NCBI RefSeq assembly: GCF_009184905.1 | Contig: NZ_WESC01000001.1 | Span: 268,679 to 300,678, forward strand | Source: Parvibaculum sedimenti | GTDB lineage: Bacteria > Pseudomonadota > Alphaproteobacteria > Parvibaculales > Parvibaculaceae | DNA length: 32,000 nucleotides | Direction: 5' to 3' | Shown: piece by piece, positions 1 through 32,000 of the stretch | Position numbering within the stretch: the first letter of the stretch is position 1 | How the letters are laid out: each line of letters opens with the position of its first letter | Notes under the pieces: generated by a model | Databases searched by the model: none | What the model saw: only the letters and a program-made list of their open reading frames with translations | What the model was told of the DNA's origin: nothing | Program-made: the position numbers and the translations under genes

Positions 1-243
1 GCCGCCCACCTCTACGGCGGCTTCCTGGCGACGTTGACCGCATGGTGCGAGCGCGAGGGCGTCGCCTATCAGGGCGTGCCGGTCGGCACCATCAAGCGGT
101 TCGCCACCGGCAAGGGCAATGCCGGCAAGGACGCCGTGCTCGCCGCGATGCGCCAGCGCGGGTTCCAGCCCGCCGACGACAACGAGGCCGACGCCATCGC
201 GCTCCTGCTCTGGGCGATGGAGACCCGGGGAGGTGTGCTGTGA
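1..243 (+). CDS. RuvC-like Holliday junction resolvase, C-terminal fragment (5' end outside window)
   Basis: Frame 1 is open from nt 1 (AAHLYGGFLATL...) into the listed ORF 34..243. The tail GTIKRFATGKGNAGKDAVLAAMRQRGFQPADDNEADAIALLLWA matches the C-terminal catalytic-acidic segment of RuvC-family phage resolvases. Confidence 0.65.
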   Translation, partial: AAHLYGGFLATLTAWCEREGVAYQGVPVGTIKRFATGKGNAGKDAVLAAMRQRGFQPADDNEADAIALLLWAMETRGGVL

Positions 244-437
244 GGTGGACGCCACGAGGATATGGCGGCCGGCGCCGCAGCTCCGAAGAGGTCAAGCGCG
301 ATGGCTGGCGCGAGCAGCGTGTCCTCGCGGTCTCTCTCGATGACGACCGGCTGACCTGGCCCGAACGCGAACTGATCCGGCAACTCGGCGAGAAGCTCTA
401 TGGCGACCGCGATCAGGCGAAGGAGGCGCGCCGATGA
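240..437 (+). CDS. Small hypothetical phage protein
   Basis: GTG at 240 overlaps the resolvase stop (GTGA). The 65-codon ORF ends in an ATGA overlap with the next gene. No family recognised; coding status rests only on this coupling. Confidence 0.35.
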   Translation: MRWTPRGYGGRRRSSEEVKRDGWREQRVLAVSLDDDRLTWPERELIRQLGEKLYGDRDQAKEARR

Positions 438-868
438 CCGAGTGGACACCGAGCCTCGTCGAGGAACGTCTGGCGGAAGCGGCGTCGGTTCTCAAGCGCC
501 TGCCCGAACCGCGACGGCAGGGCTACTTCAGCACCTGGCCGGAGATCATCCACAGTTTCGCCGACAAGGTGGGACAGGAACCAAAACCGATGCGCGTCAT
601 CCCGTCGCCTGCGGCCATCAGCCGGATGGAGGAGACGCTGAGCTGGACGGTAGGGCTCGATCCGATCGACGGCAAGATCGTCTGGATGCGCGCCCATGGC
701 GAGCGGTGGAAGACCATCTGCTGGACCGTCGGATTGCAGCGGTCGGCGGCGCACGAGCACTGGCTCTACGCGCTCTGCGTGATCGCATTCCGGCTTAATG
801 GTCGGCGGCTCAACCGCAGCTATTCGAAGCGCAAAGTAATCGAGCTGGCTGGGGCGGCGCAGCGCTGA
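434..868 (+). CDS. Conserved phage protein, DUF6362-like, HTH-like C-terminal segment
   Basis: ATGA overlap with the upstream ORF. 144 aa with PAAISRMEETLSW...VWMRAHGERWKTICWTVGLQRSAAHEHWLYALCVIAFRLN. This resembles a family I recall next to phage methylases in Alphaproteobacteria. Confidence 0.55.
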   Translation: MTEWTPSLVEERLAEAASVLKRLPEPRRQGYFSTWPEIIHSFADKVGQEPKPMRVIPSPAAISRMEETLSWTVGLDPIDGKIVWMRAHGERWKTICWTVGLQRSAAHEHWLYALCVIAFRLNGRRLNRSYSKRKVIELAGAAQR

Positions 869-1156
869 GCGATGGCGAGGAAGGTGTCCGCCGGACAGTT
901 TTCGAACGGACATAAACGGCGGATCGGGCTAGGTTTTTGACTATCCTCGGGAGAGGCGCGCGCGGCGCGGTCTTGCTCTCGCTGACCGACGAGTTTCCGG
1001 GTCCTTCCTGGGCGATTTCGTATGCTGGCGGGCGAAGCGCGGCATATCGCCAGCGACAGGGCCGGATTTTTGGGAAGCCACCCGGAAGCCGGATCCACCT
1101 GCATGCTGCGCAAGCCTCAATAAACACAAACCTTTCTGCCGGACACGCTGTTGGCC

Positions 1157-1198
1157 GCTGGACCCCGCATGGAGTCCAGCGCGGCATCCGGAGTCCAG
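1157..1198. promoter_or_regulatory. Operator-like repeat cluster upstream of the ParB-methylase gene
   Basis: Inverted repeat GCTGGAC-N10-GTCCAGC at 1157-1163/1174-1180. Direct repeat GGAGTCCAG at 1171-1179 and 1190-1198. Both lie 33-75 nt upstream of ATG 1231, inside a 362-nt non-coding gap. Confidence 0.3.
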
Positions 1199-1230
1199 AA
1201 GCCACCGGGTATCCACCCGACCAAGGAACC

Positions 1231-2610
1231 ATGTCCGCCATGACGCTGAGCTTCGCCCCGGACGCGATCGAGATGTGGCCGCTGGCAAAGCTCCAGCCCT
1301 ACGCGAAGAACGCCAAGGCGCATGGCGCGGACCAGGTCGCGAAGATCGCCGCCAGCATGGCCGAGTTCGGCTGGACCGTGCCGTGCCTTGTGGCCGAGGA
1401 CGGCGAGCTGATTGCCGGGCACGGGCGCGTCCTGGCCGCTACGCAACTCGGGCTGAGCGAAGCGCCGGTGATCGTGCTGGGCCATCTGACGGAGGCGCAG
1501 CGCCGTGCCTACCGGATCGCTGACAACAAGCTGACCGAACTCGGCACGTGGGACGAGGCGCTGCTGTCGGCGGAACTGAACGACCTGCTCGCCGAAGAAT
1601 TCGACCTGTCGCTGGTCGGCTTTTCCGATGGCGAGTTGGACAGGCTGCTGGCATTCGTGCCCGAGGGCGAAGGCGAGGAAGGCGGCGGCGGTGTTCCGCC
1701 CGTCACCATCCCCGAACCGCCCCGCAATCCTGCATCGCAAACGGGCGATCTCTGGATTCTCGGCGATCACCGGCTGCTCTGCGGTGACAGCACCAGCCAT
1801 GCGGATGTCTGCCGCCTGATGAACGGCGAACGGGCGATCCTGTTCGCAACCGACCCGCCCTATCTCGTCGACTACGATGGCTCCAACCATCCGACCCGCA
1901 ACAAGGACTGGTCGGCGTCTTACGGCACCACGTGGGACGACAGTTCGCAGGGCGCGGAGCTCTACGACGGCTTCATCGCCGCGGCCGTGGCCGAGGCGAT
2001 TACCGAGGATGCCGCCTGGTATTGCTGGCACGCTTCGCGCCGCCAGGCGATGCTGGAAGCGTGCTGGGAAAAGGCCGGTGCGTTCGTTCACCAGCAGATC
2101 ATCTGGGTAAAGGACCGCGGCGTCCTGACCCGGTCGCACTACCTCTGGAAGCACGAGCCCTGTTTGATGGGCTGGATCAAGGGCAAGCGCCCGCCAAAGG
2201 TCGCCGAGGAAACCCTTGCGTCCACATGGGCGCTGCCCAGCTTCGCCAAGGACGAGCGGCCGGACCATCCGACGCCGAAGCCGCTCGACGCCTTCGGTAT
2301 CCCGATGCGCCAGCACGTTGCTCGCGGCGGGCTCTGCTACGAGCCGTTCTGCGGCTCCGGCTCGCAGATTATGGCGGGCGAGGCGAACGGCCGGCGCGTC
2401 TTCGCGATGGAAATCAGCCCCGCCTATGTCGATGTCGCCGTTGAGCGCTGGCAGGCGGACACGGGCCGCGAGGCGCTCCTCGATGGTGATGGGCGGATCT
2501 TCGCGCAGGTGAAGGCCGAGCGACTGGGCGACCACGCCGAAGCCCCCGCCGATGCTCCGGACACGGCCGCCGCCCCCGAACCCGCGCGAAAACGCAAGAC
2601 CACCGCGTGA
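1231..2610 (+). CDS. ParB-like nuclease domain fused to beta-class N6-adenine/N4-cytosine DNA methyltransferase
   Basis: Listed ORF 937..2610 trimmed to ATG 1231, which has AAGGA just upstream. The N-terminus WPLAKLQPYAKNAKAHGADQVAKIAASMAEFGWTVPCLV..GELIAGHGRVLAA is a ParB/Srx-type domain. DPPY (ILFATDPPYLVDY) precedes FxGxG (CYEPFCGSGSQIMAGE). Confidence 0.85.
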   Translation: MSAMTLSFAPDAIEMWPLAKLQPYAKNAKAHGADQVAKIAASMAEFGWTVPCLVAEDGELIAGHGRVLAATQLGLSEAPVIVLGHLTEAQRRAYRIADNKLTELGTWDEALLSAELNDLLAEEFDLSLVGFSDGELDRLLAFVPEGEGEEGGGGVPPVTIPEPPRNPASQTGDLWILGDHRLLCGDSTSHADVCRLMNGERAILFATDPPYLVDYDGSNHPTRNKDWSASYGTTWDDSSQGAELYDGFIAAAVAEAITEDAAWYCWHASRRQAMLEACWEKAGAFVHQQIIWVKDRGVLTRSHYLWKHEPCLMGWIKGKRPPKVAEETLASTWALPSFAKDERPDHPTPKPLDAFGIPMRQHVARGGLCYEPFCGSGSQIMAGEANGRRVFAMEISPAYVDVAVERWQADTGREALLDGDGRIFAQVKAERLGDHAEAPADAPDTAAAPEPARKRKTTA

Positions 2611-2611
2611 C

Positions 2612-3806
2612 ATGCATGACCTGGCTTTACCTTCCTTCGGACACGCTTCCGGATCCGGAGACACATGCCTGTTCGGCCTCTCCCTCTGCTCCGGCGCAGG
2701 CGGGCTCGACCTCGGGCTCGCCATCGCCATCCCCGGATATCGTGCTGTGGGCCATGTCGAACGGGAAACCTACGCCGCAGCCATCCTCGTGGCGCGGATG
2801 GAAGACGCGTCCCTGGATCGCGCACCTGTCTGGGACGACGTTGCCAGTTTCGACGGCCGCCCATGGCGCGGCGCGGTGGACATCGTCACTGCGGGCTATC
2901 CGTGCCAGCCATTCTCCGTCGCGGGCAAGCGGCGGGGCGCGGACGACCCGCGCCATCTCTGGCCGCATGTCGCCCGCATCATCGGCGAGGTCGAGCCACC
3001 CTTCGTCTTCCTCGAGAATGTCGCCAATCATCTCCGCCTCGGCTTCCCCGAAGTCGCCGCAGGACTGGTTGGCATGGGGTACCGCCTTGCGGCAGGCATC
3101 TTCACGGCGGCGGAAGTCGGCGCGCCCCACAAGCGCGAGCGGCTGTTCATCCTCGCCATCCGCGAGGGAGACGAGCTGGCCGACCCCGCGCGCCTGCTCT
3201 GGCACCCGGTCGAGTGGCGGGAACCGGACCGAGATGCTGCGGCTGTGGCCGACGCCCCGGGCCAGCGCCAACGAGAACCGGCAGACGAAGCCGACGCCGT
3301 CGCAGGCGGCGGGTCAGCATGGGATGAACCTGGCGACGACGGCCGCGCTGTGGCCGACGCCGCAGATCGACAGCTTTCGCAGCCGGGGTGGCGAGCGGAA
3401 GGACGAGAAGGGTCTGGACCGGATGGCGCGGGACTGGCCGACGCCGATGGCGAACGACGGCTGCAAGCCGAGCGCGGGCAAGCGCCGAACGGCCGATCTT
3501 ACCCATGCGGCGGGGATGTGGATGACGCCGACGGCGCGCGACCACAAGGATGGGGCGACGAGCCTTGCGAATACCCCGGTGAACGGCCTGCTTGGCCGCC
3601 AGGTCCTGGCGACGCCGATGGCTGGGCGCGATACCTCCGAGCCGCGCCGGACACTGAACCCGCTGTTCGTCGAGGCGCTGATGGGCTGGCCCACCGGGTG
3701 GACCGGCTTCGCCTTTGCGGCAACGGCGTGGTCCCCTTGGTTACGGCGCATGCGCTCAGAACTCTCGCGGCTGAACTGCTGGCCGATGGATGAGGTCACG
3801 GGATGA
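2612..3806 (+). CDS. DNA (cytosine-5) methyltransferase, conserved motifs distributed over two reading frames (frameshifted, split, or mis-assembled)
   Basis: Frame 2 (ATG 2612) carries motif I FGLSLCSGAGGLDLG, motif IV GYPCQPFSVAGKR, motif VI FLENV and motif VIII APHKRERLFILA. From about nt 3230 the recognisable sequence is in frame 3: LWPTPRASANENRQTKPTPSQAAGQHG, LWPTPQ, DWPTPMANDG, MWMTPTARDHKDG, LNPLFVEALMGWPTGWTGF. Frame 3 stops at 3806 in an ATGA overlap with the next gene. Frame 2 stays open to 3793. Confidence 0.75.
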
Positions 3807-4030
3807 AGCAGTCCCGCATCATGTCGCTGGTCGAGTCCGTCGCCAACGTGATCGTCGGCTACGGCATCGCCGTCATGGCTCAGATGGCGATCTTTCCGCT
3901 GTTCGGCCTGCACGCGACGTTGGCTCAGAACATGATGATGGGCGCGATCTTCACGGTGGTGTCGATCATTCGCAGCTATGCCCTCAGACGTATCTTCGAG
4001 GAGATACGTGTTCGCAGGACTTGGAGATAG
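3803..4030 (+). CDS. Small membrane protein (two predicted TM helices)
   Basis: 75 aa with hydrophobic stretches VANVIVGYGIAVMAQMAIFPLFG and MMMGAIFTVVSIIRSYAL. ATG 3803 overlaps the frame-3 stop of the methylase. Confidence 0.55.
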   Translation: MKQSRIMSLVESVANVIVGYGIAVMAQMAIFPLFGLHATLAQNMMMGAIFTVVSIIRSYALRRIFEEIRVRRTWR

Positions 4031-4032
4031 AT

Positions 4033-4055
4033 CCGCCGCCCCAATGGGACGGCGG
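4033..4055. terminator. GC-rich hairpin between convergent genes (no U-tract)
   Basis: CCGCCGCCCC-aat-GGGACGGCGG, 10-bp stem with one mismatch. It lies between the stop at 4030 (+) and the stop at 4082 (-). Confidence 0.3.
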
Positions 4056-4081
4056 TCGTCATCTCGTCGGGCTATGGTGCG

Positions 4082-4654
4082 TCAGGCGGCGGGGAGCTTG
4101 TAGACCCGTCCGCGCCCCTCGACCTTCTCCGAGGACACCTCGAGCCCGAGTTTCTTCTTCAGCGCCCCGGCCATCGCGCCGCGTACCGTATGCGACTGCC
4201 AGCCGGTCGCGACCATGATCTCCCCGATGGTCGCGCCGTCCGGCGCGCGCAGCATGGCGATCAGCGTGGCCTGCTTGGTGCCCTCGCGCGGCGTGCGCGC
4301 CTTGGGCGCGGGGTCGGGTTCGGTGGGGGTGTCCGGCGTGGGCTCTTCGGTCGGCGCGTCCATCGCGCCTGCAGGCGCGGTGTTCGCGTCCTCCGGCTCA
4401 ATGCCGATGGCGGCGAGCCCTGCGTCGGTGGCGACCAGCGTCGCGCCGTGGCCGTCGCCGGTCTCGCGCCAGACAGGCTCGCCCTCGCGCAGGTTGGCGT
4501 CGACCTCTTCGAGGAAGCCCTTGGCGATCATCGTCTCCACCACCTTGGCGGCAGCTCCGCCGCGCAGGTTTGGTGGAAACGGCAAGGCATTATGGCCGTC
4601 GCGCTGCGCGGCGGCGCTGAGGATCACTGCTTGCGTGTCGGAAAGCTTGGTCAT
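4082..4654 (-). CDS. DUF3489-type protein (winged-helix-like C-terminal domain)
   Basis: 190 aa. C-terminus TKQATLIAMLRAPDGATIGEIMVATGWQSHTVRGAMAGALKKKLGLEVSSEKVEGRGRVYKL is the DUF3489 signature. The middle is a P/T/E-rich linker. GGAGA lies upstream of the ATG. Confidence 0.7.
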   Translation of the reverse strand: MTKLSDTQAVILSAAAQRDGHNALPFPPNLRGGAAAKVVETMIAKGFLEEVDANLREGEPVWRETGDGHGATLVATDAGLAAIGIEPEDANTAPAGAMDAPTEEPTPDTPTEPDPAPKARTPREGTKQATLIAMLRAPDGATIGEIMVATGWQSHTVRGAMAGALKKKLGLEVSSEKVEGRGRVYKLPAA

Positions 4655-4749
4655 GGGGTCGTCTCCGTGTTCGGGGCCGCACCATCGCGGCCCTTCTACG
4701 ACCCCAAGCCGCGCGGGCGGCGCGGCCGGAGTTCAGGCGATGCCGGAAA

Positions 4750-4971
4750 TCACTCGGCGTGCTCGCCCTCCTTGAAGGCCGCGTCGGTAATGCGCTTCAG
4801 GAGCTCGGCGTAGTGGGCGAGCGTTCCGACATGGCCCCAATTGATCTCGTCAGGGCTGGTGTCGAAATGGTCCGCGCTAAGGGCGGCGAGCCGCTCCAGC
4901 ATCGCGTCGATTTCGGCCTTCCGGGCGATGAAGGCGTCGATCGCCTGCGGCTTGCTCGGGGTCCTGGTCAT
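4750..4971 (-). CDS. Small hypothetical protein upstream of the DUF3489 gene
   Basis: Listed ORF 4750..5028 trimmed to the internal ATG at 4971, which has GGAGA 6 nt upstream on the minus strand. 73 aa, helical-looking (AFIARKAEIDAMLERLAALSADHFD). Confidence 0.5.
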   Translation of the reverse strand: MTRTPSKPQAIDAFIARKAEIDAMLERLAALSADHFDTSPDEINWGHVGTLAHYAELLKRITDAAFKEGEHAE

Positions 4972-5020
4972 GGCTGTCTCCGTCCTTGTTGGTGACGCCA
5001 TACAGGCTCTGATCGCAGCG

Positions 5021-5037
5021 CTTATCAAGTCGATAAG
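5021..5037. promoter_or_regulatory. 17-bp palindrome CTTATC-N5-GATAAG in the divergent control region
   Basis: CTTATCAAGTCGATAAG lies 31 nt upstream of the small-terminase ATG, in the AT-rich gap between divergent genes. A second copy of the same architecture is at 26612-26628. Confidence 0.35.
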
Positions 5038-5067
5038 TGCATCATTTAATTAGGAGTTCGGGTCGAG

Positions 5068-5628
5068 ATGCAGGGGCTGAGCGAACGCCAGTACGCCGCC
5101 CGTGTGGGCCTTTCACGGGGCGCGATCCAGAAGGCGAAGGCGGCCGAGCGGGTCGTCCTCCATTCCGACGGCAGCATTGATGCCGATGCCAGCGACGCCC
5201 GCCGCGCGGAGACGACCGACCCGTCAAAGACCAGGAAGGCTCCCACACCGAAGCTGAAGCCGGTGCCGGACGTCGCCCTCTCAGCCGTCGGCGACACACT
5301 CCGCGAAAGCGGCCTGACTTCGCCCGCGACGGGAGGGGGCACGACCTTCCTGCAAGCCAAGACGGCGAACGAGGTGCTGAAAGCCCAGGAGCGCCGCCTC
5401 CGGCTTCAGAAGATGAAGGGCGAACTCATCGATCGTGCGCGCGCGACCGCGCTCGTTTTCCGGCTCGCACGCGAGGAGCGGGATTCATGGGTCAATTGGC
5501 CGTCCCGCGCCGCGGCGCTGATGGCGGCGGAGCTCGGAGTGGAGGCGGCCGAGATGCAGAAGGCTCTGGAGATCCATGTACGCGCCCACCTCGACGAACT
5601 CGCCGAGGTCCGGCCGGAATTCCGCTGA
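5068..5628 (+). CDS. Terminase small subunit (Nu1-like, N-terminal HTH)
   Basis: AGGAG lies 11 nt upstream. N-terminal HTH LSERQYAARVGLSRGAIQKAK. C-half KTANEVLKAQERRLRLQKMKGELIDRARATALVFRLAREERDSWVNWPSRAAALMAAELGV. Sits directly upstream of the GpA-type large terminase. Confidence 0.7.
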   Translation: MQGLSERQYAARVGLSRGAIQKAKAAERVVLHSDGSIDADASDARRAETTDPSKTRKAPTPKLKPVPDVALSAVGDTLRESGLTSPATGGGTTFLQAKTANEVLKAQERRLRLQKMKGELIDRARATALVFRLAREERDSWVNWPSRAAALMAAELGVEAAEMQKALEIHVRAHLDELAEVRPEFR

Positions 5629-7594
5629 GCGAGACAATGAGCTGTCCGATGATCTGACCGAATTCGACGGCGTCGCCGATCTCCTGCGCGCCTGGGGCAA
5701 CGGGCTCCGGCCCGATCCGGACCTGACCGTCTCGCAATGGGCGGACCGGCACCGGATGCTGTCGGGCCGCGCCTCAGCCGAGCCAGGCCGGTACCGCACC
5801 GCGCGCACGCCCTACATGCGCGACATCATGGATGCGCTCTCGCCGGGAGCAGCCGCGCAGCGCGTGGTATTCATGAAGGCCGCGCAGGTCGGCGCGACCG
5901 AGGCTGGCAACAACTGGATCGGGTTCGCGATCCACCAGGCGCCGGGGCCGATGCTGGCGGTCCAGCCGACGGTGGAACTGGCCAAGCGCAACTCGCGCCA
6001 GCGGATCGACCCGTTGATCGACGAGAGCCCCGAGCTGCGGGAGCGGGTCAAACCGGCGCGCTCGCGGGACGCGGGCAACACGATGCTGTCCAAGGAATTC
6101 GCGGGTGGCATCCTGATCATGACCGGGGCCAACTCGGCGGTCGGCCTGCGGTCTACCCCGGCGCGGTACATCTTCCTCGACGAGGTCGATGCCTATCCGG
6201 CCTCCGCCGACGAGGAAGGCGATCCCGTCACGCTGGCCGAGGCGCGGTCGCTGACCTTCGCCCATCGGCGGAAGGTGCTGCTGGTCTCGACGCCCACCAT
6301 CCGAGGGCTGTCGCGCATCGAGCGGGAGTTCGAGGCCAGCGACCAGCGCCGGTTCTTCGTGCCGTGCCCGCATTGCGGCGCGATGCAGTGGCTGAAATTC
6401 GACCGGCTGCGCTGGCAGAAGGGTCGCCCGGAGACGGCGGAATATCACTGCGAGGGCTGCGAGACGCCCATCGCGGAACACCACAAGACGGCGATGCTGG
6501 GGGGCGGCGAATGGCGGGCGACCGCCATGGCCGCCGATCCGACCACGGTCGGGTATCACCTCTCGGCGCTCTATTCGCCGATCGGCTGGCTGAGCTGGGA
6601 GCGGATCGTGCGGGCATGGGACGCGGCACAGGGGTCGGACGAGGCGATCAAGGCGTTCCGCAACACCATCCTCGGCGAGACCTGGGTCGAGACCGGGGAA
6701 GCCCCGGACTGGCAGCGGCTCTATGACCGGCGCGAGCGCTGGACGTCCGGCACGGTGCCTGCGGGCGGGCTGTTCCTGACCGCCGGGGCCGATGTCCAGA
6801 AGGACCGGATCGAGGTCGATGTCTGGGCGTGGGGGCGTGGACTTGAGTCCTGGCTCATCGATCACGTCGTGATCGAGGGCGGGCCGGATCGGCACGACGC
6901 CTGGTCGGAACTGACCGCGCTGCTCGACCGGTCGTGGCCGCATGAACGCGGCGCGCATCTGCGCATCGCGCGGCTCGCCATCGACACGGGCTACGAGGCC
7001 CCGGCGGTCTATTCCTGGTCGCGGGCGCAGGGGTTTGGGCAGGTGTCGCCGGTGAAGGGCGTCGAGGGGTTCAACCGCTCAAGCCCGGTGTCGGGGCCGA
7101 CCTTCGTCGACGCGACCGAGGGCGGCAAACGCCTGCGGCGCGGGGCGCGGCTCTGGACCGTGGCGGTGTCGACCTTCAAGGCCGAGACCTACCGCTTCCT
7201 GCGGCTGGCGCGCCCGACCGACGAGGAGATGGCCGACGGGGCCGCGTTCCCGCCCGGCTCGGTGCATCTGCCGCACTGGGTCGAGAACGAATGGCTGAAG
7301 CAGTTCGTGGCCGAGCAGCTGGTGACGGTGCGCACGAAGCGCGGCTTCGCCCGGCTGGAGTGGCAGAAGCTCCGCGAGCGCAACGAAGCGCTGGATTGCC
7401 GGGTCTATGCCCGCGCCGCCGCCTGGATCGCGGGCGCGGACCGCTGGCCCGACGAGAAATGGCGCGACCTCGAGGATCAGCTCGGGGCCGCCCCCACCGA
7501 CAACGATCCCGCCGGGCAGATCAACCGGCCGGGACAGGCCCCGCAGGGCAAGCGCCGCTCCGACTGGCTCGGACGGCGCGGAGGATGGTTCTGA
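5576..7594 (+). CDS. Terminase large subunit, lambda GpA family
   Basis: LTVSQWADRHRMLS, Walker-A-like VVFMKAAQVGATEAGNNW, and zinc-ribbon CPHCGAMQW...YHCEGCETPI. 672 aa. The start is uncertain; ATG 5576 would overlap the small subunit by 53 nt. Confidence 0.9.
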   Translation: MYAPTSTNSPRSGRNSAERDNELSDDLTEFDGVADLLRAWGNGLRPDPDLTVSQWADRHRMLSGRASAEPGRYRTARTPYMRDIMDALSPGAAAQRVVFMKAAQVGATEAGNNWIGFAIHQAPGPMLAVQPTVELAKRNSRQRIDPLIDESPELRERVKPARSRDAGNTMLSKEFAGGILIMTGANSAVGLRSTPARYIFLDEVDAYPASADEEGDPVTLAEARSLTFAHRRKVLLVSTPTIRGLSRIEREFEASDQRRFFVPCPHCGAMQWLKFDRLRWQKGRPETAEYHCEGCETPIAEHHKTAMLGGGEWRATAMAADPTTVGYHLSALYSPIGWLSWERIVRAWDAAQGSDEAIKAFRNTILGETWVETGEAPDWQRLYDRRERWTSGTVPAGGLFLTAGADVQKDRIEVDVWAWGRGLESWLIDHVVIEGGPDRHDAWSELTALLDRSWPHERGAHLRIARLAIDTGYEAPAVYSWSRAQGFGQVSPVKGVEGFNRSSPVSGPTFVDATEGGKRLRRGARLWTVAVSTFKAETYRFLRLARPTDEEMADGAAFPPGSVHLPHWVENEWLKQFVAEQLVTVRTKRGFARLEWQKLRERNEALDCRVYARAAAWIAGADRWPDEKWRDLEDQLGAAPTDNDPAGQINRPGQAPQGKRRSDWLGRRGGWF

Positions 7595-7596
7595 AG

Positions 7597-7806
7597 ATGA
7601 CCGACTGGACGGAAACCGAGTTGTCGGCGCTGCGCCGTGCCTATGCCAGCGGCACGACCCGGGTCAGCTATGACGGCAAGTCGGTGGACTACGGCTCGGC
7701 CGAGGATCTGCTCGCCCGCATCCGGACCATCGAACGTGCCATTGCAGGCGTCAGCCGTCCACTGCCGGTGGCCGGACTGGCTGGCTTCTCGCGCGGGGAT
7801 CGCTGA
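7597..7806 (+). CDS. Head-tail joining protein gpW-like
   Basis: 69 aa, TELSALRRAYASGTTRVSYDGKSVDYGSAEDLLARIRTIERAI...LAGF, colinear with lambda gpW as I remember it. Position between the terminase and portal genes matches lambda W. Confidence 0.65.
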   Translation: MTDWTETELSALRRAYASGTTRVSYDGKSVDYGSAEDLLARIRTIERAIAGVSRPLPVAGLAGFSRGDR

Positions 7807-9359
7807 TGTCGGCGACCTGGTTCGATCACGCCATCGCCAAGGTGGCCCCGCGCATGGCGGCGCGCCGCGTCATGGCGCGACAGGCCTTCGAAACCCTGAC
7901 ACGGGGCTATGACGGAGCGGCGCGCGGACGGCGGACGGAGGGCTGGCGCGCGCCGGGATCCTCGGCCGACACCGAGATCGGCGTGGCCGGGGCGCTGCTG
8001 CGCGACCGGATGCGCGATCTGGTGCGCAACAACCCGCATGCGGCCAAGGCCGTGGCGGTGCTGGTCAACAACATCATCGGCGCGGGCATCATGCCGCGCG
8101 CCGCCAGCGGTGACGACAAGCTGGACCGCAAGGTCGATGCCTTGTTCGAACGCTGGACGGCGGATTGCGACGCCGACGGTCAGCTCGACTTCTATGGGAT
8201 GCAGACGCTGATCTGCCGCGAGATGGTCGAGGCGGGCGAGGTTCTGGTGCGCCGCCGCCTGCGGCGGGCGAGCGATGGCCTGCAAGTGCCGCTGCAACTG
8301 CAGGTGCTGGAGGCCGACTTTCTGGATGCCACCAAGTCCGGCGTCCTCGGCGCGGGCCGCCTCGTGCAGGGGATCGAGTTCGACTCGGTCGGCAGGCGCC
8401 GGGCCTATTGGCTGCATGCCGAGCACCCGGGCGACGCCTGGGGAGCGCTGCGCGGCGGGCTCGACAGCCGCCCGGTCCCCGCGACCGAGATCGCGCACAT
8501 CTACGAGAAGCAGCGCACGCAGGCGCGCGGCGTTCCGTGGGGCGCGCCGGTGATCCGCAGCTTGCGCGATCTCGACGACTATGAAGTAGCCGAACTGGTC
8601 CGCAAGAAGACCGAGGCCTGCGTCACCGCCATCGTGTTCGGCGACGACGAGGCGCAACAGGGCATCGCGCCTTCCGTGGTCGACGCCGACGGCAACCGGG
8701 TCGAGCAGTTCGAGCCGGGGCTGATCGCCTATGCCCGTGGCGGCAAGGACATCCGGTTCAACCAGCCGTCGGCCACCGGCGGCTATGGCGAATACAAGCG
8801 GGCGAGCCTGCACACCATCTCGGCCGGGTTCCGCGTGCCCTACGAGTTGCTGACGGGGGACCTGTCCCAGGTCAACTACTCCTCGATCCGGGCCGGGCTG
8901 GTGGAATTCCGCCGCCAGATCGACGCCGTGCAGTGGCAGTTGTTCATCCCGATGTTCTGCGCGCCGGTCTGGCGCTGGTTCACGGAAGCCGCCTGGGCGG
9001 CGGGGCAGATCCCGTCGCCGACCGTGCCGGTTGAATGGTCGCCGCCGAAGTTCGAGGCGGTCGATCCGCAGAAGGACGCGATGGCGAACCTGCTGTCGAT
9101 CCGCTCCGGCACCATGACGCTGGCGGAGGTGATCGCGAAGCAGGGACGCAACCCCGACGCGGTGCTGGCCGAGATCGCCGCGACCAACACCAAGCTCGAC
9201 GCGCTCGGGCTGGTGCTCGACAGCGACCCGCGGCGCGTGACTAAGACCGGCAGTGCGCAGAGCAACGATCCGGCCGCCGATCAGACAAACGATCCGGCCG
9301 ACGACGAACCGGCCGCCGACGCGAACAATGATTCGGCGCAGGCCGACCAACAGGACTGA
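7806..9359 (+). CDS. Portal protein, lambda (gpB) family
   Basis: ATG overlaps the upstream stop (TGATG). 517 aa with LLRDRMRDLVRNNPHAAKAVAVLVNNIIGAGIMP and the conserved central region typical of Phage_portal_2. Confidence 0.9.
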   Translation: MSATWFDHAIAKVAPRMAARRVMARQAFETLTRGYDGAARGRRTEGWRAPGSSADTEIGVAGALLRDRMRDLVRNNPHAAKAVAVLVNNIIGAGIMPRAASGDDKLDRKVDALFERWTADCDADGQLDFYGMQTLICREMVEAGEVLVRRRLRRASDGLQVPLQLQVLEADFLDATKSGVLGAGRLVQGIEFDSVGRRRAYWLHAEHPGDAWGALRGGLDSRPVPATEIAHIYEKQRTQARGVPWGAPVIRSLRDLDDYEVAELVRKKTEACVTAIVFGDDEAQQGIAPSVVDADGNRVEQFEPGLIAYARGGKDIRFNQPSATGGYGEYKRASLHTISAGFRVPYELLTGDLSQVNYSSIRAGLVEFRRQIDAVQWQLFIPMFCAPVWRWFTEAAWAAGQIPSPTVPVEWSPPKFEAVDPQKDAMANLLSIRSGTMTLAEVIAKQGRNPDAVLAEIAATNTKLDALGLVLDSDPRRVTKTGSAQSNDPAADQTNDPADDEPAADANNDSAQADQQD

Positions 9360-9364
9360 CCCTC

Positions 9365-11410
9365 ATGGACACGATGATTGAACTGCCGGCCATGCGCCGG
9401 TCGGCGGAGCTTGCGCCGAACACGGCCGACGCCGACACCCGCACCGTCGAGGTGGTCTGGTCGGCCGGGGCCCGCGTCCGCCGCGCGACCTTCTTCGGCG
9501 AACCCTATGACGAGGAACTGAGCCTCGACCCAGCCCATGTGCGGCTCGACCGGCTGAACGCGGGCGCGCCCTTCCTGAAGGTGCACGAGCTCGACACGCT
9601 GGATGCGGTGATCGGGTCGGTCGTGCCGGGCTCGGCGCGGATCGAGAATGGCCGCGGCATCGCCTTGGTGCGGATCAGCGAGCGTGCCGATGTCGAGCCG
9701 ATCTGGCGCGACATCCAGGCCGGGCACATCCGCGCGGTCTCGATCGGCTACCAGGTCCACCGTTTCGAGGTCTCGAAGCCCGAGGCCGCGCGCGAGCTGT
9801 GGCGTGCGGTGGACTGGACGCCCTTCGAGGTCTCCGCCGTCGCGGTTGGGGCCGACCCCGCCGCGGGCTTCCGCGCCCAGCACCCCCTTCACGACTGCGT
9901 CCTCCACCGCCGGGACGCCCCTTCCAGCAAGAAAGGACCCATTCCGATGACGGACCAGACCAAGACCCCGGCGAGCGACGCCGCAACCCAGCCGGCCGAG
10001 CCGGTCGAAACCGAGGACACCCCCATGACCGAGCCGAATGCGGCTGCGCCCGAACCCGAGGTCGCCGCCAGCGAGACCCGCTCCCAACCGAAGGCGCAGG
10101 CAACTCCTGCGCCCGACACCGAAGCCGTCGCAACCCGCGCCCGCGAAGCCGAGCGCAACCGCGTCTCCACCATTTACGATCTGGCGGGGCGGCTGAACCT
10201 CGAGCGCGGTTTCGCCGAGGATTTGGTGAAGCGCGGTGTCAGCGTTGACGAATCCCGCCGCCTGATCCTCGATCAGGTCGCCGCGAAGTCCGACGAGACC
10301 AGAACGTTCCCGCATGTCTCGGTTCCCTTGGGCGGCCGCGACGAGAGGATCACCCGCCGCGACGCGGTGGCGAATGCGCTGCTGCACCGCTACAGCCCGA
10401 CCCTCTTCCAGCTTGAGGATGCGGCACGCCAGTATCGCGGCATGACGCTGCTGGAACTGGCCCGCGAAAGCCTCGGCAATGCCGGGGTGAACACGCGCGG
10501 CCTGTCGCGCGACGAGGTGGCGACGCGCGCGCTGCACTCGACCTCGGACTTCCCCGAGATCCTCTCGGCCGTCACCAACAAGACGCTCCGGCAAGCCTAC
10601 GAGGCCTATCCCCGCACCTTCATGCTGTTCTGCCGCCAGGTGCTGGCCACCGACTTCAAGGCCATGCACCGGGTCCAGCTCGGCGAAGCGCCGCAGCTTC
10701 TTGAGGTCGGCGAGAGCGGCGAGTTCAAGCGCGGGACGCTGGGTGAGAGCAAGGAGAGCTACAAGGTCAAGACCTATGGCCGGGTGGTCGCGATCACCCG
10801 CCAGACGCTGATCAACGACGATCTCGACGCCTTCACCCGGATCCCGGCGATGTACGGCAACTCCATCGCGCAGCTGGAAAGCGACGTGGTCTGGGGCATC
10901 ATCACCGCCAACCCGGCGATGGCCGACGGCAACGCGCTGTTCCACGCCAACCACAAGAACCTCGCCGGCACCGGCGCGGCACTCGCGGTCGATGCGGTCG
11001 GTGCGGCTCGGGCGGCGATGGCCAAGCAGACCGGGCTCGACAAGAAGACGGTGCTCAATATCCGCCCCGCCTTCCTGATCGTGCCGGCTTCGCTGGAGCT
11101 GAAGGCGGAACAGCTGGTCGCGCAGAACCTGGTGCCGGCCGCGACCGCGAGCGTGGTGCCGCAATCGATCCGCACGCTCGCGCCGATCAGCGAGCCGCGG
11201 CTCGATGCGGTCAGCGAAACCGCCTGGTATCTGGCGGCCAGCCCGAACCAGATCGACACGATCGAGTACGCCTATCTCGAAGGCCAGCAAGGCGCCTACA
11301 TCGAGACGCGGAACGGCTTCGACGTCGACGGCGTCGAGATCAAGTGCCGCCTCGACTTCGGCGCCAAGGCCATCGACTGGCGCGGTCTCTACAAGAACCC
11401 GGGCGCGTAA
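9365..11410 (+). CDS. Prohead serine protease (HK97/S78-like) - scaffold-like linker - major capsid protein fusion
   Basis: The N-terminal 170 aa (APFLKVHELDTLDAVIGSV...GHIRAVSIGY) are protease-like. Residues about 190-260 are a P/A/E/T-rich linker. The C-terminal 400 aa (TLINDDLDAFTRIPAMYGNSIAQLESDVVWGII...ALFHANHKNLAG) look like a major capsid protein. Confidence 0.8.
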   Translation: MDTMIELPAMRRSAELAPNTADADTRTVEVVWSAGARVRRATFFGEPYDEELSLDPAHVRLDRLNAGAPFLKVHELDTLDAVIGSVVPGSARIENGRGIALVRISERADVEPIWRDIQAGHIRAVSIGYQVHRFEVSKPEAARELWRAVDWTPFEVSAVAVGADPAAGFRAQHPLHDCVLHRRDAPSSKKGPIPMTDQTKTPASDAATQPAEPVETEDTPMTEPNAAAPEPEVAASETRSQPKAQATPAPDTEAVATRAREAERNRVSTIYDLAGRLNLERGFAEDLVKRGVSVDESRRLILDQVAAKSDETRTFPHVSVPLGGRDERITRRDAVANALLHRYSPTLFQLEDAARQYRGMTLLELARESLGNAGVNTRGLSRDEVATRALHSTSDFPEILSAVTNKTLRQAYEAYPRTFMLFCRQVLATDFKAMHRVQLGEAPQLLEVGESGEFKRGTLGESKESYKVKTYGRVVAITRQTLINDDLDAFTRIPAMYGNSIAQLESDVVWGIITANPAMADGNALFHANHKNLAGTGAALAVDAVGAARAAMAKQTGLDKKTVLNIRPAFLIVPASLELKAEQLVAQNLVPAATASVVPQSIRTLAPISEPRLDAVSETAWYLAASPNQIDTIEYAYLEGQQGAYIETRNGFDVDGVEIKCRLDFGAKAIDWRGLYKNPGA

Positions 11411-11442
11411 CCCGCACCCCAACATGCTGAACCCCGACACAC

Positions 11443-11474
11443 GGGCGGTCCTGACGGGCCGCCCTTCGTCTTTC
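11443..11474 (+). terminator. Intrinsic terminator-like hairpin after the capsid gene
   Basis: GGGCGGTCC-tgac-GGGCCGCCC, 9-bp stem with one G-U pair, followed by TTCGTCTTTCC. It begins 33 nt after the capsid stop. Confidence 0.5.
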
Positions 11475-11490
11475 CAAAAGGATCCTCCCC

Positions 11491-11826
11491 ATGAAAACCT
11501 ACGTCCAGCCCGGCAATACCATCACCCTGACCGCGCCCTATGCCGTCGCCTCCGGCGATGGCCTGCTCGTCGGTTCCATCTTCGGCATCGCCGCTGGCGC
11601 GGCCGCCCTCGGCGAGCCCGTCGAGACCGCGCTCGTCGGCGTGTTCGACATCACCAAGGTCGGCTCCCAGGCATGGACCGCCGGCGCCAAGGTCTATTGG
11701 GACGACACGAACAAGCGCTGCACGACGGTCGCGACCGACAACACCCTCATCGGCGTGGCCGTCGAGGCGGTGGCGAGCGGCGCGGGCGACACCATCGGCC
11801 GGGTGCGCCTGAACGCGACGTTCTGA
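11491..11826 (+). CDS. DUF2190-family head decoration/cement protein
   Basis: 111 aa, YVQPGNTITLTAP..VASGDGLLVGSIFGIAA......VFDITK......G.KVYWDD......IGVAVEA, the typical DUF2190 pattern. GGATCCTCC lies upstream of the ATG. Confidence 0.75.
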   Translation: MKTYVQPGNTITLTAPYAVASGDGLLVGSIFGIAAGAAALGEPVETALVGVFDITKVGSQAWTAGAKVYWDDTNKRCTTVATDNTLIGVAVEAVASGAGDTIGRVRLNATF

Positions 11827-12137
11827 TGAGCGCCTTCGCCGCCGCCGTCGGCGCGCTCTTCGCCGATCCCAATGTCGGCCGGGACGCGGTCTATATCGCC
11901 GACGGCGGTGCGCCCGTGCTGGTGCGCGCCGTCGCCAGGCGTGCGGATGCGATCAGCGATTTCGGCGACGCGCGGCTCTGGTCCGAAACCACGAGGATCG
12001 ACCTGCGCGTCGCCGAGGTGGCGAACCCGCGCCCGGGCGACCGTATCGAGATCGACGGAGACGCCTTCCTCATCCAGGGCGAGCCGGTCCGTGACCGCGA
12101 GCGGCTGGTCTGGACTGTCGATCTGAGGCCCGCGTGA
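11826..12137 (+). CDS. Head-tail joining/adaptor protein (gpFII-like)
   Basis: TGATG overlap with the upstream gene. 103 aa ending PRPGDRIEIDGDAFLIQGEPVRDRERLVWTVDL, a pattern typical of small phage head-tail connectors. Confidence 0.55.
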   Translation: MSAFAAAVGALFADPNVGRDAVYIADGGAPVLVRAVARRADAISDFGDARLWSETTRIDLRVAEVANPRPGDRIEIDGDAFLIQGEPVRDRERLVWTVDLRPA

Positions 12138-12763
12138 AACTGAAGCTCGACATCGATCCAGACATCGTCGCGATGATGGCGGCGGAGGTGGCAGCGGGCG
12201 AACGCGCGGTGACCGCCGCCATGCGAGAGGCCGGGACCGGGCTGAAGAGCGCCTGGCGGTTGCAGATCACCGGCGCGGGGCTCGGGCCCCGGCTGGCCAA
12301 TTCGATCCGGAGCCAGAACTTCCCGAGGTCGGGCGAGAGCCTCGATGCGGCGGCGCTGGTCTGGTCGAAGGCCCCGGTCATCGTCGGAGCGCATGACACG
12401 GGACCGCTGATCCGCTCCAAAGACGGGTTCTGGTTGGCGATCCCGCTGCCCGCCGCAGGCAAATCCCTGCGCGGCGGCCGGATCACGCCCGGTGAATGGG
12501 AACGACGACGGGGCCTGCGCCTGCGCTTCGTCTATCGCCGCGCGGGTCCGAGCCTGCTGGTGGCCGAGGGACGGCTGAACACGAAGGGGCAGGCTGTCGT
12601 GTCGCGATCGAAGACCGGGCGCGGCAAGGTCACCGCGCCGATCTTCCTGCTGGTGCCGCAGGTCAAGCTGCCGAAGCGGCTGGATCTGGCGCGGGACGCA
12701 GACCGGGCGTTGGACAGCGTGCCGGGGTTGATCGTCGCGAACTGGGCGGATCAGCGGTTCTAA
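12134..12763 (+). CDS. Virion morphogenesis protein of unknown role (DUF6441-like)
   Basis: GTG 12134 overlaps the upstream stop (GTGA). 209 aa. Assigned from its position in the connector module; family assignment is from memory only. Confidence 0.5.
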   Translation: MKLKLDIDPDIVAMMAAEVAAGERAVTAAMREAGTGLKSAWRLQITGAGLGPRLANSIRSQNFPRSGESLDAAALVWSKAPVIVGAHDTGPLIRSKDGFWLAIPLPAAGKSLRGGRITPGEWERRRGLRLRFVYRRAGPSLLVAEGRLNTKGQAVVSRSKTGRGKVTAPIFLLVPQVKLPKRLDLARDADRALDSVPGLIVANWADQRF

Positions 12764-13242
12764 CGCAACCCATGCATCACATCTTCGCATTCAGCCCGAA
12801 TGTTCTTAGCACTCGCAGCTGACGACCAATCAGCCCAGCCGATGTGCGCCAGCCCGGTCGTCTGCCTCTTCTTCTCGTAGAGTTCCCGAGCGACGAGCTT
12901 GGGGAGCATGACCGCGTCGTAGAGGGCATAGTTGCGGTGCCACCGAACTGCCGCGAACCAGTCCGCCTTATCGAGATTGTGCTGCTTCAACGAAACGCGG
13001 GGGTAAGGGCCATCGGTGCCGAGGATCCGCGATTTAACCTCAATGAGGCCAAATTGCGGGGAGCGGACATCGGATCCGCGGTTGTTGCCGCCAATAACCT
13101 CGCCGCCGGTTGCGATCGAGACCAGGAGTTCAGCCAAGATTTCGTGGCTGATCTTGTCATAACGGGCCATGCATTTCGCCGTCTGAAGAATGTTCCAGAT
13201 CTCTCGCGCGTCTTCGGCCGCATGATCCTGTTTTTCGGACAA
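12760..13242 (-). CDS. Opposite-strand moron: small PD-(D/E)xK-like nuclease-fold protein
   Basis: The only minus-strand gene inside the late operon. It is clearly AT-richer than its flanks. Motif GSDVRSPQFGLIEVKSR fits D...E-x-K. Preferred start is TTG 13242, with GGAGA 7 nt upstream; the listed ORF extends to 13365. Its TAG stop shares 2 nt with the TAA stop of the convergent + gene. Confidence 0.6.
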   Translation of the reverse strand: MSEKQDHAAEDAREIWNILQTAKCMARYDKISHEILAELLVSIATGGEVIGGNNRGSDVRSPQFGLIEVKSRILGTDGPYPRVSLKQHNLDKADWFAAVRWHRNYALYDAVMLPKLVARELYEKKRQTTGLAHIGWADWSSAASAKNIRAECEDVMHGLR

Positions 13243-13275
13243 AAGACTATCTCCAATGCTCTCGGTTGAAGTTTC

Positions 13276-13304
13276 TGAATAGGCGGAGCGCGAAGAGCTA
13301 GCAA
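13276..13304 (-). promoter_or_regulatory. Sigma70-like promoter for the moron
   Basis: On the minus strand, TTGCTA (13304-13299), 17 nt spacer, TATTCA (13281-13276). It is followed by a short leader carrying the GGAGA Shine-Dalgarno. Confidence 0.35.
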
Positions 13305-13326
13305 CGCATCCCGAAGGGTTTTCCGC

Positions 13327-13746
13327 ATGCCCACTCCCCGAGAAACCATCCTCACCGCGCTGCACGCGCGGCTCTCGGCGCTGCCCGCCACGGCCCTGCG
13401 CGGCGAGGTGCTGCCCGAGCGCGTGCCCGCCGAGGGTCTGCTGATCCTGCGCGACGGCGAGCCGGGGGAGCCCGAGGTGACGCTGTCGCCACTACGCTAC
13501 CATTACCAGCATCGCGCCGAGATCGAGGCTGTCGTGCAAGGCGCCGACCGTGACGCCGCCTTCGACACGCTGGCCGCCAGCATCGGCGCAGCGCTCGCCG
13601 CGGACCGGACGTTGGGCGGGCTCTGCGACTGGGTCGAGGCGGAAGCGCCGCGCCCGGTCGATCTGCCGGTCGAGGGTGCGGCCAGCCTGAAGGCGGCCGT
13701 CATCCCGGTCATCCTGCACTATTCCACGGCCGACCCGCTGGCCTGA
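13327..13746 (+). CDS. Tail completion/terminator-type protein
   Basis: 139 aa, RETILTALHARLSAL...AEIEAVVQG.DRDAAFDTLAASIGAAL..DRTLGGLCDWVE. It sits immediately upstream of the tail tube gene. A family often mis-annotated in databases. Confidence 0.55.
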   Translation: MPTPRETILTALHARLSALPATALRGEVLPERVPAEGLLILRDGEPGEPEVTLSPLRYHYQHRAEIEAVVQGADRDAAFDTLAASIGAALAADRTLGGLCDWVEAEAPRPVDLPVEGAASLKAAVIPVILHYSTADPLA

Positions 13747-13770
13747 CCCAACCGACAACAGGAGAACACC

Positions 13771-14727
13771 ATGGCACGAGCCCAGGGGGCGCGGGCGCTG
13801 ATGGCGCTTGCGTTCGAGACGATCTATGGAACGCCGCCCGCGAGCGGGTTCACCCGCATGCCCTTCGCCAGCAGTTCGCTCGGCGCCGAGCAGCCGCTGC
13901 TGAACTCGGAGTTGCTTGGCTACGGCCGCGATCCGCTGGCGCCGATCAAGGACGCGGTGACGGCCGATGGCGACGTCGTCGTGCCGCTCGACGCAGAGGC
14001 CTTCGGCTTCTGGCTGAAGGCGGCCTTCGGGTCGCCGACGACCACCGGAGCGGAGGCCCCGTACAGCCACGAGTTCCAATCGGGGTCCTGGACGCTGCCC
14101 TCGATGTCGATCGAGACCGGTATGCCGGAGGTGCCGCGCTATGCGATGTATTCCGGCTGCGTGCTCGACCAGATCACCTGGCAGATGCAGCGCTCGGGAC
14201 TGCTGACCGCAACGGCGCGGCTAGTGGCGCAGGGCGAGACGGTGGGCACGACGACCAGCGCGTTCGGCGCACCCGCCTCACCACCCACCGCGCTGGAGCT
14301 GAAGCGCTTCGGCCATTTCAACGGAGCGATCACGCGCAATGGCACCGCCCTCGGCAACGTGGTCTCGGCCGAGATCACCTATGCGAACAACCTCGACCGG
14401 ATCGAGACCATCCGCAGCGACGGGCGGATCGACGGCGCGGACCCGTCCATCGCGGCGCTGACCGGCCGGATCGAGGTGCGCTTCGCCGACCAGACGCTGG
14501 TGACGCAGGCGATCAACGGCGAGGCCTGCGAGATGGAGTTCGCCTACGTCCTGCCCTCGGGCGAGAACTTCACCTTCACCGTGCACGCCGTCTACCTGCC
14601 GCGCCCGCGCATCGAGATTTCCGGGCCGCAGGGCGTGCAGGCCACCTTCGACTGGCAGGCGGCGCGCGACAGCGTGGTCGGGCGGATGTGCACCGCAACC
14701 CTCGTGAACGATGTGGAGACGTATTGA
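13771..14727 (+). CDS. Major tail (tube) protein
   Basis: AGGAGAA lies upstream of the ATG. 318 aa. Its position before the chaperone pair and tape measure supports the call, as does the N-terminus LMALAFETIYGTPPASGFTRMPFASSSLGAEQPL, typical of this siphovirus tube family. Confidence 0.7.
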   Translation: MARAQGARALMALAFETIYGTPPASGFTRMPFASSSLGAEQPLLNSELLGYGRDPLAPIKDAVTADGDVVVPLDAEAFGFWLKAAFGSPTTTGAEAPYSHEFQSGSWTLPSMSIETGMPEVPRYAMYSGCVLDQITWQMQRSGLLTATARLVAQGETVGTTTSAFGAPASPPTALELKRFGHFNGAITRNGTALGNVVSAEITYANNLDRIETIRSDGRIDGADPSIAALTGRIEVRFADQTLVTQAINGEACEMEFAYVLPSGENFTFTVHAVYLPRPRIEISGPQGVQATFDWQAARDSVVGRMCTATLVNDVETY

Positions 14728-15182
14728 TGCTGACGCTTGACCTGACGAACGCGCCGCGCTGGCACGACCTTGCGCCCGGCGTCCGGGTGCAACTGCGCCC
14801 ACTGACCACGGCGCTAATGGTGGCGACGCGCAGCGATCCGGCCGTCGAGGCGGTGCCGGAAGAGGCGTCTGACGAGGAGCGCGCCGTCGCCTTCGCCAAG
14901 GCGCTGGCGCGACGCGCCGTGCTTGCCTGGGACGGCATCGGGGACGCGGACGGCAAGCCCATCGACCCAAGCCCCGAGGCCATCGACGCGCTGCTCGATG
15001 TCTGGCCGATCTTCGAGGCCTTCCAGCTGACCTACGTCTCGAAGGGCCTGCTGCTGGAACTGGAAAAAAACGCCTCCGCGCTCTCGCCGAATGGTCCTTC
15101 GGCGGGGGCGACCGATACTGCGAAGCCTGCGCACCCTACGAGGGCCGCGAGCAAGCCTGCCCGGACTGCCCGGCGCGGTTGA
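14727..15182 (+). CDS. Tail assembly chaperone (gpG analogue, zero-frame product)
   Basis: TGATG overlap with the tube gene. 151 aa, acidic. Located between the tube and tape measure genes. Contains the slippery heptamer at 15065-15071. Confidence 0.7.
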   Translation: MLTLDLTNAPRWHDLAPGVRVQLRPLTTALMVATRSDPAVEAVPEEASDEERAVAFAKALARRAVLAWDGIGDADGKPIDPSPEAIDALLDVWPIFEAFQLTYVSKGLLLELEKNASALSPNGPSAGATDTAKPAHPTRAASKPARTARRG

Positions 15183-15421
15183 ACCGTCCGGAAACGCCAG
15201 AGGGTTGGCAGGTCTGGGACCTTGTCGGCCGTCTGGGTGGCCAGCTGCGTGTCCTGCCCGGCGCGGTGATTGGCTGGGACCTGTCGGCGGCGCTGGCGCT
15301 CGGTGACGCGCTCGGCGTGCCGCCGCTCGCCATGGCCGAACTGCTGCCCGTCATCGAGGCGGTGATGGTCGCCAAACTCAACGAACAGATGGATCACTCC
15401 AATGGCGGAAAAACGGGTTAG
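14727..15421 (+). CDS. Tail assembly chaperone, -1 frameshift fusion product (gpGT analogue)
   Basis: After the slip at 15065-15071 the product continues KKRLRALAEWSFGGGDRYCEACAPYEGREQACPDCPARLNRPETPEGWQVWDLVGRLGG... This joins the listed ORF 15179..15421 and ends just inside the tape-measure gene, the canonical G/GT layout. Confidence 0.6.
15065..15071 (+). other. -1 programmed ribosomal frameshift heptamer A_AAA_AAC
   Basis: The zero frame reads GAA AAA AAC (E K N), so the A AAA AAC phasing is correct. The -1 frame is open from here to 15421. A stem-loop CGCCGAA-tggtcc-TTCGGCG (15085-15104, extendable to 15081-15108) lies 10-14 nt downstream. Confidence 0.65.
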
Positions 15422-17822
15422 CGTCCGCCTCGCGGCCGTGGGTGGGCGACAGGTGCGCGCCGAGCTGGAAGGTGTCGGCGAGGCCGGGTCGCGTGGCTTT
15501 GGCCGTCTCAGCCGGGAGATGGAAGCGGCGAACGCCCGGCTCGCAGCCTTCTCGCGCCGGGTTCGCGTGGCCTCCGCTGCCGCAGTTGCAGCCGCAACCG
15601 CCGCTGGCGTGGCGATGATCCGCTCCGGGCTGCAGACCGTCGATGCGCAGGCGAAGCTGGCGCAGTCGCTTGGCACCACGGTTGCCTCGATCCAGACGCT
15701 GGAGCGGGCGGGTGAGCTGGCGGGCGTGTCGATGTCCGGCATCGAGCAGGCCACGAAGGATCTGACGCGCCGTCTCAGCCAGGCAGCCGCCGGGAGCGGC
15801 CCGGCCGCCGACGCGCTCGACCGGCTGGGGCTTTCGGCCAACGAGCTGATCGCGCTGCCGCTGGACCAGCGGGTGGGCGCCATCAACGCCGCCATCGAGA
15901 ACTTCGTGCCTGCCGCCGAACGCGCCGCCGTGGCGGGCCAGCTTTTCGGCGAAGAAGGCTCGATCGCCATGTCGCGGATCGACACCGCGACGCTACGCCA
16001 GGCGACCGAGGACGTCCTCGCGTTCGGAGTGGTCGTCTCCGAACAGGACGCCGACCAGATCGAGCGGACGAACGACGCCATCTCCCGGCTCGGGCTGATC
16101 TGGCGCGGGCTGTCGAACCAGCTTGCCGTCGCAGCGGCTCCGGCGCTGGAAGCCGTCGCCAACGCCATGGCGGCGGTCGCCAGCCGCACCGGCCCGCTTG
16201 GCATCGCGATCCGGGGTCTCTTCGACAACATCGGTCGCCTGACCATCTATGCCGGGACCTTCGCGGCCTTCCTTGCGGGCCGCTGGGTCGCTGGCATGGC
16301 CGCTGCCGCGCTCTCGGTCCGTGGCCTCGCCACGGCGCTGGTCGTCCTGCGTGGGGCGCTGATCCGTACCGGTATCGGCGCGCTGATCGTCGGCGCGGGC
16401 GAGCTCGTCTACCAGTTCACCCGTCTCGTCTCCGGCGCGGGCGGTTTCGGAGAAGCGATGTCGCTCCTGAAGGACCTCGCGGTCGAGGTCTGGGAACGCA
16501 TCAGGATGGGCGCCGCAGCGGCGGGTGCCGCCGCCACGGCGATGTTCTTCGACCTGAAGGCCGATGCGGCGTCGGGCATGCAGAGCGCCATCGAGAGCGT
16601 CGTCGGTTTCGGGAATACGGCCGCGAACACCTTCGAGGGCGCCTACGAGGCGATCAAGGCGATCTGGGGTCTGCTGCCTGCCGCTATCGGCGATCTGGCG
16701 TTCCAGTCGGCCAACAGCCTCGTCGACGGCGTCGAGGCGATGCTGAACGGGGTGGTCTCGCGCATCAACGGCTTCATCGGCGGCATCAACCAGGGGCTGG
16801 AAGCCCTCGGGTCGGAGCGGCGCATCTCGCTGGTGCCCGACCTCGACCTCGGCGAGATCGAGAACCGCTTCGAAGGGGCGGCGACAGCCGCAACCATTGC
16901 GGCGCAGGCGGCGTTCGACCGGGCCTTCGAGGATAACCCTCTTACCGCACCCGATCTCGGACTCACGGAGGCGGCGAACCGGGCACTCGAGTCTGCGAAT
17001 GTCTACCGTGGCGCGGCGCGCGATCTGGCCGAAGGAGCCCGCGCACCGCTCGAAAGCTGGCAGGCGCTGCGCGATGCCGTGCGCGGCACCGACGAGGCGA
17101 GCGCGGATGCCCTGACCGAGGCCACGGGTGCTGCCGAGCGGTTGGAGACGGCGCTTGGTGAAGCCGGGCGCGCCGCGACGGGGGCTGGTGCGGCTGCCGG
17201 GGCTGCTGCTGCGGCGGCGGAGCCCGCGACCGAAGCCGCCGTCACCGGCTGGCAGGCCGTCACGGCGGCGCTATCGGACTACGCCAGCAAGGCCCGCGAG
17301 ATTGGCGGCGATATTGGCCAGAGCCTCGTGAGCGCCTTCCAGTCGGCCGAGAACGCCGTCGGCCAGTTCGTGAAGACCGGCAAGCTGAACTTCCGCGATC
17401 TGGTCACCTCGCTGCTGGCCGATCTCGCCCAGCTGGCGGCGCGGCGCTTCATCCTCGGGCCGATCGCAAACGCGCTCTCCGGCGTGTTCTCCGGGGCGGG
17501 CGGCATCTTCGCCAGCGTCCTGCATGCGGGCGGGATGGTGGGGTCCGCGGGGCCGTCGCGAATGGTCCCGGCCATGGCCTTTGCCGCCGCGCCCCGCATG
17601 CATTCCGGCGGCATGGCCGGCCTCCGCCACGACGAGGTGCCCGCGATCCTGCAGCGGGGCGAGCGGGTGCTGTCACGTCGCGAGGCGCAGGCCTACGGCG
17701 CGGGCGGCGGGGTCAACGTCACCATCATGGCCCGCGACGCCGAGAGCTTCCGGCAATCGCGCACGCAGGTCGCCGCCGATATCGCGCGCGCGGTGGCTTA
17801 CGGCTCGCGCAGGGGGTCGTGA
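15402..17822 (+). CDS. Tape measure protein
   Basis: 806 aa, Ala/Gly-rich and helical, with hydrophobic central segments (TFAAFLAGRWVAGMAAAALSV...IGALIVGAGELVY). Position is after the chaperone pair. Confidence 0.85.
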   Translation: MAEKRVSVRLAAVGGRQVRAELEGVGEAGSRGFGRLSREMEAANARLAAFSRRVRVASAAAVAAATAAGVAMIRSGLQTVDAQAKLAQSLGTTVASIQTLERAGELAGVSMSGIEQATKDLTRRLSQAAAGSGPAADALDRLGLSANELIALPLDQRVGAINAAIENFVPAAERAAVAGQLFGEEGSIAMSRIDTATLRQATEDVLAFGVVVSEQDADQIERTNDAISRLGLIWRGLSNQLAVAAAPALEAVANAMAAVASRTGPLGIAIRGLFDNIGRLTIYAGTFAAFLAGRWVAGMAAAALSVRGLATALVVLRGALIRTGIGALIVGAGELVYQFTRLVSGAGGFGEAMSLLKDLAVEVWERIRMGAAAAGAAATAMFFDLKADAASGMQSAIESVVGFGNTAANTFEGAYEAIKAIWGLLPAAIGDLAFQSANSLVDGVEAMLNGVVSRINGFIGGINQGLEALGSERRISLVPDLDLGEIENRFEGAATAATIAAQAAFDRAFEDNPLTAPDLGLTEAANRALESANVYRGAARDLAEGARAPLESWQALRDAVRGTDEASADALTEATGAAERLETALGEAGRAATGAGAAAGAAAAAAEPATEAAVTGWQAVTAALSDYASKAREIGGDIGQSLVSAFQSAENAVGQFVKTGKLNFRDLVTSLLADLAQLAARRFILGPIANALSGVFSGAGGIFASVLHAGGMVGSAGPSRMVPAMAFAAAPRMHSGGMAGLRHDEVPAILQRGERVLSRREAQAYGAGGGVNVTIMARDAESFRQSRTQVAADIARAVAYGSRRGS

Positions 17823-18103
17823 TGGTCAAGGCGGTGCTCGTTGACGATATCGACGGTGCCGCGGGACAGCGGCCGGGCGCCTACGAAATCGTGTCCAATC
17901 GCGAAGCCGGCACCGCGGGCATGGCCTTCCGATGCCCCTGCGGTTGCGGGAGCGAGGGCAATCTCCCGTTCAGGCCGGAGCCATCCCCTTCCTGGAACTG
18001 GAACGGAAACGAGGCATCGCCAACGCTTACGCCAAGTGTCCGGTGGGTCGGGGGCTGCCGGTGGCACGGCTGGCTCACCGATGGCGAATGGAGGGCTTGC
18101 TGA
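17819..18103 (+). CDS. Small Cys-rich (zinc-binding-like) protein, DUF6527-like
   Basis: 94 aa with FRCPCGCG...WNWNGNEASPTLTPSV...GGCRWHGWLTDGEW. Its start overlaps the tape-measure stop and its stop overlaps the start of the next gene. Confidence 0.55.
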   Translation: MMVKAVLVDDIDGAAGQRPGAYEIVSNREAGTAGMAFRCPCGCGSEGNLPFRPEPSPSWNWNGNEASPTLTPSVRWVGGCRWHGWLTDGEWRAC

Positions 18104-18729
18104 TGGCGTTCCACGAAATCCGCTTCCCCGACAATATCAGCCGGGGCGCTCGCGGTGGCCCGGAACGGCGAACGCAAATAGTGGAATTGGCGTCGGGGGA
18201 CGAAGAACGCAACGGCGCATGGGCCGGCAGCCGGCGCCGCTACGACGCCAGCTATGGTGTTCGCCGCGCGGACGATCTGGCGGCGGTGGTCGCCTTCTTC
18301 GAAGCGCGCAATGGACGGCTCTACGGATTCCGCTGGAAGGATTGGGCCGATTACAAATCCTGCCTTCCCAGCGGGCAACCCGCCATCGGGGACCAACTGA
18401 TCGGGGTAGGCGACGGCGAAACCGTCGAATTCCAGTTGGCGAAAAGCTACGCCAGCGGCGCGCAATCCTACAGCCGCCCCATCACCAAGCCGGTCCTGGG
18501 TACAAGCGTCATCGCGCTCGATGCCGTGGAACAGGTAGCGGGCTGGGCGGTGAACACGGCCACCGGCATCGTCACCTTCGACACCGCGCCCGCCGAGGGC
18601 GTGCTCGTCACGGCGGGTTTCGAATTCGACGTGCCTGTCCGTTTCGATACGGATCAACTGGACGTTACGCTCGATATCGAGCGCCTCGGCTCCATCACCT
18701 CCATTCCTCTGATCGAGATCAAGCGATGA
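18103..18729 (+). CDS. Distal tail protein, DUF2460 / RcGTA g12-like
   Basis: Listed ORF 17932..18729 trimmed to ATG 18103 (TGATG overlap). MAFHEIRFPDNISRGARGGPERRTQIV...GFRWKDWADY is the signature of the GTA TIGR02217-type family. Confidence 0.85.
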   Translation: MAFHEIRFPDNISRGARGGPERRTQIVELASGDEERNGAWAGSRRRYDASYGVRRADDLAAVVAFFEARNGRLYGFRWKDWADYKSCLPSGQPAIGDQLIGVGDGETVEFQLAKSYASGAQSYSRPITKPVLGTSVIALDAVEQVAGWAVNTATGIVTFDTAPAEGVLVTAGFEFDVPVRFDTDQLDVTLDIERLGSITSIPLIEIKR

Positions 18730-19613
18730 AGGCTTTGCCCGCCGCACTGCAAGCGCATCTGGATAGCGGCACCACCACCCTTGCCTGGTGCTGGCGCGTC
18801 GAACGCGCCGATGGCGAGGTCTTCGGGTTTACAGATCACGACCGCGCGATCTCCTTCGGCGGCACCGATTACGAGCCGGAAAGCGGTTTCAGCGCATCGG
18901 AGATCCGCGCGGGCTCGCAATTGGCGGTCGACGCCCAGGACGCCGAAGGGGCCCTTACGTCCGATCGCATCCAGGAAACGGATATCCTGGACGGCCGCTG
19001 GGATAATGCCGCAATCGAGGTTTGGCGGGTGAACTGGACCGCGCCCGCGCAGCGCGTTTTGATGCGGCGCGGGAATATCGGCGAGATCCGGCGAGGCAAG
19101 GTCTCCTTCATAACGGAGGTCCGTTCCCTTTCGCATGTGCTGAACCAGACGGTTGGGCGCACCTTTCAGTATTATTGCGATGCCGCGCTGGGCGATGGCC
19201 GCTGCGGCATCGATCTTGACGCCCCGGCTTTTCGCGGTGCCGGCGAAATCACGGCGGTTACGGCCGATCGCGTTTTCGAGGCTTCCGGCCTTGGCGGCTT
19301 CGCCGATGGCTGGTTCAGCATGGGCCATGTTGAATGGCTTACCGGCGCCAACGCCGGCCGCCGCGCGGAAGTCGCCGCGCACGGCTTTTCCGGCGGCACG
19401 GCGACGGTGGAGCTCGCGGAAGCCCCCGTGCGCCCGTTGGAAACCGGGGATCAGTTTTATATCCGCGCCGGTTGCGACAAGCAGATCGGCACCTGCCGGG
19501 CAAAGTTCGCCAACGTCGCGAACTTCCGCGGCTTTCCGCATATGCCCGGCGATGATGTGGTTATACGCTATCCGAACCGGGGCGACGAAAACAGCGGTGG
19601 AACGCTCCGATAA
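18726..19613 (+). CDS. Tail hub protein, DUF2163 + BR0599-type C-terminus / RcGTA g13-like
   Basis: Only the C-terminal 295 codons of the listed 590-aa ORF look real. ATG 18726 is in an ATGA overlap. LPAALQAHLDSGTTTLAWCWRVERADGEVFGFTDHD...GCDKQIGTCRAKFANVANFRGFPHMPG. Confidence 0.85.
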   Translation: MKALPAALQAHLDSGTTTLAWCWRVERADGEVFGFTDHDRAISFGGTDYEPESGFSASEIRAGSQLAVDAQDAEGALTSDRIQETDILDGRWDNAAIEVWRVNWTAPAQRVLMRRGNIGEIRRGKVSFITEVRSLSHVLNQTVGRTFQYYCDAALGDGRCGIDLDAPAFRGAGEITAVTADRVFEASGLGGFADGWFSMGHVEWLTGANAGRRAEVAAHGFSGGTATVELAEAPVRPLETGDQFYIRAGCDKQIGTCRAKFANVANFRGFPHMPGDDVVIRYPNRGDENSGGTLR

Positions 19614-19614
19614 A

Positions 19615-20088
19615 ATGATCGAGCAGGCCCGGCATTTCCAAGCCGCCATGGAAGCGGCCGATCCCGCGCGGGTGATCGCCGCCGCGCGCGAATGGATCGG
19701 CACGCCCTATCACGATCAGGCCAGTATCAAGGGAATCGGATGCGATTGCCTGGGCCTGGCGCGTGGCGTTTGGCGCGATGTGGTGGGGCCGGAACCGCAA
19801 CGTGTACCGCCCTACAGCCGCGATTGGGGCGAGGTGGGCAACCGCGAGGTGCTTCTGTCGGGCGCGTTGCGCTGGATGTTGCCTTGCCCGCCGTTCCAAA
19901 GGGCGCCGGGCGATCTGGTGCTGTTCCGCATGCGGCAAGGCGCGATCGCGAAGCATTGCGGGATACTTACCTCCGACTCCCGCTTCGTCCACTCCTATGA
20001 ACGCGGCGGCGTGGTCGAGGCACCCCTGACCGGCGCCTGGCGCCGGCGCATCGCCTTCGCGCTCCGATTCCCGAAAGAGGCCCGATAA
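19615..20088 (+). CDS. NlpC/P60-family cell-wall peptidase, RcGTA g14-like
   Basis: AAREWIGTPYHDQASIKGIGCDCLGLARGVW...GDLVLFRM...AKHCGIL...FVHSYE gives the catalytic Cys/His context. The start could alternatively be GTG 19597. Confidence 0.85.
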   Translation: MIEQARHFQAAMEAADPARVIAAAREWIGTPYHDQASIKGIGCDCLGLARGVWRDVVGPEPQRVPPYSRDWGEVGNREVLLSGALRWMLPCPPFQRAPGDLVLFRMRQGAIAKHCGILTSDSRFVHSYERGGVVEAPLTGAWRRRIAFALRFPKEAR

Positions 20089-20091
20089 CCC

Positions 20092-23000
20092 ATGGCATCG
20101 CTTGTTCTGGGCGCGGTCGGCACCGCCATCGGCGGTTCCATTGGCGGAACGTTCCTCGGCATGTCGGCGGCCACGATCGGCGGCATGATCGGCTCCGGCC
20201 TCGGATCGGTCGTTGACAGCCTGATCGTCGCGGGCATGCAGCCCAACCAGAATATTGTTGGGCAGCGGCTCGAAACCCTGCGGGTAACCACATCGATCGA
20301 GGGCGCCGTCTTGCCGCGCGTATTCGGGCGGATGCGAATTGGCGGCCAGATCATCTGGGCCACCGATTTCCGCGAAGAAACGCGCACGACATCGCAAGGC
20401 GGCGGCAAGGGCGGTGGCGGCGGTAGTGTCAGCGTAACCGAATATATCTACTACGCCTCCTTCGCGGTGGCCCTGTGCGAGGGGCCCATCGCCGGGGTCG
20501 GCCGCATATGGGCCGATGGCAAACCGTTCGATGTGCCCGGCGCTGTTTGGCGCGTCTATCAGGGTACGGAGGATCAGGAGCCCGATTCATGGATCGAGGC
20601 CAAGCAGGGCGCGGGAACCGTGCCCGCGTATCGCGGCACCGCCTATGTGGTCTTCGAGGAACTGCCGCTCGAAAAATTCGGCAATCGTATCCCGCAGCTT
20701 TCGTTCGAGGTTTACCGGCCGGACGATGAAACAGCGTCCAGCGAGCAACTCATTACCGCCGTCAATCTGATCCCCGGGGCCGGCGAATTCGTCTATGAAA
20801 CGGCCCGCCAGCGGGACATTCTTACCGAAACCAGTAGCCGAACCCTGAACAATCACGCCGCGCCGGACAGGACCGACCTTGAGGTGGCGCTGGATCAATT
20901 GGCCGATGTTTGCCCCAACCTTGAATCGGTGGCGCTGGTCGTTGCCTGGTTCGGCGACGATCTACGCGCGGGCGACTGCACCCTTCGCCCCAAGGTCGAA
21001 GTCAATCACCGGATTTCCTTGCCGCACGCATGGAGCGTCGCCGGGATCGGGCGGTCGTCGGCGGCGGTGGTAAGCAGCTTCGACGGCCGCCAGGCGTTCG
21101 GGGGCACCCCTTCCGACGGTTCGGTCGGCCGCGCCATCGCCGCCATCAAGGCGCGCGGCTGGCGCGTGGCCTTCTACCCTTTCGTCATGATGGACATCCC
21201 GCCGGATAACGAATTGCCCGATCCATGGACCGGCGCCGCCGGCCAGCCGGCGTATCCATGGCGTGGCCGGATTACCTGCGATCCCGCGCCGGGGCAGGCG
21301 GGAAGCCCGGACAAGACCTCGGCGGCGGCCACGCAAATCAATTCGTTCTTCGGTTCGGCATCGCCGGGGGCCGGGGAATGGTCGTACCGCCGCATGATCC
21401 TTCACTACGCCAACCTTTGCGACTCGGCCGGCGGCGTGGATGCTTTCCTGATCGGCTCCGAATTGCGCGGGTTGACGCAGGTCCGAAGCAGCGCCTCCGC
21501 CTATCCCGCCGTAACCGCGCTGGCGCAATTGGCCGCCGATGTTCGCGCGATCCTGGGCGCGGGCACCGCGATCAGCTACGCCGCCGACTGGTCCGAATAT
21601 TTCGGGCATCATCCGCAGGACGGAAGCGGCGACGTATATTTCCATCTGGACCCGCTCTGGGCATCCGCGAATATCGATTTCGTCGGCATCGACAACTACA
21701 TGCCGCTTTCGGACTGGCGCGATGGGAACGACCATCTGGACGCGGAAGCCGGCTGGAAATCGATATACGATCCCGACTATCTGCAATCGAACATCGAGGG
21801 CGGCGAGGGCTTCGACTGGTACTATGCCAGCGGCGGCGATCGTGAAACGCAAACCCGCACCGCGATCACCGATGGCGAAGGCAAGCCCTGGGCCTTCCGC
21901 TACAAGGATCTCCGAAGCTGGTGGCAGAACGCGCATTACAACCGGCCCGGGGGCGTTGAAAGCGAAACGCCGACCGCCTGGGCGCCGGAATCCAAGCCGA
22001 TCTGGTTTACCGAAGCGGGCTGCCCGGCGATCGATAAGGGCACGAACCAGCCCAATGTGTTTGTCGATCCCAAATCGGCGGAAAGCACCGCTCCGTACTT
22101 CTCGCGCGGCGAGCGCGACGATTTCATCCAGCGGCGTTATATCGAGTCGCTGATCGGCTACTGGTCCGATCCGGACAACAACCCGGCCTCGACCGAATAT
22201 AGCGGCCGGATGATCGATGCCGCCAACATCCATATCTGGACATGGGACGCGCGGCCCTATCCCTATTTTCCCGGATTGCCGGATGTATGGAGCGATGCCG
22301 AAAACTGGCGCCTGGGCCATTGGATCGCCGGGCGGCTCGGTGCCGCCGGCCTTGGCTCGATCGTTCGCGCGCTGTGCCGCCGCGCCGGGCTGGCGGACGG
22401 GTTGATCGATACGTCGCTGCTGAACGCCACGGTGGCGGGCTACCTGATTCAGGGCATTGAAAGCGCCCGCGCCTCGCTGGGGCCGCTGATGCGCTTTTAC
22501 GCTTTCGACGCGGTGGAAAGCGACGGGCTGATCCGCTTTGTTCCGCGCGGCGGCCAGCCGGTGCTTGAATTCGATTCCGACTCGCTGGTGGCCGCGCCGT
22601 CCCGCCAATCCGACGATCTCATGTTGACGCGCGGCCAGGAAACGGAACTGCCCCTCGCGCTGAAATGGCGGCTTCTTCGGGCGGACGAGGAATATAACGG
22701 CCTTACGGTCGAAGCCCGGCGGATCACCGTCGATACCGCGCGGATTTCAACCGAAAGCTTCTCGATCGCCGGCATGCAAGGCGACGCCGATACCCGCTGC
22801 CGCCGCGCGCTTTATGAAGCCTGGCTGGAACGCGAAACGGCCGCCTTCAGGTTGCCGCCGTCGCGGCTGGCGCTGGACCCTACCGATATCGTGCTGTTAG
22901 CCCATGACGGCCGCTTCATGGAATTCAGGATCGCTTCCGTCGCCGATGGCGAGGCGCGAGGGATCGAGGCGGCGCGGGCCGATGCCGCGATCCATGGCAT

Positions 23001-24009
23001 GCGCCCGGGGCCCGATAGGGTACCTTCCCTGCCTATACCCGTTGGCTACGGCCCGCCGGTGGCGGCGCTGATGAATTTGCCCCGCTTGTCGGACGATGTT
23101 CCGGCGCATCGCCCCTACGCGGCCGTGCTGGCGCAGCCATGGTATGGCCGCAGCGCCATTTATCGCAGCGCGACCCAGGACAATTTCGAGCTGATCGAAA
23201 CGCCCGGTTTGCCCGCACGCATGGGCGAACTGGCCGGGGATTTCTACAGCGGCCCCGTGGCGCGGTTCGATCTGGCGAATGAACTTTGGGTCAGTCTCTA
23301 CTCGGGCCAGTTGAGCAGCGTCTCCGATATCGAACTGTTTGGCGGCGCCAACGCGCTGGCCGTGGAATCAGAAAGCGGCTTTTGGGAAATCGTTCAGTTC
23401 GGCGAAGCTGAACTTGTCGCGCCGGGGCAATACGTGCTGCGGCGCTTGTTGCGCGGCCAGTTGGGAACCGAAAGCGCGATGCGCGCTCCCGCGCCGGAAG
23501 GCGCCCGGGTGGTGGTGCTCGATAGCGCGGTCGTGCCCTTGCCGATTTCCGCCGATACGCTCGGGCTCTCATTCAACTGGCGCTGCGGCCCCGCCGCGCG
23601 GACGCCGGACGATTCCTCCTATGCCGAAATCGTCTTCGCGGCGACGGGCGTCGGCCTGCGGCCCTATTCGGTGGCGCATGTATCGCAACCCTTCCGCTTT
23701 CCGCGCGTGCCGGGCGATCTGGAAATCAGCTGGGTCAGGCGCACGCGCGCCGCGTCGGGCGATAGCTGGCAGGTGGCGTCCGTCCCGCTGGATGAAGACG
23801 CGGAAGCCTATGAAGTCGACATCATCGATGGCGAAACCGTCCTCCGCACCCTCGCCTCGAACCAACCGAGCGTCGTTTATACGGGCGCGCAGCAGACCGC
23901 CGATTGGGGCGCGCCGCTGGGGCCCGGCGATCAGCTCGCGGTCGTCGTCTATCAGATCAGCGCCACCTTCGGACGCGGCGCGCCGAAGGCTGAAACCCTT
24001 TTCTTCTGA
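20092..24009 (+). CDS. Host-specificity / baseplate megaprotein, RcGTA g15-like
   Basis: 1305 aa. Gly-rich N-terminus, then RIGGQIIWATDF, EVYRPDD, and a TIM-barrel-like glycoside-hydrolase-type middle region (FYPFVMMDIPP...IGSELRGLT...WFTEAGCPAIDKGTNQPNVF). Follows the g14-like gene. Confidence 0.9.
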   Translation: MASLVLGAVGTAIGGSIGGTFLGMSAATIGGMIGSGLGSVVDSLIVAGMQPNQNIVGQRLETLRVTTSIEGAVLPRVFGRMRIGGQIIWATDFREETRTTSQGGGKGGGGGSVSVTEYIYYASFAVALCEGPIAGVGRIWADGKPFDVPGAVWRVYQGTEDQEPDSWIEAKQGAGTVPAYRGTAYVVFEELPLEKFGNRIPQLSFEVYRPDDETASSEQLITAVNLIPGAGEFVYETARQRDILTETSSRTLNNHAAPDRTDLEVALDQLADVCPNLESVALVVAWFGDDLRAGDCTLRPKVEVNHRISLPHAWSVAGIGRSSAAVVSSFDGRQAFGGTPSDGSVGRAIAAIKARGWRVAFYPFVMMDIPPDNELPDPWTGAAGQPAYPWRGRITCDPAPGQAGSPDKTSAAATQINSFFGSASPGAGEWSYRRMILHYANLCDSAGGVDAFLIGSELRGLTQVRSSASAYPAVTALAQLAADVRAILGAGTAISYAADWSEYFGHHPQDGSGDVYFHLDPLWASANIDFVGIDNYMPLSDWRDGNDHLDAEAGWKSIYDPDYLQSNIEGGEGFDWYYASGGDRETQTRTAITDGEGKPWAFRYKDLRSWWQNAHYNRPGGVESETPTAWAPESKPIWFTEAGCPAIDKGTNQPNVFVDPKSAESTAPYFSRGERDDFIQRRYIESLIGYWSDPDNNPASTEYSGRMIDAANIHIWTWDARPYPYFPGLPDVWSDAENWRLGHWIAGRLGAAGLGSIVRALCRRAGLADGLIDTSLLNATVAGYLIQGIESARASLGPLMRFYAFDAVESDGLIRFVPRGGQPVLEFDSDSLVAAPSRQSDDLMLTRGQETELPLALKWRLLRADEEYNGLTVEARRITVDTARISTESFSIAGMQGDADTRCRRALYEAWLERETAAFRLPPSRLALDPTDIVLLAHDGRFMEFRIASVADGEARGIEAARADAAIHGMRPGPDRVPSLPIPVGYGPPVAALMNLPRLSDDVPAHRPYAAVLAQPWYGRSAIYRSATQDNFELIETPGLPARMGELAGDFYSGPVARFDLANELWVSLYSGQLSSVSDIELFGGANALAVESESGFWEIVQFGEAELVAPGQYVLRRLLRGQLGTESAMRAPAPEGARVVVLDSAVVPLPISADTLGLSFNWRCGPAARTPDDSSYAEIVFAATGVGLRPYSVAHVSQPFRFPRVPGDLEISWVRRTRAASGDSWQVASVPLDEDAEAYEVDIIDGETVLRTLASNQPSVVYTGAQQTADWGAPLGPGDQLAVVVYQISATFGRGAPKAETLFF

Positions 24010-24018
24010 GGTTTGCCC

Positions 24019-25095
24019 ATGCCCGATACCACGCCCCATCTCGATATGCCCTACATCCTGGCGAACCAATCGCAGAAGCATGTAACGCACAACGAGGCCC
24101 TGCGGCTGCTCGATGCGCTGGTCCAGCTTTCTGTTATCAGCGCATCGGCAATCGCCCCTCCCGGCAGCCCGAGCGATGGCGACCGCTACATCGTCGCCTC
24201 GGGTGCGACTGGCGACTGGGCGGGGTGGGACCTGAACGTGGCGCTGTGGACGGATGGGGCCTGGCTCCGCCTGCCACCCCGGACCGGCTGGCGGGCGTGG
24301 GTCGAGGACGAGGGCCTGCTGCTCGTCTACGATGGGGCGGACTGGATCGACTCTACCCCGGCGGCTCTACAGAACATGACGCTGCTGGGTCTCGGCACAA
24401 CCGCAGATGCGTCCAACCCGTTCTCGGCCAAGCTGAACGCTGCGCTCTGGACGGCGAAGACCGTCGCCGAGGGTGGCACCGGCGATCTGTTCTACACCAT
24501 GAACAAGGAGGCCGCCGCCGACGATCTCGGTCTGATCTTGCAGACCGGCTTCGTCACCAAGGCGCTGGTCGGGCTGTTCGGGTCCGACAGGTTCCGCCTC
24601 GCGGTCTCGGCAGACGGCAGCACCTTCTTCGACGGGCTCAGCGTCGACAACGCCACCGGCATCGTCGACCAGCCTCAACTGCCGCGGTTCAAGGCCTACA
24701 CTAACTACGACAACTACGTGGGCGTCGGCACCTGGACCAAGATCGGCCTGAACAACACCGACTACAACGACCAGGGGGTCTTCGACGCCGCGAACAACCA
24801 CTTCGTGGCGCCAGTCGACGGCACCTACCTCTTTGGCGCGACGCTGCTCTACAAGATCAACGCCAGCACCACGGCCCGCATGAGTGGACGGCTCGTCCTG
24901 AACGGTACCACCGAAATCCGCGGCTCCCTCGGCGAAATATCCGCCACCCACGTCTCGCTCGCCACCGCGATCTGGCTGCAGACCATGGTCCCACTCACCG
25001 CAGGCGATACCGTCGAGCTCCAGGGGTATTTCCGGGTCGCGGACGGCTACTTCGCGGCAGACCACACGTCCTTCTGGGGCTGCAAGGTCGGCTGA
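24019..25095 (+). CDS. DUF2793-type tail fibre protein with C1q/TNF-like C-terminal domain
   Basis: N-terminus TPHLDMPYILANQSQKHVTHNEALRLLDALVQL is the DUF2793 signature. The C-terminal 135 aa (FKAYTN...FVAPVDGTYLFGATLLY...LVLNGT...LTAGDTVELQ) follow the C1q-like jelly-roll pattern. ATG 24019 is preferred over the listed TTG 24013. Confidence 0.75.
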   Translation: MPDTTPHLDMPYILANQSQKHVTHNEALRLLDALVQLSVISASAIAPPGSPSDGDRYIVASGATGDWAGWDLNVALWTDGAWLRLPPRTGWRAWVEDEGLLLVYDGADWIDSTPAALQNMTLLGLGTTADASNPFSAKLNAALWTAKTVAEGGTGDLFYTMNKEAAADDLGLILQTGFVTKALVGLFGSDRFRLAVSADGSTFFDGLSVDNATGIVDQPQLPRFKAYTNYDNYVGVGTWTKIGLNNTDYNDQGVFDAANNHFVAPVDGTYLFGATLLYKINASTTARMSGRLVLNGTTEIRGSLGEISATHVSLATAIWLQTMVPLTAGDTVELQGYFRVADGYFAADHTSFWGCKVG

Positions 25096-25115
25096 GCGGC
25101 GGAAGGAGGATCCCG

Positions 25116-25403
25116 ATGAACCCACCCCGATCCGAGGGCTTCGTGCGCATGCCCGACGCCGAGTTCGAGGCGATCCTGACCCGGGCGGCCGAGGAAGGCG
25201 CTAAACGCGCGCTCGCCGATGTCGGCCTCGACGGCGACGAGGCCGCGCTCGACATCCGCGATCTGCGCTCGCTGGTGGATTGCATCCGTCTGGTGCGGCG
25301 CACGGCGATGCAGACCGCCGTCCGCATGATCACCACCGGCGTCATGCTGGCTCTGCTGGCCGGCATCGCGATCAAGCTGAAGATCTTCGGCGGCAGCCCG
25401 TAG
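25116..25403 (+). CDS. Small protein with a C-terminal TM helix (DUF6127-like; possible holin or lysis regulator)
   Basis: GGAGG lies upstream. 95 aa. The C-terminal hydrophobic segment is MITTGVMLALLAGIAIKLKIF. Confidence 0.5.
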   Translation: MNPPRSEGFVRMPDAEFEAILTRAAEEGAKRALADVGLDGDEAALDIRDLRSLVDCIRLVRRTAMQTAVRMITTGVMLALLAGIAIKLKIFGGSP

Positions 25404-25436
25404 CCGCTCCCCACTCCCATCATCAGCCCAACCGCA

Positions 25437-25464
25437 CCCGCCCTCTAGGCGGGTTTTTCGTTTT
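25437..25464 (+). terminator. Rho-independent terminator
   Basis: CCCGCC-ctcta-GGCGGG followed by TTTTTCGTTTT. It lies between the DUF6127-like gene and the endolysin gene. Confidence 0.7.
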
Positions 25465-25475
25465 CGGAGGACCCC

Positions 25476-26150
25476 ATGACGACGACCTTCCACCGCCATT
25501 GGCGCGACGTGCCTGAGAGCACCTGGCGCTGGCCCAATTTCTCGCCGGCCGAGATCGCCTGCCGGGGCGCTGGCAAGCTGCTCATCAACGAACCCGCGCT
25601 CGACAAGCTGCAGGCGCTGCGCGACCGGCTGGGCAAGCCGCTGATCGTCCGCTCCGCGTATCGCAGCCCCGAGCACAACCGTGCCGTTGGTGGCGCGCCG
25701 CGCTCGAAGCACATGGACGGTACGGCGTTTGATATCGCCATGGCGAACCATGACCCTGTGGCCTTCGAGGCGGCCGCCCGAGCCGTTGGCTTCCTCGGCT
25801 TCGGCTTCTACCCGCGCTCCGGCTTCATTCACATCGACCTCGGTCCGGCGCGGATCTGGGGCCAGCGGTTCCCCGTGCGTCCCACGGCCTTTGCCGAGGA
25901 GACCGCACCTGCACGCGAGACGCTGGCTGACAGCCGCACGATGAAGGGCGGCGGCGCGGCGGGTGTCGCCACGTTGGGCGCAGCCGGGGTCGAGGTCGCG
26001 CAGAGCGTGTTGGCCGAGACCCAGTCCGCCATCCTGCCGCTCGTCCCGTACCTCGATACGCTGCGCTGGGTGTTCATCGCCGTGGCGCTCGCGGGCGTCG
26101 CCGTCACGATTTACGCGCGGCTTGATGACTGGAAGCGGGGGCAGCGATGA
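25476..26150 (+). CDS. Peptidase M15A-type endolysin (D-Ala-D-Ala carboxypeptidase fold) with a C-terminal membrane anchor
   Basis: GGAGG lies upstream. FSPAEIACRG...LIVRSAYRSPEHNRAVGGAPRSKHMDGTAFDI...GFYPRSGFIHIDLG gives the H-x6-D...H zinc-ligand context. C-terminal TM segment WVFIAVALAGVAVTIYARL. Confidence 0.85.
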   Translation: MTTTFHRHWRDVPESTWRWPNFSPAEIACRGAGKLLINEPALDKLQALRDRLGKPLIVRSAYRSPEHNRAVGGAPRSKHMDGTAFDIAMANHDPVAFEAAARAVGFLGFGFYPRSGFIHIDLGPARIWGQRFPVRPTAFAEETAPARETLADSRTMKGGGAAGVATLGAAGVEVAQSVLAETQSAILPLVPYLDTLRWVFIAVALAGVAVTIYARLDDWKRGQR

Positions 26151-26404
26151 TCGCCGCTCTCCTCACCGGGATCGCCGCCAGCCCGTGGATGAGGGCGGCC
26201 CTGCGCTACGGCGCCATCGCACTCGCGGTGCTCCTGTTCCTGCTCGCGCTCCGGCGCTCCGGCGAGCGCGCGGGCCGCCTCGCCGAACGCCTCGAAACCT
26301 CGGAGAAGACCAATGACGTCCAACGCCAGATGCTGGATGCCGCGGCTCGCCGTCCTCGCGATCGCGATGAGCTTGCTGACCGCCTGCGCGACGGCAGGTT
26401 CTGA
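26147..26404 (+). CDS. i-spanin-like (or holin-like) membrane protein
   Basis: ATGA overlap with the endolysin gene. 85 aa with an N-terminal TM (YGAIALAVLLFLLAL) followed by a charged helical tail. The lipoprotein gene overlaps its 3' end. Confidence 0.5.
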   Translation: MIAALLTGIAASPWMRAALRYGAIALAVLLFLLALRRSGERAGRLAERLETSEKTNDVQRQMLDAAARRPRDRDELADRLRDGRF

Positions 26405-26624
26405 GCCACGCATCGCCACCGTCTGCCCACCCGTTGTCGAGTATAGCCGCGAGTTCCAAGCGCGCGCAGCCGAGGAACTCGGGGTGCTGCCGGACGGATC
26501 GGCCATCGCCGAGATGATGAGCGACTACGCCGTCATGCGGGACCAGGCACGAAGTTGCCGCAGCCGGCGCCCATCAGCACAGCGATGGGAAAATGCGCGA
26601 ACTACAAGCGCCTTATCATATTGA
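26313..26624 (+). CDS. o-spanin-like lipoprotein (overlapped architecture)
   Basis: GGAGAAG lies 5 nt upstream of ATG 26313. Signal peptide with lipobox LAVLAIAMSLLTAC. Mature part VCPPVVEYSREFQARAAEEL...DYAVMRDQARSC. Overlaps the preceding gene by 92 nt in another frame. Confidence 0.6.
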   Translation: MTSNARCWMPRLAVLAIAMSLLTACATAGSEPRIATVCPPVVEYSREFQARAAEELGVLPDGSAIAEMMSDYAVMRDQARSCRSRRPSAQRWENARTTSALSY

Positions 26625-26628
26625 TAAT
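26612..26628. promoter_or_regulatory. Second CTTATC-N5-GATAA palindrome
   Basis: CTTATCATATTGATAAT lies in the AT-rich stretch at the end of the lysis cassette, 55 nt upstream of ATG 26683. It has the same half-sites and spacing as 5021-5037. Confidence 0.3.
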
Positions 26629-26682
26629 AATGAAAAAAAGAGCGTTGTAGCACCCTGTCTACTGCACTGGAGGAGCCGGTCA

Positions 26683-26883
26683 ATGCCCCCAAAGTATCCC
26701 AACATCACGGTCCAGCTGACTGGGCATGACAGCAATGCCTTTATGATCCTCGGGTTGTGTCAACGGGCAGCGAAAGACGCCAATCTCCCGAAGGAAGAGA
26801 TCGACGCCTTCTACAAGGAGGCCACAAGCGGTGATCATGATCATCTGATCCAGACCGCCATGCGCTGGTTCAGCTGCGAGTAG
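26683..26883 (+). CDS. Small conserved protein of unknown function (66 aa)
   Basis: GGAGGAG lies 7 nt upstream of ATG 26683; the listed ORF starts at 26593. YPNITVQLTGHDSNAFMILGLCQRAAKDANLPKEEIDAFYKEATSGDHDHLIQTAMRWF matches a widespread small phage/actinobacterial protein pattern I recognise (..GxDGNAFxILG....EATSGDYDxLL) but cannot name. Confidence 0.55.
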   Translation: MPPKYPNITVQLTGHDSNAFMILGLCQRAAKDANLPKEEIDAFYKEATSGDHDHLIQTAMRWFSCE

Positions 26884-29845
26884 CGGCGGAACCAGCCTGC
26901 GCCGCCTTGTCGGCATAGGTCGCAGCGAAAATCGTCTCTGAAAGCCACTTCTTGAACGAGGGATTGTCGCTGAACTGCTTGAAGAGTTCGGTGTGGTCCG
27001 ACAGCAGTTCGATCACCGCGCGCTCCAACGCTTTATCATGCTCGATGCGGGCGTTCTGCTTGTCCGAATTCTGCATCGCGTTCTGGTAGGCCTTGTCGGC
27101 CGCGACCTTCGTGGGCAACTCCTCAGCGATTACCTTCCCGATCTTGTCGGCGTCCTTCCAGTCGATGTTGCCGAACATCTCATTGAACGTCTTGAGGATG
27201 TTGCTGAGCAGGTCCAGTTCCGGCTCAGGCTTGCGACCGCCTCCGCCCAACGGCACAGGTCCGATTTCCGCGTCGGCATCGGGAAGCGCGATCGCCATCG
27301 TCGCCTGCGCCTCGACCCGGTAGCTGTCCATGTCGATGGCCTCCAGAATGCCCTTCGACAGGTCCTGCTCCTCTGGTGCAGGCAATTTCGGCGTCAGGAA
27401 GTTCAGGAAAATCGAGAGCCTCTCCCACTCCGCATTCGTGTACGGCAGGATTGCCGCCAGGAACCCGTAGGTGCGCGTGAAAGCCTTCGCCTTGCCCTTG
27501 AAGTCGACCTGCCCATCTTCATCGAGATCGGCCTTGTAGACCGCAACGCAGGCATCAAGGATGGGGTCGAGTTTGTCCCGGTCGGCGCCACCGAGATACA
27601 ACCCCACGAGGTCCTCCACCTGCTCCCAGGAATAGACCTGGTAGCCGTCGAGCCGCGCTTTCAAGTCGTGCAGCTTGTTCGGGTCGGTCTCCTCGCTCAG
27701 GATCGTCGTGCGATAATAATCCTCGAACGACGCCTTGATGCCGTCTAAGTCGTTCATAAAATCCAGCACGAAGGTGTCGTGCTTCTGCGGATGCGCCCGG
27801 TTCAGGCGCGACAGCGTCTGCACGGCCTTGATGCCGGACAGCGTCTTGTCCACGTACATCGTGTGCAGCAGCGGCTCGTCGTAGCCGGTCTGGAACTTGT
27901 CGGCGACGATGAGGAACCGGTACGGGTCCTTCTGGATCAACTCTTCGATCTTGTTGCTGGGAAAGCCGTTGAGCGACGCCTCAGTCACCTTCTGACCGCC
28001 ATATTCGTGCTCGCCCGAGAAGGCGACGATGGCTTGGTACGGGCTTTTGCGCTCCTTCAGATACTCCTCGAAGGCGTGAAAATACTGGATGGCCCGGTGG
28101 ATCCCGCTGGTCACCACCATGGCGCGCGCTGCTCCGCCGATTTTGCGATGGGCCATCACCTGGTCGTGGAAATGGTCGACCATGATCTCCGCCTTCTTGC
28201 GGATGGCATGGTCATGGGATTCGACATAGCGCCGGAGCTTCTTTTGCGCCCGCTTGGCGTCAAACTGCGGGTCGTCCTCCACCGTCTTCATGAGCCGGTA
28301 GTAGCTTTCGACCGGCGTGTAGTGCTTGAGCACGTCGAGGATGAAGCCCTCTTCGATGGCCTGCTTCATCGAATAATTGTGGAAAGGGACGTGCCTGACC
28401 TTCCCACCCTCGGGGACCGCCGTGCCGAAAATCTCCAGCGTCTTGTTCTTGGGCGTGGCGGTGAAGGCGAAATAGCTCGCGTTCGGCAGAACCTTCCGCG
28501 CCTCCATCAAGCGGTTGATGGTGTCCTCGACGGTTTCGTCTTCCTCCTCGGCACCATTCGCGGCAAGGGCTATGTTCATCTTGGCTGACGTCCGGCCGCC
28601 TTGGCTGGAATGCGCCTCGTCGATAATGATGGCGAAGGTTCGCCCGCGATGGCTGTCCCCGATCTCGTCCAGGATGAACGGAAACTTCTGCACCGTGGTG
28701 ATGATGATCTTCTTGCCCTGCTGCAGGAACGTCCGCAGCTGCTGCGATCCTTCGGTGACCGCGCCGACGATGGAGGACACTTGCGCGAATTGCTTGATGG
28801 TGTCGCGGATCTGCTTGTCGAGATTGCGCCTGTCGGTGACAACGATGACGGTGTCGAAGGTCGGCTTGCCGCCTGTCTCCAGCCCGATCAGCTGGTGGCC
28901 GAGCCAGGCAATCGAGTTGCTCTTGCCTGAACCTGCCGAGTGCTGGATGAGGTACCGCCGCCCGGCGCCGGAAGACCCTGCGTCGGCGAGCAGCTTGCGC
29001 ACCACGTCAAGCTGGTGAAAGCGCGGGAAAATCTGCTTCGGCGGCTTCTTCTTTCCGCGCTCGTCCGTTTCCTCGACCACCTGCGCGTAGTTTTCCAGGA
29101 TGTCGGTGAGGTTGCGCTTGGTCAGAACCTGCTTCCAAAGGTAATCGGTCTTCAGGCCATGCGGATTCGGCGGGTTGCCTGCGCCGTCGTTCCAGCCCTT
29201 GTTGAACGGCAGGAACCAGGACGCTTTGCCTTTCAGGTGGCTGCACATCCGCACTTCGTGGTCGTCCACAGCGAAGTGGACAACGCAGCGGCCGAACTGG
29301 AACAGCAGCTCCTTGGGATCGCGGTCGCGCTTGTACTGTTCGATTGCGTCCTCGACCGTCTGCTTGGTCAGGCTGTTCTTCAACTCGAAGGTGGCGACGG
29401 GCAGACCGTTGATGAACAGCGCCGCGTCGAGCGACAGCTTGGTCGCATCCTTGGAATAGTGCAGTTGGCGGGTAACGCTGAAGATGTTGGCGGCGAACAG
29501 CTCCTCGGCCTTCGCGTTGCCGGGGGTCGGCGTGCCGAAGAACAGCTCGACCGATCCGGGGCCGTGCTTCACGCCGTTGCGCAGCACGTCGATGACACCG
29601 CGCTTGGCGATCTCGCCTTGCAGCCGGTGCAGGAACTGCAGCCGCTTCGGTCCGTCCTCGCCAATGCCGAGGGCTTCGACAGCCTCCGGCTGCGTCGCGT
29701 TCAGGAAGTCGAACAGCTTGGCCAGGTCAATCGCGTGGTCCCGGTCAAAGTCCTTCGACTCGCTAGCAACGTAACCTGCCTCGTCGATCAGCGAGCGGAC
29801 GATGAGGGCTTCGAGGCCTTTTTCGCTGGTGTCAGTCGTCGGCAT
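26870..29845 (-). CDS. hsdR: Type I restriction enzyme, R subunit
   Basis: 991 aa. N-terminal nuclease region (DAALFINGLPVATFELKNSL). Helicase motif I HSAGSGKSNSIAWL, motif II (DEAH) FAIIIDEAHSSQGG, and later SF2 motifs (FTATPK, QTGYDEP, QTLSRLNR). Confidence 0.92.
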   Translation of the reverse strand: MPTTDTSEKGLEALIVRSLIDEAGYVASESKDFDRDHAIDLAKLFDFLNATQPEAVEALGIGEDGPKRLQFLHRLQGEIAKRGVIDVLRNGVKHGPGSVELFFGTPTPGNAKAEELFAANIFSVTRQLHYSKDATKLSLDAALFINGLPVATFELKNSLTKQTVEDAIEQYKRDRDPKELLFQFGRCVVHFAVDDHEVRMCSHLKGKASWFLPFNKGWNDGAGNPPNPHGLKTDYLWKQVLTKRNLTDILENYAQVVEETDERGKKKPPKQIFPRFHQLDVVRKLLADAGSSGAGRRYLIQHSAGSGKSNSIAWLGHQLIGLETGGKPTFDTVIVVTDRRNLDKQIRDTIKQFAQVSSIVGAVTEGSQQLRTFLQQGKKIIITTVQKFPFILDEIGDSHRGRTFAIIIDEAHSSQGGRTSAKMNIALAANGAEEEDETVEDTINRLMEARKVLPNASYFAFTATPKNKTLEIFGTAVPEGGKVRHVPFHNYSMKQAIEEGFILDVLKHYTPVESYYRLMKTVEDDPQFDAKRAQKKLRRYVESHDHAIRKKAEIMVDHFHDQVMAHRKIGGAARAMVVTSGIHRAIQYFHAFEEYLKERKSPYQAIVAFSGEHEYGGQKVTEASLNGFPSNKIEELIQKDPYRFLIVADKFQTGYDEPLLHTMYVDKTLSGIKAVQTLSRLNRAHPQKHDTFVLDFMNDLDGIKASFEDYYRTTILSEETDPNKLHDLKARLDGYQVYSWEQVEDLVGLYLGGADRDKLDPILDACVAVYKADLDEDGQVDFKGKAKAFTRTYGFLAAILPYTNAEWERLSIFLNFLTPKLPAPEEQDLSKGILEAIDMDSYRVEAQATMAIALPDADAEIGPVPLGGGGRKPEPELDLLSNILKTFNEMFGNIDWKDADKIGKVIAEELPTKVAADKAYQNAMQNSDKQNARIEHDKALERAVIELLSDHTELFKQFSDNPSFKKWLSETIFAATYADKAAQAGSAATRS

Positions 29846-31991
29846 CGGCCCCCTCCATCACCTCGGTGTCGTCGCCTTCCTCCTCCAGCGCCTCGTCGTC
29901 GGCAATCGGCTCGTCCGCAGCTTCGGCGATCTCGACATGGCGCACGTCCAGCTTGCCGGTGACGACATCGGCAATCAGGCGCTCTCGGTATTCCCGGATC
30001 AGCGTGATCTCGCTCTGAGCCTTCTCGATTGCCTCGTCGAAGGCGGCGGTCTCAGCCGCAATGTGATCGAGGATGGCCTTCTGTTCGGCCAGATGAGGGG
30101 AAAACGCCACATGAAGCGTGCCCAGACGCCCCTCTGAAATCGCCGGATAGGCAACGCCGATCGACGCTCGTATGACACGCTCAATGAACGTGCTGCTCTG
30201 AAGGACGTAGCCGAGCAAACGGGGCTCCACCTGCTCGACGGGCCGCAGCACGGCGAAGCCTGTGGAAGCGATGAGGTCCGGCCAGTCGTTCTCGATAAAA
30301 TAGACCGCCTTCAGGTACGTTCGAACTGTCGAAAGGATCGTGTCGCCCTTCTGCACGATCTGTCGCGCGCGAGACGGGGCATCTTCGAATTTCATGCGTT
30401 CTGGCTTGGCGGTCAGAAACCCAGTCCCGACACAGCTGATGTCGAGATAATCGAACTCGTACTCTGGCGAGGTCTTGTCGCCGAGTGCTTTGGCGCGTTC
30501 GCGCAGCCAGTGCTTGAGCGGCTTCACCTCCCAATGGGCGGGAACCTCGGGCATCCAGTCGATGCCGGTGGGCTTCATCGGGGCATTGGAGTCTAAGCCG
30601 TGCGTGACGGCTCGGTTGATGATCGCCTGCTTCTGCTCGTTCAGTAGCCCGATCAGCCGCCGCTTGTTGCGGATCAGGCGGCGGACGCGGCGGTCATATG
30701 AATCGATGAATGCGACAATCTTGGTCTGTTCTTCCGTCGGCGGGACGACAACGCGCAGGTCGTAGAAATCATCGGAGTAGAGACGCCAGAACCCTTCGAC
30801 GATCCCTTTGGTGCGCTTGCGCAGCTCCGTCTTATAAATCGGCGACTTGTACAGATGTTCGAAGTAACGCACCTCAGCGCCATCAACGCGGCGGAACACC
30901 GTGTAGTCCGGGCTGATAACGCCAGGCATCGAGGCGTGCGCGAACACACCGAGGTGAGCCTTCAACCGATTCAGAACGAGGTCGCCCGCCTCGCAGAGTT
31001 TCCCGCCTGCGTAACTCTCTGAGCGCAGGCGCCAAGTGTCGATCTTCGAACTTTCGACAAGGCCATGAACTTGGCTCATTGAAAGCTGCGTTTCCTCACC
31101 GGTTTCTGATCTCTTATCGACCTCGCGGAAGACGTACTTGCTGCGCCGAACTTCCCAATGCTCCGGGATCTCTCCGAGCCAAGGCAGGCCGCTGTCCCGA
31201 TATCCGGAATAGGGCATTGGCTTCTTACTGGTGTACGCCTCGGCCGGGCGGTTGCTCTGCTGAATGTTCATTTGCCCCCGGGCGATCGTCGGCTGGTCGA
31301 AAAGAGAAGGTTGCGGGAGGTCTCGCGGTAGTGGCGAGGCGGTTGGCTGCGACGCGTGCGGCTCGATCCCGATCGGCTTCTCCCAACCGTCAGCGGCGCA
31401 AATCGCCTCGATGGGCTGGCGGAACAGAAGGAACTCGGGGATCGCCAGCGGCTCGATGACCCGAAGGCTCTCGGCCTCGTCGCCCTTCATCTGCTCGCGA
31501 AGCTCCATCAGCAGGCGGCCCAGCACGTTCATGCCGACGAGTGATCCGTCCTCGGCCACCTTCGCGCCCCAAAAATCATCCTTGCGGGATTGCTCGACGA
31601 TGGGGCGGTCTCCCGTCGCCAGCAGCAGCCTGCCGAACTCGCGCCAGTTCTGTGCCAGCTTCACCCGCAGGCACCAGCGCATGATCTTCACGCGCACCGC
31701 GTCCCAGTCCGGCCGCGAGTCCTTGCGGAACGGCTTGCTGCGCATCTTGGCCGTCATCGGGCTGTGCTCGTCGATGATCTTGCGCTGCACATCGGGCAGA
31801 TGTGGGAAACGGCAGGCTTGATAGAGCGCTTCCGACGTGCGGATGCGAACGCCGTTCACCCGCAGCGGGAAGCCCGGCGCCATGTTCGACAGACCGCCGA
31901 ACCGCTCGTTCGTCTTCAGAAAGACGACGCTCGATTCGCGGTCGTAGGTGCGAAACTGGTTGCCCCGGGGCGCTTCAGAAGTCGAAGTCAT
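29832..31991 (-). CDS. hsdS: NADAR (YbiA/DUF1768-like) domain fused in frame to a Type I restriction specificity subunit
   Basis: Residues 20-168 are NADAR-like: GGLSNMAP, TSEALYQACRF, SPMTAKM, VRVKIMRWCLRVKLAQN, LLLATGDRPIVEQSRKDDFWG, GMNVLGRLLMELREQ. Residues 170-265 are a P/Q-rich linker. Residues 266-684 are a two-TRD HsdS with both conserved helical regions, followed by a 35-aa acidic tail. No in-frame stop separates the parts. Overlaps the hsdR start by 14 nt. Confidence 0.85.
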   Translation of the reverse strand: MTSTSEAPRGNQFRTYDRESSVVFLKTNERFGGLSNMAPGFPLRVNGVRIRTSEALYQACRFPHLPDVQRKIIDEHSPMTAKMRSKPFRKDSRPDWDAVRVKIMRWCLRVKLAQNWREFGRLLLATGDRPIVEQSRKDDFWGAKVAEDGSLVGMNVLGRLLMELREQMKGDEAESLRVIEPLAIPEFLLFRQPIEAICAADGWEKPIGIEPHASQPTASPLPRDLPQPSLFDQPTIARGQMNIQQSNRPAEAYTSKKPMPYSGYRDSGLPWLGEIPEHWEVRRSKYVFREVDKRSETGEETQLSMSQVHGLVESSKIDTWRLRSESYAGGKLCEAGDLVLNRLKAHLGVFAHASMPGVISPDYTVFRRVDGAEVRYFEHLYKSPIYKTELRKRTKGIVEGFWRLYSDDFYDLRVVVPPTEEQTKIVAFIDSYDRRVRRLIRNKRRLIGLLNEQKQAIINRAVTHGLDSNAPMKPTGIDWMPEVPAHWEVKPLKHWLRERAKALGDKTSPEYEFDYLDISCVGTGFLTAKPERMKFEDAPSRARQIVQKGDTILSTVRTYLKAVYFIENDWPDLIASTGFAVLRPVEQVEPRLLGYVLQSSTFIERVIRASIGVAYPAISEGRLGTLHVAFSPHLAEQKAILDHIAAETAAFDEAIEKAQSEITLIREYRERLIADVVTGKLDVRHVEIAEAADEPIADDEALEEEGDDTEVMEGADADD

Positions 31992-32000
31992 CGAAATCGA
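31975..32000 (-). CDS. 3' end of an upstream gene in the same operon (possibly hsdM)
   Basis: The minus-strand frame reads ...DFDDFDF-stop (TGA at 31977-31975), overlapping the NADAR-hsdS ATG by 17 nt. Only 8 codons are visible, so the identity is a guess from operon context. Confidence 0.2.

Follow-up and report, generated by a model that had tools for sequence, protein, structure and literature searches.

A gene at the edge of the window (the whole stretch of Parvibaculum sedimenti DNA that was analysed, 32,000 nucleotides) appears to attach a NADAR enzyme to HsdS, the DNA-reading subunit of a Type I restriction-modification (R-M) system. Is the join real, what is the NADAR part, and why would it be attached to HsdS? 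Here, we report that the locus is very probably a DS-32 module nested between the hsdM and hsdS genes of a Type I R-M operon, and that the fused PRTase-CE-NADAR::hsdS layout, previously undescribed, is shared by more than 50 bacterial species.

Fusion gene

The window holds hsdR, the fusion gene, and the last 26 nt of a probable phosphoribosyltransferase (PRTase) gene; hsdM and the full PRTase gene lie outside. The operon is positioned at the end of a prophage. The features are as follows.

26870..29845, minus strand: hsdR, 991 aa (HSDR_N, SWI2_SNF2, ResIII, and T1R_D3-like domains; PADLOC REase_I), sharing 14 nt with the fusion gene
29832..31991, minus strand: NADAR::HsdS fusion gene (719 aa and a stop codon, ATG start, no internal stops; kept in 51 other genomes)
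29835..29921, minus strand: disordered polyacidic HsdS C-terminal tail, residues 691-719 (AF2; 16 D/E and zero K/R in the last 30 aa)
29922..31226, minus strand: complete HsdS, residues 256-690 (PADLOC, AF2, Foldseek, and alignment with the unfused HsdS of L028, L086, and L089)
31227..31391, minus strand: disordered tether, residues 201-255 (pLDDT ~30; length and sequence variable among homologues)
31296..31313, minus strand: short linear motif QPSLFD in the tether, residues 227-232 (alignment of 52 fusions)
31392..31958, minus strand: complete DS-32B-type NADAR module, residues 12-200 (Pfam, NCBIfam, alignment to 2b3w/8bau, AF2 pLDDT 78-94)
31975..32000, minus strand: PRTase-CE/DS-32A-like gene, 3' end, truncated at the window edge (final 7 codons DFDDFDF and a TGA stop at 31977..31975)

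The 719-codon gene is a true in-frame join of a NADAR enzyme and a Type I HsdS. The same single open reading frame (ORF), with no stop or frameshift between its NADAR and HsdS parts, is present in 51 independent genomes, and the NCBI, JGI, and Logan pipelines all call NADAR::hsdS as one gene; an assembly artefact was therefore rejected as the origin of the fusion. The initial annotation had described this uninterrupted minus-strand ORF, its overlap with hsdR, and an upstream ORF ending over its ATG, and had considered the gene translationally coupled on both sides. All of this held, the supported upstream frame reading DFDDFDF and a stop with a 17-nt overlap. Its further proposal, that an internal start at M241 could give a stand-alone HsdS, did not: neither M241 nor M259 is conserved as a start in the alignment of 52 fusions. 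The same annotation knew of no Type I system with a NADAR-HsdS architecture, and our literature search likewise gave no paper on one.

The HsdS part, first delimited as residues ~266-684, is complete, with two target-recognition domains (TRDs). Residues 261-688 covered positions 7-442 of the 448-position PADLOC Specificity_I profile (E = 4e-102), and the AF2 model comprised TRD1, a central helix (about 417-464), TRD2, and a distal helix (about 634-683), with Foldseek matches to 1yf2, 7vs4, 5ybb, and 2y7c. The P.HWEV motifs quoted earlier were both found (IPEHWEV, residues 275-281; VPAHWEV, residues 483-489), as were the two helices. The native HsdS N terminus (..PYSGYRDSGLPWLGEIPEHWEV) is kept in the fusion, and the polyacidic tail is common to fused and unfused members of the same HsdS lineage. 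Terminal HsdS fusions are tolerated: an EcoKI HsdS carrying GFP is reported to be still active (PMC2914225). As for the Type I context, hsdR in the window is 60 to 98% identical to the hsdR genes downstream of fusions in other genomes, and hsdM, outside this window, is found in all relatives with upstream DNA.

NADAR module and its partner

Residues ~20-168 had been recognized from YbiA sequence blocks as a NADAR domain, a reading confirmed by each method applied. Pfam PF08719, proposed as a check on residues 1-175, matched the YbiA-fold core at residues 24-168 (E = 1.8e-25; 90.5 bits, cutoff 35.1), phmmer paired the fusion protein with E. coli YbiA (PDB 2b3w; E = 1.9e-19), and Foldseek placed the AF2 model on 2b3w (TM 0.71) and 8bau (TM 0.65). 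NCBIfam NF053876.1 (DS-32B) aligned residues 14-194 to profile positions 1-181 of 181 (295.2 bits, cutoff 240), and by this profile the first 194 residues form a DS-32B equivalog over its full length. The TIGR02464 riboflavin-intermediate N-glycosidase model was also passed (80.2 bits, cutoff 73.7). Residues 170-265 had been taken for a linker, which is correct for the disordered stretch 201-255 and incorrect for residues 170-200 (pLDDT 78-86), which form a structured C-terminal extension conserved in the DS-32B family and include PLAIPEFLLF (181-190).

Alignment to 2b3w and 8bau gave E54, R61, W96, R100, E133, D138, and W141 as catalytic or ligand residues, and all 52 fusions keep five of them unchanged (E54, R61, W96, E133, and W141). 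Conservation among fusions is 80 to 89% in the NADAR block versus 15 to 55% in the TRDs. The catalytic set is YbiA-type, with a post-strand-1 Glu (E54), a phosphate-binding R61 replacing Lys, and a last-strand Glu (E133), the last in contrast to the Asp of DarT1-linked NADARs. A K95R substitution keeps in vitro activity (PMC11543638).

The tether (~55 aa) has a majority identity of 0.12 to 0.41, and the NADAR-to-HsdS spacing is 50 to 116 aa across homologues. Its QPSLFD motif conforms strictly to S[LM]F[DEG] in 33 of the 52 fusions, with variants in most others, and corresponds to the extreme C terminus (...Q-x-A/S-L-F-COOH) at which DS-32B proteins end when free-standing; P0086, P0103, P0119, and L006, free NADARs of 217 aa, finish in ...ALF. 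The whole DS-32B protein, C-terminal tail motif included, is joined via the tether to the HsdS N terminus.

The upstream gene is available in the window as its last 7 codons only, and these are identical to the PRTase-CE C terminus of two related loci, L013 and L023 (...EVDFDDFDF and a stop). The 17-nt overlap with the NADAR start is the same in L002, L006, L013, L018, and others; overlaps between the two genes range from 1 to 17 nt across loci. In relatives, the PRTase genes scored 411 to 418 bits on NCBIfam NF053875.1 (DS32_1_antiphage; cutoff 250), and all of 61 sequences carry the PRPP motif Y-x-D-D-x-x-F-x-G-x-R unchanged. PRTase-CE consists of one Pfam domain and lacks a PPase domain. 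It gave no significant match to ShosT models and weak ones only to retron III-A PRTase models, a PDB sequence search returned no homologue, and its AF2 model was weakly similar to UPRT, OPRT, and APRT cores (best E = 5e-3). DS-32A is a divergent type I phosphoribosyltransferase ("PRTase-CE"); it and the NADAR both appear, from their conserved residues, to be active.

A NADAR gene follows PRTase-CE in all 38 PRTase-seeded loci, and among fusion loci with upstream DNA the PRTase-CE gene precedes the NADAR in all but one (L062). The darT-darG gene order is also writer then eraser. A co-occurring DarT-like gene, which the initial annotation had suggested looking for, was absent from the loci examined; the partner is a phosphoribosyltransferase.

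Distribution

The survey for NADAR-HsdS fusions that had been proposed yielded 51 species representatives from ~10 phyla, falling into dozens of 50%-identity clusters, and in these relatives the operon reads hsdM-[BrxU/HEC-05-like GmrSD]-PRTase-CE-NADAR::hsdS-hsdR. The expectation that hsdM would lie past the window edge was right insofar as relatives have hsdM, and needs amending in that the PRTase gene would come first, followed in the closest relatives by the BrxU-like gene. The DS-32 assignment is based on the end-to-end DS-32B match, the DS-32A C terminus at the window edge, the upstream DS-32A equivalogs in relatives, and an operon structure kept in 51 genomes, DS-32 being an already validated anti-phage system.

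Besides HsdS, this NADAR has an HmaB methylase (inside a Hma system), a PsyrA/ShosA-type antitoxin, and an ATPase as fusion partners, each time directly downstream of a PRTase-CE gene. In the antitoxin case (P0231), a NADAR related to the one in the window carries a PsyrA/ShosA-type DprA-like domain. The fused member is always the NADAR and never the PRTase, and the HsdS, HmaB, and PsyrA/ShosA-type partners each represent the self-protective or DNA-binding half of another system. Fusion to four or more distinct partners, with the NADAR always the fused side, argues for selection for tethering a putative antidote. Elsewhere, the PRTase and NADAR pair is autonomous. Neither the fusion nor the PRTase partner is absolutely required, since in L089 NADAR and HsdS are separate overlapping genes and L062 has the fusion without a PRTase. 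In L001 and L002, an IS insertion or a deletion has turned a fusion into a free NADAR.

Proposed function

The best explanation overall, which we hold with about even confidence, is a DS-32 toxin/antidote in which the antidote is tethered to the methylase core of the restriction complex. Its first component, that PRTase-CE and NADAR form a toxin/antidote-like writer-eraser pair, is reasonably likely. The PRTase would be the toxic writer, using PRPP to place a 5-phosphoribosyl group on a nucleobase or other nitrogen nucleophile (DNA, RNA, or the nucleotide pool), and the NADAR would be the eraser, or antidote, cleaving the N-glycosidic bond so made. YbiA cleaves the N-glycosidic bond of N-(5-phosphoribosyl)amino pyrimidines. 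NADARs cleave N2-ADP-ribosyl-guanine and are antitoxins reversing base modification (PMC11543638, PMC11125620), and ShosT toxicity depends on its DD motif (PMC11961720). Our search of the DS-32 literature found no report of DS-32A toxicity or DS-32B antidote activity.

The second component, coupling of NADAR::HsdS to the Type I complex as a "guard of the R-M core," is tentative and earns less than even credence. Because it is covalently part of HsdS, the antidote would sit in the M2S/R2M2S complex on DNA, and its availability would depend on that complex. A phage disabling or sequestering the R-M core (by DNA-mimic anti-restriction proteins, proteolysis, or host shut-off) would lower antidote function, and upon its loss the PRTase would block phage and cell replication. 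DS-32 would thereby form a second defence line behind restriction, like PrrC/EcoprrI and Ronin, and fused DS-32 would probably give back-up immunity tied to the state of the R-M complex. Toxins under Type I methylase-core control and freed by anti-restriction proteins are known in Ronin and PrrC (bioRxiv 10.1101/2023.04.06.535777). Several observations speak against the overall explanation: a flexible 55-aa tether offers no obvious route by which a DNA mimic in the HsdS/HsdM groove could switch off the NADAR, free DS-32 functions without any R-M system, and L089 and L062 show that fusion and partner are each dispensable.

It is unlikely that the fusion instead serves effector recruitment, the NADAR binding and neutralizing the PRTase and docking the pair on the Type I enzyme, so that unmethylated sites free the PRTase locally onto invader DNA and the fusion partners supply the sensor of non-self DNA missing from the free system. 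Every fusion partner is indeed a DNA-recognising or DNA-processing defence component, the QPSLFD motif in the disordered tether would suit a partner-binding peptide, the TRDs are still diversifying as in functional HsdS proteins, and DarG has been reported to bind DarT directly (PMC11125620). Yet for delivery it would be simpler to fuse the PRTase itself, which is never the fused partner, and the NADAR-PRTase complex that it calls for is hypothetical; no interaction occurs, for instance, between ShosT and ShosA (PMC11961720).

Equally unlikely is an incidental or regulatory fusion, in which a stop codon was lost between coupled embedded genes, harmlessly or to the benefit of co-expression and co-inheritance of methylase core and NADAR antidotes, without cross-talk. 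Independent defence systems are commonly embedded, co-oriented, in Type I, Hma, and BREX operons (bioRxiv 10.1101/2024.01.29.577857), and this explanation would accommodate the long, disordered, variable tether, the split version in L089, the fusion-derived free NADARs of L001 and L002, and the activity of DS-32 alone in E. coli. It fits poorly with one ORF kept in 51 species, ~10 phyla, and dozens of clusters, with at least three other partners for the same NADAR, which argue for selection, and with a fused side that is always the NADAR.

A more speculative and quite improbable extension is that PRTase-CE and NADAR write and erase a new DNA mark, PRPP-dependent base N-phosphoribosylation. Tethering the eraser to self-marking DNA-binding subunits (HsdS, the HmaB methylase) would make erasure dependent on sequence or on the state of the methylation complex; host DNA would be kept clean, and the mark would stay on invader DNA, or on DNA of any origin after inhibition of the R-M core, and prevent its replication.

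The reading that the initial annotation favoured, in which the tethered NADAR strips ADP-ribosyl-type or other N-glycosidic base marks from phage DNA and thereby opens it to recognition and cutting by the Type I enzyme, is very unlikely: NADARs, YbiA-type included, hydrolyse ADP-ribosyl-guanine in DNA (PMC11125620), the HsdS tether would place this one on DNA, and its catalytic residues are intact, but the NADAR is a DS-32B with a cognate PRTase rather than an orphan, its DS-32B equivalence and obligate partner would go unexplained, the same pair functions without R-M, the loci examined hold no DarT-like gene, and unmasking DNA for restriction makes no sense for NADARs on a PsyrA/ShosA-type antitoxin or an ATPase. 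The alternative offered alongside it, coupling of R-M to an ADP-ribosylation-based immunity or toxin pathway, came close to the evidence in its toxin/immunity link and erred in the partner, which is not a DarT-like ADP-ribosyltransferase.

A DS-32 toxin/antidote tethered to the methylase core would place restriction and a toxin/antidote-like module on one polypeptide, a natural two-layer immunity that bears on countering phage anti-restriction proteins. DS-32 was validated only in 2025-26, and the tethered NADAR forms are concrete constructs for testing. Tethering of NADAR to Type I/Hma DNA-reading or methylating subunits and to a DprA-like antitoxin recurs, which points to DNA or DNA-bound complexes as the likely site of action. 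NADAR::HsdS proteins are annotated as either "HsdS" or "NADAR family protein," so that DS-32 is under-counted and HsdS lengths are mis-modelled unless the architecture is recognised.

Comparison with known systems

DS-32 (DefensePredictor) is a PRTase and NADAR anti-phage system validated in an E. coli representative only, for which the authors suggest a toxin-antitoxin-like partner swap relative to DarTG. The fused locus shares its gene order, translational overlap, and conserved catalytic motifs, and both proteins pass NCBIfam NF053875/NF053876 (NADAR, 295 bits here; PRTase, 411 to 418 bits in relatives). Unlike the free-standing two-gene system described, the module here is nested between hsdM and hsdS, with DS-32B fused to HsdS. 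The validated E. coli DS-32 is probably a more distant free form of ~206 to 217 aa; NADARs of that length were found in IMG/VR at 44 to 50% identity.

DarTG1 likewise pairs a writer with an eraser, its NADAR reversing an N-glycosidic base modification, and functions against phages. Its writer is an NAD-dependent ART, whereas the writer here would be a PRPP-dependent PRTase, and DarTG NADARs are BC4488-type (Asp) and free-standing, whereas this one is YbiA-type (Glu133) and fused. DarTG1 membership was rejected on the partner (PRTase-CE rather than DarT) and on Glu133 in place of the catalytic Asp.

ShosTA (a ShosT PRTase-pyrophosphatase toxin with the DprA-like antitoxin ShosA) uses a PRTase with an essential DD motif as a defence toxin, as proposed here, and P0231 couples a NADAR relative to a ShosA-type domain downstream of PRTase-CE. 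In contrast to ShosTA, PRTase-CE has no PPase domain and the antidote is predicted to be an N-glycohydrolase rather than a DNA-repair recruiter; ShosTA membership was rejected (single-domain PRTase-CE, no ShosT match).

The "guilt by embedding" set (Payne et al. 2024 preprint; HEC-05 = BrxU) has same-strand extra defence genes inside a multi-gene system, and relatives of the fused locus carry a HEC-05/BrxU-like GmrSD gene in the operon. Those are separate embedded genes, and the text of Payne et al. contains neither the PRTase-NADAR pair nor an in-frame fusion to a host-system subunit.

Like PrrC/EcoprrI and Ronin, the fused locus is genetically embedded in Type I hsdM/hsdS, and by analogy it may be a back-up or abortive module tied to the methylase core, with the same layered "anti-anti-restriction" logic. 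In those systems the toxin is held non-covalently by HsdMS, whereas here the putative antidote is covalent on HsdS and a separate enzyme would be the toxin.

Results

The minus-strand ORF at 29832..31991 starts with ATG and runs for 719 codons with internal stops absent, as the initial annotation had it. Pfam PF08719 (NADAR) covers residues 24-168 (E=1.8e-25; 90.5 bits vs a gathering score of 35.1), and PADLOC PDLC03105 matches residues 261-688 (profile positions 7-442 of 448; E=4e-102), which bears out the NADAR domain and the complete HsdS claimed for this ORF. Escherichia coli YbiA, to which the N-terminal part had been likened, is the closest solved sequence relative (PDB 2b3w; E=1.9e-19). 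An AlphaFold2 model of the fusion (23 homologues as input; mean pLDDT, 79.9) has two confident modules, the NADAR with its extension (residues 12-200) and the HsdS (residues 256-690), the latter with the two target-recognition domains (TRDs) and two helices (residues 419-464 and 634-677) that had been expected. Foldseek searches with this model returned the HsdS structures 1yf2, 7vs4, 5ybb, and Ocr-bound EcoKI (2y7c) and the NADAR structures 2b3w (TM, 0.71) and 8bau. A linker had been placed at residues 170-265; disorder holds for residues 201-255 (pLDDT about 30), and residues 170-200 are instead structured and conserved as part of the NADAR protein family. Production of a free HsdS from an internal start, proposed at M241, was ruled out for M241 and M259, since neither Met is kept across the aligned fusions. 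A sequencing frameshift as the source of the fusion was rejected because 51 genomes carry the same ORF. The features at this end of the window are as follows.

26870..29845, minus strand: hsdR, 991 aa, with HSDR_N, SWI2_SNF2, ResIII, and T1R_D3-like domains; the 14 nt shared with the fusion ORF, also claimed initially, are seen in the sequence
29832..31991, minus strand: NADAR-HsdS fusion, 719 aa
29835-29921, minus strand: disordered acidic HsdS tail (residues 691-719, AlphaFold2 model)

A polyacidic disordered tail of about 30 aa (12 to 17 D/E, K/R almost absent) is typical of this HsdS lineage and is independent of the NADAR fusion, as unfused HsdS proteins (those of loci L028, L086, and L070, among others) also end in this way. 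It could be a DNA-mimic-like autoinhibitory element or one that contacts HsdR.

The NADAR part matches NCBIfam NF053876.1 (DS32_2_antiphage, equivalog) over residues 14-194 (profile positions 1-181 of 181; 295 bits vs a cutoff of 240) and is, by this profile match, assigned as a DS-32B equivalog. DS-32 is a validated system of the DefensePredictor study, made up of a phosphoribosyltransferase (PRTase), DS-32A, and a NADAR protein, DS-32B; DS-32B is structurally similar to the NADAR antitoxin of DarTG, DS-32A is not similar to DarT, and toxin-antitoxin partner swapping was suggested by the authors (bioRxiv 10.1101/2025.01.08.631726; PMC13092281). DS-32 protects E. coli from phages (bioRxiv 10.1101/2025.01.08.631726). 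The window holds 9 nt upstream of the fusion ATG, and the final 26 nt (31975..32000), translated in the third frame, give DFDDFDF-stop, identical to the C terminus of the PRTase-CE protein in the homologous loci L013 and L023 (...EVDFDDFDF-stop), where the 17-nt overlap is also found and the next gene begins MTSTSEAPR, the same as the window's fusion. Partner genes in the relatives match Pfam PF24390 (PRTase-CE; E=1.7e-58) and score 411 to 418 bits on the DS-32A equivalog NF053875.1 (cutoff, 250). Judged from this identity, a partner PRTase-CE gene is probably present beside the window's fusion, with its 3' end inside the window. Membership in DarTG was ruled out by the non-DarT partner and the wrong catalytic residue in the NADAR.

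Free 217-aa DS-32B proteins (P0086, P0103, P0119, and that of locus L006) terminate in Q-x-A/S-L-F-COOH, and the same motif is kept in the fusions as QPSLFD (residues 227-232 in the window) within a disordered tether that varies elsewhere. Next come 20 to 60 variable residues and then an intact HsdS N terminus, alignable with unfused HsdS from the first residues; the fusion therefore joins an entire DS-32B to an entire HsdS through a spacer. The spacing from NADAR to HsdS is 50 to 116 aa across homologues.

A database survey for such fusions had been proposed. GTDB was scanned with one genome per species, and the resulting 79 loci were sorted by ORF and BLAST analysis; a single ORF with NADAR and full HsdS (660 to 765 aa) was present in 51 of them, from Alpha-, Beta-, and Gammaproteobacteria, Verrucomicrobiota, Rhodothermales, Thermodesulfobacteriota, Acidobacteriota, Latescibacterota, Planctomycetota, Myxococcota, Chloroflexota, and Binatia. 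Paracoccus indicus has the closest match among GTDB representatives to the 719-aa protein (81% identity); an exact search for that protein in public assemblies gave no entry. Cultivable carriers of the operon include P. indicus, Paracoccus luteus, and Poseidonocella pacifica. Among the best 150 matches of an exhaustive HMMER search against 1.84 billion cluster representatives were dozens of full-length fusions, and a 703-aa single fusion product was called independently by the NCBI, JGI, and Logan gene callers. That the fusion is unique to the window, as suggested by the presence of only 210- to 364-aa proteins among the best 120 word-indexed matches, was thus ruled out. The word-indexed search with the NADAR part placed short proteins only among its best 120, though fusions up to 95% identical in this part exist, and such match lists can conceal longer multidomain relatives. 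Many short NADAR fragments carry the JGI label "type I restriction enzyme S subunit," which was presumably transferred from fusion proteins.

The gene order is constant (hsdM, PRTase-CE, NADAR::hsdS, hsdR), with additional genes ahead of hsdR in some loci. Exceptions in content are L089 (Deinococcales), with NADAR and HsdS as distinct overlapping genes; L062, with the fusion present and the PRTase absent; and L026, with a frameshifted HsdS. Because the same HsdM/S/R lineage also exists insert free (L028 and L086, among others), the PRTase-NADAR pair is an insertion. In the alphaproteobacterial group nearest the window, hsdM is separated from PRTase-CE by a 598-aa GmrSD_N/DUF262 gene, seen at L011:7121-8917 and in about 16 further loci (e.g., L013, L015, L017, and L018); it matches PADLOC HEC-05 (BrxU-like type IV enzyme), with Pfam recognizing the N-terminal domain only. 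The closest relatives therefore have three defense systems in one operon, and the window's genome probably does too, past nt 32000. Upstream of hsdM in L011 (P. indicus), a 245-aa minus-strand ORF (3195-3932) with an McrC-nuclease-like motif (..LIIDTKWK..), seen by eye only, adjoins an ORF resembling an IS transposase fragment (2682-3047); if confirmed, the motif would point to a decayed defense island flanking this operon.

NADAR residues were judged by alignment to the Phytophthora nicotianae NADAR (8bau) and the functionally important residues in PMC11543638. The window's NADAR has E54, R61 (Arg for Lys), W96, R100, E133 (the YbiA-type Glu), D138, and W141, of which E54, R61, W96, E133, and W141 are invariant in 52/52 fusions; majority identity in the fusion alignment is 80 to 89% in the NADAR block vs 15 to 55% in the TRDs. 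The PRPP-loop signature Y-x-D-D-x-x-F-x-G-x-R is invariant in 61 distinct PRTase-CE sequences. No sequence homologue of PRTase-CE was found in the PDB; its AlphaFold2 model is confident (pLDDT, 86; pTM, 0.85) and weakly resembles solved type I PRTases in the core only (UPRT 5e38 [E=5e-3], OPRT, APRT, and HGPRT). On these patterns, both enzymes look active and constrained.

Searches with a PRTase seed or of cluster representatives reached fusion partners other than HsdS. NADAR::HmaB (DNA-adenine methylase, DUF1156) occurs in an Hma system at L111 to L113 (L111:7032-10763) and in protein P0258, in the order HmaA helicase, PRTase-CE, NADAR::HmaB, and DUF499 ATPase (HmaA, 576 bits; HmaB, 328 bits). 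Locus L109 has the same Hma system with PRTase-CE and a methylase without NADAR; a RES-domain gene lies two genes upstream of its PRTase-CE, with an SNF2/NOV_C helicase in between. A PsyrA/ShosA-type DprA-like antitoxin fused to NADAR makes a "double antidote" (P0231; L114:1383-3506; PsyrA, 440 bits), and its gene is followed by a 688-aa gene without assigned function and then a DEAD/Helicase_C/MZB protein. The remaining partner is a Schlafen-like ATPase (P0250; L115:452-2350). Every non-HsdS NADAR fusion sits immediately 3' of a PRTase-CE gene, and the fused member is always the NADAR, never the PRTase. HmaB and the PsyrA/ShosA-type antitoxin are, like HsdS, self-protective or DNA-binding halves of other defense or toxin-antitoxin systems.

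A prophage fills most of the window (5576-26150, or 5576-26624 with the small lysis ORFs; plus strand), with the following genes.

gpA terminase, lambda-type portal, capsid, and tape measure
1,305-aa GTA-type (GTA_TIM) host-specificity protein and DUF2793/C1q-like fiber
Lysis genes, namely, small lysis ORFs and an M15 endolysin

The restriction-modification (R-M)/DS-32 operon comes directly after the lysis genes, where GC content drops from about 0.69 to about 0.60 near 26,600. A 96-aa plus-strand ORF (26593-26883; no Pfam match), convergent with hsdR, sits within the low-GC stretch that separates the lysis genes from the hsdR end. Homology runs on from the operon into tail genes in L011 and L018 and into lysis genes in L017, L012, L035, and L067, and four full-length fusions are listed in IMG/VR; the operon therefore seems to be cargo carried at the ends of temperate phages. 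The fusion was not found in cultured-phage records or PLSDB plasmids, nor was a tRNA or Rfam family found at the island boundary.

IMG/VR seeded on PRTase-CE gave 38 loci, with a NADAR gene directly downstream in 38/38: the pairing is obligate. Among these NADARs, six carry a fused HsdS and the majority stand alone (206 to 290 aa), which makes the free form commoner than the fused form within this IMG/VR set. In a midpoint-rooted neighbor-joining tree without support values, the 217-aa free NADARs (transposon/integron associated) form a separate clade, and the free NADARs nearest the window (L001, L002, L071, L082, and L087) nest among fusions; the latter look like secondary truncations. Two IS (DDE_Tnp_1) copies bracket PRTase-CE and a truncated NADAR, like a composite transposon (L001:6080-9511; L002:6008-10396). 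The 364-aa NADAR of L002, which recurs in many TARA contigs, resembles the HsdR C terminus in its own C-terminal part (38% over residues 878-979); this suggests that it arose by deletion from the form embedded in R-M. The window's fusion is itself a mosaic, judged by its nearest relatives, which differ by part (NADAR, L013 at 95%; HsdS, L011 at 88%). A 217-aa free DS-32 pair, identical in many Pseudomonadota (L006 to L010, e.g., L006:3427-8912), adjoins a class 1 integron (sul1-, qacE-, and aadA-like genes), a resolvase, and P4 cII-like and RES-domain genes, neighbors by which it is taken to be spreading on an antibiotic-resistance-associated mobile element; a DNA search of complete E. coli genomes for the transposon-borne DS-32 pair gave no match.

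Discussion

NADARs are antitoxins that hydrolyze N-glycosidic base adducts, and YbiA cleaves N-(5-phosphoribosyl)amino pyrimidines (PMC11543638, PMC11125620). A PRTase acts as the defense toxin in ShosT, where the DD motif is essential (PMC11961720). Ronin and PrrC are toxins restrained by the type I methylase core and freed by anti-restriction proteins (bioRxiv 10.1101/2023.04.06.535777). EcoKI methyltransferase activity is reported to be unchanged with GFP on the HsdS C terminus (PMC2914225). Building on the identities and architecture shown above, on their conservation, and on the obligate PRTase-NADAR pairing, we propose that PRTase-CE would write a phosphoribosyl adduct that NADAR would erase. 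With the eraser tethered to HsdS, its action as an antidote would hinge on the R-M core, and interference with restriction would then unleash the PRTase as a backup. Alternatively, the fusion may recruit a PRTase-NADAR complex to a sensor of non-self DNA, or it may be functionally incidental. The initial reading, in which NADAR unmasks modified phage DNA for restriction, is unlikely because the PRTase partner is obligate.

The initial annotation knew of no described NADAR-HsdS architecture, and a literature search for the fusion, PRTase-CE, or R-M-embedded DS-32 (the founding NADAR paper lying outside it) likewise found no description; the HsdS mentions in the 2023 Mol Cell paper on NADAR are confined to strain genotypes. 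Type I, Hma, and BREX operons often contain embedded defense genes (bioRxiv 10.1101/2024.01.29.577857). DS-32, type I R-M, and embedding are known components; the literature searched has neither their covalent joining nor its repeated appearance with further partners.
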